Part shown: in pieces, positions 1 through 54,346 of the stretch
How positions within the stretch are numbered: the first letter of the stretch is position 1
Layout of the letters: every line of letters starts with the position of its first letter
IMG/VR virus record: IMGVR_UViG_3300032250_000088
Location: 1 to 54,346 of that record
DNA: 54,346 nucleotides
From: a virus
Taxonomy: Duplodnaviria; Caudoviricetes
Direction: 5' to 3' (one strand)
The notes under the pieces: model-generated
Seen by the model: only the letters and a program-made list of their open reading frames with translations
Databases searched by the model: none
Told to the model about the DNA's origin: nothing
Position numbers and translations under genes: made by a program

Positions 1-1019
1 AAATCTTGCTTGGTGTGAATACTGATACTGTCTTCTGCAAATATATCTATTTTTCCGTCGCTGGTCAATTCTATCCAAGTTGTGCCTCTAGCATTTCCAA
101 TGTAGATCAAGTCTTCACTGTTATGCATTAATATCTGATGGCCGGTTCTGGTTCTAAATCTCAACAGCTCGTCTTTAGGAATTCTAGGTTCTCCTTCGGG
201 AGCTTCAAGATATTCTGGGCCGCCCTCGGATGCATTAGTGGCACGATTATATCTTTGATCGCCATCATCCATAACAAACTGGGTGCCGCCTAATCGGCTT
301 ACAGGAACTGGAGATTCTGTTGGGCTATCCGATGCTCCTATGTAGTTTCTCTTGCCTGCATAATCAAGTGGACCGGGAGTGCTGATGCCGAATACTTGAC
401 TAGGTACATTCCTTCTTGATGAAGCAGTTGTTGTTCCTCGTACATCGTCTGCTAATAGACCTTGTTCTAGAAATCTATCAGCTATAGGATGCATTGCTCT
501 TGGAATTTTTTCAATGGCCAGACTTTCTCCAAGGTCGTTTGATCTACGATTAATTTCAGCAGATGGCAGCGATCCAACATCATAAGTTTCTTCTTGGCCT
601 ACTGGAGGTATTGTTACTTCAGAAGTAGCAATTCCAGGAACCATGTGATTAATAAAACGTCCGGGAACGCAACCGAACCAATAGCCTTGATCAGTTCTGC
701 CATCAATAAAAACTACTAATACTGTTACACCCACATCGGGCGGAACAAACCACATACCGTATGATTTTTGTGTATCGTCAAAATCTGCGGTATTATATCC
801 CATAAATTCAAATGCAGTATTTCCAAAGAAAGGACTGGCAAATTTTACAGGGTAAGTTTGAGATGACTCTCCGATAACGTTGCCGTCATCTTTCAATAGG
901 GTAACTTCGAGGCCTCCCATGAAGCTGGCATCTAGGTGGCTGATAACTTTGGCAAGATATATGCCGGTGCCTATTCCACCTGATGTTGCTGATTCTGATT
1001 GTCTAGTTTCTACTGGCAT
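1..1019 (-). CDS. gp5: Baseplate hub/spike protein, gp5/VgrG-like N-terminal OB-fold (partial, runs off window start; absent from ORF track)
   Basis: Manual translation from ATG at 1019: MPVETRQSESATSGGIGTGIYLAKVISHLDASFMGGLEVTLL...SYGMWFVPPDVGVTVLVVFIDGRTDQGYWFGCVP, later RTRTGHQILMHNSEDLIYIGNARGTTWIELTSDGKIDI; P-x-VG-x-V-x-V-x-F-x-DG pattern typical of gp5 OB-fold; GAGAG upstream. Confidence 0.8.
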   Translation of the reverse strand, partial: MPVETRQSESATSGGIGTGIYLAKVISHLDASFMGGLEVTLLKDDGNVIGESSQTYPVKFASPFFGNTAFEFMGYNTADFDDTQKSYGMWFVPPDVGVTVLVVFIDGRTDQGYWFGCVPGRFINHMVPGIATSEVTIPPVGQEETYDVGSLPSAEINRRSNDLGESLAIEKIPRAMHPIADRFLEQGLLADDVRGTTTASSRRNVPSQVFGISTPGPLDYAGKRNYIGASDSPTESPVPVSRLGGTQFVMDDGDQRYNRATNASEGGPEYLEAPEGEPRIPKDELLRFRTRTGHQILMHNSEDLIYIGNARGTTWIELTSDGKIDIFAEDSISIHTKQD

Positions 1020-1033
1020 TAATTACTCTCTTT

Positions 1034-3397
1034 TTATCCATAGAAGTCGTCAAGACCATTGCTATAATCTATTTCTTCTTGTGTTCTTAATTCTATTCCT
1101 GTATTTGATGCAGACTCAGAAACGCTATCTTTAACCGGAGCTTCTTTAGGCTGTGAGAATATAAACGGATTTCTACTCGGAGTATATCCGTCCGGAAAAT
1201 CATTTGGCTGCAATGGCATTCTGTTTGCTTCTATAGTTTGTCTGAATACACCGTCACTGAATTTATTTGTTACTTTTACAACTTTGTAAATTCCACTAAA
1301 TGGGCTTTCTCTACCACCATCTGGAAAATTATAAAGACTACCGTCAGGACCGGTAATACCTAGATTAGGTTCAACCGGTGTGCGGAATACAATGTTAAAA
1401 AACGAATCAGTTCCTTGATAATTCATTGTTTGATCAGAAGTTATTTGCGACCGTGGATCATATGAACTTGCTTGACCTAGATAATTTGCCATTCCTTGAT
1501 CCACCATATAATAAGGATCGCCTAATATTTCAAGATTTATTTTCATTAGGTCGCCAGCTGTGCTACCTTTATCCTTGATAGCATTGTACATGTTTGTGGC
1601 AACAATTTGTGCAACATCTTTTGCACCATAGCCACCCTTAACAGCATCTTTACTTGCTGCTGGATTAGCCTTAACAGGTCTTGCGCCATTGGCGGCAAGT
1701 GCATTAGCATTACCTGAACTTTCTGCATCTACATCTTCTGGGTTTTCTTCCGCCGGAGTATTTGTGTCTTGATTGACCACATTATCGTTTTGACTCGGAG
1801 GAGTAATTGTTTTCATATTGTGAAATAACGAATTGATGTTTATGTCAAATTTAATAATATCATTGTTTTGGCCGGTGAATATATAATTGTATTCTTTGGC
1901 CAATACTTTTTTAAGTTCAGCATATCCTGGAGGAGCAGCGGTAGCATTAGAAAATACACTGTTATGAACTAGATAAGGCATGACTCTGTAAATGTAAGTT
2001 CTTTGGCGTTGTCCTCGCCTAGCATCAAACTCTCCTATTTGAATTTGAACATCAATTCTAAACCAATTGATCATCCCGGCGGCATCTAAATTCTCAGGAT
2101 CAATTGCACGTTTAGCATATTCTGAACTCAATACCATTTGTGCAATAATCTGTGTTATCGGAGTTTGTGCTTCAAACGAAAATGTACGTTGTTTAGGATC
2201 TATAGTGAGAGCGTCTCGTTTAATAGTGCCGGTGGCAGAATCAACAACATCGGCTGCTAGGCCAAAATTATAATTGCCGCCCGATGTAGATTCAAAACCC
2301 AATGATGCTTGACCGATGGCTCCGTCCCCTGTCTCTGTAGAACTAGTAGCAGGAGCCAGGTTAAGAGCGCTGACTGCGGCGCTTATAAAGGTCAATGCGC
2401 CTCCATCATCAGATGCTTCAGTAATTGCCAATCCAACAGTGTCTGTCCAGTCTATTGGGAATACAATATTATAGACATCGGCTAGATCCTGTTGGTTGGT
2501 ATCTACTAGATTTTTTTGTATCTTGTTAAGAGCTGCACACAGACTGTTTGTACCCTTACTTAACAAATAGGCAAGCGTGTCGGATCCTTCTCCGGGATTG
2601 CCGTCAATTTTCATTGCTACTTCGTTAGGAAGAATATTTATTACGTTGCTATATCCTGCATGATTATACGGGTGACATTTTATTTTATATGCGCTGCCTG
2701 ATTCAGTCACATTAAACTCTACTGTGTTTAACTGAACAACAAAATATTTTGTTAATAATTCATTTGAACTTAGGATAGCACCATCCTGAGTATAGCCTTT
2801 AAATTCTAATTTTAAAACAAACGGACAATCGTTATATGTGGGATACCCTGCATTAATAGCTGCAATTTGTGCGCTCTGTAAAAACAATCCCATGCTGTAA
2901 GGTTCAAACAGATCAAAACTAATTGTTTGAACGTTTGAATTTCCAACTGCCGGGCTTGCACCGGCTGTTGTTAAAAACTCAAAGTTGTTTATATAATATT
3001 CAGGGGCGCCGTATTTTGTTTGTACTCTCTGACCGTCAAATCTTCCTGCTGAAGAAAATACAACATTTGTTAATGCTGCTGGCCTACCTCTATACAAGCC
3101 TGGATTGTTAAATTGATTAGGACTCAGTGCTGCCATTGTCCACAAAGGAGCATAGGATGCAAATTGCTCTAGTAGATTAACATATGGAGGGCCGCCAACT
3201 GGTTTTTCTAGACTGAATGTTTTTACAAGATTAGAAAAATCTCCTAGAGCATCTCCTAGATTGCCTGCTGACAGATTAGTTATTGCCTGTGCCGATGTAG
3301 TAAGGTTGGTAATCTGTCTAGCAACGCCTTGCGCAATATTAGTTGCCCCGGGTAGTTGACTTAAAAAACTGCCATCGGGTTTAAATCCAAATGCCAT
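1034..3397 (-). CDS. Putative baseplate hub protein (gp27/late-control-D-like), 787 aa
   Basis: Sits between gp53-like and gp5-like genes; C-terminal LEILGDP...FSGIYKVVKVTNKFSDGVFRQTIEANR resembles hub-protein C-termini. Confidence 0.55.
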   Translation of the reverse strand: MAFGFKPDGSFLSQLPGATNIAQGVARQITNLTTSAQAITNLSAGNLGDALGDFSNLVKTFSLEKPVGGPPYVNLLEQFASYAPLWTMAALSPNQFNNPGLYRGRPAALTNVVFSSAGRFDGQRVQTKYGAPEYYINNFEFLTTAGASPAVGNSNVQTISFDLFEPYSMGLFLQSAQIAAINAGYPTYNDCPFVLKLEFKGYTQDGAILSSNELLTKYFVVQLNTVEFNVTESGSAYKIKCHPYNHAGYSNVINILPNEVAMKIDGNPGEGSDTLAYLLSKGTNSLCAALNKIQKNLVDTNQQDLADVYNIVFPIDWTDTVGLAITEASDDGGALTFISAAVSALNLAPATSSTETGDGAIGQASLGFESTSGGNYNFGLAADVVDSATGTIKRDALTIDPKQRTFSFEAQTPITQIIAQMVLSSEYAKRAIDPENLDAAGMINWFRIDVQIQIGEFDARRGQRQRTYIYRVMPYLVHNSVFSNATAAPPGYAELKKVLAKEYNYIFTGQNNDIIKFDININSLFHNMKTITPPSQNDNVVNQDTNTPAEENPEDVDAESSGNANALAANGARPVKANPAASKDAVKGGYGAKDVAQIVATNMYNAIKDKGSTAGDLMKINLEILGDPYYMVDQGMANYLGQASSYDPRSQITSDQTMNYQGTDSFFNIVFRTPVEPNLGITGPDGSLYNFPDGGRESPFSGIYKVVKVTNKFSDGVFRQTIEANRMPLQPNDFPDGYTPSRNPFIFSQPKEAPVKDSVSESASNTGIELRTQEEIDYSNGLDDFYG

Positions 3398-3398
3398 A

Positions 3399-3716
3399 TT
3401 ATACTCCTAGGTACTGTTGAAGATTACTTTTCTTCGGCAAGTAGATTGTTGTTCCTGGTTCAAAATCATAGATAGGATCTTTTAGAGTATCCATATTTCT
3501 TTGAGTAAACACCCACCATAACTTTGGGGTTCCATATAAATCATAAGATAAGAGATCAGGGCGATGTCTATATTGATTTTCGATGGTATATTTAAAATCA
3601 TCATTTTCTGCAGGAATCGGTCTAATAGACATTAACTCCAAATAGAGATTATTCTGTTTGGTGTTTGCCCATGGACTCGAATTCTTGTAAGTGACTGATT
3701 TTTTAAAAGTTGTCAT
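3399..3716 (-). CDS. gp53: Baseplate wedge protein gp53-like (LysM-like)
   Basis: RPDLLSYDLYGTPKLWWVF...N...DPIYDFEPGTTIYLP motif. Confidence 0.75.
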   Translation of the reverse strand: MTTFKKSVTYKNSSPWANTKQNNLYLELMSIRPIPAENDDFKYTIENQYRHRPDLLSYDLYGTPKLWWVFTQRNMDTLKDPIYDFEPGTTIYLPKKSNLQQYLGV

Positions 3717-3717
3717 A

Positions 3718-4764
3718 TTAGATGTATCCTACAGCATTACCGCTTGCATAATCTTGTAAACTAAATTTACGCAATAGCTGTCTGTTATAAATTGGTGTAA
3801 CTGTTACAGAAATTGTACTGAGGACCGGAACCCATGTGTCACTAGGAAACTGACTGCTACATTTAATGTAGTTTACATCATCCGGTAGGTCAATGGTAAA
3901 ACTTTTTATTATAACTGGAACACTGTTAAACACACCAGGACCGTAGCCACTAAGTTGACAAACTACTGGAGGGTTGCCTGCATAAGTGCTTCCACCAAAA
4001 AACATTTTAGTTGCAGTTTTAAAGAAGTGAGTGGCCTGTATCCAATAGTTACCATCCTGCTCTGTTTCGCAACTGAACTCACCAGATATAGTAATGTCTT
4101 CTATCTGACTGTTCTTGTATCCGTTAAAAGGATAGTTGTTATGCACAGGATCAACTACAGTGTAGTTTGCTTTGCTGGTAACACTAACTTTAGGAGTATA
4201 AGGCCATACTACGCCGTTGGTAGATTCTAGGCGACTGAATGCGTTTCCAAACAGGCCAAAATTACAATTGATTCTAACTCGCCAATCACTAGCAGGAGAG
4301 CTTGTTAATTTCACTGCCGCACTATCTGATTTAAATAACTCTCCTGCTGCTGGAATATTTTTTCCTCTAAAAATGCTGAGTACATTATTAAGTTGCCCGG
4401 CTGCAGAGCTCACTGCTCCTGCAATACTTCCAAGACTCCCTAGTGCGCCACCTAGCCCTAATCCATTAATACTTCGGCCAATGTCAGATGCTGTATTTGA
4501 TAATCCGCTTAATGATCCAAGTGCTGTTTGAATAGGATTCCCTATACCGTTAAATGCTGTTCCTAAGTTTGGCAATCCAGCAGTTGCTCCGTTTAGAGCA
4601 CTACCAATGCCGCCACCTAGATCATTGACTAGGCCATCTAGCTTGGCTTTTTCTTCTCCAAAGCTGATACCAGACAAACTGCCGCCCGTTGAGTTTGAAG
4701 CAGAGCTGAATAAGCTGCTGGCATTTCCTAACACTTTGGTGAAAGGATTTATATTTAGACCCAT
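3718..4764 (-). CDS. Putative tail-tube-fold baseplate protein (gp48/gp54-like) with Gly/Ser-rich N-terminus
   Basis: WPYTPKVSV...ANY...ITISGEF...PPVVCQLSGYG...VPVIIKSFTIDLP pattern; first gene of baseplate operon. Confidence 0.5.
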   Translation of the reverse strand: MGLNINPFTKVLGNASSLFSSASNSTGGSLSGISFGEEKAKLDGLVNDLGGGIGSALNGATAGLPNLGTAFNGIGNPIQTALGSLSGLSNTASDIGRSINGLGLGGALGSLGSIAGAVSSAAGQLNNVLSIFRGKNIPAAGELFKSDSAAVKLTSSPASDWRVRINCNFGLFGNAFSRLESTNGVVWPYTPKVSVTSKANYTVVDPVHNNYPFNGYKNSQIEDITISGEFSCETEQDGNYWIQATHFFKTATKMFFGGSTYAGNPPVVCQLSGYGPGVFNSVPVIIKSFTIDLPDDVNYIKCSSQFPSDTWVPVLSTISVTVTPIYNRQLLRKFSLQDYASGNAVGYI

Positions 4765-4782
4765 AAATATCTCCGTTTAGTC

Positions 4783-4790
4783 TATTTATT
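4783..4790 (-). promoter_or_regulatory. T4-type late promoter (AATAAATA) for baseplate operon
   Basis: One mismatch to T4 late consensus TATAAATA, 19 nt upstream of ATG 4764, GGAG SD in between. Confidence 0.65.
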
Positions 4791-4818
4791 CTTGACAAAG
4801 TGTGCTATTATATAAGTA

Positions 4819-5700
4819 ATGGAGAACCCTATAACTATGACAATCAGTTCGCAACCACCTAAAATCAAGTACTTAACCAACAAAGATCTGCTACGAGAAA
4901 TTCATTTAAGCAAGAATACCTACTGTAGTTTTACAAGTCCCGACTACAGCGAGTACGATTTAATTTTGCCAAATATCAGTAAAATAAATGTTAGAACAAT
5001 TGCCGAAGCCAAGCGAAATCAAGCAGCTAGATTAAGCAAACGAGCACACGAACTAGCAGTTATAACAGGCGGAAAAAAATTACCTGCTAAAGATTTTGAA
5101 GTAGATTATAAAACTATCAAGAAAGTAGATGTGGTATTTCGCATCATGACCTTCGAGCATATTCCACTTGCTCCTGGTCGTAAAAAGACTTTAAAGAATA
5201 CCGCTGACAGTCACGACAAAGTAAACTTTCCTCCCTTCCAGCATTGGAAGTTTGATGATAACGACAATCTAATACTGGTTGGCAAAAGTCATTGGAAGGG
5301 CGATTTAATTACTGGCGAGTTTAATAAAGAACACGGCAAAATGACTAACAATCTAGCTCGTATGTTTTTAAAGCTCTGTGAAAGATATGCAACAAGAGGT
5401 AACGTTCGTGGATATACTTACAACGATGAAATGCGCGGCCAGGCTATACTTCAGCTTACTCAGATCGGTCTTCAGTTTGATGAGAGCAAGTCGGATAATC
5501 CTTTTGCTTATTATACTGCCGCCGTTACTAACAGTTTTGTCCGAATCATCAACATCGAAAAACGAAACCAAAACATCCGAGATGATATTCTTGAAATGAA
5601 TGGTATGAATCCAAGTTGGACTAGACAGAACAGCGGAGGCAGCAACTTTGGTGCCGGAACAGGTGCCAGTTCTGGCGAAGGCGGTGGTGATTGGGATTGA
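4819..5700 (+). CDS. gp55: Late-transcription sigma factor (true start possibly 4837)
   Basis: YLTNKDLLREI and RGYTYNDEMRGQAILQL...FDESKSDNPFAYYT...NSFVRIINIEKRNQNIRD match gp55; adjacent to gp47/gp46 as in T4-like phages. Confidence 0.9.
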   Translation: MENPITMTISSQPPKIKYLTNKDLLREIHLSKNTYCSFTSPDYSEYDLILPNISKINVRTIAEAKRNQAARLSKRAHELAVITGGKKLPAKDFEVDYKTIKKVDVVFRIMTFEHIPLAPGRKKTLKNTADSHDKVNFPPFQHWKFDDNDNLILVGKSHWKGDLITGEFNKEHGKMTNNLARMFLKLCERYATRGNVRGYTYNDEMRGQAILQLTQIGLQFDESKSDNPFAYYTAAVTNSFVRIINIEKRNQNIRDDILEMNGMNPSWTRQNSGGSNFGAGTGASSGEGGGDWD

Positions 5701-5725
5701 CCTTAGTGTTAAATGTTGTTAAACT
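5697..5725 (+). promoter_or_regulatory. Sigma70-type promoter upstream of gp47
   Basis: TTGACC (5697-5702), 17-nt spacer, TG at 5717-5718, TAAACT (5720-5725), then AAGGAG SD. Confidence 0.65.
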
Positions 5726-5740
5726 AACTAAGGAGATTCT

Positions 5741-6751
5741 ATGTCATTATTCAAAAAAGTAGCTTGTTTCACCGATATACATTTCGGTTTAAAATCTGGA
5801 AGTCGTACACATAATCAAGATTGCGAAGATTTCGTAAATTGGTTTTGTGATACTGCTAAAGCCGAGGGTGCAGAAACCTGCATCTTCCTAGGCGACTGGC
5901 ATCATAATCGTAATACTACCGATGTTAGTACTATGAATTATACTGTCAGTAACCTAGAACGGCTGAGTAAAACCTTTGAGAAAGTCTATGTTATTCTAGG
6001 CAATCACGACGAGTTCTATAAAGACAAGCGTGAAATTCACAGTCTTGAATTTGCTAGACTGTTTCCTAACATTGAACTAGTAAATGAAACACTAACTGAA
6101 GGTGATGTAACTATCATGCCTTGGTTAGTAGGAGACGAATGGCGTTCTGTATCTAAAATAAAGAGTCGTTATATCTTTGGACACTTAGAGTTGCCGTTGT
6201 TTATGATGAATGCTATGGTGCAGATGCCTGATCATGGTCAGTTGCAAGCTGATCACTTTGTCAATCAAGAGTATGTATTCAGCGGACACTTTCATAAGCG
6301 TCAAAGCAAAGGCAGTATTACCTATATTGGTAATTGTTTCCCGCACAACTATGCAGATGCAGGAGACGACGATCGTGGTATGATGATGTTAGAATGGGGT
6401 GGCAAGCCCGAATATCGTACTTGGCCCGGACAACCTACATTTAGAACTTATAAACTAAGTCAAATCATTGATCGGCCAGATGAATTGTTGCGTGAGCGTA
6501 TGCATTGCCGCGTAACTATTGACTTGCCTATCAGCTTCGAAGAAGCCAACTTCATTAAAGAAACATTCATGCCACAGTATAAGTTGCGTGAATTAATGCT
6601 TATTCCAGAAAAAGTAGAAATTGAATCCGGAAATGCTCCTATTGATATCAACTTTGAAAGTGTTGATACAATCGTTATGAATCAAATCAACGCCATCGAC
6701 AGCGACACTTTTGACAAAGGCCTGTTATTGGAAATTTATAGAGAACTATGA
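5741..6751 (+). CDS. gp47: Recombination endonuclease subunit (Mre11/SbcD-like)
   Basis: Metallophosphoesterase motifs DIHFG, GDWHH, GNHD, GHFH. Confidence 0.95.
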   Translation: MSLFKKVACFTDIHFGLKSGSRTHNQDCEDFVNWFCDTAKAEGAETCIFLGDWHHNRNTTDVSTMNYTVSNLERLSKTFEKVYVILGNHDEFYKDKREIHSLEFARLFPNIELVNETLTEGDVTIMPWLVGDEWRSVSKIKSRYIFGHLELPLFMMNAMVQMPDHGQLQADHFVNQEYVFSGHFHKRQSKGSITYIGNCFPHNYADAGDDDRGMMMLEWGGKPEYRTWPGQPTFRTYKLSQIIDRPDELLRERMHCRVTIDLPISFEEANFIKETFMPQYKLRELMLIPEKVEIESGNAPIDINFESVDTIVMNQINAIDSDTFDKGLLLEIYREL

Positions 6752-8526
6752 TTAAAATTAAAAATCTAACTGTACGCAATTTCATGAGTGTGGGCGCACA
6801 GACACAAGCTATTGATTTCGACAAAGGACAGTTAACTCTAGTATTAGGTGAAAATCTAGATCTAGGAGGTGACGACAGCGGAGCTCGTAACGGTACAGGT
6901 AAAACTACAATCATTAACGGACTCAGCTATGCTATCTACGGCAATGCTCTCACAAACATCAAGAAAGACAACCTTGTTAATAAAATTAACAGCAAGGGCA
7001 TGTTGGTTACTGTGAGTTTTGAAAAAGACGGTATTGAATATCATATCGAGCGTGGCCGTAAGCCTAATGTATTGAAGTTTACTGTTAACGGTCACGCACA
7101 CGAAGACAAGAATCAAGACGAAAGTCAAGGCGATAGTAGAGAAACACAAAAAGAAATTGAAGATGTGTTCGGGATGACGCACGACATGTTCAAGCATCTT
7201 GTTGCGCTGAATACCTACACCGAGCCTTTCCTTAGCATGAAGGCAGGTGATCAACGAGCAATTATTGAACAGTTGTTGGGTATTACTCAACTAAGTGAAA
7301 AAGCTGAAGCATTAAAAGAACAAATTAAAAATAGCAAGGATGCTATTGCTACTGAAAACACAAAGATTGAAACTATTCGAGCAAGTAATGATAGAATCCA
7401 ACAAAGCATTGATGCGCTTGAACGAAAAGCCAAAATGTGGACCGAGCAAAACGAAGTAAGCGTTACTAATCTTGCTAAAGCCATCGAGCAGTTGCTAGAT
7501 ATTGATATTGATCAAGAAATTCTAGCACATAGGGCATTAGATGCGTATAATGCCAAACGTAAAAGTATTAATGAAATTACCAGCTGGATTAAACGATGCG
7601 AACTAGACGAAGTCAGAGAACAAAAAGAAATAGACAGGCTGAAAGCAGACATTGCCAGTTTAGAAAATCACACTTGCCATAGTTGTGGTCAAGGATTTCA
7701 CGACGACAAACAAGTAGCATTACTAGAGAAGAAGCGCAAAGAATTACAGGAAACCGCATTGCAGGCATTAGCCACAAACACACAGTGGACTGAACATACT
7801 GATGCGCTTAAAGAATTAGGTGAATTAGGTGAGATGCCTACAGTAACCTACGACAATCTAGAACAGGCACTTAATCACAAGAATACACTCGGCAGTTTAG
7901 AGCGTGATTTAGAGCTAAAGGCTGCTGAAACTAATCCTTACATTGAACAAATCGAAGAACTGCGTCATACTGCCGTACAGATAATTGATTATAACGTTCT
8001 TAATGAAATGGTTCGTGTTAAAGATCATCAAGAGTTCTTACATAAGCTGTTGACAAACAAAGACAGCTTTATCCGCAAGAGGATTATTGATCAGAACTTG
8101 GCCTATTTGAATCAACGATTGACTTATTATCTAGATCGTATCGGATTGCCGCATACAGTTGAGTTTCAGAACGACCTAAGTGTTATTATTACACAACTAG
8201 GACAAGACTTAGACTTTGATAATCTAAGTCGTGGAGAACGCAATCGCTTGATCTTGTCATTAAGTTGGGCATTCCGCGATGTGTGGGAAAACTTATATCA
8301 GGCAATCAACCTATTGTTTATTGACGAACTTGTAGATTCAGGTATGGATGCTAGTGGTGTCGAATCAAGTATTGCAGTCTTAAAGAAGATGACTCGTGAA
8401 AGAAACAAGAATGTATTCTTGATCAGTCATAGAGATGACTTAACCAGCAGGGTGAATCATGTATTGAGAGTTGTAAAAGAAAACGGATTCACTAGCTACA
8501 GCAATGATGTGGAGATTGTTGCTTGA
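6748..8526 (+). CDS. gp46: Recombination endonuclease ATPase subunit (Rad50/SbcC-like)
   Basis: Walker A NGTGKTT, coiled coil with CHSC zinc hook, signature LSRGE, Walker B LLFIDE, ISH. Confidence 0.95.
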   Translation: MIKIKNLTVRNFMSVGAQTQAIDFDKGQLTLVLGENLDLGGDDSGARNGTGKTTIINGLSYAIYGNALTNIKKDNLVNKINSKGMLVTVSFEKDGIEYHIERGRKPNVLKFTVNGHAHEDKNQDESQGDSRETQKEIEDVFGMTHDMFKHLVALNTYTEPFLSMKAGDQRAIIEQLLGITQLSEKAEALKEQIKNSKDAIATENTKIETIRASNDRIQQSIDALERKAKMWTEQNEVSVTNLAKAIEQLLDIDIDQEILAHRALDAYNAKRKSINEITSWIKRCELDEVREQKEIDRLKADIASLENHTCHSCGQGFHDDKQVALLEKKRKELQETALQALATNTQWTEHTDALKELGELGEMPTVTYDNLEQALNHKNTLGSLERDLELKAAETNPYIEQIEELRHTAVQIIDYNVLNEMVRVKDHQEFLHKLLTNKDSFIRKRIIDQNLAYLNQRLTYYLDRIGLPHTVEFQNDLSVIITQLGQDLDFDNLSRGERNRLILSLSWAFRDVWENLYQAINLLFIDELVDSGMDASGVESSIAVLKKMTRERNKNVFLISHRDDLTSRVNHVLRVVKENGFTSYSNDVEIVA

Positions 8527-8756
8527 CGACAGAAGCTCACGATAAAATGATCCGTGCCTTTCAGGAATATTTCAAATGGCAGGATCGTTTTGAGTACAGA
8601 GGCAGCGATGAGGCAGGAGTAAAGGCACGGTATTGGCTAAGCGAAATACGCAACGAAGCATCGATTAGGCGAGTAGAAATACAAACAAAACGAGACGAAC
8701 GCAAACAAGCCAGAAAAGGCATGGTAGGAAGGCCCCCCAAGATACATAAGGGATGA
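8523..8756 (+). CDS. Small basic helical protein, possibly Hc1 histone-like DNA-binding protein
   Basis: TTG start overlapping gp46 stop with GGAG SD; GSDEAGVKARYWLSEIR resembles Hc1 GNKAAAQRVR pattern; C-terminal GRPPK. Confidence 0.45.
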   Translation: MTTEAHDKMIRAFQEYFKWQDRFEYRGSDEAGVKARYWLSEIRNEASIRRVEIQTKRDERKQARKGMVGRPPKIHKG

Positions 8757-9187
8757 CATGGTTGTATAAGAAAAAAATCGTTGAAGAAATCTCAGAAGAG
8801 TATATCGGATTCGTGTATCTTATTACAAATGTTATCTCTGGACGCAAGTACATAGGCAAAAAACTAGCAAAATTCGCTAAAACAACATACAAAACTGTCA
8901 CACTCAAAAACGGCAAGAAGAAGAAAAAGAAGATTAGAGGCAAGATCGAAAGCGACTGGAAGGACTATTATGGTTCTAGCGATGCGCTAACAGCAGATGT
9001 ACAGGCACTAGGCAAAGAAAACTTCACCAGAGAAATTCTATTTTACTGCACAACTAAATCAGAATGCAGCTACATCGAGGCAAGAGAACAATTCAAACAC
9101 AAAGTTCTAGAATCTACTGACTGGTATAACGGTCACATACAGGTTCGAGTTCACGGCTCACATATCCTCAAAAAACCCAAAAAGTAA
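8753..9187 (+). CDS. Stand-alone GIY-YIG (Seg-like) nuclease domain protein, 144 aa
   Basis: GFVYLIT...KYIGKK, YYGSS, FTREIL, E in YIEAREQ, WYN; no C-terminal DNA-binding modules. Confidence 0.85.
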   Translation: MTWLYKKKIVEEISEEYIGFVYLITNVISGRKYIGKKLAKFAKTTYKTVTLKNGKKKKKKIRGKIESDWKDYYGSSDALTADVQALGKENFTREILFYCTTKSECSYIEAREQFKHKVLESTDWYNGHIQVRVHGSHILKKPKK

Positions 9188-9194
9188 TAGACAG

Positions 9195-9705
9195 ACACAG
9201 CCGCAAGGCACAGATAGGCTCAATAAATCCAGGCAAATAACTGCCAAATAAGCTCGCACCGGCGTTGTTAGAGTGCCCTTAAAGCTGGATCTCGGATCGC
9301 AGTCAACGGAATTCCCTACTTGGTAGAGGGGTTGTAACAGTAGTATCCTTAACAGGACCATGATCGGATATGCCTATAGAACCGGTTTACTGTACAAGAA
9401 AGTATTAATCAAGGCTAAAAGAGGATGAAGAATCCACGGCTGTAAGTATGTTAGCGTATATTTGCAGACCCGCCGTCGTATTAAGACGCAGCTAAAGGTA
9501 CCGGACGACCGCCTTAGTAATGCTGTAACGCTAAGTGACCATTGTGCAACTCAGATAATGTTCATTTTTTAGCCCGCAAGGGCTAAGTGTGACTGAACAA
9601 TCTAGATAATATTTAAAGTGCTTCGCACTTAATAATACATCACTGTTAAAAGAAAAGAAATTCGTTGAGCGTCTAGCGAAAACGAATATGAGCTTTAGCT
9701 CATAG
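9195..9705 (+). ncRNA. Putative large structured non-coding RNA (family unknown; strand inferred from GNRA loops and G-U pairs)
   Basis: 552-nt gap in a gene-dense genome with many stems, two GCAA tetraloops, an 11-bp stem with 3 G-U pairs and a 7-bp loop-distal complement. Confidence 0.6.
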
Positions 9706-9709
9706 CTGT

Positions 9710-9717
9710 AATAAATA
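9710..9717 (+). promoter_or_regulatory. Late promoter (AATAAATA)
   Basis: Near-consensus late box 22 nt upstream of ATG 9740. Confidence 0.65.
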
Positions 9718-9739
9718 ACAAATAAGTCTTGGAAGTGGA

Positions 9740-11212
9740 ATGAGAATAATACACCTATTAGAAAATCGTAATAACTATCTCTATGAAGGTTTAGGGAATG
9801 CCGAGTTACGATCTGTTAAGTTATGGGAAAGTGCTGGCCATACAATTAAAGAAGCAGCACTTACACCTGATCAGATACAAAGTCTATTCGCTGAGATTGA
9901 AAAGGGTGCTACTGCTAGTGGCGACAACAGAACTGTGTTGGGCAAAGGCAAAGATGCCGCCGAAGCTGTTAACAAAGCATGGGTAGATTTAAAAGACAAA
10001 ATATACAACAGTAAGCCTATGTCAGATTTTGCTGCTCAATATGACAAGGCTGCTGAGAAATTAAAACAGGCAACTGGCGGCGATGCTGGTGCAATGAAAT
10101 ACATCAACAAGTATCGCAAGTTTGCTGAAGAGCATCCTATTTTGCAAGGAGCTATCTATGCTGCTCTTATTGCCGCAGCAGGTATTACTGGTGTTGCTCC
10201 CGGAGGAGCTGCGTTGCTAGGATTGTTTAAACTAGTTGACCAAGCGATCCAAGGAAAAGACATTCGATCTGCAATGTGGAGCGGAGTTAAAACTGGTGCT
10301 GCTGCCTACGGTTCGGCTAAACTTGGACAGTTCTTAAAAGGAACTCCGACCGGAGATGTTCCATCAACAGATGAAATTCCTACAGGATTTAATGCTCGCC
10401 CTGATGATTATGCTTCAGCAGTTACAGCACCAGCGGATGTTGTTTCCAAAGGCTACGGAGCAGTAATGAAATCTGCAATGTCTGCGGGACGCAATTATGC
10501 AGAAAACGGCGGACTTACTGATGCTTCGAGTATTCAAAGTGCTGCTGAAGAATTTGGCAATGCATTAGCAGCCCAAGGTTTACGAGGTGACCGAGTACAG
10601 ACTATGGTAGATGTATTCAAAACATCAGCCAAGGGTGCGGCAGCTAGAGCACTAGGCGGTACTGCTCAGTCTACAATGGGCGGTGCGCTACAGGCAGTAA
10701 CTAATTCAATCAATCGATCTGGTAAACGATTAAGTGAAGGGCAAGTATACATGATCTTTAATCGTGTGGCCCGTGAAAATATCACAGAAGGTCCAATGGA
10801 TGCTATCAAAGGGTTTGCAGGCAAAGCCATGGACAAGATTAAAACCGTTGGCACAAATTTAACAACCAAAGTTACAGCGGATAAATTAAATTCAGCTTGG
10901 CAAAAAGCAGGAAACCCAACTGACAGCGATGAACTTGCTCAGTTCTTGGAAAAGCAAGGTGTGAACGCAGATATTGTTAAGCAAGTATACGGATCATTAA
11001 AAATACCCGCACCTGGATCTGCTAGCACAGCCGCACCTGCAACGGATATCGAAGCAGTTAAAAAGATAGTTGCCGGATTGCCAACTGATAGAAAAGTAAG
11101 ACTGTTAAAATTTTTAGAGAAAGGTGGAACAAGTAAATCTACTGCACCAGCAGCTACTACCGCAGCACCTGAAAAAGATTCACTTGGTCGAATCGAACCA
11201 ACAATGTCATAA
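9740..11212 (+). CDS. Putative internal head/ejection protein, 490 aa
   Basis: Late promoter; many L/I-x-E sites (LLE, LYE, LWE, IKE, LSE, ITE); one hydrophobic stretch; Ala-rich. Confidence 0.5.
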   Translation: MRIIHLLENRNNYLYEGLGNAELRSVKLWESAGHTIKEAALTPDQIQSLFAEIEKGATASGDNRTVLGKGKDAAEAVNKAWVDLKDKIYNSKPMSDFAAQYDKAAEKLKQATGGDAGAMKYINKYRKFAEEHPILQGAIYAALIAAAGITGVAPGGAALLGLFKLVDQAIQGKDIRSAMWSGVKTGAAAYGSAKLGQFLKGTPTGDVPSTDEIPTGFNARPDDYASAVTAPADVVSKGYGAVMKSAMSAGRNYAENGGLTDASSIQSAAEEFGNALAAQGLRGDRVQTMVDVFKTSAKGAAARALGGTAQSTMGGALQAVTNSINRSGKRLSEGQVYMIFNRVARENITEGPMDAIKGFAGKAMDKIKTVGTNLTTKVTADKLNSAWQKAGNPTDSDELAQFLEKQGVNADIVKQVYGSLKIPAPGSASTAAPATDIEAVKKIVAGLPTDRKVRLLKFLEKGGTSKSTAPAATTAAPEKDSLGRIEPTMS

Positions 11213-11221
11213 GGACTTCAA

Positions 11222-12532
11222 ATGAAAATAAATGAAATACTAGTTGAATCACAATTGCAAGAAGGTCCTATGTTGGACAAGTTTGGTAAAGCAGTAGGCG
11301 GAGTAGCCAGTGGTGTTGCCAAAGGTGTTGGAGCAGTAGCTGGCGGTATTGCTGGTATGGGCAGTGCATTTAAGAAAGGTTTTAATGCAGGTAAAACCAC
11401 TGTAGCAGGTGACGACGAAGCTCCTGCGAAGCCTAGTATGATTGGTGACTTGGCAAAAGGACTAGGTAAAGATGCATATAAAGGTGCAACAGGTTATGAT
11501 TTGCCAGGACAAGATAAGGCCAGCTTAAAGAAAAAAGCAGCACAAGGCGGAGCAGAGCCAGCAGCAGCGCCAGCAGCAGCGCCAGCAGCAACGCCAGCAG
11601 CAGCACCTGGAGCGGCACCGGCAGCAGCACCTGGAGCGGCACCAGCAGCAGCACCTGGAGCGGCACCGGCAGCAGGAGCAGCAGCACCAGCAGCACCGGC
11701 AGCTAAGGCAGCTAAGGCAGCAGCACCGAATCCTAAAGCAGACACAGCTTATGCACAAGCACAAAAAGCAATTGCTGGACTACAACCTGAACAGAAAAAA
11801 GAAATCGTAACAATGTTACAGGCTGATCCTAAAGTTAAAGCGGCAATGACTGCAAAACCTGCTGCTAAGCCGGCAGCGCCAGCAGCAAAAACGGCTAAGC
11901 CAGCGGCACCAGCCGATGCAGGATCCGGAGCAATGGGTGCTATGGCAAGCCAATTAACCAAAGGTGGGGCAGCAGAACCAAACACAATGGCCAATGCTCC
12001 TGTGAGCAAAACAAATAAGGCTAAACCTGGTAATCCAAATGCAGCACCAGCACCGGGCATGACTGCAGACGGTCAACCACATTGGGACCCAGCTACCGGT
12101 AAAGGTGCAAAATACGACGGTGTTACAGGCGAAATGACACCAGCATGGAAAGCTGAACAGGATAAGAAAGCTGCTGAAAAACAAACTAAAACAGCACCAG
12201 CACAACAAGATAAAGCACCAGCAACACCAACCACCGGACAAGCTGCAACACAGGCAGCTGATGCAGGTAGTAATCCAGAGCAAGCAGCGTTAGATGCAAT
12301 GAAAGCTAAAAATCCTAAATTAGCAGGTATGATGGCACAGGCAGGTATGGATGATCAAGGCAACGATGTTGCACCTGCTAAGAAGCGTGGTGGTCGCAAA
12401 GCTAAACCAGCAGCGCAGACGCAAGCAGAAATTGATGCTGACCGTGAAAGAATTATGGGTGTAACTTCTGACAGCATTGTTCGTAGACAACCTATGATGG
12501 CTGAAAGTTTTAGTTTGTTTAGAAAGCGTTAA
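11222..12532 (+). CDS. Ala/Pro/Lys-rich putative internal head protein, 436 aa
   Basis: MKINEILVESQLQEG leader with L/I-x-E sites; long low-complexity body; AGGA SD. Confidence 0.5.
   Translation: MKINEILVESQLQEGPMLDKFGKAVGGVASGVAKGVGAVAGGIAGMGSAFKKGFNAGKTTVAGDDEAPAKPSMIGDLAKGLGKDAYKGATGYDLPGQDKASLKKKAAQGGAEPAAAPAAAPAATPAAAPGAAPAAAPGAAPAAAPGAAPAAGAAAPAAPAAKAAKAAAPNPKADTAYAQAQKAIAGLQPEQKKEIVTMLQADPKVKAAMTAKPAAKPAAPAAKTAKPAAPADAGSGAMGAMASQLTKGGAAEPNTMANAPVSKTNKAKPGNPNAAPAPGMTADGQPHWDPATGKGAKYDGVTGEMTPAWKAEQDKKAAEKQTKTAPAQQDKAPATPTTGQAATQAADAGSNPEQAALDAMKAKNPKLAGMMAQAGMDDQGNDVAPAKKRGGRKAKPAAQTQAEIDADRERIMGVTSDSIVRRQPMMAESFSLFRKR
11557..11668 (+). repeat. In-frame tandem repeats: ~3x12 nt then 3x24 nt (AAAPGAAP)
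   Basis: GCAGCAGCACCTGGAGCGGCACC(G/A) at 11597, 11621, 11645; GCCAGCAGCA(G/A)C units from 11557. Confidence 0.9.
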
Positions 12533-12537
12533 CAAAC

Positions 12538-12564
12538 AAAAAGGACTCTTAGGAGTCCTTTTTT
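12538..12564. terminator. Bidirectional rho-independent terminator
   Basis: AAAAAGGACTC-TTAG-GAGTCCTTTTTT between convergent genes. Confidence 0.9.
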
Positions 12565-12565
12565 A

Positions 12566-12739
12566 TTAGAAAAACGGTAATCCGCTTTTCTTTGTAGTTT
12601 CTAAATTTTCTTTTATAATTTCGCCTATAATGTCACGCTCTTCGTGACTTAGATGCATGGCTTCACTAAAAGAAAGACCACGCATATACCAACACATTTT
12701 CATAACATCTTTCTTGATTTCTCGGCTTTCTTTGTCCAT
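12566..12739 (-). CDS. gp51: gp51-like small protein (57 aa, below ORF-track cutoff); probably the C-terminal part of a frameshift fusion with the gp26-like gene
   Basis: MDKESREIKKDVMKMCWYMRGLSFSEAMHLSHEERDIIGEIIKENLETTKKSGLPFF; S-x-SEA-x-x-L-x-x-x-ER pattern and position after gp26; frame stays open upstream to the slippery site. Confidence 0.65.
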   Translation of the reverse strand: MDKESREIKKDVMKMCWYMRGLSFSEAMHLSHEERDIIGEIIKENLETTKKSGLPFF

Positions 12740-12777
12740 TTTTTTAGACAGTTCACGGATCTCTGGAACCGAGAGAT

Positions 12778-13716
12778 TTAGGATCCTTTGGCGAAAAAAC
12801 TTGATTGATCCATAGTTACTGGCATGGTAAACTCAGTGTCGCAACTGGTGCATTTTACATTCTGCGGCTCTAATTCAATTTGATCTTTCATCTTTTGAAT
12901 ATGTTCTGAAATTTGATCAAACACATTCTTAGGAGCATTGTTAACAAACTCTTTGATCTGCTCGACATCTGATGTTTCACCTTCTGGAGTTACGATCTTG
13001 TGTACACATCCTGCAATGGTATCTACTGTGAGCTCAGTTAGCTTGATAAAGCTCTCGCCAAACTTTTCTAGTTTGTCCTCGTCGCTCAAACTCTCGTCAT
13101 TGACAATTTGAAAAATACGCTGTTGTTCGAAAGTCTTTAAGGTAGTCTTTGTGATTTCTTTATAGCTGTAAGGACGCACATAGATAGTTAACGGATCAAC
13201 TACTACTTCTTGTTTGTATTCAAAGTTTCCGATTCTTTCTAGCCAAGACACTAGATTAATATCATAATTGTTTTCTTCACTGCATTTTGGACAGTTAGCA
13301 ACCACTTCCATGTTTTCACCATAGGTAGCAATACGAATAGCAACCAGACTTGCATCTAGATCAATGCTGGGCATTGACCATGGATCAGTAATGGCAGGAA
13401 TACAGCTTTTGATAACTTCGACCGTGCTTTGTCCGCTCAACAATGCATCTGGAGTTTTAAACATTAATTCGTCTTTGGCAGTCATAGCATAGACAGCGTA
13501 GTCCCCTGTGGAGCTGCGATCTAGGCCATCCTGTGTATAGAATTTGCCTTGACTAGGTAACCGCATATAGACTTTGGGCTGTCTAAAATATTGACTTAGA
13601 GGATTGGAACTCTTTGCCTGTGCAGCTTGGTTTAATCGTGCCTGCATCTGAGGAGGCAGTTGAGTCTGCATCTGAGGAATCTCAGGTGGCATCTGTGGTT
13701 GGTTTTGCTGATCCAT
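12778..13716 (-). CDS. gp26: gp26-like baseplate hub/tail assembly chaperone
   Basis: LPSQG, MTAKDELM, IDLDASLVAIRIATYGE, CPKC and CTSC motifs, terminal SSFF. Confidence 0.8.
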   Translation of the reverse strand: MDQQNQPQMPPEIPQMQTQLPPQMQARLNQAAQAKSSNPLSQYFRQPKVYMRLPSQGKFYTQDGLDRSSTGDYAVYAMTAKDELMFKTPDALLSGQSTVEVIKSCIPAITDPWSMPSIDLDASLVAIRIATYGENMEVVANCPKCSEENNYDINLVSWLERIGNFEYKQEVVVDPLTIYVRPYSYKEITKTTLKTFEQQRIFQIVNDESLSDEDKLEKFGESFIKLTELTVDTIAGCVHKIVTPEGETSDVEQIKEFVNNAPKNVFDQISEHIQKMKDQIELEPQNVKCTSCDTEFTMPVTMDQSSFFAKGS

Positions 13717-13729
13717 GGTTTAATCTCCA

Positions 13730-13737
13730 AATAAATA
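13730..13737 (+). promoter_or_regulatory. Late promoter (AATAAATA) for tape measure gene
   Basis: Near-consensus late box ~50 nt upstream of ATG 13787. Confidence 0.6.
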
Positions 13738-13752
13738 CAAGTTAGCGTAGAG

Positions 13753-13760
13753 TATTTATA
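13753..13760 (-). promoter_or_regulatory. Late promoter (TATAAATA) for gp26-like gene
   Basis: Perfect T4 late consensus on minus strand; GGAG SD before ATG 13716. Confidence 0.75.
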
Positions 13761-13786
13761 TACGCACTTTTCTGGAAATTTTTAAT

Positions 13787-16700
13787 ATGGCAGAAGTCAC
13801 CGGCAATTTTGGCGAAAATCCGATCGAGTTAAACAACGCAGCCACGGAGACAACTTTAAAACAGTTACTTGCCGCCATGCTGGTGTTAGCTAAGAGCGCC
13901 GGAAAAGACAAAAAGTTTGAACAGGATCTTGAAAAAGAACTTAAACGCCTAGCTGAAGAAAGTAAAAAATCTGCCGATCAACAAAAGAAAATAGCAGCTG
14001 ATCAAAAAAAACAAGCTACCCAAGAACAGAAAGATGCTGAGCAAGCACACAAGGATGCAGAGCGCAAGGCCAAAGCTGATGCTGCTGCTGTTAAAGCTAC
14101 TCAAGAATACGAGCAGGCTCAAAAATCAGCGCAATCTGCAATTAAAAATGTAGGTAAAGAATTAATTGATCTAGCATCAGGTATGAGCCAGGTACTAGGT
14201 GCTCTGGCTGGTATGGATGACAGCGCCAGCAAGGCCGCAGGTGCGCTAGGACAGATTCCAATCGTTGGCGGATTCTTGGCAAAGGCTCTAGGGCCTGCTG
14301 CCGATGCTGCTGAAAAAGTCTACGATAGTTTTAAGAAAGTATCGTCGGTGGGCGCAGGTTTCGGCGGCAGCTTTAGTCAAATGATTGGAGCGGCTTCTGG
14401 TGCAGGTTTAACTCTAGATCAGTTTACAGGAATTGTAACCAAGAACGCTCAAGGTCTTGCCATGTTTGGTGGCACCACAGAAGAAGGAGCCAAGCGAATG
14501 GCCAATATCGGCAAGACCATGAAACAGAGTGGTCTTAACGATTCTCTTTTAAGAATGGGCTATAGCACTGAACAGATCAACGACGGTATGGCATCATACA
14601 TTTCGACTATGAGTCGTACAGGTGCGCTTCGTGGAATGAGTGATACGCAAGTGGCTCAAGCATCTGCAAAATATATGAAAGAGCTTGACGGATTAGCAAG
14701 ACTAACTGGTCAGAGCAGAGAAGAGAAACAAAAAGAAATGGACGAGTTGGCACGCGATGCCCAACTCAATGCTGCTATTAGCCATTTGAGCAGAGAAGAA
14801 CAAGAAGAAGCTCGTAAATTAATTGCATCATATCCTAAGCAGCATCAGGCAGCAATCAAAGACATGGTGGCCACCGGAAACATAACTTCCGATGCTGCAA
14901 TTAAATTTAATGCCATGATGCCTCAGGCTGCTGGTAAATTTATGCAGATGGGCCGTACACTTGACGCCGGCGGCAAACTAACCAAAGAAGCAACACAAGG
15001 CACATACGATGCTTATCTCGATGAAGCTAAAGTTGCTAGAGATAGAAATAAAAATCTTGTAAAATTCAACAGAGATTACGATAACGAATTTTCAGGAATT
15101 GTCGAAGCAACTGGTAGACAAAAAGGTGCTCATAAAAAAATAGCTGCTGAGCAAGAAAAACAAGCGGCTGATGAAAAATCTTCTGCCGAAGCGTTAGGCA
15201 AGTTTAAACAGAACATTGCAGTAATGGGCAATCAGTTTTTAGATTCATTACAGAAAAACTTTATCAACAATGGCGGTATGGAAGCATTGTCTAAAGCATT
15301 AGGCATGATGAGCAAGTTTGCTATGGACTATGTTGTTCCAGCATTTAACATGATGATAAATGGAATAAGTAAGGTGGCTGGATTCCTTGACAATGCGTTT
15401 GGTCCAGCAATCACCGGAGCTATTTTAGTATTTGCTCCGCTGGCTGGCGCAATTGGCGCAGCTATTTTTGCTTTATATCAATTAGTAACGGCATCAAGAG
15501 CGTTAAGTGCAATACAGGCCATGCAGGCTAAACAGCTTGCCGGTGGCGCAGTAGGTAAAGCAACGGATGTATTAAGCGGCCCTGCAGGCAAAGCGGGTGG
15601 CACACTTTCTAAGATGTCTGATATTTTTAAAAGCGTATTACCTTCTTTGGGCAAATTTGGCAGTGTGATGGGAAGTATGTTTAATGTTGTTGGCCGTGTT
15701 GCAGGAACATTGGTTAGATTCCTTGGCCCGATAGGAATGGCCATTGGCGCAATTATGTTGATCAAAGAAGGCTTAGAAATGTTTGGCGTTGACCTCAGCG
15801 GGTTTACTGATGCAGTTATGAAACCTTTTGCTGCTGTGTGGGAAGGACTCGGAGATGTACTTAACACCGTGTCTAATTTTATAAGTGACACTTTTGTTGA
15901 TGCATTCTATACAGTTTCAGACTTTTTAGAAAATGTGTTTATAGGAACATTTAGATTTGTATCTGATACCATAGAAGATTATGTTGCGCCAGCATTTCAA
16001 TTTATTGGAGATGTAATTAGTGATCATGTGATGCCTATATTTGAGGGTATTGGCAACTTTCTAAAAGATGTTTGGATGTCAGCACTTGATGGAGCTTCCA
16101 GTGCAATTAAATGGGTAGGGGACAAGTTTAGTGCGCTAGGATCGTTTATTTCTGATAAACTGTCTCCGGTATTTTCATTCTTTGGAGAGAAGATTCAATC
16201 TGTGTCAAGTTTCTTTACTGACTTAAAAAACAAGATGGTATTTTTTGCCCGAGGCTTTGATTCTGTTGGAAGCGTGACAACATATCTCAGTCAACAGTTT
16301 CAAGAATTTAGCTTGTTTATGAAAGGCATCAGCATGGGTCTAAGAGACAAATTAAGTTGGCTTCCTGGTATTACTGCTCCGAGTACTGCTGAAAAAGAAG
16401 CATTAGAAAGAGAACGCCAAGAACTTTCAGATGCTAAGAAAGATGCTGAAGACAAGAGAAATGAACTTGCACAGAAACGAGAAGAAGAAGCGGCTAAAAA
16501 AGAAGCAGCTAGAAAAGCACAACGAGATGCTGAAGACATAGCCACAGCTAATAAACGTGCCCAACGAGATGACGAAATTGCGCAACGACGAGCCAAGCGA
16601 GATGCGGACTACGCTAAAAAGAAATCTGATAAAGAAAATAAGGCCGTAGACGACAAAACAGCAAGAGAAAAACAAGCCGAAGAAGATAAAAAAGCAGCCG

Positions 16701-18100
16701 AAGAAGGCGAAAAAGTTGACTATAGTGATCCTATATCAATGCTGAAATCTTTTGGCAAACAACAAAAGAGCAAAATGTCAGTAGACGCCGAGATAGCTGA
16801 CAATCGCAAAAAAGCAGCAGACGAACTAAAAGCCAGTGAAGACGGATTGAAAGCAACATCGGGAGGCAAACCTGTTGGTCCGCAGTCTGCACCTAGCATG
16901 ACCGGAAATAAAATTGAAGGTCTTGGCAAGATAGCAGCACAGTTTGAAAGTGGTGGCAAAGCAGGTACAGTTAGTTCGGGACACGGCGACTTTGGCGGCA
17001 AGAGTTATGGAGCCTTCCAACTTGCTGGTCGCGGCGGAGCAGCTGGTAACGAAGTTGACCAATTCTTGAAATCATCAGGATATGCTGACAAGTTTAAGGG
17101 TATGAAAGTTGGCAGCAAAGAGTTTGATGCAAAGTGGAAAGAGATGGGCGATGACAAAGACTTTGCCAAAGCGCAACAAGAACATGCCAAGAAAACTCAC
17201 TATGATCCACAGATGGAAAAATTAAAGAAGTCTGGTATTGATCTATCAGGTAAAGGACTAGGTGTTCAAGAAGCCGTGATGTCTACAGCAAATCAATACG
17301 GTGCTAATACTGAAACTATTATCAAAGCTCTCAAAGGCAAAGATACTGCCAAGATGTCTGACAAAGATATTATTAATGCTATTCAAGATTACAAAGCAGA
17401 AAATGTTAAAACAAACTTCAAGAGTAGTTCTGGTGCAGTACAGGCAGGAGTTGCTAAACGCATTGAACAAGAACGTGCAGCATTGTTAGGAGTTCAAGGA
17501 CCAACGGCTCAGGGACAGGTCAAGATGGAAGACGGAGTTAAAGTTAAGACTCCGTTAAAAGGAGGCACAGTTAAGACTGAAGATAGTCTTAAAAAAGGTG
17601 AGGAAATAGTTAACGATAAAAAACCTGTATCTAAGTCTGCAACACCGACAGCTACCCCAGCAGCGTCATCCGAAGAATATAAAATAAACGGTAGACCCGT
17701 TACCAAAGAACAGTATGATCAATTCATGAAAGCCAATCCAGAGTTGGCCAACATGGCAAAAGGTGCAGGAGCCCCAAGATCGGGCGCAAACCCAGTTACT
17801 CCTAGTTCTACACAAGCAGTTGAGCAAGCTTCTAAAGACAAAGAACAAGAAAAAGCCAAAGCAGCAGAACAAGAAAAAGCAGCCGCAGAGAAGGCAAGAA
17901 CTGAAATGGCTCAAAACGATCCACGAAGAGTCGACAAGAAGACTGCGCCAGGAGCAGGCCAAGAAACTCCTGAAAGCCTACTTGCTCAGTTAAATACTAA
18001 GATGGATCAATTGATACAGGTCAGTAGACGAACTGCCGATTTGAATGATAGGCAGTTAAGTGTGCAGAAAGGCCTAAGTAGTGATCTTTATAGTGGATAA
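13787..18100 (+). CDS. Tail tape measure protein with C-terminal muramidase-like domain, 1437 aa
   Basis: Long helical Ala/Gly-rich protein, hydrophobic segments, periodic aromatic residues; FESGG...GDFGGKSYGAFQL lysozyme-like motif from ~16922. Confidence 0.8.
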   Translation: MAEVTGNFGENPIELNNAATETTLKQLLAAMLVLAKSAGKDKKFEQDLEKELKRLAEESKKSADQQKKIAADQKKQATQEQKDAEQAHKDAERKAKADAAAVKATQEYEQAQKSAQSAIKNVGKELIDLASGMSQVLGALAGMDDSASKAAGALGQIPIVGGFLAKALGPAADAAEKVYDSFKKVSSVGAGFGGSFSQMIGAASGAGLTLDQFTGIVTKNAQGLAMFGGTTEEGAKRMANIGKTMKQSGLNDSLLRMGYSTEQINDGMASYISTMSRTGALRGMSDTQVAQASAKYMKELDGLARLTGQSREEKQKEMDELARDAQLNAAISHLSREEQEEARKLIASYPKQHQAAIKDMVATGNITSDAAIKFNAMMPQAAGKFMQMGRTLDAGGKLTKEATQGTYDAYLDEAKVARDRNKNLVKFNRDYDNEFSGIVEATGRQKGAHKKIAAEQEKQAADEKSSAEALGKFKQNIAVMGNQFLDSLQKNFINNGGMEALSKALGMMSKFAMDYVVPAFNMMINGISKVAGFLDNAFGPAITGAILVFAPLAGAIGAAIFALYQLVTASRALSAIQAMQAKQLAGGAVGKATDVLSGPAGKAGGTLSKMSDIFKSVLPSLGKFGSVMGSMFNVVGRVAGTLVRFLGPIGMAIGAIMLIKEGLEMFGVDLSGFTDAVMKPFAAVWEGLGDVLNTVSNFISDTFVDAFYTVSDFLENVFIGTFRFVSDTIEDYVAPAFQFIGDVISDHVMPIFEGIGNFLKDVWMSALDGASSAIKWVGDKFSALGSFISDKLSPVFSFFGEKIQSVSSFFTDLKNKMVFFARGFDSVGSVTTYLSQQFQEFSLFMKGISMGLRDKLSWLPGITAPSTAEKEALERERQELSDAKKDAEDKRNELAQKREEEAAKKEAARKAQRDAEDIATANKRAQRDDEIAQRRAKRDADYAKKKSDKENKAVDDKTAREKQAEEDKKAAEEGEKVDYSDPISMLKSFGKQQKSKMSVDAEIADNRKKAADELKASEDGLKATSGGKPVGPQSAPSMTGNKIEGLGKIAAQFESGGKAGTVSSGHGDFGGKSYGAFQLAGRGGAAGNEVDQFLKSSGYADKFKGMKVGSKEFDAKWKEMGDDKDFAKAQQEHAKKTHYDPQMEKLKKSGIDLSGKGLGVQEAVMSTANQYGANTETIIKALKGKDTAKMSDKDIINAIQDYKAENVKTNFKSSSGAVQAGVAKRIEQERAALLGVQGPTAQGQVKMEDGVKVKTPLKGGTVKTEDSLKKGEEIVNDKKPVSKSATPTATPAASSEEYKINGRPVTKEQYDQFMKANPELANMAKGAGAPRSGANPVTPSSTQAVEQASKDKEQEKAKAAEQEKAAAEKARTEMAQNDPRRVDKKTAPGAGQETPESLLAQLNTKMDQLIQVSRRTADLNDRQLSVQKGLSSDLYSG

Positions 18101-18106
18101 CCATAA

Positions 18107-19810
18107 ATGAGCTGGAAAAAATATTTTACTCCTGTAGATCTTGACAATAGAAAGTCTATGAGCCCTATGGGCAATGGCGGTCGCCCAGGTCCTGCACGAG
18201 CAAACTACAGTTCGTTCTTACCAGATGTATATGCAGGTTCACCAAATCGTGTTGAGCGTTATATGCAATACGACACCATGGACATGGACTCGGAAGTCAA
18301 TGCTGCTTTAGACATCCTTACAGAATTTTGCACACAGAAAGACAAAGAGAATGCAACTCCGTTCCATACATTCTTTCGCGGGCAACCAACTGCAACTGAA
18401 GTCAAACTGATTAAAGAAAGTCTACAAAAGTGGACCAAGCAGCAACAATTTGAAAATAGAATATTTAGAATTATTCGTAACACATTCAAATACGGTGACT
18501 GTTTCTTTGTTAGAGATCCGGAAACACAAAAGTGGTTGTATGTTGACGCAGCCAAAGTCACAAAAATTATCGTAAACGAAAGTGAAGGTAAAATTCCTGA
18601 ACAGTATGTTATCCGTGATATCAACTTTAACTTCAAAAATCTAGTAGCAGTAACACCGCACGGAACTACAAATACATCACCGAGCGGTACTAGTTCTTAT
18701 ACCAGCGGCGGTAGTCAAGGACGCGGCATGGTTGGTTCAGCAGCACAACCGCCAGGCACACGATTCCATAATCAAACGAATGAAGTAACTATTGACGCTA
18801 AAAATGTTGTACATATTTCATTAAGTGAAGGCTTAGATAATAACTATCCGTTTGGTAATAGTTTGTTGGAATCTGTGTTTAAAGTCTACAAGCAGAAAGA
18901 ATTGCTTGAAGATGCTATCATTATCTATCGTATACAAAGAGCTCCTGAGCGTAGAATATTTTATGTTGATGTTGGTAACATGCCAGCGCACATGGCTATG
19001 GCCTTTGTTGAACGAGTTAAAAACGAAATCCATCAACGCAGAATTCCTAGCTCAACAGGTGGTGGTCAAAACATGGTTGATGCCAGCTATAATCCACTTA
19101 GCGTAAGTGAAGACTATTTCTTTCCGCAAACAGCAGAAGGTCGTGGATCAAAAGTTGAAACACTGCCAGGCGGTACGAACCTAGGCGAAATCACAGATCT
19201 GCGTTACTTTACTAATAAGTTATTCCGTGCCCTAAGAATACCAGCAGCTTACTTGCCCACAGGCATTGACGAAGCTGCCAACACCATTGCAGATGGTAAA
19301 GTGGGTACAGCTTATATTCAAGAACTTAGATTCAACGAATATTGCAAAAGACTGCAAAGCAATATTGTAGAAACATTTGATCTAGAATTTAAACTATGGT
19401 TGCAAAACAACGGTATTAACATTGACAGCAGTTTGTTTGAACTGAAGTTCAATACTCCTCAGAACTTTGCTGCTTACCGTCAAGCAGAGATGGATACTGC
19501 TCGTGCAGCTACATTTGCCACACTGCAAGAACTGCCACATTTGAGCAAGCGATTTGCACTCAAGCGTTTCTTAGGACTCACAGAAGAAGAGATCAAAGAA
19601 AACGAACGCCTGTGGAGAGAAGAACAAGGCAACAACCTAACAGCACCAATGGATGCTCCAGGAGCCATGCGCTCAGTAGGCATTACACCGGGCGGCATGG
19701 GTGCAGAAGCCCAAGAGCCCGAAGCTGATCCAGCTATGGCAGCTGCCGCAGAAGCAGGTGCTGCACCCGCTGAGGGCGAAGCTGCGCCAGCAGACGCTCC
19801 AATAGCCTAA
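18107..19810 (+). CDS. gp20: Portal protein
   Basis: LLEDAIIIYRIQRAPERRIFYVDVGNMP, EDYFFP...GRGSKVETLPGG, LFRALRIP. Confidence 0.97.
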   Translation: MSWKKYFTPVDLDNRKSMSPMGNGGRPGPARANYSSFLPDVYAGSPNRVERYMQYDTMDMDSEVNAALDILTEFCTQKDKENATPFHTFFRGQPTATEVKLIKESLQKWTKQQQFENRIFRIIRNTFKYGDCFFVRDPETQKWLYVDAAKVTKIIVNESEGKIPEQYVIRDINFNFKNLVAVTPHGTTNTSPSGTSSYTSGGSQGRGMVGSAAQPPGTRFHNQTNEVTIDAKNVVHISLSEGLDNNYPFGNSLLESVFKVYKQKELLEDAIIIYRIQRAPERRIFYVDVGNMPAHMAMAFVERVKNEIHQRRIPSSTGGGQNMVDASYNPLSVSEDYFFPQTAEGRGSKVETLPGGTNLGEITDLRYFTNKLFRALRIPAAYLPTGIDEAANTIADGKVGTAYIQELRFNEYCKRLQSNIVETFDLEFKLWLQNNGINIDSSLFELKFNTPQNFAAYRQAEMDTARAATFATLQELPHLSKRFALKRFLGLTEEEIKENERLWREEQGNNLTAPMDAPGAMRSVGITPGGMGAEAQEPEADPAMAAAAEAGAAPAEGEAAPADAPIA

Positions 19811-19813
19811 CGA

Positions 19814-19821
19814 TATAAATA
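19814..19821 (+). promoter_or_regulatory. Late promoter (TATAAATA)
   Basis: Perfect consensus, 5 nt before ATG 19827. Confidence 0.75.
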
Positions 19822-19826
19822 CAGAT

Positions 19827-20075
19827 ATGCTTCTAAGAGAGTTCTTTTATTTTAACGACAACCAAAACGATTTTGCCAATGATCGTCGCTATGATGCCTC
19901 TCGCGACAAATCTGTACTAGAAAAAGACGACACTCGTAAGATTAAACTTACACTTCGTCAAATCAACCAGCTAAGACATCAAACTGAAGCACACGAGTTT
20001 GAAACAGAGTCTGAGCGTGGTTTTATTAAACAGATGTATGGTACAAAAGTTGAAGCAGAACAGTCAGCCGCATAA
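19827..20075 (+). CDS. Small head-module protein, 82 aa
   Basis: Late promoter directly upstream; MLLRE leader; lies between portal and core genes. Confidence 0.7.
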   Translation: MLLREFFYFNDNQNDFANDRRYDASRDKSVLEKDDTRKIKLTLRQINQLRHQTEAHEFETESERGFIKQMYGTKVEAEQSAA

Positions 20076-20688
20076 TGTTGCCTTTGTATTAGGCAACGGA
20101 ACAAGCAGAAAAAACCTAAAACTAGACGAAATAAAAAATCGTGGAACTATCTACGGGTGCAATGCCCTATATAGAGAGTTTGAACCTGACTACCTAATAG
20201 CAGTTGACACCAAAATGGTCAACGAAATCATTGCCGCAGGCTACCATAAAGATCATCAAGTTTGGACGAACCCCAATAAAGGTATTACTAGCAAGAGTCA
20301 TATAAACTTTTTTAGCCCGCACAAAGGGTGGAGCAGCGGCCCAACAGCATTGTGGTTTGCCTGTCAGCAACCTTACTCACAGATCTATATCTTTGGATTT
20401 GATTATCAAGGACTAGAAGGCAAATTTAATAACATGTATGCAGACACTTTTAACTATAAAAAGAGCAATGACGCTGCAACATTCTTTGGTAACTGGCTAA
20501 GTCAAACTGAAAAAACTGTTAAAGAATTCAAGAACATAAACTTCTTTAGAGTAATGGAACCGGGGCAATTTGTTCCAGACAAGCTGCAAGGCATCCCCAA
20601 CCTTCAGCATATCACCTACGAGAATTTTGAACAAAAATTCAAGGGTAGTACTTATACTACTGAAAACCTTCAAAAAACTAGCATTTAA
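19999..20688 (+). CDS. Putative glycosyltransferase-like protein (Maf/DUF115/sialyltransferase-like Rossmann fold); start probably later (e.g. TTG 20050)
   Basis: VLGNGTSR, IYGCNA, PDYLIAVD, SSG, IYIFGFD motifs. Confidence 0.55.
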   Translation: MKQSLSVVLLNRCMVQKLKQNSQPHNVAFVLGNGTSRKNLKLDEIKNRGTIYGCNALYREFEPDYLIAVDTKMVNEIIAAGYHKDHQVWTNPNKGITSKSHINFFSPHKGWSSGPTALWFACQQPYSQIYIFGFDYQGLEGKFNNMYADTFNYKKSNDAATFFGNWLSQTEKTVKEFKNINFFRVMEPGQFVPDKLQGIPNLQHITYENFEQKFKGSTYTTENLQKTSI

Positions 20689-20748
20689 CACCGTTTTGTA
20701 ATCTTAGTGTTAAATAAAATACAGCCTAACAATCAAGGAGAATACACC

Positions 20749-21618
20749 ATGGCAGACAAGAATATTCTTGAGCAGATGCTTGGACATCTGGTCAATGACG
20801 ACAAACAAAAAGCAGAGGAACTATTCCACGAGTATGTAGTTGCAAAATCTCGTGAGATCTACGAAAATCTAATCGAAGCTGAAATGACGGCCGACGATGA
20901 AGAGGAATCAGAAGATCCAACTGATCCAAAAGTTAAAGAAGAATCAGAAGTTGATGAAGAAAACGATTTGGACGAAGAATTTGAAGAAGTTGCCTACGAA
21001 GGCGATGATGAAATGTCAGATATGGGCGGTGACCCAACAGATGACCTAGCAGGCGAAATGGGACCAGAAGAAGAAGAAGGCGGTGACGAGTTTGCTGACA
21101 AAGATCCTGAAGAACTATTCCAAGATCTAGACAGCATCGTTGACGAACTTCAAGCTAAGTTTGATGCGATGAACGGCGGTGACGACATGGGCGACATGGG
21201 CGACATGGGCGGTGACGACGAAATGAAAGACGACTTTGATCTAGCAACAGTTCGTGAGTATGTTGAGAAAGTTCCAGCAGGTCACGGCGCAGAAAAGAAA
21301 GGTCAAGGCGAAAAAGCTGACGGTTCTGCAACTGGTCTAAAGTTCAGCAAGAACGATATGGGCGGAACAAGTGCTAACATCCTAAGCGGTAAGAACGGCC
21401 AAGACGGCGGTGAAGTTGGCAAAGCTGGCGGACAATTAAAAGGTTCCGGTCTTCTAAAAGGTAACCCACAGTTGCAAGACGGTGGTAATGTAAATACTCC
21501 TGGTGCTAAGAATGGCAATGCATTCTCTACTAAAGAGCCAGGACACGGTGCTGAGAAAGCAGGTTCTAAGGAATCCGCAGACAAGAGCGCCGCAGGTCTT
21601 TTCCGTGGTCGTAGATAA
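20749..21618 (+). CDS. Acidic prohead core protein (gp67/68-like position)
   Basis: AAGGAG SD before ATG 20749; GTTAAATA at 20709; very D/E-rich; directly upstream of gp21. Confidence 0.65.
   Translation: MADKNILEQMLGHLVNDDKQKAEELFHEYVVAKSREIYENLIEAEMTADDEEESEDPTDPKVKEESEVDEENDLDEEFEEVAYEGDDEMSDMGGDPTDDLAGEMGPEEEEGGDEFADKDPEELFQDLDSIVDELQAKFDAMNGGDDMGDMGDMGGDDEMKDDFDLATVREYVEKVPAGHGAEKKGQGEKADGSATGLKFSKNDMGGTSANILSGKNGQDGGEVGKAGGQLKGSGLLKGNPQLQDGGNVNTPGAKNGNAFSTKEPGHGAEKAGSKESADKSAAGLFRGRR
21184..21210 (+). repeat. 3x9-nt in-frame repeat GACATGGGC (DMG)
   Basis: Direct reading of sequence. Confidence 0.9.
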
Positions 21619-21627
21619 TAGGACAAC

Positions 21628-22257
21628 ATGGTGAAAAACTATCTTAGCGAACATTTGAATTTCGACCAAGCCAAGATTGTATTGGAGAGCGAGGAAGAGG
21701 GCGGCCGAAAGTCGCTCCACATGAATGGTATCTGTATCCAGGGTGATATCCGAAATCAGAACCAGCGTGTTTATTCTTCACAAGAGATTGGCAGGGCTGT
21801 CAAAACGCTCAACCAGCAGATCGAAGGTGGATATTCAGTTCTTGGGGAAGTTGATCACCCATCAGATTTAAAAATTAACCTAGACCGCGTCAGCCACATG
21901 ATCACAAAAATGTGGATGGACGGTCCTAACGGCTACGGAAAACTTAAAATCCTTCCAACTCCAATGGGTCAGTTGATTCAGACCATGTTGGAGTCGGGAG
22001 TAAAGTTGGGAGTTTCCAGTCGCGGCTCAGGCGAAGTTGACAGCAGCGGTAATGTTCAAGGTTTTGAAATTATTACTGTTGACATTGTTGCCCAACCAAG
22101 CGCCCCGGGAGCATATCCAACTCCAGTTTACGAACATTTAATGAATACATTAGGTGGAAATAAGGCATTAAACATATCAAGAGAAGTCCAAGGCGATCCA
22201 AAGGCACAGAAATACATAGCAGAGAGCTTGGTGAAGATCATCAAGGGTCTCAAATAA
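21628..22257 (+). CDS. gp21: Prohead protease
   Basis: NQNQRVY, LGEVDHP, INLDRVSH, LGVSSRGSG, DIVAQPSAPGA. Confidence 0.95.
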   Translation: MVKNYLSEHLNFDQAKIVLESEEEGGRKSLHMNGICIQGDIRNQNQRVYSSQEIGRAVKTLNQQIEGGYSVLGEVDHPSDLKINLDRVSHMITKMWMDGPNGYGKLKILPTPMGQLIQTMLESGVKLGVSSRGSGEVDSSGNVQGFEIITVDIVAQPSAPGAYPTPVYEHLMNTLGGNKALNISREVQGDPKAQKYIAESLVKIIKGLK

Positions 22258-22272
22258 CAGTAGGAGAATCAC

Positions 22273-23370
22273 ATGCTAGATTTCGTAAAAAAATTGTTTG
22301 AAGACAATGTGATTTCCGAAGAAATGAAATCGGAAATTGAGTCTGCCTGGCAAGGCAGAATCGAAGAAAACCGTGAACAAGTCACTGCAATGCTACGTGA
22401 AGAATTTGCTCAGAAATATGAGCACGACAAATCCACATTGGTAGAAGCTGTTGAATCTATGTTAGCTGACCGCTTGTCAGCTGAACTAGGTGAACTAGCA
22501 GAAGACCGTCAAGGACTAATCGAAGCAAGAGCTCGTTATGCAAAAAAGATGAAAGACGATTCCAAAGCAATGGAATCTTTTATCATGAATAATTTGCAAA
22601 AAGAAATTGCTGAACTACACGAAGACCGTTCAAAGGTAGCAGGAAATGTTAGTCAATTAGAATCCTTTATTGTGGACGCACTGGCGAAAGAAATCGCAGA
22701 ATTCCACAGCGATAAGAAAGACCTAGCTGAAACCAAAGTTAAATTGGTTCGCGAAAGCAAAGCTAAGTTTGAAGCTATCAAGAAAGAATTCATTGCTCGT
22801 TCAAGTCAAATCATTGAAGAAACAGTCTCTAAAGGACTAAAGTCTGAAATGAAACAATTGAAGGAAGACATTGAAGCAGCCCGCAGAAATGACTTTGGTC
22901 GCAGAATATTCGAAAGTTTTGCAAGCGAATATGCAGCTAGCCATCTCAATGAGAAATCAGAGACAGCTAAACTTCTAAAAGTTCTTACACAAAGAGAACA
23001 AGAATTAGAAGAAGCAGCAAAGATCGTTGCAGATACACAAAAGTTAGTAGAAAGTCGTGAAGCACAATTACGCATGGCAAAAGACACAATGGCACGCAAA
23101 GAAGTTATGAGCGAATTGCTAAACCCATTATCTGGAGACAAGAAAGTAGTTATGCGTGAACTGTTAGAATCAGTTCAAACAGACAAACTAAGAAATGCTT
23201 ATGACAAGTACCTACCTTCAGTAATGAACGGTGGCAGTGCTCCGGTCAAAAAAGCGTTGACAGAAGGCAAAGAAATTACAGGCGATAAGAATCAGGCACA
23301 ACAATTTAGCAGTGAAGAAAAAACTGCTGAAATTTTTGACATCCGCAGGCTTGCGGGACTAAAAGTTTAA
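22273..23370 (+). CDS. gp22: Prohead core scaffolding protein
   Basis: Coiled-coil, E/K-rich protein between gp21 and gp23; GRRIFESF motif. Confidence 0.85.
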   Translation: MLDFVKKLFEDNVISEEMKSEIESAWQGRIEENREQVTAMLREEFAQKYEHDKSTLVEAVESMLADRLSAELGELAEDRQGLIEARARYAKKMKDDSKAMESFIMNNLQKEIAELHEDRSKVAGNVSQLESFIVDALAKEIAEFHSDKKDLAETKVKLVRESKAKFEAIKKEFIARSSQIIEETVSKGLKSEMKQLKEDIEAARRNDFGRRIFESFASEYAASHLNEKSETAKLLKVLTQREQELEEAAKIVADTQKLVESREAQLRMAKDTMARKEVMSELLNPLSGDKKVVMRELLESVQTDKLRNAYDKYLPSVMNGGSAPVKKALTEGKEITGDKNQAQQFSSEEKTAEIFDIRRLAGLKV

Positions 23371-23381
23371 GGAGAACTACT

Positions 23382-24554
23382 ATGTCACAATTACTCGAGT
23401 CACGCTGGTCGGAGACCAAAGACGCCCTTTTAGAAGGACTTCAAGGTAACAAGCGTTCAGTAATGGCAACTACTCTAGAGAATACCCGCAAGTATCTCGC
23501 AGAAAGTGCTACTGCTGGAGCAACTTCCGCTGGCAACGTTGCAACACTTAACCGTGTTATTCTACCCGTCATCAGACGTGTAATGCCAACCGTTATCGCT
23601 AACGAGTTGGTTGGTGTCCAGCCAATGACTGGCCCAGTTGGTCAAATTCACACATTGCGTGTGCGTTATGCCGACAGTTTCAACAGCACAAACGGTACAG
23701 ATGTAACCGCTGGTGATGAAGCACTAAGCCCATTCAAGATTGCTGAAGGCTACTCTGGTGCTGCTGCTACTGACAGAGCTGCTTCTACAGCCGCTTTAGA
23801 AGGTGTAGCTGGTAACAGAATGAGCATCCAAATCTTGAAACAAACCGTCGAAGCTAAGACACGCAAGTTGTCAGCTCGTTGGACGTTTGAAGCTGCTCAA
23901 GATGCACAAGCCCAACAAGGCATTGACATCGAAGCAGAAATCATGGCTGCTCTAGCACAAGAAATTACTGCTGAAATCGACCAAGAAGTTATTGCTTCTT
24001 TGAACAGCCTAGCTGGTACAGTTTTAACTTATGACCAAGCTGCTGTTTCTGGTACTGCTACATTCGTTGGTGACGAACACGCTGCTCTAGCTGTTCAAAT
24101 CAATCGTGCAGCTAACTTGATCGCTCAGCGTACACGTCGTGGTGCTGGTAACTACGCTGTTGTATCTCCAACAGTATTGACATTGCTACAAAGCGCAACA
24201 ACTTCTGCGTTTGCAAGAACAACAGAAGGCACATTCGAAGCTCCTACAAACACCAAGTTTGTTGGTACATTGAACAGCGCAATGAAAGTTTATGTTAACG
24301 GTTACGCAACAACTGATAACGTTCTTATCGGTTACAAAGGTTCTAGCGAGTCTGATGCTCCAGCATTCTACTGCCCATACATTCCATTGATGAGCAGCGG
24401 TGTTGTTCTTGACCCAGCAACTTTCGAACCAGTCGTATCATTCATGACACGATATGGTTATGTTGAGTTGACAAATACAGCTTCTTCTCTAGGTAACGCA
24501 GCTGACTACCTAGCTAAAGTTGATGTAACTTCCGCTAACCTACGTTTCGCTTAA
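23382..24554 (+). CDS. gp23: Major capsid protein
   Basis: RRVMPTVIANELVGVQPMTGPVGQI, VEAKTRKLSARWTFEAAQD, EITAEIDQE, FYCPYIPL, FMTRYG. Confidence 0.97.
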   Translation: MSQLLESRWSETKDALLEGLQGNKRSVMATTLENTRKYLAESATAGATSAGNVATLNRVILPVIRRVMPTVIANELVGVQPMTGPVGQIHTLRVRYADSFNSTNGTDVTAGDEALSPFKIAEGYSGAAATDRAASTAALEGVAGNRMSIQILKQTVEAKTRKLSARWTFEAAQDAQAQQGIDIEAEIMAALAQEITAEIDQEVIASLNSLAGTVLTYDQAAVSGTATFVGDEHAALAVQINRAANLIAQRTRRGAGNYAVVSPTVLTLLQSATTSAFARTTEGTFEAPTNTKFVGTLNSAMKVYVNGYATTDNVLIGYKGSSESDAPAFYCPYIPLMSSGVVLDPATFEPVVSFMTRYGYVELTNTASSLGNAADYLAKVDVTSANLRFA

Positions 24555-24578
24555 TCAGCAAGCGTATTACGCAAATCC

Positions 24579-24602
24579 AAAAAGGCTCTTCGGAGCCTTT
24601 TT
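24579..24602 (+). terminator. Rho-independent terminator after gp23
   Basis: AAAAAGGCTC-TTCG-GAGCCTTTTT with C(UUCG)G loop. Confidence 0.92.
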
Positions 24603-24620
24603 GTTTGACTTAAATATCAG

Positions 24621-24890
24621 ATGAAAATAGAAAGCGATAAAGACTTTGAACAACTTCGAGCTCAGTTTGCTGGCTGGCGCAAACGCTTTCCTATGTTTAC
24701 ACACGATGTGCAACGAATTGAAAAAATGATCAACGAGCACATACAAACACACAGTAAAATTATGGTGTTGCATCGACAGACTAAGAATAGAAGTCACTTA
24801 GAAAAAGCTCAACAGGAGATAGATGCTATCAATAAAATAATAGACACTGTGGAAAAAATGGAACTAATGGCTATGCTGAGCCGCGGATAA
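24621..24890 (+). CDS. Hypothetical helical protein, 89 aa
   Basis: Fills gap after terminator; CTTAAATA at 24609-24616. Confidence 0.7.
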   Translation: MKIESDKDFEQLRAQFAGWRKRFPMFTHDVQRIEKMINEHIQTHSKIMVLHRQTKNRSHLEKAQQEIDAINKIIDTVEKMELMAMLSRG

Positions 24891-24962
24891 ATAAAGTATC
24901 TAGAATTTATTATGCGGCTCCCACCGCGTATGACCTAGAACGTCAATCATAAGGAGAAACAA

Positions 24963-25385
24963 ATGGGACGTCCAATTAACAAAAGATTTTTCGGTGGTAT
25001 TATAGGCTCATCAGCAGACATTACCAATAACATTCCAGTAGAGGCAGCATTCATTGCTGGCACCGCAAGAACAGCGCATGAGGGAAATGCTGAAATTCAT
25101 ATTGTAAAACAAAAATCAGCTCGTAAATTTGAAGTCAAAGGTCACGATGATGTTCCTGCAGCAATTTGTCGTTTAGTCGATAAAGCAAACTGGGACGATT
25201 CATCCACAGTTACAGAAGGTCAAATGGTAATTATTGGTTATTATAACGGTCAAGCAAAAACATTGCGTTCATTGACTAACAAGATTGCCACAGACTTTAA
25301 CAGTGTTCGCTATAAGTGGGCTATTAACTCTGGTGTAGGCGATGACTCTTCTACCACAAACGTTATTATTTTAACACTACCATAA
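24963..25385 (+). CDS. Putative virion protein, 140 aa
   Basis: GATAAATA at 24886, TAAGGAG SD, first gene of appendage cluster. Confidence 0.7.
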   Translation: MGRPINKRFFGGIIGSSADITNNIPVEAAFIAGTARTAHEGNAEIHIVKQKSARKFEVKGHDDVPAAICRLVDKANWDDSSTVTEGQMVIIGYYNGQAKTLRSLTNKIATDFNSVRYKWAINSGVGDDSSTTNVIILTLP

Positions 25386-25402
25386 TAGTTTAGGAATAAG
25401 CA

Positions 25403-26452
25403 ATGGGACAGTTTTTTCGCGTCAACGGCGACTATAATATTAGAGTTAGAGATGGCGGTACTATTAAATTAGATACCGGGCCATCTGGTGACACCATCAT
25501 AACTGGCAATCTAACAGTTCAGGGTGATGTCACTTCTGTTTCCTCTACTAATTTAGAAATCGAAGATAGAATTATAACCTTAAACGACGGAGAACGCGGT
25601 CCCGGAGTAACTCTTGTATATTCTGGTATGGAAATTGATCGAGGAACCTATGTAGATTCTACAGCAGTTCCTCGAGCAGCTTTGGTCTGGAATGAAACCA
25701 ACCCCGGATTTGTCACAGACGAAGACCCTACATCTGCTGCTGGATACTGGATGTTTGCCACAGGGCAAGACGGTGCATATGGATTTAAAGACAGTAATGT
25801 CAAGTTAAGAAGAATTCTAACTGACTCAGCAACTGACAACGGCGATCTTACTCTTATCGGTACAGGCACTGGCGTTGTTAAAGTTGCAGGCACAACAAAT
25901 TATCGTTTGCAAGTAACTGACAACGATGATATTCCAAACAAAGATTATGTTGATTATTCTATCTTGAATAATCCAACATTCCAAATCCGTGCTCCGCAAG
26001 GGCAAGACACTCGTGTAATTATTGCTGATACACAAGTAACTCCAAATAATGCATCCACTGGCGGTTCTTTAGCATATTACTATGACCAAACAGGATATCC
26101 AACCACTGAAAGTACTGTTGGATTCTTTGTAGACGGAGTACTGGCGGCAAACATATACGCAGATAGAGTACAGTTACAGCAATTAGAATTTGATCAAACT
26201 GAAATTTTAACAGTAGGATCTGGCAGTTCTAATATTAAATTTACTCCACATAGCACGGGAAAAGTTGAAATTAATGCATCATTACAACTAAACAATGATA
26301 TAGGTAGCCCAGCTATTGTATCTGGCAGTCATGTAATATATTCCAGACCAGAAAGTACCGGTAAGTCAGGAATTTATTTTGTAAATACTGAAAATACTAG
26401 AGATGAACTAGTTAGTAAAAATAGAGCATTGCTGTTTAGCATGTTATTTTAA
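25403..26452 (+). CDS. Virion structural/fibre-associated protein, 349 aa
   Basis: ITGNLTVQG, LEIEDRIITLN, GMEIDRG beta-rich fibre motifs. Confidence 0.7.
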   Translation: MGQFFRVNGDYNIRVRDGGTIKLDTGPSGDTIITGNLTVQGDVTSVSSTNLEIEDRIITLNDGERGPGVTLVYSGMEIDRGTYVDSTAVPRAALVWNETNPGFVTDEDPTSAAGYWMFATGQDGAYGFKDSNVKLRRILTDSATDNGDLTLIGTGTGVVKVAGTTNYRLQVTDNDDIPNKDYVDYSILNNPTFQIRAPQGQDTRVIIADTQVTPNNASTGGSLAYYYDQTGYPTTESTVGFFVDGVLAANIYADRVQLQQLEFDQTEILTVGSGSSNIKFTPHSTGKVEINASLQLNNDIGSPAIVSGSHVIYSRPESTGKSGIYFVNTENTRDELVSKNRALLFSMLF

Positions 26453-26461
26453 GGATTAAAA

Positions 26462-26845
26462 ATGGCCGTTATAGGAAAAATAGTTGAAGGTACCACAATG
26501 ACTGTCCCTACTATTGTATATACAAGTAGTGGAACTAATGCGGTGACTTGTATTGCAGTGTGTAACACAGGAACAATTAGTTTAACAGACGAAACTAGCC
26601 AATCAGTTGACATCAATATCTATATTGTTTCTCCAAGCGGTGGTGGCGATAACATTAATACTACCGGTTCAAATTCTCTAATAGTAAAACAATTAACAGT
26701 ACCAGCAGGAGAAACTGTATTTTTTAATGATGAAAAATTTGTCTTAGCCAATAATGACAGTATTAGAGTGGGTTATCAAATGAGCAACGCAGCTAGTCCG
26801 GTTACTAATTTATTAAATGTTACAGTCAGCACATTACCAGTATGA
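26462..26845 (+). CDS. Small beta-sandwich-like virion protein (paralog 1 of 3)
   Basis: VYT...AVTCIAVCN...VPAGET...KFVL pattern shared with 29750 and 43736 genes. Confidence 0.7.
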   Translation: MAVIGKIVEGTTMTVPTIVYTSSGTNAVTCIAVCNTGTISLTDETSQSVDINIYIVSPSGGGDNINTTGSNSLIVKQLTVPAGETVFFNDEKFVLANNDSIRVGYQMSNAASPVTNLLNVTVSTLPV

Positions 26846-27462
26846 GATTCTTAAAACAAAAAACTCTGTCTAGTTATAGTGCATCTGATGATGCGCTAAT
26901 GATCTACGACAATAGAGATTTATCAACGCATACACAGAATGGCGGTCGAGCAGTTATGGATATTACAGGTGGCCTAAGATTGCCAAAAGGAACCACAGAT
27001 CAAAGACCCAAACTCAGTAATGTTCGAACTCCTAATGGCCCCAATGGCTATATTAGATATAACACCACTACTAACGCTGTGGAAGCATATATCAATGGAG
27101 TTTGGGAAGTTGTTAGAGCATCGGGCTCTACAGCAATTCAAGTTAGTAGACTGCCAGCCAACGGTACCGAAACAACATTTGGTCCTTTGAACGCAGCTTA
27201 TGTAACAAACTACACTGCCAGTGACTATAATGTTATGGTATTAATTGACAACGTTATGCAAATTGGGGCAAAAGTTAACTATACAATAGTTAAAAGGCAG
27301 GCCGGAAGTTTTGTTTCAGTAAACTTCAGTCCATTTAGCTCATCAGGACCCGGTACATATACCAACGACGAATATTATATTCAATTTCCGTCTGCGGTGC
27401 CAGCACTTAGCGGTACTGGCGATCCAATTTATGTAACTGTGTTCTACGGTTACGGAAACTAA
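26842..27462 (+). CDS. Virion protein with LPxGTTxQRP...RYNT connector motif, 206 aa
   Basis: LRLPKGTTDQRP...GYIRYNTTTNAVEAYINGVW. Confidence 0.7.
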   Translation: MRFLKQKTLSSYSASDDALMIYDNRDLSTHTQNGGRAVMDITGGLRLPKGTTDQRPKLSNVRTPNGPNGYIRYNTTTNAVEAYINGVWEVVRASGSTAIQVSRLPANGTETTFGPLNAAYVTNYTASDYNVMVLIDNVMQIGAKVNYTIVKRQAGSFVSVNFSPFSSSGPGTYTNDEYYIQFPSAVPALSGTGDPIYVTVFYGYGN

Positions 27463-27464
27463 TT

Positions 27465-28568
27465 ATGTCACAGTTGGGTCGAATAAGTGGTCCACTACTA
27501 GATGCAAACCTAAATAGACTAGGTGTTGATCTTACATTTCGCAATTACAGTTCCAGCGACGACTTATTATATCTTGATGTAAACAATAATAGAATTGGTG
27601 TTAACAAAACACCAGCAGCGCATCGTGCAGAAATTGACGGCACAACTCGTACCACAAATTTAATTGCTCCAACATCTGGCGATATTGCAACTATTACATT
27701 AAATGGAAATACATTTTCCACAGACATTGTAAGCAGTATTGTAATTCGTCCCAATCAAACAAGCCCATTGGTAACAATGGATCACATGATTGCAGGCGAT
27801 TTGGATTTTAAAGATAATATAATTAAAAATCCTGCTGTTAACGGCGGCATACTTTTTGATCCTAGCGGAACAGGCATAACTGACATACAAAGTAGCGCAA
27901 GAGTCAATGGCGATCTAGCAGTAACTGGTAATTTTCGTATAGACGGTGATCTTCAAAAAAACGGAAATATTATTGTAGGCGATACAATATACGACACCGT
28001 TACTGTAGTTCCTGATTTTACGCAGAGTTTAATTCCAGGAGCAGATTTAACATACGATCTAGGCAGAGAGCTTGGAGATTCTACTACGGGCCGTTGGCGC
28101 AGAGTCTATGCGCCTAGTAATTCAGACATCGGTAATTTAGTATACAACGACATCACAGTAGGCAATCAATTAACTATTGAAAGCAGTGCTCCGTCAATTA
28201 GTACTCCGTTGTCAAACGACAGTATAAGATTAAATTCTTCAACGGGAATTATCGACATTGAGCGAATTAGATTTATTGGCGATACTATCACTAACCTAGA
28301 TCCTACTGCATTTACTTTAGAATCTACAGGAATTGGTTATACTCGATTTGTTGGTGACAATGCTATCGTAATACCGGCTGGCACTAGCGGACAACGATCT
28401 GCAAGTCCAGAAGTTGGTGAAACAAGATGGAACACTGATAATCCAGTAAATCAATATTTGGAATGTTTTGACGGCACTATATGGAGTGTTGCAACAGGAG
28501 CTGGCGGAACAGTTACTCAACAAGGCATGGAAGATTTGAGTAACATATACATCCTTGTACTAGGCTAA
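27465..28568 (+). CDS. Fibre-like virion protein, 367 aa (paralog of 28693 gene)
   Basis: LGRISGPLLDANLNR N-terminus; C-terminal IPAGTSGQR...RWNT...LECFDG. Confidence 0.75.
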   Translation: MSQLGRISGPLLDANLNRLGVDLTFRNYSSSDDLLYLDVNNNRIGVNKTPAAHRAEIDGTTRTTNLIAPTSGDIATITLNGNTFSTDIVSSIVIRPNQTSPLVTMDHMIAGDLDFKDNIIKNPAVNGGILFDPSGTGITDIQSSARVNGDLAVTGNFRIDGDLQKNGNIIVGDTIYDTVTVVPDFTQSLIPGADLTYDLGRELGDSTTGRWRRVYAPSNSDIGNLVYNDITVGNQLTIESSAPSISTPLSNDSIRLNSSTGIIDIERIRFIGDTITNLDPTAFTLESTGIGYTRFVGDNAIVIPAGTSGQRSASPEVGETRWNTDNPVNQYLECFDGTIWSVATGAGGTVTQQGMEDLSNIYILVLG

Positions 28569-28580
28569 ATTCTTCTTTGA

Positions 28581-28588
28581 GCTAAATA
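28581..28588 (+). promoter_or_regulatory. Late promoter variant (GCTAAATA)
   Basis: TAAATA core at start of 124-nt intergenic gap. Confidence 0.5.
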
Positions 28589-28593
28589 ATAAT

Positions 28594-28690
28594 ACCGCGG
28601 TGTCCAACTGTGGTCTATTACTGTGGTAAACCAGCAAAGAGCGCAAGCTGAGAATTTGGTTAACCGTGAAACACGGGGTACAAAGGAGAG
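28594..28690 (+). promoter_or_regulatory. Structured 5' leader (candidate cis-regulatory RNA)
   Basis: Four stems including G-U pairs and a GCAA tetraloop, ending just before AAGGAG SD. Confidence 0.5.
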
Positions 28691-28692
28691 CT

Positions 28693-29745
28693 ATGGCTAT
28701 TGGACGTATTTCAGGGCCGCTCTTAAAGGCAAATTTAAACCGTGAAGGTGTAAATTTAGCGTTTGAGACCGACCTTCTCTATCTTGATGTTAACAACTCT
28801 CGCATAGGTGTTAAGACTGCGTCTCCTCAATACGACCTAGATGTCAACGGTACCACAAGAACTACTAATCTTATAGTAGATACACAAGCAGATATTGCGC
28901 AGTTTACCATTAGCGGTAATACAATTTCTAGCTCTAATAACACAATTAATTTCATTCCAACAGGCGGCACAGCCACAGTGTATCAAGCACGCCTGCAAGT
29001 TAATGATTTTGAAATTCAAGGTAATACAATTTCTACAATTGTATCGAATTCAAACATTGAATTAAGACCAAACGGCATTGGTATAGTAGACATTTATTCC
29101 AATGCCACAGTCAACGGCAATTTAACAGTAACTGGAAATACCAATGTTACTGGTAATGTTACCATCGGCGGCAATATCACAATAGGCGATGCGTTAACCG
29201 ATAGCATCACAATTAACGCCAGCATTAACAGCGATTTAATACCGCAAACAGACAACACATACGACTTAGGAAGCTCTGGCTTCCGTTGGAGAACTGTCTA
29301 CGCACAGAACTTCTTCACAGATATGCTGAGTTTGGATTCTTTAGACATTGGAAATTTGCAGTTTAGAGATAACGAAATTACCACTACTACCGGAATGAAT
29401 TTGTCAATTTTTGGCAACGGAACAGGTGGCGTTGAGCTGGGTAATTTTAGATTTAGAGATAATACAATAACAAACATTGCTAATAATGCAATCAGTCAAA
29501 TACTGTCAACTGGCACAGGCTATTTTAAAATTGCCGGTACCAACGGTGTTGTATTACCTCGAGGCAGCAACGGAACACGCCCAACAGCTTATGCAGTAGT
29601 TGGTATGACTAGATATAATACCGACTCTAGGGCACTAGAAGTTTGGGACGGCTTTAGTTGGGCAAGTCCTGCAGGTAGCTCAGGATCAGTAACTGGTACC
29701 CAAGCCGAAGACACATCGATAGCATTTGCTCTCACATTAGGATAA
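28693..29745 (+). CDS. Fibre-like virion protein, 350 aa (start corrected from 28666)
   Basis: AAGGAG SD; IGRISGPLLKANLNR; GNLTVTGN repeats; LPRGSNGTRP...RYNTDSRALEVWDG. Confidence 0.75.
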   Translation: MAIGRISGPLLKANLNREGVNLAFETDLLYLDVNNSRIGVKTASPQYDLDVNGTTRTTNLIVDTQADIAQFTISGNTISSSNNTINFIPTGGTATVYQARLQVNDFEIQGNTISTIVSNSNIELRPNGIGIVDIYSNATVNGNLTVTGNTNVTGNVTIGGNITIGDALTDSITINASINSDLIPQTDNTYDLGSSGFRWRTVYAQNFFTDMLSLDSLDIGNLQFRDNEITTTTGMNLSIFGNGTGGVELGNFRFRDNTITNIANNAISQILSTGTGYFKIAGTNGVVLPRGSNGTRPTAYAVVGMTRYNTDSRALEVWDGFSWASPAGSSGSVTGTQAEDTSIAFALTLG

Positions 29746-29749
29746 TAAC

Positions 29750-30082
29750 ATGCCAACAGTTTTTAAACATGCAGTTAACACAAGTATAGGAACAGATCCA
29801 GTCGACGTACTGCAAATTCCGGCTGGCGTTAGAGCAACGGTAATTGGCTGTAACATTGCCAATGTTACAGACTACGACACTGTGACAGTTAATGTTTTTG
29901 TTGTAGACGAAAATTCAACGCAGGCTTATTATGTAAAAGGATTACCTATACCACCTAATACCAGCGTTAAAGTTATTACTAACGGAGAGAAACTGATTTT
30001 ACCAGAAACATCGGGTATTAGAGTAGTTAGTGATGTTGAAGACAGTATTGATACAACAATTAGTTATGTAGAGATTTCTTAA
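29750..30082 (+). CDS. Small beta-sandwich-like virion protein (paralog 2 of 3)
   Basis: IPAG...TVIGCNIAN...IPPNTS...KLIL...SYVEIS. Confidence 0.7.
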   Translation: MPTVFKHAVNTSIGTDPVDVLQIPAGVRATVIGCNIANVTDYDTVTVNVFVVDENSTQAYYVKGLPIPPNTSVKVITNGEKLILPETSGIRVVSDVEDSIDTTISYVEIS

Positions 30083-30093
30083 GGAACAAGATC

Positions 30094-30462
30094 ATGGCAC
30101 AGAGCAATTATTATTTGGGTAGAGACCCCGTAGAAATTCTAGGCGATAGTCCTAGATATTGGTATGCCTTGAGAAGAAATCAAGACGGCGAACTGTTTAT
30201 TGTTCGCAGCGATCAAGTATCTGATAAAGAAGCCTACAGTATTAACATTCCCGGTCCTATCGGAGAAAATTTTGAAGATTTCGAACCAGGCGTAGACTAT
30301 TTTGATGGCACCACAGAAGATCACGAACCAGAATACGAAAATATGTATTATACCCAATATCGTTGGGATGATCGAAGCATATTTTATTATATAGATAGTC
30401 AAGGAATGCTGGTACAAAGAATTAATCAAGGGTATACATATCCCACAGGCATTTCAACTTAA
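30094..30462 (+). CDS. Hypothetical acidic/aromatic protein, 122 aa
   Basis: AAGGA SD, operonic spacing. Confidence 0.7.
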   Translation: MAQSNYYLGRDPVEILGDSPRYWYALRRNQDGELFIVRSDQVSDKEAYSINIPGPIGENFEDFEPGVDYFDGTTEDHEPEYENMYYTQYRWDDRSIFYYIDSQGMLVQRINQGYTYPTGIST

Positions 30463-30478
30463 TTAAGCAGAGAACAAA

Positions 30479-33400
30479 ATGGCAGAATTTAAGATCAGTA
30501 GATTTAGATATACTTGGCGAGACGAGTGGGCCGCAGATTCGTCTACATACAACAAAGACGATGTAGTCCTGTATCAGGGTAAAGCATGGGTTTGTATTAG
30601 ACAACACACCGCTTCTACATTTTATCAAGATCAAGCATATATTCCTCCCGGTGAAACACTAGCAAGCCCAGCTTGGGTAAAAATGACCGATGGTCGAAAA
30701 TATCTAGGCGCTTGGTCTCCTAATCAAATATACGATGCAGGTGTACTAGTCAATGTAGGCGCAAACATATACCTGTGTATTACTAGCCATACTGCTGGAG
30801 CTAACTTTAGCAACACCATTGTAAATTGGGAAATTTTTGCTACAGGTTCTAAATTTAGAAGTGCTTGGACTGCCTCAACAAGATTTAGAATTGGTGATGT
30901 TGTAGTATATGGAGGAAATACCTATCAGTGTATTCTAGAACACGATTCTGCAGCAAGTGCATCTGGAATCATAACAGGCAATAGCGATACTGTAAACGAC
31001 AGTACACTAGAAACCTGGACATACCTGCTAGAAAACGATAAGTTTATCCATACATTCACATTCGGAACTAGATATAGATTAAATGAATTAGTCAAGTATG
31101 GGGGAAGTATTCTACGGTGTATACAGGAACATACTGCTGCTTCTGGTTCTGGTGCAACCATTGATAACACAAAATTTGAAACCTACCTAGCAGGATATAA
31201 TTTTGTAGGTGATCACAATCCCACAACAGCTTATGCTATCGGTGATGTTGTTCGATACGGCGGATTTATCTACAGAAGTTTATCAAATCAGGCTTCCGCT
31301 ACTCCAGGCTTCTCAGATTCGTATCCTCAAGGTAATCCTAATTGGCTTAAAATTGCAGAAGCAACTAATTATCTTGGAGTATACGATCCTGTAGGTAATT
31401 ATAAAAACGGCGATATAGTGCAAAAAGGCGGCAGTATATGGAAGTGTATAACTGACGTTGAGCCGGACGGCAGCACATTGATGTATCTAGATACATCAAA
31501 TTGGGAACTGGTAATATCTGCAGATGCATTTAGAGGCCGTTGGGCAACCACAACAAACTACAATGTTGGTGATATTGTTTACTATAAAGGCAGCACCTAC
31601 AAAGCCATGATTGCTCATATTGCTACTCCTATAGATTTTCCTGGAGATAACGGCAGTGTAACAGGCATGTGGGAACTGCTAGTTCAGGGCAGTGATGAAG
31701 CGGGGCTGATACAGTTCGGTGACATGTTGGTCTACGATCAAAGTAGACTACCAGCGGACGATCAAAGCTCTCTAGGCCCCGCTCGAATTCCAATCGGAAC
31801 TCCTGATCAACTGCTTACAGTTTCTGATAATCTAGGATCAGTAGACTGGGAACCTTGGGGAGATTTTTCAAGAATATTTTTTGTAAGAACAACTGGTGTA
31901 GATGATGACACTGATCCTCAAAGAGGAATCAACTATTTTAAGCCTTACAGAACTCTGAGATTTGCCTTGTCAAAAGCCGACGACAACTATAGTGGGTTTA
32001 CCACAATCAGTGTGTCGACGGGCGACTATTACGAAATATTGCCTTTGATTGTACCAGCTAGAACCACAGTGTCTGGCGAAGAGTTAAGATCTACAGCTAT
32101 CATAGCCAGTTTACCTAATCCTAATATGGACGGTGATGCGTTTTATACAATTGCAGCAATCCAGAGATTAAGCTCAATTATAGTCGATTTAATCACTGGC
32201 AGTCGCATCACCCGATCAACAGGAAATACACTAACTCAAAGCATAGTTCCTACAGGCAACAATGCATCAGCAACATTGGTTCAGGGATTACTTGCTAATA
32301 TCGTAGAAACTATAAATTATCGAGTTAACGATTCTGGTTCAAATCCTGTGGTATCGGGAACTAATACACTTACAACAGACAGTGTAAGATTACAAACAGT
32401 AATAAATTTAGAAAATAACAAAGACTTTCTTGCACAAGAAGCTGTGTCGTATATTCGTCAATCTTATCCTGATTACAATTTCAACAGTGATCTATGCAAA
32501 CGAGATATAAAAGAATTTATCAAAGCTATTCAGTATGATCTTCGATACCCCGGAAATTACAAAACACTGTTAGCTGCTAGATATTATTCAAATGCAGTTA
32601 CAGGATCAGCATTAGACGACATGTTCTATTTTAGAGATGCTAGTGGAATGAAAAACTGCACTCTTAAAGGACTAGCAGGTACACTACCCGCAAGAACAAT
32701 AGGACAAAACTATCAATTGCCTACAGGAGGATCTTTTGTTAGTCTAGATCCCGGATGGGGACCTGCAGATAACAGAACTTGGATCACCACTCGATCACCA
32801 TATATTCAAAACGTTACAACTTTTGGAACTGGCGCAATTGGCCAAAAAGTAGACGGTGCATTACACGATGGCGGCAATAGGTCTATAGTTAGCAATGACT
32901 TCACTCAGGTAATATCAGATGGTATTGGTGCATGGATGTTAAACGGAGGCCGCGGCGAATTAGTATCGGTATTCTCTTATTACGCACACATAGGTATGTT
33001 TGCTACCAACGGCGGTATTATCAGAGCTACCAACGGTAACAGTTCTTACGGTGATTTTGGAGCAGTAGCAGACGGTATTGACAATACCGAAGTTGTTCGA
33101 TATGGTAACCTCAACACAAGAACCACACAGGCTACTGTAGCCGCAGCATTTGCAGGCGAACTTAATGACTTTATTTTTGGATTAGAGTTTGCCAATGCTG
33201 GACAAGAATATACCACAGCAAGTTATTCATTGGTCAGTTCGGGTACCGGTGCCGTAGCAGTACAAGAAGAATTTAGAGACAACGGGGTTTTTGAGGTACA
33301 AGTATTATCCAGGGGCTTGGGATTTGTTCAAGCAGGTAATCAAGCCTCAACAGGAACTACGACAACAATATCTCTAGGAGCAACGGACAACAGTACCGAA

Positions 33401-35998
33401 GCTGAAATTTTAGGAATGAGGGTGATATTGACCAGCGGTCCTGGTACAGGACAATACGGTTATGTTACTTCTTACAATATTGTTACTAGAATATGTACAG
33501 TTTACAGAGAAAGCGATGATCAACCTGGATGGGATCATGTGTTACCTGGAACTCCAAGTGCTACCCTATTAACTTCTGGAACCACATATAGATTTGAGCC
33601 AAGACCAATTTTTACTGATCCCGGATTTACAGCAACCAGTGTGACTCTTCCTAGTGCTGGAAATTATTCAAACATAGTCTACGGAGAAACCAGCAATGTC
33701 TATACTGGATTAACCGGAGGCTCTGGAACTGGGTCAGTAGACGGCACCGACGGGCTAGTACCAGTTACCGCAGTATGGACTGTGACTAAAACAGGAAGAA
33801 CTTATTCCGTGGCGCTGACTAATCCCGGTGCAGGATATCAAGTTGGTGACACAATAGTGATATCAGGAGCAAATCTTGGCGGTCTAGACATTGAACACAA
33901 CCTTAGAATCACAATAACAGCTACTACTGAAGACAGTACAAATTCTATAGTTCTTTATGAAATCACAGGCAGTGCTGTTGCTGACAGTGGAAAATTTGTC
34001 ATTACTCCCGCAAGTGGAGCAGTTGGAAGATATTCCGGTGACGGTGATACTTGGGGCACATTTACCTTACCTAGTGCAGGTAACTGGCGATGTGTAGCTG
34101 CCGGTAATAATAAATTTGTGGCAATTAAATATGGAACCAATGAAGCAGCATCAAGTATAGACGGTGTAGAATGGACTCTACAATCTATGCCTAGTGCTAG
34201 AAACTGGAACGGGGTAGCCTATGGTAAGCCTTCTACTTCAACTACAGGCATGTTTGTTGCTGTGGCAGGAAATCTTAATTCGGCTGCGTATTCTACCAAC
34301 GGTACAACTTGGTCGGCATCAACTCTGCCAACATTCGGTGATTCTACTCTTAACGAGTGGGTGAGTGTTGCCTACGGAGCCAATGAATTTGTGGCCATTG
34401 CTAACACAGGAAATATTGCCGCTGTAGGTACATGGGATGGCACCACATTGACCTGGCAAGGTACCATCATGGATGCCATTGCAGACTCATCTCAGAAAGA
34501 CTGGGTATCTGTGGCCTACGGTAATCGTAGATTTGTTGCCATTAGCTCTACTGGTGATGTTGCCTACAGTTTTGACGGTATTGATTGGCTAGGAGCAACT
34601 ATGCCAACTCAAGACGGTTCCACTATACATAACTGGAAACAGATCAAATACGGTCAAGGAGTGTTCTTTGCAGTAGGAGATACTGGATCTAGAACAGTAG
34701 GAGATGACCCTACAACAGGACCAACAACATTTGTTGCAACATCATATGACGGTATTGTTTGGACATCACGAACTCTTGCAACTTCCGAAGTATGGGGTTC
34801 AGTGGCATTTGGAAATCCAGATGTAACACTCGGCGATAGTACAGTTACTAACAGTAAAGGAATGTGGATTACTGTGGTAGATGGCAACGGTGCAGCAAGT
34901 GCTAATATTAACAAAATTTTCACAGGTGCAAGAGCATTAGGTAGGCTGGTAGTAGAAGGTAGAGGAGTAAGCTCAGTAAAATTATGGGAGCCTGGTTCAG
35001 GCTATTTGACTTTGCCTACACTGGCAGTAGTTGACCCAAACAATGAACTAGATCCAACTTTTAGAATAAGAAGCGCCGACGGTGTCTTAGCACAGCCAAC
35101 ATTTATTAGTAAAGGATCGGCATACAAGACCAGCAAAACCACAGTTACAGTTATTGGTGACGGTTTTGCGGATGTTACTCCGGTAGGGAGATATGTCACA
35201 GTAGATAATTTAACATTGATGCCTGGTCCCGGAGCTCAATTCTACATCGGTGGTAGAACTGATTATTTTACCGCAGTGATAGTTGGCATAGACAAACAAG
35301 AATTAGAAGACGGAACCATAAGATCTACCTTCCAACTAAATCCAAATCCAACATTGGCCGACTTTTTTGAACATGATATGGAAGTGGTTATTAGAGAAAA
35401 ATACAGCCAGGTACGAATTACCGGACACGATTTTCTAGATGTAGGCACAGGAAATATTATAGAAACTAACTATCCTGTGATATATCAAGAATACGAGTAT
35501 ACTCCTTTGCCATTACAAGAAGTAGTGAGTTACAATGGCGGTCGAGTATTTTATACTTCAACAGATCAAGACGGTAACTTCCGAGTTGGTAACTTGTTTG
35601 CAGTTGAACAGGCCACGGGTGTTATTACAATTAGTGCTGAATTCTTTGATCTCAAAGGATTGACCGAACTAAGGCTTGGAGGTATCAGGGTTGGATCAAC
35701 AGCAGTAATTAGAGAATTCTCTAAGGATCCGTTGTTCGTACAAAATTCCAACAATATTATCCCAACTCAACGAGCGATAGTTTCATATCTAGCGTCGAGG
35801 TTGAACATTGGTGGTGAAGATTTGCTAACTCCATCAGTAACAGCTGGTTTAATTAGACTAGGACCATCTAGCATATCAAACACTGCTGGAGTAACTATAG
35901 ATGTTCCAATAATGGTAGATTTCTATGGGCAAAACAGTAGAATATCTGGAAGTATCATTGCACAAACAATGTTCTTCAATAGCTTTAAAGACGATTGA
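30479..35998 (+). CDS. Giant multidomain virion protein A, 1839 aa
   Basis: N-terminal W...Y..GDVV.YGG..Y.C...H repeats (CBM5/12-like), beta-helix-like segment, one CxRD helical domain, S.DG..W propeller-like repeats; paralog of next gene. Confidence 0.8.
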   Translation: MAEFKISRFRYTWRDEWAADSSTYNKDDVVLYQGKAWVCIRQHTASTFYQDQAYIPPGETLASPAWVKMTDGRKYLGAWSPNQIYDAGVLVNVGANIYLCITSHTAGANFSNTIVNWEIFATGSKFRSAWTASTRFRIGDVVVYGGNTYQCILEHDSAASASGIITGNSDTVNDSTLETWTYLLENDKFIHTFTFGTRYRLNELVKYGGSILRCIQEHTAASGSGATIDNTKFETYLAGYNFVGDHNPTTAYAIGDVVRYGGFIYRSLSNQASATPGFSDSYPQGNPNWLKIAEATNYLGVYDPVGNYKNGDIVQKGGSIWKCITDVEPDGSTLMYLDTSNWELVISADAFRGRWATTTNYNVGDIVYYKGSTYKAMIAHIATPIDFPGDNGSVTGMWELLVQGSDEAGLIQFGDMLVYDQSRLPADDQSSLGPARIPIGTPDQLLTVSDNLGSVDWEPWGDFSRIFFVRTTGVDDDTDPQRGINYFKPYRTLRFALSKADDNYSGFTTISVSTGDYYEILPLIVPARTTVSGEELRSTAIIASLPNPNMDGDAFYTIAAIQRLSSIIVDLITGSRITRSTGNTLTQSIVPTGNNASATLVQGLLANIVETINYRVNDSGSNPVVSGTNTLTTDSVRLQTVINLENNKDFLAQEAVSYIRQSYPDYNFNSDLCKRDIKEFIKAIQYDLRYPGNYKTLLAARYYSNAVTGSALDDMFYFRDASGMKNCTLKGLAGTLPARTIGQNYQLPTGGSFVSLDPGWGPADNRTWITTRSPYIQNVTTFGTGAIGQKVDGALHDGGNRSIVSNDFTQVISDGIGAWMLNGGRGELVSVFSYYAHIGMFATNGGIIRATNGNSSYGDFGAVADGIDNTEVVRYGNLNTRTTQATVAAAFAGELNDFIFGLEFANAGQEYTTASYSLVSSGTGAVAVQEEFRDNGVFEVQVLSRGLGFVQAGNQASTGTTTTISLGATDNSTEAEILGMRVILTSGPGTGQYGYVTSYNIVTRICTVYRESDDQPGWDHVLPGTPSATLLTSGTTYRFEPRPIFTDPGFTATSVTLPSAGNYSNIVYGETSNVYTGLTGGSGTGSVDGTDGLVPVTAVWTVTKTGRTYSVALTNPGAGYQVGDTIVISGANLGGLDIEHNLRITITATTEDSTNSIVLYEITGSAVADSGKFVITPASGAVGRYSGDGDTWGTFTLPSAGNWRCVAAGNNKFVAIKYGTNEAASSIDGVEWTLQSMPSARNWNGVAYGKPSTSTTGMFVAVAGNLNSAAYSTNGTTWSASTLPTFGDSTLNEWVSVAYGANEFVAIANTGNIAAVGTWDGTTLTWQGTIMDAIADSSQKDWVSVAYGNRRFVAISSTGDVAYSFDGIDWLGATMPTQDGSTIHNWKQIKYGQGVFFAVGDTGSRTVGDDPTTGPTTFVATSYDGIVWTSRTLATSEVWGSVAFGNPDVTLGDSTVTNSKGMWITVVDGNGAASANINKIFTGARALGRLVVEGRGVSSVKLWEPGSGYLTLPTLAVVDPNNELDPTFRIRSADGVLAQPTFISKGSAYKTSKTTVTVIGDGFADVTPVGRYVTVDNLTLMPGPGAQFYIGGRTDYFTAVIVGIDKQELEDGTIRSTFQLNPNPTLADFFEHDMEVVIREKYSQVRITGHDFLDVGTGNIIETNYPVIYQEYEYTPLPLQEVVSYNGGRVFYTSTDQDGNFRVGNLFAVEQATGVITISAEFFDLKGLTELRLGGIRVGSTAVIREFSKDPLFVQNSNNIIPTQRAIVSYLASRLNIGGEDLLTPSVTAGLIRLGPSSISNTAGVTIDVPIMVDFYGQNSRISGSIIAQTMFFNSFKDD

Positions 35999-36004
35999 TT
36001 TTTT

Positions 36005-36012
36005 AATAAATA
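36005..36012 (+). promoter_or_regulatory. Late promoter (AATAAATA)
   Basis: 19 nt upstream of ATG 36032, GGAG SD between. Confidence 0.7.
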
Positions 36013-36031
36013 TTACGAAGCGGAGTTTATA

Positions 36032-39000
36032 ATGGCAGAATTTAAATTAGGAAGAATTAGATTTGTTTGGAAGAGCGAGTGGACAACCGCTACGACCTAT
36101 TACAAAGACGATGTTGTTAGATTTGGTGGAAAGACTTATGTCTGCCAGGTTGGTCACACTTCCGCAACAGATTTTAATACAGACCTCGACATTAGTCCTA
36201 CCAAGTGGAATTTAATGAGCGACGGACAGCGTTGGAGAGATACTTGGTCTGTAAGCACCGCCTATCAAGAAGGCGATCTAGTAAAATACGGCGGAACGAT
36301 CTATGTCTGTGTGGATGCACATACTTCTGCTGCAACAACTACCTTGGGTCTAGAAAACAATTCAGCAGACTGGAATTTGTTTATTGAAGGCATAGAAAAT
36401 CGAGGTGACTGGGCAGTATCAACACGATACAAACTCAACGACATTGTAAGATACGGAGCCATAAGTTATATTTGTGTAACAGCACATACTTCCGCTGCCG
36501 ACATCACCTCGGGCTTAGAAACCAACATTGCAAATTGGCAGGTATTTTCTCAAGGACTAGAAAGCAAAGGTGACTGGGTAACTGGTACTAGATACAAATT
36601 AAATGATGTTGTAAAACAAGGAGCAAGTCTCTGGTTGTGCAATACCTATCACACTGCCGCTGCTTTGTTTATAACAGACCTAGCAAATTGGACACAGTTG
36701 GTAGAAGGATTTGAATTTGAGTCAACTTGGAATTCTGGCACAACCTATCAATCAGGTGACGTTGTTCGATACGGCGGAAACTCTTATGTTGCTAAAACAG
36801 TACACACCGGGTCAAATCCAGTTACCGGTACAGACAACTGGGATTTGTTTGCTGAAAACTTAAAATATCAATCAAACTGGAGCAGTTCAACTTCTTATCG
36901 TGTCGGCGAAGTTGTCAAACTCAATGCAAACACCTACTTGGCCACAGCTGATTCTTCATCATACGCCGTTGTTGTAACTGGAACTACTGGAACTGGAACA
37001 AATACTCTAACAACTTCTACAAGCACTACCGGACTTGTTGTAGGAATGACCATTAGATTTACTTCTGGTACATTTGGCGGAGTATTACAAGATGCTAGAT
37101 ATTATGTAAAAGAAATTGTTGGACCAAATGAAATTAGAATTAGTATATCTGCAGGTGGTGCAAACTTTGCACTGACTACAGCAACTGGTACAATGGCAGC
37201 AACTGCTTCAGTAGAACCTCCAAATACATCTTACTGGAGTCTTTTGAGTTCCGGTATCTACTGGAGAAGTTCTTGGACAGACGACACCGAATACTATGCC
37301 GGTGATGTTGTAAATTATGGCGCCAATACTTACTATTGTATTTTGGCTCACAGGTCCGAAGGCGACGACGGATCTACAATCGGCACACAAGGTGGCGGCA
37401 ATGCACTAAGTAGACCAGATGTTGATATCACTGGTACTTACTGGAATGTGATGACTGTGGGCAGTGAAACTTCAGTACTAACTACAACAGGCGATATTGT
37501 ATACTACGGTGGTGCAGGCCCAACAAGATTGCCTGTAGGCACAGAAGGTCAAGTCCTTCGTGTAAGTGCTCTAAACACTCCTGAGTGGGTGACATGGGGT
37601 CAAACAGATCATGTTTACTATGTTTCACCGGACGGAGAAGATAGAGCGTATCCTGATTGTGGAGCCAGCCTAGACAAACCTTGGAAAACTATTCGATATG
37701 CCTGCGAACAGGTAGAAAAAGGTCCAAGAAATCCTAAAGCTCAACATCTTCTAGAATTAAATCGTGCATTCATGCAGAAAGAAATCACAGCATGGATTAG
37801 AACACAAGTTGCCGCAGCAACAGTCGGTCAACTTTGGTATAATTTTGATTACGATGAATACAAGTGCGAACGAGATGTTGGATTTATCATTGACAGATTG
37901 ATTTGGGACCTTGGCCATGGCGGAAATTTAAAAACTCGAGCCGCTGCTTTTAGTTTACTAGGAGCATTTGGTGAAGCTGGAGAATTCTCAGCACCAGAAG
38001 AAAGCGAAACATATGTAACCCTGGCTGCAGAAGCAGACGAAGGTGTTGCAGCCTACGAACAATTGAAATTATTAGTAGCAGATGTGTTGGCCAACGAAGT
38101 GCCAACTACCTTATACCAAACATTAGCCGCAGACTCTACAGCTATAGTTGCCCAGTACATTAACACTGACTATGTAGCTGAAACTGGTATCACTACCACT
38201 GCTAATAGTCTTATTGATATTGTTATAACCGCACTTACAGATCAAGTCACAACTAATCTTCCAGCAAGACGTGTGCCTAATAACACAATCAATATTAAAA
38301 CAGGCCAGTATAGAGAAACACTTCCTATCATTGTGCCTGCAGAAACTGCACTAGTAGGTGACGAAAAGCGTTCAGTAAACGCCGGCCCAGCAGGTAGCTT
38401 AACTAGTCGAGATGATGCCAAGTACAGTATTGGCGCATTGACTAGACTGGAAACTGTAGTTGGACAGATCATATTAGGATCAAATGTAACCGAGTCAACC
38501 GGTAACACTGCTACTCAAAGTGCTCTGGTACCATTTGCTAGCTCTGTAGAAGAACTAGATATCAAGCGTTTGGTAAGAACTATTCAGCATCAGATCGATT
38601 TTAAAATTGGCACAAATATATTAGAAACTGTAACTAATCCTACAGGCTATAATGTAGGATTCCTATCAGGTTTTGGTGACGCTCGTACTTTACTAAAAGA
38701 AAACAAAGAATTTCTAAAAGATGAAATTACAGCGTTCATTGCAGCAAACTATCCGGCAGTAAAATACAGCAAAACTAAATGTCGTAGAGACATTGGATTT
38801 ATAGTAGATGCAGTATGCTATGATATAACCTACGGCGGAAGTTATCAAACACTGACTGCTGGTTTGGCCTATTTCGATGGTAATGCCAGCACCGACTTAC
38901 AGATTGACAGCTCAGAAATAGCTGCTACCGCTGCTAGTTACAGTCGTTTGAAAACAGTAATGCAACAGATTATTGCTAACACCACTGTAACTAGATCTAC

Positions 39001-42000
39001 AGGAAATGCAGCTACTCAGTGGACCGACAGCACTAACTTACCCGGCGGCGCTAGTGCAAACGCCACAGTTGGCAATCTTATAGATATTATTATTAACATT
39101 ATACAAGGAGATTCAACAGCAAGTTTAACTCCACAGATTAATATTACACAGATTGCAGGTACAAATACATTTACATCTAACAGTCACGGACTGCTAGTTG
39201 GTGATGCAGTTATTCCAAGAACCACAGCCAACGGGTTAACTGCTGGTGTAAAATATTGGGTAGTAGGGACAGTTAACACAAACACTTTCCAACTTGCAGC
39301 CACATATGGCGGAAGTGTGTTGGCTACATTTACCAACGGCTCGGGGTTAGATTTAGATTTTGAAATCATAGACTATCCTACAGCTACAGATGCAGTTACA
39401 TCAACCACAGCACTCATAGCTGCCGCAGTGACTTTAGATGCAGCTCAGGAAACCATTGTGACAAATGCCACAAGTTTTATTTCCTCAACTTATCCAACAT
39501 TGGTCTATAACAGTGCAAAATGCCAACGAGATGTAAGATTGATTCTTGAAGCTGTGATGTTTGACTTCATGTTTAACAGCAACAGTCTAACTCGTACCGC
39601 AGCATATTCATATCTAAGAAGCACAGCCAGCGATGTATTCAGTTTGAATCAAAAGACAGCTACTCGTGCAGCATTTAGTTATGTGGCTACTCAAGCAGCA
39701 GCCAATGTAGGCGGTAATGCCACAGCACAAGCTAGAATTTCTACACTAATGACCATGTTAGACGACATTGTCTACGGTGCAACTAACAACGGTTCTATTT
39801 GTCAGACAAGTATTAGAACAGCTGATTATGCTAGACTACAACTAGAGCGCAATAGAGCGTATATTGTGGCCGAAATTAATGCTTATATCGGCTCAACTTA
39901 TACTACAACTGTGTCATCAGCTAACTCAGCCACTGATATATTGACCTGTACAGATACCAGCTGGATGCAGAGAAATGCCGCAATAAGATTCAGCGGTGCC
40001 GCAGTAGACGGTAATCCAAACATTAACTCTACAACCACATATTACATTCAAAATGTCATAAGTGCTACTGAATTTAGAATTTCTGCAACACGAAATTCTA
40101 TGGCAACTATAAATTTCACTGTTAATATTTCAAGCAATTTTACAGTGAGCCTATATTACAACAGTGCCTCATGCCTAAGAGATGTAAACAGATACATCGA
40201 TGCACTAAAATTTGATTTGCAATATCCTGGAAACTATGAGTCTAGAATGGCTGCAAGATATTATGCCAATGCAGTTACAGGCAGTCTAGAAGAAGACATG
40301 TATTACCTACGCAACGGTACTGGTATTAGAAATCAAACGCTACAAGGGCTTACAGGTGATCTTCTTGCTCCGAACGAATATGGTACTTCTCGTGTAAGTG
40401 CTGGAGCCTACTGTTCACTGGATCCAGGTTGGGGACCAGATGACTTCCGCACATGGATCATTGCTCGTTCGCCTTATATACAAAACGTTGCTACATTTGG
40501 TACAGCGGCTGTGGGTCAAAAGATTGACGGTGCTCTACACAATGGTGGTAACGACTCAATCGTTTCCAACGACTTTACACAAATTATCAGCGACGGTATT
40601 GGTGCTTGGGTAACCAACAATGGTCGTGCTGAACTTGTTTCAGTATTCTCGTATTATGCGCACATTGGCTATCTTGCAGAAGCTGGTGGCCGTATTCGTG
40701 GCACCAACGGTAATAACTCATACGGTGACTTTGGTTCTGTAGCAGAAGGGTTTGATGTAAGAGAAACCCCAATTACCTGTAAAATAAACAACAAGGCCTT
40801 CCTTGCCGGAGTTGGAACTGTTTTAACCAACGGAACTGAAACAGTTTTACAGTTTGAATACGACAATGCAGGTAATGACTATTCTGAAATAGTTTGGAGT
40901 ATAACAGGTTCGGGCACAAATGCTTCAGTAGAACAAGACGACTTCCGTGATGGAGCAGTCTTTAATGTTAGAATGGTAGACAATACTGAAGACAGTGCAT
41001 TGGCTCCCGAAGTGGACGGAAACTTTGGCGGAACCAACTATCTTTCGAACGCTAACACAGCACAGGGCGGAACTACCACACAGTTGACACTGGCTGCGGT
41101 TGATGATGAAATTACCGGTGCCTATGTTGGAATGAAGTTGTTGGTTACTGCGGGAACAGGTGCCGGACAAGTTGGTATTGTGTCTGCATACACTGCTACA
41201 ACAAAGGTAGCCACAGTGACTAAAGAAAGCACAGGCGCAGCTGGTTGGGATCATGTAGTGCCAGGAACACCAATTGTTGCTCCTGATGCTAGCTCAACTT
41301 ATATTGTTGAACCTAGAATTGCATTTACATCACCAACTTATGCTAGCACAGCTAGAACATTGGCTTCTGCGCAGACATACACTGATGCAATTTATGCACC
41401 AACAATCGGAATATACTCGCCTATATCGGGTACTTCTAGTGGTGCAGGAACTGGTGCTACATTCACTGTGGTTAGAAAAGGTATAAAGTATCGATCAGTT
41501 AATATTGTTGCCGCAGGCTCAAATTATGCTAGATTAGACACTGTTACCCTACTAGGTACATCGCTAGGCGGTACAAGCACAAACAACATCACAATAACCA
41601 TTACAGCAGTTAGTAATTCCGGAGCAATTACTGATTTTGAATTTACCGGATTCGGAACTGGTGGAAACTTTGTTGCAATAGCCGGCGGCAGTCGAGATGT
41701 AAACTACAGCGCAAACGGAACATCTTGGTCATCGGCAGCTACAGCATTACCTAGCACTTCGAATTGGGTTTCCATGTCCAACGGTAAACTTACTGTAATT
41801 GAAAGTGCGGGTGCATTCATAGTAGGTAGAGGATATATTATTACTTCTCTAGGAACTACACCTTTTACCAGCATCGGCGCAGCAGCCAACTTGGTTGGCG
41901 TATACTTTGTGGCTACAGGAGCGGGTACAGGATCTGGAACAGCAACTCCAGTAGCTAATCATTTAGTGGCTGTGAGTTCTAGCACCACAGTAAATGCATA

Positions 42001-43720
42001 CAGCACAGACGGTGGCCTAACTTGGACCAGTGGCGGAGCACTACCAGTAGGCATGAGTGGAGCCACTGTGAGTGTTGCATTCGGATATACCTCAGCAGCT
42101 AGCGGAAGATGGGTAGCAATAAGTTCAACTGGTGCTAGTTGCTATAGCGTCAATGGCGGTGTAAGTTGGGTATCAGGCGGTGCATTGCCAGCAGCAACAT
42201 ATAGTTGTATGACCTACGGTCAGGGAAAGTGGATAGCAATATCCACTGGAGATACTATAAATGCACATAGCACAGATGGCGGATTAACCTGGACTGCTGG
42301 AACTGGATTACCAACATCAACAACTTGGACCAGTATCGCCTACGGTGCAAATAAATTTGTTGCAGTATCTAGCAACGGTGCTGTAGATCCTGCTTATTCT
42401 GTAGACGGCGGCCTAAATTGGTACAACACTGGTGAAACAGGATATCTAGGCACAGGAACTGTTACAGATGTTAGATACGGACAGGGTGTATTTGTTGTAA
42501 CAACATCCAGCAGCAACAACATGGCAAGTTCAGAAGACGGAATCAACTGGACCACAAGAGCTATCACCCGTGCTTCAGGAACTGGTGCGCTTATTGCTGT
42601 AAATGGTAATCCAAATCAAAGCAGCATCTGGGCAATTATTCCAAGTGCAAGTACAACAGCAGCATCTAGTGCTGTGTTAGGCGCCACTGCTAAAGCTAGA
42701 GCGTTTATTGTAGACACCAAGCTGATTGCAGTAAGAGTTACAGATCCAGGTTCTTCATATAGTGCAGCACCAACAATGACTGTTACAGACCCTAACAATT
42801 TGTTTGAAGCTCCGTTTGTTGTGAGAATTGGCAACGGTGTAGTAGCTCAACCAAGTTTTAGAAATCGTGGTCAAGACTATGATGCAGCAACAGCAGAACA
42901 AGACACAGGTGATGGATACGCAGATAACTTCCAATACGGAAATTACATTGCGGTTAATCGATTAACTGGATCGCCATCAACTGGTTCTAACGTGGTTATT
43001 GCTGGTATACCAGATATCACATTCAAATTGGTAAATGTTCTTTCATTAGCAGGAGCATACGATGGCGGTAAATCAGCGTTCTTCCAAGTCAGTCCGGAAG
43101 TAAGCCTGTTAAATTCACCTCCAGATTCTGCGGCAATAACCACAAGAATTCGATACAGTCAGGTTCGACTAACTGGACACGATTTCTTAGATATTGGTAC
43201 AGGCAGCTTTACAGAAACCAATTATCCTGGAATACCAACACAGCCAGCTATACAAGCCAACGAAACAGCAGACCTTAACGGTGGTCGTGTGTTCTATACA
43301 TCAACTGACCAGGACGGTAACTTCCGAGTTGGTGAACTGTTTACTATTGAACAGTCAACTGGTGTTGCGACACTAAATGCAGATGCATTTAACATTGCAG
43401 GCCTATCAGAACTATCCTTGGGTAATATTACCCTAGGCGGTAACTCAGCAACAATTACGGAGTTTTCAACAGATCCTTTCTTATCAGCTAACAGCGACAG
43501 TGTTGTACCTACACAAAGGGCAATTAAGTCTTACATTAGTTCACAGATTGGTGGCGGTGGTGCCAGTTTGAATGTAAATAGCGTTGTGGCAGGATTTATA
43601 CAGATTTCGAATACTCGAATCACAACAACCACAGGGCAGACAATTCAAATGGATGCCAGCTTTAACTTCACAGGCGGAGTTAGAGGTTATCCAATAGCTT
43701 GGAATTATTACTTTACTTAA
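36032..43720 (+). CDS. Giant multidomain virion protein B, 2562 aa
   Basis: Same architecture as protein A (MAEFK start, SPYIQNV.TFG, RSIVSNDFTQ-like, YSQVR.TGHDFLD, STDQDGNFRVG) with four CxRD domains and Asp-box (S.DGG..W) repeats. Confidence 0.8.
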   Translation: MAEFKLGRIRFVWKSEWTTATTYYKDDVVRFGGKTYVCQVGHTSATDFNTDLDISPTKWNLMSDGQRWRDTWSVSTAYQEGDLVKYGGTIYVCVDAHTSAATTTLGLENNSADWNLFIEGIENRGDWAVSTRYKLNDIVRYGAISYICVTAHTSAADITSGLETNIANWQVFSQGLESKGDWVTGTRYKLNDVVKQGASLWLCNTYHTAAALFITDLANWTQLVEGFEFESTWNSGTTYQSGDVVRYGGNSYVAKTVHTGSNPVTGTDNWDLFAENLKYQSNWSSSTSYRVGEVVKLNANTYLATADSSSYAVVVTGTTGTGTNTLTTSTSTTGLVVGMTIRFTSGTFGGVLQDARYYVKEIVGPNEIRISISAGGANFALTTATGTMAATASVEPPNTSYWSLLSSGIYWRSSWTDDTEYYAGDVVNYGANTYYCILAHRSEGDDGSTIGTQGGGNALSRPDVDITGTYWNVMTVGSETSVLTTTGDIVYYGGAGPTRLPVGTEGQVLRVSALNTPEWVTWGQTDHVYYVSPDGEDRAYPDCGASLDKPWKTIRYACEQVEKGPRNPKAQHLLELNRAFMQKEITAWIRTQVAAATVGQLWYNFDYDEYKCERDVGFIIDRLIWDLGHGGNLKTRAAAFSLLGAFGEAGEFSAPEESETYVTLAAEADEGVAAYEQLKLLVADVLANEVPTTLYQTLAADSTAIVAQYINTDYVAETGITTTANSLIDIVITALTDQVTTNLPARRVPNNTINIKTGQYRETLPIIVPAETALVGDEKRSVNAGPAGSLTSRDDAKYSIGALTRLETVVGQIILGSNVTESTGNTATQSALVPFASSVEELDIKRLVRTIQHQIDFKIGTNILETVTNPTGYNVGFLSGFGDARTLLKENKEFLKDEITAFIAANYPAVKYSKTKCRRDIGFIVDAVCYDITYGGSYQTLTAGLAYFDGNASTDLQIDSSEIAATAASYSRLKTVMQQIIANTTVTRSTGNAATQWTDSTNLPGGASANATVGNLIDIIINIIQGDSTASLTPQINITQIAGTNTFTSNSHGLLVGDAVIPRTTANGLTAGVKYWVVGTVNTNTFQLAATYGGSVLATFTNGSGLDLDFEIIDYPTATDAVTSTTALIAAAVTLDAAQETIVTNATSFISSTYPTLVYNSAKCQRDVRLILEAVMFDFMFNSNSLTRTAAYSYLRSTASDVFSLNQKTATRAAFSYVATQAAANVGGNATAQARISTLMTMLDDIVYGATNNGSICQTSIRTADYARLQLERNRAYIVAEINAYIGSTYTTTVSSANSATDILTCTDTSWMQRNAAIRFSGAAVDGNPNINSTTTYYIQNVISATEFRISATRNSMATINFTVNISSNFTVSLYYNSASCLRDVNRYIDALKFDLQYPGNYESRMAARYYANAVTGSLEEDMYYLRNGTGIRNQTLQGLTGDLLAPNEYGTSRVSAGAYCSLDPGWGPDDFRTWIIARSPYIQNVATFGTAAVGQKIDGALHNGGNDSIVSNDFTQIISDGIGAWVTNNGRAELVSVFSYYAHIGYLAEAGGRIRGTNGNNSYGDFGSVAEGFDVRETPITCKINNKAFLAGVGTVLTNGTETVLQFEYDNAGNDYSEIVWSITGSGTNASVEQDDFRDGAVFNVRMVDNTEDSALAPEVDGNFGGTNYLSNANTAQGGTTTQLTLAAVDDEITGAYVGMKLLVTAGTGAGQVGIVSAYTATTKVATVTKESTGAAGWDHVVPGTPIVAPDASSTYIVEPRIAFTSPTYASTARTLASAQTYTDAIYAPTIGIYSPISGTSSGAGTGATFTVVRKGIKYRSVNIVAAGSNYARLDTVTLLGTSLGGTSTNNITITITAVSNSGAITDFEFTGFGTGGNFVAIAGGSRDVNYSANGTSWSSAATALPSTSNWVSMSNGKLTVIESAGAFIVGRGYIITSLGTTPFTSIGAAANLVGVYFVATGAGTGSGTATPVANHLVAVSSSTTVNAYSTDGGLTWTSGGALPVGMSGATVSVAFGYTSAASGRWVAISSTGASCYSVNGGVSWVSGGALPAATYSCMTYGQGKWIAISTGDTINAHSTDGGLTWTAGTGLPTSTTWTSIAYGANKFVAVSSNGAVDPAYSVDGGLNWYNTGETGYLGTGTVTDVRYGQGVFVVTTSSSNNMASSEDGINWTTRAITRASGTGALIAVNGNPNQSSIWAIIPSASTTAASSAVLGATAKARAFIVDTKLIAVRVTDPGSSYSAAPTMTVTDPNNLFEAPFVVRIGNGVVAQPSFRNRGQDYDAATAEQDTGDGYADNFQYGNYIAVNRLTGSPSTGSNVVIAGIPDITFKLVNVLSLAGAYDGGKSAFFQVSPEVSLLNSPPDSAAITTRIRYSQVRLTGHDFLDIGTGSFTETNYPGIPTQPAIQANETADLNGGRVFYTSTDQDGNFRVGELFTIEQSTGVATLNADAFNIAGLSELSLGNITLGGNSATITEFSTDPFLSANSDSVVPTQRAIKSYISSQIGGGGASLNVNSVVAGFIQISNTRITTTTGQTIQMDASFNFTGGVRGYPIAWNYYFT

Positions 43721-43735
43721 TTAACGGAGATTTTT

Positions 43736-44059
43736 ATGGCAACAGGAAGATTAGGAGCATTTGACATTACGGCTACTACAAATACCACAGTATATACTTG
43801 CCCAGCAAGTACATTTTCAGTGGTAACAGTCAGTCTGTGTAACAGAAATGCAAGTTCAACAAGAACCGTCAGGATTGCAGTGGCTAGTAGCAGCACTCCT
43901 ACGGCGGGAGAATATATAGAATATGATGCATCACTATTGGCCAACGGCGTTCTAGAGCGTACCGGCATAGTAGTTGATGCAGGAAAATTAATAGTTGTAT
44001 ATGCCAGCGCAGTGGATATTAGCTGTGTAGTAATGGGCATTGAGACTTCAACAGCATAA
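43736..44059 (+). CDS. Small beta-sandwich-like virion protein (paralog 3 of 3)
   Basis: TTVYTCPA...VSLCNRN...YIEYD...LERTGIV. Confidence 0.7.
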   Translation: MATGRLGAFDITATTNTTVYTCPASTFSVVTVSLCNRNASSTRTVRIAVASSSTPTAGEYIEYDASLLANGVLERTGIVVDAGKLIVVYASAVDISCVVMGIETSTA

Positions 44060-44072
44060 GGAAGAATATAAA

Positions 44073-45212
44073 ATGGGAAGAAGAGTCAGCAACGGGGTAG
44101 TTGGAGCGGCCGGATCAATCGGCCAACTAAGTATTGTGGGCAACACACTGACCACGACCCAGGATAATACAAACTTGATCATTGATCCACAGGGCACGGG
44201 CGTTACACAGTTTGTGGGAAATCTACAGGCTAACGGTAATGCCACAACAGGTGGTGAAATACGACTAATGGATGCAGACAGCAGCAATTATGTTGCTCTA
44301 AGGTCCGTAGCCACTATTGCTACCAATAGAACTTTGATGTTTCCAGATAGCACGGGAACTGACGGACAGGTGTTGACCACAAACGGTGCAAATCCGGCTA
44401 CAATCTCTTGGACTACTCCAGCCGCGGCAGGTGTTGCTCTTTCAGACAGCTCGGGTGCATCTCCTCTTAGACTGTATCACGGAGCTGGTACATCGGGCCA
44501 ATTAACTAGTGCGAACAGCAACAGCGCACTAGCATTTATTCCTAGTACTGGAGCATTGGGATCAACGATTGGTCAATTTCCTACACTACAAGGCGGCACA
44601 GGAACCAGCGGAACATTGACCATACTGTCAACTACTTCCGGTACCAAGGCTACAGCCGGTATATTGATGACTGAAAGCATTGCATCAACAACAACTGCTA
44701 CAGGTACCCTGGTAATCACAGGCGGACTAGGAGTTGGCGGCAGAATTAATGCACTTGATTATTCAGGAACAATTGGAGCCAACTCAAGATCAACTGCACT
44801 ATTCACAACATTGGGTGCTAACAGCACCGTGAGTTTGACAGCAGGTACAGCGTCAACCAGTACCGGTTCAGGAACACTACAGGTCACAGGCGGTGTCGGA
44901 GTCACAGGACAGGTAACAGCAACCACAGTGGTTGAAACATCTAGTATTGCATTTAAAGAAAATGTCAATCCTATTGAGGATGCATTGAATAAAATTTTAC
45001 AACTAGTTGGCGTAACTTATGACCGTAAAGATGGTTCTAAGATCAACGAAGCAGGACTGATTGCTGAAGAAGTTAATAGAGTATTGCCTAATATAGTAAC
45101 CAAAGATGAACAAGGCAATGCTTATGGTCTTCAATATACCAAATTGGTGGCCTATTTGATTGAGTCTGTCAAAACGCTAAATACTAGGATTGAACAATTA
45201 GAGACAAAATAA
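44073..45212 (+). CDS. Tail fibre with C-terminal intramolecular chaperone (peptidase S74); start corrected from 44040
   Basis: STTTATGTLVITGGLGVGG repeats; TSSIAFKEN...ALNKILQL.GVTY...GLIAEEV...LQYTKLVAYLIESVK.L. Confidence 0.85.
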   Translation: MGRRVSNGVVGAAGSIGQLSIVGNTLTTTQDNTNLIIDPQGTGVTQFVGNLQANGNATTGGEIRLMDADSSNYVALRSVATIATNRTLMFPDSTGTDGQVLTTNGANPATISWTTPAAAGVALSDSSGASPLRLYHGAGTSGQLTSANSNSALAFIPSTGALGSTIGQFPTLQGGTGTSGTLTILSTTSGTKATAGILMTESIASTTTATGTLVITGGLGVGGRINALDYSGTIGANSRSTALFTTLGANSTVSLTAGTASTSTGSGTLQVTGGVGVTGQVTATTVVETSSIAFKENVNPIEDALNKILQLVGVTYDRKDGSKINEAGLIAEEVNRVLPNIVTKDEQGNAYGLQYTKLVAYLIESVKTLNTRIEQLETK

Positions 45213-45213
45213 T

Positions 45214-46077
45214 ATGGCAACCTTACTGAACACTAGATTAACTGATCAAACATTGACTTTGCCATCAGGAACAACAGCTGAGCGACCAGCAAATCCTGCA
45301 CCGGGCAGTATGAGATTTAACACAACCTTGGGCGTTGCTGAAGTTTATGACTACGGCAGCTGGAGAGATCTTGCCAATGGCGCAGAATCAGCTGGAGTAA
45401 GTGGATCTGGTGCCAGCGTAATCATGTATCTTCCATTGTTTGGAAACACCGGAGCAAATGCTGATATCACTGATCAGATCAGTGGAACAGTTGGTACATT
45501 GTCTAATACAACTACTAGAAATTATGACCAGGGCGGATATCCTGGTCTCCGAGTACAAGGCGGCGGGTGCTTAGACATTCGCCCTCCGCAGTTTGAAACT
45601 GCACAAACCACACTCAACGGTAGAAAATACTGGACCGTAGAATGGTGGTTATGGAACTTTGGAGACAGCCCAAGTGGAGTTAACTCAACTATGTTGGCAA
45701 TGAATCAGTATACTCACGGTATATTATATCGAGGACAAGGAGCAAGTCTTAGTCATTATTGGAGGAACGAGGGCATTGCTTGGGGTAATGTGACTACAGG
45801 AGCCTGGTGTCATTATGCTATAGTAGGCTATGGTGCTACTATTAAAATTTTTAACAATGGTACACAAGTTGCAGATGTAATGAATTCAGTAGGCACCAGT
45901 CAATTTGCTGATCCTTACTATCAAGGAAATGTAGCAGGTCTTAGTATTGGAGCCAGTAGTCATACTGGCCGGCCTTCTGGTGAATACACTAATGGTGTAT
46001 TTAGAAAATTTAGAGTTTCGTTGGGCGCAAGATATGCCTCGGCATTTACCCCAGCAGATGTTTATCCAATAACTTGA
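45214..46077 (+). CDS. Putative receptor-binding protein with LamG/ConA-like domain
   Basis: N-terminal LPSGTTAERP...MRFNT; WTVEWW, WCHYAIV, IFNNG, IGA, FRVS.GARY. Confidence 0.7.
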   Translation: MATLLNTRLTDQTLTLPSGTTAERPANPAPGSMRFNTTLGVAEVYDYGSWRDLANGAESAGVSGSGASVIMYLPLFGNTGANADITDQISGTVGTLSNTTTRNYDQGGYPGLRVQGGGCLDIRPPQFETAQTTLNGRKYWTVEWWLWNFGDSPSGVNSTMLAMNQYTHGILYRGQGASLSHYWRNEGIAWGNVTTGAWCHYAIVGYGATIKIFNNGTQVADVMNSVGTSQFADPYYQGNVAGLSIGASSHTGRPSGEYTNGVFRKFRVSLGARYASAFTPADVYPIT

Positions 46078-46084
46078 GAGAAAT

Positions 46085-48025
46085 ATGGCAACATTAAATG
46101 GAATCACATTCACCGGAACTGGAGCGTTAACGCTGCCCAGCGGTACAACGGCTCAACGCCCCACACAGGCCAGCACACTGGTCAGTTTCACCACAGTAGG
46201 CACAACCAGTTGGACTGCTCCGGCAGGAGTTTACAGTGTTGAAGTGCTAGTTGTAGCAGGTGGTGGCGGTGGCGGGCGACACTCGGGCGGTGGCGGTGGC
46301 GGTGGCGGTGTAATCTATCGTCCATCATTTCCAGTAACACCCGGAACTGCATATACTGTTACAGTAGGGGCAGGCGGCAACGGACCCCCAGTGGGCACAT
46401 ATCCTGGAGTTCCAGGCGGCACAGGTACTAATGGTGGGAATAGTGTTTTTGGATCTTTAACAGCCATTGGCGGTGGCGCTGGCGGTTGGTACGGAGGCGA
46501 TGGGGCGGCAGGTGGCTCTGGTGGCGGTGCCACAGGGCATAGTCGTACTATTGGTGCTTCTAATGGTGCTGGTACAGCAGGACAGGGATTTGCAGGTGCT
46601 CCTAATAATCACGTTGCTGTAGGATATGTTGGCGGTGGTGGAGGTGGTGCTGGTGGTCCAGGAAAAGTTGGAATTCAACAAAATTTCAATAACACAGTTA
46701 CTGCCCTTGCCGGTGGCAATCGCGACCTCACTCAATATATCAGTGGCGGTGATGGCGGCCCAGGAGTATGGTATTCTATAACTGGACAAGAACGTGCCTA
46801 TGGTGGCGGTGGCGGAGGCAGTCCTCAATACGGCGATGCATATGCCGAGGGCGGCTGCGGTGGTTCAGGAGTAGGCGGTGATGGATCCCCTGGAATCTCT
46901 ACTACGGAAGGTAGTCAATATGGCTATGACGGTTTAGCCAACACAGGTGGTGGCGGCGGTGGTAGTCACTACAATGCTCCAGCAAGTGCATCTGCTGGTA
47001 GGTCAGGCGCCGGTGGCTCTGGTGTAGTCTACCTAAGATATAACTCCAATAACACTACAGGATCAGTGGGCGGAGCAGCTAGACACAATGCAGCTAGAGG
47101 CGTAGAATATGTAACAGGTGACGGTCGTTGGACCAGTTATGTAATGCCGTTCTTGACTAGAACTATTATCACTAATGCTTATGTGCAGGGTGGATACAAA
47201 GATGCTGTAGCTTGGAGGAACACCAATCGAACAGTCTGTGCCACTGATACCACAACTGATCTTGGACTACAACAAGAAGCTTCACATAACTATCACAGTG
47301 GCGCTTGCAGTAAAAACTTGGCCTATGTATTTGGAGCCCCAGGCGCCCACGGTACGGCATCAAACTATATCATTGCCTTTAACATGAGAACTGAACAGAC
47401 TTATACTTCAAGTGGCAGTAGATACATGGCCGTTGCCACTACAAACTGCGGTACAATGTTTAAAGAACACTACACTGCTTGGATCACGCAAATGGGATAC
47501 GGAACAGGTGTTGAAGAATTCAACATGAATACCGAAACATTGGTAGGCACTATCACCGGAGCAGTGGCAAATACAGCCGGATGGGCTATGAGCCACGAAA
47601 ATTATGGCATTGCTTACGGATCAAATGCCGATAGTCGTACTTTCCACTTTGCTACAAGAACAAGTGTAGCAAGACCGGGCACACATCCTAGCGCACACCA
47701 TCAGCAGAAATCAGTGCAATCAAAATTGATCAACGCCTATGCTGGCAACGAAGGTGACTATGCTGGTGGTAATAATTTCCGTAGAACCAATTTTTATACA
47801 GACATAACAAGTGGTACCATTAGTAAGCCAATTGGCAACTGCGGAGAAGAAAATTTTACTATAGGACAAGACCATCAATATATGCTGGGCATGTACAACG
47901 GATTACAAAACAACATCAGTTGGAGATTTAACTACGCTTCAGAAACTGGATATACTGGTGGGTCCAGTTTAGAACCCAAAGGCCAAGCCGGAATGAGTTC
48001 TGCTGTTTGTGCTTGGAGAGATTAA
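46085..48025 (+). CDS. Glycine-rich fibre protein with C-terminal propeller-like domain
   Basis: WTAPAGV..VEVLVVAGGGGGG...GGSGVVYLRY Gly-rich domain; C-terminus paralogous to next gene. Confidence 0.75.
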   Translation: MATLNGITFTGTGALTLPSGTTAQRPTQASTLVSFTTVGTTSWTAPAGVYSVEVLVVAGGGGGGRHSGGGGGGGGVIYRPSFPVTPGTAYTVTVGAGGNGPPVGTYPGVPGGTGTNGGNSVFGSLTAIGGGAGGWYGGDGAAGGSGGGATGHSRTIGASNGAGTAGQGFAGAPNNHVAVGYVGGGGGGAGGPGKVGIQQNFNNTVTALAGGNRDLTQYISGGDGGPGVWYSITGQERAYGGGGGGSPQYGDAYAEGGCGGSGVGGDGSPGISTTEGSQYGYDGLANTGGGGGGSHYNAPASASAGRSGAGGSGVVYLRYNSNNTTGSVGGAARHNAARGVEYVTGDGRWTSYVMPFLTRTIITNAYVQGGYKDAVAWRNTNRTVCATDTTTDLGLQQEASHNYHSGACSKNLAYVFGAPGAHGTASNYIIAFNMRTEQTYTSSGSRYMAVATTNCGTMFKEHYTAWITQMGYGTGVEEFNMNTETLVGTITGAVANTAGWAMSHENYGIAYGSNADSRTFHFATRTSVARPGTHPSAHHQQKSVQSKLINAYAGNEGDYAGGNNFRRTNFYTDITSGTISKPIGNCGEENFTIGQDHQYMLGMYNGLQNNISWRFNYASETGYTGGSSLEPKGQAGMSSAVCAWRD

Positions 48026-48029
48026 AAAA

Positions 48030-49070
48030 ATGGCAACCTTAAATAACACAACAATCAACGACACCGGATTTTTAACATTACCAGTAGACACCAACCCATC
48101 GGCAGGAGTTCAAGGCAGTTTAAGATATAATCCACGAGCTGGAAGATTAGAATACTATCATACTCGAGATGTAGCAAGATGGGAAAACCTAACTAACCCC
48201 TTTTTAACAAGATCTATCATAACTACAGGATACTTACACGGCGGTTATGCAGCCAGCACAGTGTGGAGTATTACCAATAGAGTTAGTTACATGACTGACA
48301 CTACCATCACATTAGGTGACGGAACTCAGGAAGCTGCACACAATTATCAAAGTAATGCGTGGAACAGAACTAGAAACTTTACTTGGGGCGCAAGCGGTGG
48401 ACATTGTGTAGCAGCCAATAACACCATATGTTTCAATATGAGAACCGAACAGTCTCAGACTTCCGGGTATACTAGAACATTCCCAGTCAGTCAAATCAGT
48501 GCTGGCACAGTACAACAAGAAGAATATTATGCATGGTGGCAGCACACTGGATATAGCGCAAACATATACGAATTTAATTTAACTACAGAAACTGGTTACA
48601 CTGCCTATGCTACGGCAACCATAGGAAGTTATCTAACAGGAATCAACGCCGAGAACTACGGAGTTTTTTGGCAAGCAGGAGCAGCACAAACTTGGACATA
48701 TGCTACGAGAACAGGTGCATCACGAGCTGGAACCCAACCTAGCGGTGACGGATATCAACATGCAATAGTTGCTAAACAAGGTTATGCCTATGCCGGCCGT
48801 GAAGGTAATCCAAGCACCAACTGGCGCAAAACCAATTTCTTTACCAATTCATCAGCAGATGGAATAGGGGCAAAGCCTTATTTTAGTGGCGAGGAAAACA
48901 CGTTTAGCGGACAGGATTGGGGCTATTGCATTGGATTCTATCAAGGTGTTCACGTTAATACAGCATTTAAATTCATTTACCCAACAGAAACACAAAGCGG
49001 TACTACCTCTAGTCTAGAAGCCAAAGGAAAAGTTGGTAATAGTTCCGCAACGATGAGCTGGCGAGACTAA
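48030..49070 (+). CDS. Putative receptor-binding protein, paralog of the preceding C-terminal domain (start corrected from 48009)
   Basis: MATLN start; PFLTRSIITTGYLHGGY vs PFLTRTIITNAYVQGGY; both end in WRD. Confidence 0.75.
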   Translation: MATLNNTTINDTGFLTLPVDTNPSAGVQGSLRYNPRAGRLEYYHTRDVARWENLTNPFLTRSIITTGYLHGGYAASTVWSITNRVSYMTDTTITLGDGTQEAAHNYQSNAWNRTRNFTWGASGGHCVAANNTICFNMRTEQSQTSGYTRTFPVSQISAGTVQQEEYYAWWQHTGYSANIYEFNLTTETGYTAYATATIGSYLTGINAENYGVFWQAGAAQTWTYATRTGASRAGTQPSGDGYQHAIVAKQGYAYAGREGNPSTNWRKTNFFTNSSADGIGAKPYFSGEENTFSGQDWGYCIGFYQGVHVNTAFKFIYPTETQSGTTSSLEAKGKVGNSSATMSWRD

Positions 49071-49074
49071 CAGT

Positions 49075-49082
49075 CATAAATA
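49075..49082 (+). promoter_or_regulatory. Late promoter (CATAAATA)
   Basis: Near-consensus late box before GAGG SD and ATG 49107. Confidence 0.6.
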
Positions 49083-49106
49083 TATTTTTATAAAAAAGAG
49101 GAATTT

Positions 49107-49958
49107 ATGCCAGATCGTATAATGGAATATCATTCAGATAGATTTAATAGTGAAATTAATTCTGACGTAAGTATGCTGTCAGATAGAGATAAAGAGTTAA
49201 TTAAAAAATCACTGAATAAAGAGTGGACTAATCCTAAGTTCAAACTCAAGTGGTTTGTGGGAAACGCTCAAATTACTCCTTTTGCAAAATTTCGCCAATG
49301 GTTATTGGAAATCAAAACCAAAGAAGAAGCCATCGAAAATATGGAATACGAATTAGCAAAACATCAGGTAGAAATTGAGCGTTTTAAAAGACTAAGAGAC
49401 GCATCTACAGATGATCTTGACAAAAGAATGGCTGAAATTGAAATGTGGAATCTTGAAAGATTGCACTATATGAGCAAGCGTAGAATTCAAGACTGGTACC
49501 TTGAGCGTCAACATTTGGTAGATTTACTTAAAGAATTTTTAGACAGCGATGAAGCCAAGTTAAAAGACGGCAGTGGTCGTACCTATATGGATATTATCGA
49601 TACTGAAGAAGAAGACAAGTTAGAAGCTGAAATCTGGACCAATAGGTTGGCCAAACAGGCCGCTTGTGATTTGATTTTCTACGGTAGAATTAACAGTGGT
49701 AATATGGATGCTATTCTTACCATGAGTGCAGAACAGCAAGCAGAAACATTAGCGTTAGGTCTAAATTTTGCTACCCAGTTGCAACAGTATACCAATAATC
49801 TACAATTAAAAATAGACGAAAAGTTAAAATTATCAAGCTCGTCAAACAACTATGATTTAGTAACACCTGCACCGTTGATAGATACGACAGAAAATGTTCA
49901 ATCCAAGTCTAACGGTTCTGTTCCGCCCGGAGGTCTTTTAGATGTATATAGTGTATGA
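49107..49958 (+). CDS. Hypothetical coiled-coil protein, 283 aa
   Basis: Long ORF, GAGG SD, helical composition. Confidence 0.75.
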   Translation: MPDRIMEYHSDRFNSEINSDVSMLSDRDKELIKKSLNKEWTNPKFKLKWFVGNAQITPFAKFRQWLLEIKTKEEAIENMEYELAKHQVEIERFKRLRDASTDDLDKRMAEIEMWNLERLHYMSKRRIQDWYLERQHLVDLLKEFLDSDEAKLKDGSGRTYMDIIDTEEEDKLEAEIWTNRLAKQAACDLIFYGRINSGNMDAILTMSAEQQAETLALGLNFATQLQQYTNNLQLKIDEKLKLSSSSNNYDLVTPAPLIDTTENVQSKSNGSVPPGGLLDVYSV

Positions 49959-50475
49959 GTCAATAGCACACACTGATCCAAGATTTGATCCAAGAATTAA
50001 AGAGATTGGAAAATTTTGGCATCACACAGTAGCATATATAGCTCCAGAAGACGAATCTTCTGTTATTACCGCTTGGCTTCACGGCGAACAAATTTCAGAA
50101 GATGTAGCCAAAGCCAATAAATTTGCCCATGCAAATTATGGAGAACTAACAGTTGTAAACAAGTTAGCAACTAACTATGAAGATATTATTAGTCCTACTA
50201 GCTATGGTAACAACGATTATAAAAAACAGATTTATTTTTTAACGCCACAAAATAAAACTGATTCAGTAACGTTTATTAAAATTGTTATGAAACAGTATGC
50301 CAATTCCAAGGCACCTGCGGATGTAGCAGCACAGCTAGTTGAAAAAATTGAAGCACTCGATGCCAACGATCTAGATGCAGCACAGTATTTTATGTATTGT
50401 TATTTTCCCTGGAGCATTGCAGCCACCGAAGGTCGTCCAAGAACAAGAGAATTTGAAGTACCCTGGTTACTATAA
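49942..50475 (+). CDS. Hypothetical protein, 177 aa
   Basis: GGAGG SD, overlaps upstream gene end. Confidence 0.7.
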   Translation: MYIVYESIAHTDPRFDPRIKEIGKFWHHTVAYIAPEDESSVITAWLHGEQISEDVAKANKFAHANYGELTVVNKLATNYEDIISPTSYGNNDYKKQIYFLTPQNKTDSVTFIKIVMKQYANSKAPADVAAQLVEKIEALDANDLDAAQYFMYCYFPWSIAATEGRPRTREFEVPWLL

Positions 50476-50537
50476 CCACTATTAACTTAATTCGATCACG
50501 CTACGGATAATTAATATTAACCTTAGCGTGATTTTTT

Positions 50538-52220
50538 ATGAGAAAAATTTTTAGCGTCCCACTTAACCCAAAACTAGCACCAAATCAATACATAGAGTTT
50601 TTTGAATTTTTAGAAGAATACAAAGACTTTATAAGAGATGTGTATTTTACATCTCGAATAGCTCCTTTCCATCAAGATGCAATGGGCGATATCTTCATGC
50701 TTCAAGAAGATTACGGTGTTGCTATTGATGCAGCATTGTATATTCAAGATAATCTAGGTATACCCATTAGTGCCACATTTAATAATATACAAGTTCCTCC
50801 TACTCAAAAAAATCTAGATATTTTTATCAAGAATTTTAAGCCGTTGTACGATAGGGGCATTCATAGTGCGACGATCCCACATACACATTGGATGGCCACA
50901 GGACAAATTAAAGCTGCCTTTCCTAAACTCTATGTAAAAAATACAATTTTAAGAGAAGTGCATACTGCTCAAGAAGTGGTTGATCTTGCAAAATACGGAT
51001 TTGACTATATCAACCTAGATCGCGATCTCATGCGTTCTCGTTCTACTTTGTTAGAAATAAAAAAAGCCAAAGCATATATTAAAAAAGAATTTGGCAAAGA
51101 CATCGCTATCAGCTTGCTGGCCAACGAAGGTTGCATAGGCGGATGTCCGATGATGACAGAGCATTTTCAATACAACAACACTCGTCAAGGCAATGACCCG
51201 CAGTACTTTAACGATCCAATAAGCCGTACCAGTTGTAAAAAATGGGATGTTGAAGATCCTAGTGTATTTTTAAAAACGGCAAATTTTACTCCATGGCGTG
51301 AAGACTGGGATGATTTTATTGACAACTTAGGCATTGACAGCATTAAAATGCACGGTCGTGAAGCTGTATCAAGACTTTACGAAACTATGGATGTTATAAA
51401 AAGATACGCTGCCAAGGAAGAGTTTTTGTTTCCTAGCTTTGATCAGTTTTTAAATGAAACCAATCTAGTAGAAAAACCTATTACAATATGGCGAGAAAAA
51501 ATTAGAGATTGTAAATTTGAATGTTGGGATTGCAATTTCTGTGATAAGCTCTACGAAAAGAAAAGTGACATTGCTCATTCTGAATTAACTAGGCACGTGG
51601 TCGAAGCAATTTCTAGATCAGGAATACCAACTACTAGAGTAGACATTCCTGGTCTTACTAGTCCTAGAGTTCAAACACTGTTAAACAACTTGGCTCAAGG
51701 TGTTGACACCTATATGGAGATTGGTTCTGCATTAGGAGCTACATTCTGTGCCACTATAAAAGACAATCCGTTGACTGCTATTGCTATCGATAATTGGAAA
51801 CAAAACATTCAACCCTCGACAAATAATATAGACGCACTTCCAGAAAATACTGTCCAGGCATTTATAGAAAATGTCAAAAAATACAAAGGCAACAGTGAGA
51901 TCACGATTTATGATCGAGACATGTTTGCTGTTGATCTAAGCATACATTTAAATCAAATCAAACTTTGGTTCTATGATGGCCCGCATGACTCTGCAAGTGT
52001 TAAACAGGCAATAGAATTTTACCATCCATGCTTTGCAGAGGAAGCAGTATTGGTATTTGATGATGCAAATTGGCAAGGGGTAGTTGACGGTGCAACAGCC
52101 GGTATAAATGCAAGCCAATTAAAAGTGCATTTTGAAAAACTAATGCTCAACGAAGAAGAAGACCCAAATGGTTGGTGGAACGGACTATACATAGTTGTTA
52201 TTTCAAAGAGGATTTCATGA
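50538..52220 (+). CDS. Peptidase-U32-family (Fe-S hydroxylation-type) domain fused to class I SAM methyltransferase
   Basis: INLDRDL, LLANEGCIGGCP, IKMHGRE, CKFECWDCNFC; C-terminal MEIGSALGAT, AIDNW, FYDGPH, LVFDD. Confidence 0.7.
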   Translation: MRKIFSVPLNPKLAPNQYIEFFEFLEEYKDFIRDVYFTSRIAPFHQDAMGDIFMLQEDYGVAIDAALYIQDNLGIPISATFNNIQVPPTQKNLDIFIKNFKPLYDRGIHSATIPHTHWMATGQIKAAFPKLYVKNTILREVHTAQEVVDLAKYGFDYINLDRDLMRSRSTLLEIKKAKAYIKKEFGKDIAISLLANEGCIGGCPMMTEHFQYNNTRQGNDPQYFNDPISRTSCKKWDVEDPSVFLKTANFTPWREDWDDFIDNLGIDSIKMHGREAVSRLYETMDVIKRYAAKEEFLFPSFDQFLNETNLVEKPITIWREKIRDCKFECWDCNFCDKLYEKKSDIAHSELTRHVVEAISRSGIPTTRVDIPGLTSPRVQTLLNNLAQGVDTYMEIGSALGATFCATIKDNPLTAIAIDNWKQNIQPSTNNIDALPENTVQAFIENVKKYKGNSEITIYDRDMFAVDLSIHLNQIKLWFYDGPHDSASVKQAIEFYHPCFAEEAVLVFDDANWQGVVDGATAGINASQLKVHFEKLMLNEEEDPNGWWNGLYIVVISKRIS

Positions 52221-53722
52221 TACATAGAGTTAGAAAAATAATTGTATTAGGCGGTGGTACTAGTGGCTGGTTAACTGCGGCCTATCTAGTAAAAAATTTA
52301 AAAATTCCTACAGAGGTCGTACTGATAGAAGATGCATCAACGGGACCTATCGGAGTAGGTGAAGGAACACAGCCATTTACTGCACAATTTCTTTATGACT
52401 GCGGAATTACCCCAGAGATGTGGATGAAAGACAGCGATGCTAGTTTTAAACTAGGAGTTGAATTAATAGGATGGAATCAAGATCCTTACTTTGTAGATAA
52501 TGACAGCTCGGATAATTGTGTAGTTGCTGAAAATTTGTATACTCCTGAATATTTTGTCAATAAGCCCTACGAAGAATTTAGCAAATGGCATCCAGCATAC
52601 AACCTAGCCAAGGCAAATAAATCTCTAAAAATTAAAGATCATTTAGATTTAAATTTTCAAATGGGGCAACAGGGTTTTGGTGCTGTTCATTTCAATGCCT
52701 ATAAGATTATAGATACTGTTAAAAAACTTATCGTCGATAAAATTACATACGTAGATACCAAAATTGAAAATATTGGAAAAGACATTCACGGAATCACCAA
52801 GCTAGTTGATAACAATGGCGTAGAATATAAAGCAGATCTTTATTTAGATTGTAGTGGTTTTCAAAGTCTGTTGATTGGAAAAACTCTAGAAACGCCTTTT
52901 CAAAGTTACGACGAGTGGTTGCCTAACGATCGAGCTGTGGTAATTCCTACGCAATATAAAAATCCGCAAGAAGAATGCCATCCTTATACAAAAGCAACAG
53001 CTATGAATTCGGGCTGGATGTTTACTATTCCAAACTTTAAACGCATCGGTAACGGTTATGTTTACAGCAGTAAGTTTATCAGCGACGAAGATGCTGAGAA
53101 AGAACTGAGAGAAAAGATAGGAGAATTTGAAGCTCCTGCAAGACTTGTAAAAATGAGATGCGGTTATCAGAAAGCAATTGCTGTAAAAAATGCCTGTGCT
53201 GTTGGACTCAGCGCAGGATTTGTTGAGCCTTTAGAAGCTACTGGTATTACATTCACTACCAGTATAGTAAAATCAATAACTGATCTTCTCAACATGTATA
53301 ATAATTTGTGGAATGAAGAAGTCAAGGCACATCTAAATAGAGGCTTTTATGAGATGTCTATAGAGATATTGACCTTTGTTTGGGCACATTATCATTTCAG
53401 CAATAAGAATGATACACCGTATTGGCAGCATATTCGATCAAAAAAAATAACTGACCTCCCAAAAGATAGTCAATTCGTTCTAGGATACTATTACCCTAAC
53501 CCTCCAAAATTCTTATTCTTTAGTGCTGCATCGATGTTTAATTGTGTGCAATGGTTCAGTATGATGCATGCCGGCGGCGCCTACAAAGATGTATCATGCG
53601 ACATCGATCCAAAAGTTAATGAATACTATGAATATTTTTTAGATACACTATCTTACAAAACTGAGAAGGCCAAGGAGTTATTTCCTAATCATTACGATTA
53701 CCTAAAAGAATGGTACAAATAA
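52217..53722 (+). CDS. Flavin-dependent halogenase (tryptophan halogenase PrnA-like); start corrected from 52172
   Basis: GGGTSGW, IGVGEGT, ASFKLG (catalytic Lys position), DCSGF, GWMFTIP, GYVYS, GFVEPLEATGI. Confidence 0.9.
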   Translation: MIHRVRKIIVLGGGTSGWLTAAYLVKNLKIPTEVVLIEDASTGPIGVGEGTQPFTAQFLYDCGITPEMWMKDSDASFKLGVELIGWNQDPYFVDNDSSDNCVVAENLYTPEYFVNKPYEEFSKWHPAYNLAKANKSLKIKDHLDLNFQMGQQGFGAVHFNAYKIIDTVKKLIVDKITYVDTKIENIGKDIHGITKLVDNNGVEYKADLYLDCSGFQSLLIGKTLETPFQSYDEWLPNDRAVVIPTQYKNPQEECHPYTKATAMNSGWMFTIPNFKRIGNGYVYSSKFISDEDAEKELREKIGEFEAPARLVKMRCGYQKAIAVKNACAVGLSAGFVEPLEATGITFTTSIVKSITDLLNMYNNLWNEEVKAHLNRGFYEMSIEILTFVWAHYHFSNKNDTPYWQHIRSKKITDLPKDSQFVLGYYYPNPPKFLFFSAASMFNCVQWFSMMHAGGAYKDVSCDIDPKVNEYYEYFLDTLSYKTEKAKELFPNHYDYLKEWYK

Positions 53723-54286
53723 ATGGTTGTACCTATTTTTTCTGCAGATTTTTTTCATCGAACCAAAGTTGGATTAGACAAAATATCTCAATTACAAGAA
53801 GAAATATTAACACTGCGCCAAGCTGAGCCCACAGTGGAACACACAAATGCCGGATGTTGGCGATCACCCCAGCGGTATAACATGCCTTGGTTAATGGATC
53901 AGGTTGTTTCTTTAGCTAATCAAGCTGTAGAATTTTATCAAAATACAGACTCTGTATTTCGCTCAACCTATAAAAATCGACCTCTTACCATTAATTATTG
54001 GACAAATGTAAATAGTCCGGGTTCTAGGAATGTGTTACACTCACATGCAGATAGTTGTTTTTCCTGTGTGTACTATATACAAGCAACTGGTACTGGGGAT
54101 TTAAGACTTTTAAATCCTGCAAACTTGTTAGGAAAATTAAATAGACACAGTCCTTTCTCGAGAGATTTTTATTTTAGCCCCACAGAAGGCGATTTAGTTT
54201 TGTGGCCAGCTTGGGTTCCCCACGAAGTAGAACCAAATTTATCAAACAAAGATAGAATAAACATCACCTTTGACATAACTGTATAA
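53723..54286 (+). CDS. 2OG-Fe(II) oxygenase (TIGR02466-like)
   Basis: WTNVN, HSH, SCVYY, EGDLVLWPAWVPHEV, RINITFD. Confidence 0.85.
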   Translation: MVVPIFSADFFHRTKVGLDKISQLQEEILTLRQAEPTVEHTNAGCWRSPQRYNMPWLMDQVVSLANQAVEFYQNTDSVFRSTYKNRPLTINYWTNVNSPGSRNVLHSHADSCFSCVYYIQATGTGDLRLLNPANLLGKLNRHSPFSRDFYFSPTEGDLVLWPAWVPHEVEPNLSNKDRINITFDITV

Positions 54287-54302
54287 AGATTAGGAATTTA
54301 AT

Positions 54303-54346
54303 ATGCCATTACATGAACTTAGAACAAATGAGTATTTTACATTTAC
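54303..54346 (+). CDS. Start of a further ORF truncated by window end
   Basis: AGGA SD, ATG, open to the end (MPLHELRTNEYFTF). Confidence 0.45.
   Translation, partial: MPLHELRTNEYFTF

What the first reader, a model, noticed from the sequence alone, without database searches (positions are those of the whole stretch)
8753..9705. Minimal GIY-YIG nuclease followed directly by a ~500-nt pseudoknotted RNA-like element: candidate nuclease-RNA system
Seen: the largest non-coding gap in the window starts at the GIY-YIG stop codon. It is GC-richer than other gaps and packed with stems: GCC-GCAA-GGC (9200-9209); GGCA/TGCC (9232-9245); CTGTAAGTATG/TATATTTGCAG (9440-9467, 11 bp with 3 G-U pairs) whose loop TTAGCGT (9451-9457) is exactly complementary to ACGCTAA (9528-9534), i.e. 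a pseudoknot; CTAAAGG/CCTTAG (9492-9517); TGTTCA..TTAGCCC-GCAA-GGGCTAA..TGAACA (9559-9599). G-U pairs and GNRA loops favour a + strand RNA. The protein is only the catalytic domain, lacks the NUMOD/HTH DNA-recognition modules of Seg/I-TevI enzymes, and has a very basic insertion (KNGKKKKKKIRGK). Known: nuclease ORF plus adjacent structured RNA is the layout of HEARO/omegaRNA systems. Inference: the RNA may be a scaffold or guide for this nuclease, or an independent large phage ncRNA or ribozyme.
Basis: partly seen in the sequence, partly recalled or inferred. Interest (0 to 1): 0.85.

Follow-up and report, generated by a model that had tools for sequence, protein, structure and literature searches.

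The report
Large phage RNA beside GIY-YIG nuclease
The gap after the small nuclease gene encodes a real, elaborately folded RNA of freshwater T4-like phages, partly already catalogued, that nearly always sits next to this nuclease but also survives without it.

Summary
The gap 9188-9739 is non-coding and holds a + strand structured RNA.

Part of the RNA is already known. Positions 9251-9397 match Rfam RF01718, Polynucleobacter-1 RNA, at 77.1 bits against a cut-off of 37. The rest reaches no Rfam family's cut-off:
- a doubly pseudoknotted domain at 9440-9534;
- two sequence boxes that stay identical to each other while varying between phages;
- further hairpins.

The link to the nuclease is strong in both directions within one lineage of large freshwater T4-like phages. 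Of 111 RNA loci, 103 have the GIY-YIG gene adjacent. Of 76 assessable nuclease loci, 72 have the RNA or a variant.

The link is not obligatory. The RNA keeps its pairings and boxes in 7 loci without the nuclease, 3 of which carry a PD-(D/E)XK nuclease gene upstream instead. Relatives of the nuclease in 7 cultured phages have no such RNA. I found no long guide-like segment.

Best reading: an autonomous large non-coding RNA, co-transcribed behind an I-TevI-like nuclease gene. A nuclease-RNA particle is not excluded (about 0.18).

The parts
8523..8756 (+). 77-aa ORF with no family; its stop overlaps the GIY-YIG start (ATGA). Context gene between the gp46-like gene and the nuclease.
   Evidence: no Pfam or PHROG family. 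Homologues in the same place in 14 of the 29 loci found through the downstream protein.
8753..9187 (+). Stand-alone GIY-YIG nuclease gene, 144 aa: catalytic domain plus a basic beta-hairpin insertion, no DNA-binding domain.
   Evidence: PF19835, E 5.1e-33, residues 3-129. phrog_447, E 2.1e-37. AF2 pLDDT 91.5. Foldseek: I-TevI catalytic domain 1LN0/1MK0, probability 0.98, TM 0.67 on the target, E 0.08-0.11. 33 invariant columns in 31 diverse homologues.
9188..9250 (+). Subclade-specific 5' leader with hairpins 9200-9209 and 9232-9245.
   Evidence: Present in 4 of 20 aligned gaps. In other loci RF01718 starts 0-13 nt after the stop codon.
9251..9397 (+). Domain 1: Polynucleobacter-1 RNA (Rfam RF01718).
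   Evidence: 77.1 bits, cut-off 37, full model 1-141. Found in 25 of 26 loci carrying the domain-3 motif and in 0 of 7 without it.
9410..9434 (+). Conserved purine-rich linker (AAGGCTAAAAGA) and small hairpin 9422-9434.
   Evidence: Seen in the alignment. Pairs not counted formally.
9440..9534 (+). Domain 3: doubly pseudoknotted fold. P1 9440-9449/9458-9467; PK1 9451-9457/9528-9534; P2 (second pseudoknot) 9475-9479/9505-9509; P3 9489-9492/9522-9525; P4 9495-9499/9511-9515.
   Evidence: 123 sequences; 94.9% of cells paired; covariation 0.566 against 0.206; 0 of 500 shuffles. G-U 386 against A-C 33. Reaches no Rfam cut-off: cow-rumen-2 only 19.1 bits against 66.
9547..9560 (+). Box A (CAACTCAGATAATG).
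   Evidence: Its 7-nt core equals that of box B in 109 of 112 unique sequences, although the core varies between phages. MI 0.88, 0.79 and 0.74 for the variable positions.
9568..9587 (+). Hairpin between the boxes; GCAA loop in the window, other loops elsewhere.
   Evidence: weak count on a gappy alignment.
9598..9611 (+). Box B (CAATCTAGATAATA), the direct-repeat partner of box A.
   Evidence: Identity is kept in loci without the nuclease.
9616..9630 (+). Hairpin with CTTCG loop.
   Evidence: Compensatory variants visible. Absent in some relatives.
9660..9703 (.). 3' module: helix 9660-9666/9681-9687 around GAGCG...AGCGAA, then hairpin 9688-9703. Strand undecided.
   Evidence: Compensatory Watson-Crick variants. 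Read on the - strand it scores as terminator-like. Three copies, one inverted, in L163 and L179.
9711..9718 (+). ATAAATAA, like the T4 late promoter (consensus recalled), 22 nt before the ATG at 9740.
   Evidence: Invariant in 20 of 20 aligned gaps. Only 2 copies in the window; the other abuts the freshwater-2 RNA. ATAAATA is present in 63 of 103 loci downstream of the RNA.
9740..11212 (+). Downstream 490-aa ORF of no family; fast-evolving neighbour.
   Evidence: Its homologue lies far from the nuclease in one 346,856-bp relative (L011 and L199 on the same contig).

Best explanation
The gap encodes one large, + strand, multi-domain structured RNA.

Its first domain is the known Polynucleobacter-1 motif. 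It continues with a doubly pseudoknotted domain that reaches no Rfam family's cut-off, then two mutually identical sequence boxes flanking a hairpin, then further hairpins. It ends before a late-promoter-like ATAAATAA in front of the next gene.

The RNA lies at the border between the gp47/gp46-like recombination genes and the structural genes of large freshwater T4-like phages. I infer that it is made as the 3' continuation of the transcript that carries the stand-alone I-TevI-like GIY-YIG gene.

The RNA is the autonomous functional unit. Selection on its folds and boxes continues where the nuclease gene is missing or replaced. I therefore read the nuclease as its habitual operon partner, not as a protein that needs the RNA as a guide.

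This part is inferred, not shown: the RNA acts as a stable folded scaffold, and its two boxes are read by one element-specific factor, protein or RNA, that is still unidentified.
For: The RNA is real and on the + strand.

Known 5' domain.

Domains travel together: RF01718 is present in 25 of 26 loci with the domain-3 motif and in 0 of 7 without it.

Autonomy of the RNA:
- 7 of 111 unique RNA loci with at least 800 nt of upstream flank lack the nuclease gene.
- Three of these (L046, L050, L057) carry a PDDEXK_15 / phrog_244-type ORF upstream of the RNA; it ends about 10 nt before domain 1 in L057 and about 300 nt before the domain-3 motif in L050, while in L046 an RNase H-like ORF and a tandem repeat lie between it and the RNA. 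The family was scored for L057 only; L046 and L050 were judged by eye from similar N-termini.
- L157 and L163 lie in bacterial MAG contigs beside recombinase and toxin-antitoxin-like genes.
- In nuclease-less loci the pseudoknot is kept with new sequences: L082 CTGATAT/ATATCAG, L163 CCAACTTT/AAAGTTGG. Box A still equals box B, including cores seen nowhere else.

The nuclease without the RNA:
- 504 cultured-phage records hold relatives.
- The 7 loci examined have gaps of 0-148 nt downstream, or an overlapping gene, and no hit by nhmmer or by my covariance model.
- 4 of 76 close relatives have an ORF directly downstream instead.

No excess co-divergence: over 77 loci, pairwise distances correlate at 0.21 for nuclease with RNA, 0.31 for nuclease with gp46 and 0.46 for RNA with gp46. 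The partial correlation of nuclease with RNA given gp46 is 0.08.

Co-transcription:
- RF01718 starts 0-63 nt after the stop codon.
- No sigma-70-like promoter or + strand terminator lies in the gap.
- Metatranscriptome contigs from three studies bridge the stop codon: X18 9044-9493, X17 9134-9390, X15 9153-9277.
Against: The linkage is tighter than plain synteny would predict.
- 103 of 111 RNA loci have the nuclease gene adjacent.
- 72 of 76 assessable nuclease loci have the RNA or a variant of it: 52 strong, 20 weaker or variant.
- The nuclease-RNA junction is uninterrupted in 107 of 108 loci. The gp46-nuclease junction carries insertions of 351-4563 nt in 37 of 89.
- The pairing survives a swap of the RNA's 5' domains. 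A type II RNA without RF01718 still follows the nuclease gene.
- Both are single-copy and 12 nt apart in a complete 354,680-bp relative.

The nuclease has no DNA-binding domain of its own. Its basic hairpin is about 6 residues longer than in relatives that lack the RNA.

Local absence of the nuclease gene does not exclude a copy elsewhere, because most contigs are fragments.

The contigs from RNA libraries cannot show strand, ends or a single transcript, and DNA carry-over is possible.

The loci were found through a pattern inside domain 3 or through neighbouring proteins. The sets overlap, and conservation of 9497-9520 is forced by that pattern.

The factor proposed to read the boxes is unidentified.
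Confidence: 0.55

Rival explanations
1. Nuclease-RNA particle. The RNA is a scaffold, guide or regulator bound by the GIY-YIG protein, which lacks its own DNA-binding domain. The two genes form one functional system.
For: Two-way linkage: 103 of 111 and 72 of 76. Junction stability: 107 of 108 against 52 of 89. The RNA abuts the ORF, 0-63 nt away. Both are single-copy in a complete genome. The linkage is kept across two RNA types. The catalytic domain carries only a basic hairpin.
Against: The RNA remains under structural selection without the nuclease gene in 7 loci, 3 of them with an unrelated PD-(D/E)XK fold upstream. The nuclease family occurs without the RNA in 7 of 7 cultured phages examined, and these share the basic hairpin. 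Partial correlation is 0.08. There is no variable stretch of guide length; the only co-varying segment is a 7-nt core, and it stays matched without the nuclease. There is no HEARO or omega-RNA match.
Confidence: 0.18
2. Homing-type linkage. The nuclease is a free-standing, largely fixed homing endonuclease that sits next to its conserved target, the RNA gene. The slot is a landing place for nuclease genes.
For: I-TevI-like fold and weaker PHROG hits to homing endonucleases. A different nuclease family sits in the same slot in L057 and just upstream of the RNA in L050 and L046. Nuclease alleles are shuffled relative to flanks: L015 has gp46 76% and nuclease 94%, while L006 has gp46 75% and nuclease 58%; r is 0.31 against 0.46. 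Frequent insertions lie upstream.
Against: The nuclease is present in 93% of loci, single-copy and strongly conserved, with 33 invariant columns. It has no DNA-recognition domain. The family is widespread in T4-like phages in other positions. No cleavage site was identified.
Confidence: 0.12
3. Cis-regulatory leader of the downstream late genes, as the Rfam source paper's table suggests for Polynucleobacter-1.
For: Weinberg 2010 marks the motif as probably cis-regulatory (Table in PMC2864571, passages seen). ORFs with a shared N-terminus of the type M-[KR]-I-x-E-[IL]-[IL] cluster just downstream: 51 of the 87 such ORFs start within 500 nt after the motif, out of 1652 ORFs scanned.
Against: No + strand ORF of at least 60 aa starts in the window scanned downstream (+150 to +520 nt) in 29 of 103 loci; a further 11 have only short (61-92 aa) or distant ORFs with none of the shared N-terminus, and 40 of 103 lack ATAAATA. 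A late-promoter-like ATAAATAA lies between the RNA and the ORF, so a late transcript would exclude the RNA (promoter consensus recalled). The RNA is 200-490 nt from the start codon. A homologue of the downstream gene occurs without the RNA in 6 loci (L007, L011, L012, L017, L019, L022).
Confidence: 0.08
4. Replication-origin element. The RNA is a structured primer or origin transcript, and boxes A and B act like iterons, read on DNA by an element-specific initiator.
For: The boxes are identical within an element and variable between elements, as iterons are. The RNA lies beside recombination and replication genes, and beside an RNase H-like ORF in L046, which I judged by eye. In bacterial MAG contigs it lies near tandem repeats and maintenance genes. 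A purine-rich tract lies at 9647-9660.
Against: There are only two boxes and their spacing varies. The strong G-U bias shows selection at the RNA level for domain 3. No initiator gene was identified. No replication data exist.
Confidence: 0.05

Closest known systems
Polynucleobacter-1 RNA (Rfam RF01718; Weinberg et al. 2010, PMC2864571)
   Same: Positions 9251-9397 match the full model at 77.1 bits (cut-off 37). The setting is freshwater. The function was unknown in the source paper.
   Different: The Rfam model covers only 141 positions. Here it is the first domain of a conserved region of about 450-500 nt. It is absent from a type II version of that region. The link to a GIY-YIG gene is not in the passages I could read; the paper's supplements were not seen.
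HEARO / omega-RNA with IscB or TnpB (nuclease ORF plus adjacent structured guide RNA)
   Same: The layout: a compact nuclease gene abutted by a large structured RNA on the same strand. The TnpB arrangement, as I recall it, also has the RNA at the 3' end of the ORF.
   Different: The nuclease superfamily differs: GIY-YIG, not RuvC/HNH. No Rfam match. No transposon ends. No guide-length variable segment. The RNA persists without the nuclease.
I-TevI and Seg-type GIY-YIG homing endonucleases of T4-like phages
   Same: The catalytic fold (Pfam PF19835; Foldseek 1LN0/1MK0, probability 0.98), and the phage setting next to conserved genes. By recall, T4 segB lies within the tRNA and small-RNA gene cluster.
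   Different: No linker or DNA-binding domain. Near-universal and single-copy in its lineage rather than sporadic.
Large ornate bacterial and phage RNAs (GOLLD, ROOL, raiA class)
   Same: Several hundred nucleotides, multi-domain, pseudoknotted, found in phages and environmental sequence, function unknown.
   Different: No sequence or model match. Smaller. Tightly tied to one protein gene.
cow-rumen-2 RNA (Rfam RF02947)
   Same: The consensus shares a hairpin with a UUAGC loop, CCGCC, an ACAGGAUGACCG-like stretch and GUAA with domain 3 (alignment).
   Different: 19.1 bits against a cut-off of 66, E 0.66. No match at E up to 1 in 13 related loci. A resemblance only.

Membership tests
Rfam RF01718 Polynucleobacter-1 | Score at or above the curated gathering score over the full covariance model | tested here: met
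   77.1 bits against 37, model positions 1-141. 64-121 bits in 26 related loci.
Rfam RF01718 Polynucleobacter-1 | Upstream of a recurrent gene (marked probably cis-regulatory in the source table) | tested here: inconclusive
   ORFs with a shared N-terminus follow in about half of the loci. In 29 of 103 no + strand ORF of at least 60 aa starts in the window scanned downstream, and a promoter-like ATAAATAA intervenes.
HEARO / omega-RNA guided nucleases (IscB, TnpB) | RuvC (with or without HNH) nuclease of the IscB/TnpB family | tested here: not met
   The protein is GIY-YIG only.
HEARO / omega-RNA guided nucleases (IscB, TnpB) | RNA matches the HEARO or IS605-orfB RNA families | tested here: not met
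   No such match at E up to 10 on 9100-9800.
HEARO / omega-RNA guided nucleases (IscB, TnpB) | A variable guide segment of about 15 nt or more at one end of a conserved scaffold | tested here: not met
   The only co-varying non-paired segments are the 7-nt box cores. No complement was found within 3 kb or in a complete relative genome.
Seg / I-TevI homing endonucleases | GIY-YIG catalytic domain | tested here: met
   PF19835, E 5.1e-33. Foldseek 1LN0/1MK0, probability 0.98.
Seg / I-TevI homing endonucleases | C-terminal DNA-binding modules (zinc finger, NUMOD, HTH) | tested here: not met
   144 aa, with the domain covering residues 3-129 and no other Pfam family. The model shows only the core plus a beta-hairpin.
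Seg / I-TevI homing endonucleases | Sporadic presence among close relatives; mobility | tested here: inconclusive
   Present in 104 of 111 loci and single-copy. However, alleles are shuffled against flanks and another nuclease family occupies the same slot in L057 and lies upstream of the RNA in 2 further loci.
Rfam RF02947 cow-rumen-2 | Score at or above the gathering score | tested here: not met
   19.1 bits against 66. Absent at E up to 1 in 13 related loci.
Known self-cleaving ribozymes and riboswitches (Rfam) | Match to any curated model | tested here: not met
   No match at E up to 10 other than RF01718 and three sub-threshold chance-level hits.

The most novel reading that the evidence does not exclude
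The GIY-YIG protein and the RNA form a ribonucleoprotein in which the RNA targets, scaffolds or gates a DNA nuclease that has no DNA-binding domain of its own. To my knowledge (recalled, not searched) that would be the first RNA-dependent enzyme of the GIY-YIG superfamily. It would be maintained as a two-gene module in large freshwater phages, and the PD-(D/E)XK replacements would be an analogous use of the same RNA.
Probability: 0.15. Interest if true: 0.9.

Novelty: new variant of a known kind. Interest (0 to 1): 0.6.

Why it matters
A catalogued orphan motif, Polynucleobacter-1, turns out to be only the first domain of a much larger RNA. That RNA has a doubly pseudoknotted core, among the better covariation-supported folds one can get from sequence alone.

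It is common in large freshwater T4-like phages.

It is tied to a nuclease gene more tightly than to any other neighbour.

The two boxes stay identical within a genome while varying between genomes. That pattern points to a specific trans-acting reader and gives a direct experimental handle.

Whatever the answer, the locus is a well-defined candidate for a new phage RNA function. The possibilities are a stable RNA, a nuclease partner or an origin element.

Tried and rejected
Searches that found nothing
- blastn of the gap against 50,697 phage records: no match.
- No tRNA or tmRNA in the window or in L029, L007, L011, L022.
- phmmer and a profile search of the nuclease against PDB sequences: nothing significant, best E 0.065.

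Ideas tested and dropped
- T4 endonuclease II as the orthologue, an idea from memory. It is not among the Foldseek matches listed (ranks to 50). The isocitrate dehydrogenase hits there have probability of about 0.2 or less and TM 0.2, so I ignored them.
- Boxes A and B as sigma-70 -10 elements. Variants such as GATGAA, GATGAG and GTTGAA break the -10 rule. The motif is not repeated elsewhere in the window beyond chance: 4 matches against 1.5 expected, and 5 of 100 shuffles reach 4.
- A complementary partner for the boxes. Within 3 kb there are only scattered hits, 9 of them clustered in gp46 of close relatives. One 1-mismatch hit lies at 8126-8138 of the window, at chance level. There is none in the complete relative G001.
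- Translational bypass between matching boxes. There is no conserved frame and the spacing varies.
- A hammerhead core in the 3' module. The sequence does not fit and Rfam finds nothing.
- Conserved small ORFs in the gap. 70 of 112 regions have an ORF of at least 50 aa, mostly on the - strand, but no frame is kept.

Runs that were uninformative
- RNAalifold on the gappy alignment A2 predicted 0 pairs.
- A single-sequence fold of 9528-9740 gave z -2.51.

Metatranscriptome cover
- Contigs of the four RNA runs give next to no cover on 9681-10200; only two short X17 pieces lie at 9941-9993 and about 10109.
- Their contigs run on past about 9630 with unlike sequence. This says nothing about a 3' end or about silence of the next gene.

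Tools not available
- Supplements of Weinberg 2010 and 2017, which may describe the gene context of Polynucleobacter-1, cow-rumen-2 and freshwater-2, could not be seen.
Full report
**What is there**

The window is a 54,346-bp viral record, estimated 15% complete.

Around the finding, on the + strand, lie these genes:
- a gp47-like metallophosphoesterase, 5741-6748;
- a gp46-like SMC/AAA ATPase, 6748-8526;
- a 77-aa ORF, 8523-8756;
- the 144-aa GIY-YIG ORF, 8753-9187;
- a 552-nt gap;
- two ORFs of no family, 9740-11212 and 11222-12532;
- then baseplate, spike-like and T4-type portal genes.

The gap therefore sits at the border between a recombination module and the structural genes of a T4-like phage. 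Related contigs reach 345-355 kb, and one of 354,680 bp is rated complete. Runs that hold the stretch are labelled freshwater, lake or aquatic metagenomes: 20 rows from 14 studies.

**The observation**

The gap is the largest in the window. It is GC-richer than three other gaps: 0.420, and 0.465 for 9251-9534, against 0.355-0.385.

To test the stems I collected relatives in two ways. First, I took homologues of the downstream protein, 29 loci. Second, I scanned with a 24-nt degenerate pattern from the middle of the gap.

So do three further helices, one of which is a second pseudoknot.
- 94.9% of cells are paired, against 75.7% in shuffles.
- The covariation score is 0.566 against 0.206 (0 of 500 shuffles reach it).
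- Slid controls give at most 0.125.

G-U outnumbers A-C by 386 to 33 in these pairs, so the RNA is read from the + strand. Lengths between conserved anchors fall evenly into the three classes mod 3, so nothing here is coding on either strand.

One caveat applies. Most loci were found through a pattern inside this domain, so conservation of 9497-9520 is forced and more divergent versions are missed.

The outer TGTTCA/TGAACA helix is not conserved. The two 5' hairpins belong to a leader found in 4 of 20 aligned gaps.

**What it is**

Positions 9251-9397 are Rfam RF01718, Polynucleobacter-1 RNA, at 77.1 bits against a cut-off of 37. The source paper lists it only in a table as a probable RNA, probably cis-regulatory, from Burkholderiales and fresh water or estuary (PMC2864571; passages seen, supplements not seen). 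A full-text search for the name finds that paper alone.

The rest of the gap reaches no Rfam family's cut-off. The best other hit, cow-rumen-2, scores 19.1 bits against 66 and does not recur in 13 relatives.

RF01718 and the pseudoknot domain travel together: 25 of 26 loci with the domain-3 motif, and 0 of 7 without it. The whole gap of about 500 nt is alignable across the lineage.

So the known motif is the first domain of a larger RNA. After the pseudoknot domain come box A (9547-9560), a hairpin, box B (9598-9611), a CTTCG-loop hairpin, a purine-rich spacer and a 3' module of two helices. An invariant ATAAATAA lies 22 nt before the next start codon. It resembles the T4 late promoter, whose consensus I recall from memory.

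**The boxes**

Boxes A and B are direct repeats, not complements. Their 7-nt cores differ between phages (AGATAAT, GCATAAT, GGATAAT, GGATGAA, AGATGAG and others), yet they are identical to each other in 109 of 112 unique sequences. Mutual information for the variable positions is 0.88, 0.79 and 0.74.

I found no complementary partner within 3 kb, nor in the complete 354,680-bp relative. The motif is not a general promoter of the window.

This pattern is what one expects of two sites read by one trans-acting factor whose specificity drifts. The factor is unknown.

**The nuclease**

The protein matches PF19835 over residues 3-129 and phrog_447.

A confident model (pLDDT 91.5) shows the GIY-YIG core with the basic insertion as a beta-hairpin. 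The only structural match with a high probability is the I-TevI catalytic domain: probability 0.98 and TM 0.67 on the target, but E only 0.08-0.11.

It is strongly conserved. There are 104 unique proteins of 141-159 aa, and 33 invariant columns among 31 diverse ones.

**Is it a nuclease-RNA system? Evidence for a link**

- Of 111 unique RNA loci with at least 800 nt of upstream flank, 103 have the gene adjacent. One has it 1.1 kb away behind an inserted ORF, and 7 have none.
- Starting from the protein, I took the best 80 of at least 588 relatives. Four are cut too short to judge. Of the other 76, 52 have a strong domain-3 hit, 20 a weaker or variant RNA, and 4 none. The two sets share contigs, so they are not independent.
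- The nuclease-RNA junction is uninterrupted in 107 of 108 loci. In contrast, 37 of 89 gp46-nuclease junctions carry insertions of 351-4563 nt.
- Downstream of the RNA, in 29 of 103 loci no + strand ORF of at least 60 aa starts in the window scanned (+150 to +520 nt).
- A type II RNA still follows the nuclease gene. It lacks RF01718 and has a different 5' domain of about 210 nt. It keeps the GGTACCGG..CAACCGCC core, the boxes, a hairpin between them and the 3' module.
- In the complete relative both genes are single-copy and 12 nt apart.

**Evidence against an obligatory link**

- Three of the 7 nuclease-less loci carry a PD-(D/E)XK ORF upstream of the RNA; it abuts the RNA in L057, while in L046 an RNase H-like ORF and a tandem repeat lie between them. 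PF24608 and phrog_244 were scored for L057. L046 and L050 were judged by eye from similar N-termini.
- Two more (L157, L163) lie in bacterial MAG contigs beside recombinase and toxin-antitoxin-like genes.
- In these loci the pseudoknot is kept with entirely different sequences, and box A still equals box B.
- Relatives of the nuclease occur in 504 cultured-phage records, all below 60% identity. The 7 loci I examined have 0-148 nt or an overlapping gene downstream and no RNA hit. They share the basic hairpin, about 6 residues shorter.
- Pairwise distances of nuclease and RNA correlate less (0.21) than those of RNA and gp46 (0.46). The partial correlation given gp46 is 0.08 over 77 loci. The protein is short, so this is a weak test.
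- No variable segment of guide length exists.

**Expression**

No sigma-70-like promoter or + strand terminator lies in the gap. RF01718 begins 0-63 nt after the stop codon.

Contigs assembled from four metatranscriptome runs of four studies match the nuclease ORF and the RNA. Three of them bridge the stop codon: X18 9044-9493, X17 9134-9390 and X15 9153-9277.

This fits co-transcription but does not prove it. Such contigs show no strand and no ends, and DNA carry-over is possible.

**Verdict**

- The RNA is real and the linkage to the nuclease is real.
- Part of the RNA was already known.
- The RNA stands on its own where the nuclease is missing.

I rate an autonomous large non-coding RNA, co-transcribed behind an I-TevI-like nuclease gene, at 0.55. 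The rivals are a nuclease-RNA particle (0.18), a homing-type linkage (0.12), a cis-regulatory leader (0.08) and an origin element (0.05).

It is a new variant of a known kind: an extended, multi-domain version of an orphan Rfam motif, with unusual box covariation.

Noticed in passing
window 24887-24965: Rfam RF02980 freshwater-2 RNA (52.7 bits, cut-off 49.9) lies directly before the ORF at 24963. The only other ATAAATAA of the window sits at 24887-24894, at the RNA's 5' edge, as if a late transcript started there.
   Followed up: partly
L199, L216, L217, L220, L225, L229, L235, L237, L246, L247, L257, L267 (about 1630-2060 in each): A type II RNA follows the nuclease gene. It has no RF01718 and a different conserved 5' domain of about 210 nt. 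It keeps the same GGTACCGG..CAACCGCC core, boxes A and B, a hairpin between them and the 3' module.
   Followed up: partly
L029 and L030, about 3479-3982 in L029: A third version of the gap behind a 67%-identical nuclease gene. Boxes and 3' module are present, but there is no RF01718, no domain-3 hit, no tRNA and no Rfam match. It contains a GGGTTCGAACC stretch that looks like a T-arm.
   Followed up: partly
window 9740-12532 and loci downstream of the RNA: ORFs starting M-[KR]-[ILV]-x-[DEQ]-[IL]-[IL]-x-E cluster after the RNA: 51 of the 87 such ORFs start within 500 nt of the motif. The N-terminus recalls the capsid-targeting sequence of T4 internal head proteins (recalled, not tested). The proteins are low-complexity and evolve fast.
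   Followed up: partly
L163 3600-3850 and L179 590-820: In bacterial MAG contigs the 3' module (GATGAGCGACAGCGAAGAAC plus a hairpin) occurs three times, one copy inverted. It is followed by tandem repeats of about 70 nt, near Doc-like toxin and recombinase-like genes that I judged by eye.
   Followed up: no
L082 3911-4304 and 5169-5240: A relative whose RNA lacks the nuclease neighbour encodes a permuted tmRNA (RF04321, 92.5 bits) and a tRNA.
   Followed up: no
L046, upstream of the RNA: Five tandem copies of GTTACCCTAAAGCA and an RNase H-like ORF (judged by eye) lie between the PD-(D/E)XK-like ORF and the RNA.
   Followed up: no
L034 8540-8560: A natural deletion removes the 3' strand of pseudoknot 1, box A and the hairpin, and joins domain 3 directly to box B.
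   Followed up: no
window 9687-9704, - strand: Read on the - strand, the last hairpin followed by TTCGTTTTCG scores as an intrinsic terminator. The strand of the 3' module is therefore undecided.
   Followed up: no
L011 and L199 (same 346,856-bp contig): In this relative the homologue of the downstream 490-aa protein lies about 130 kb from the nuclease-RNA pair and has no RNA in front of it.
   Followed up: partly
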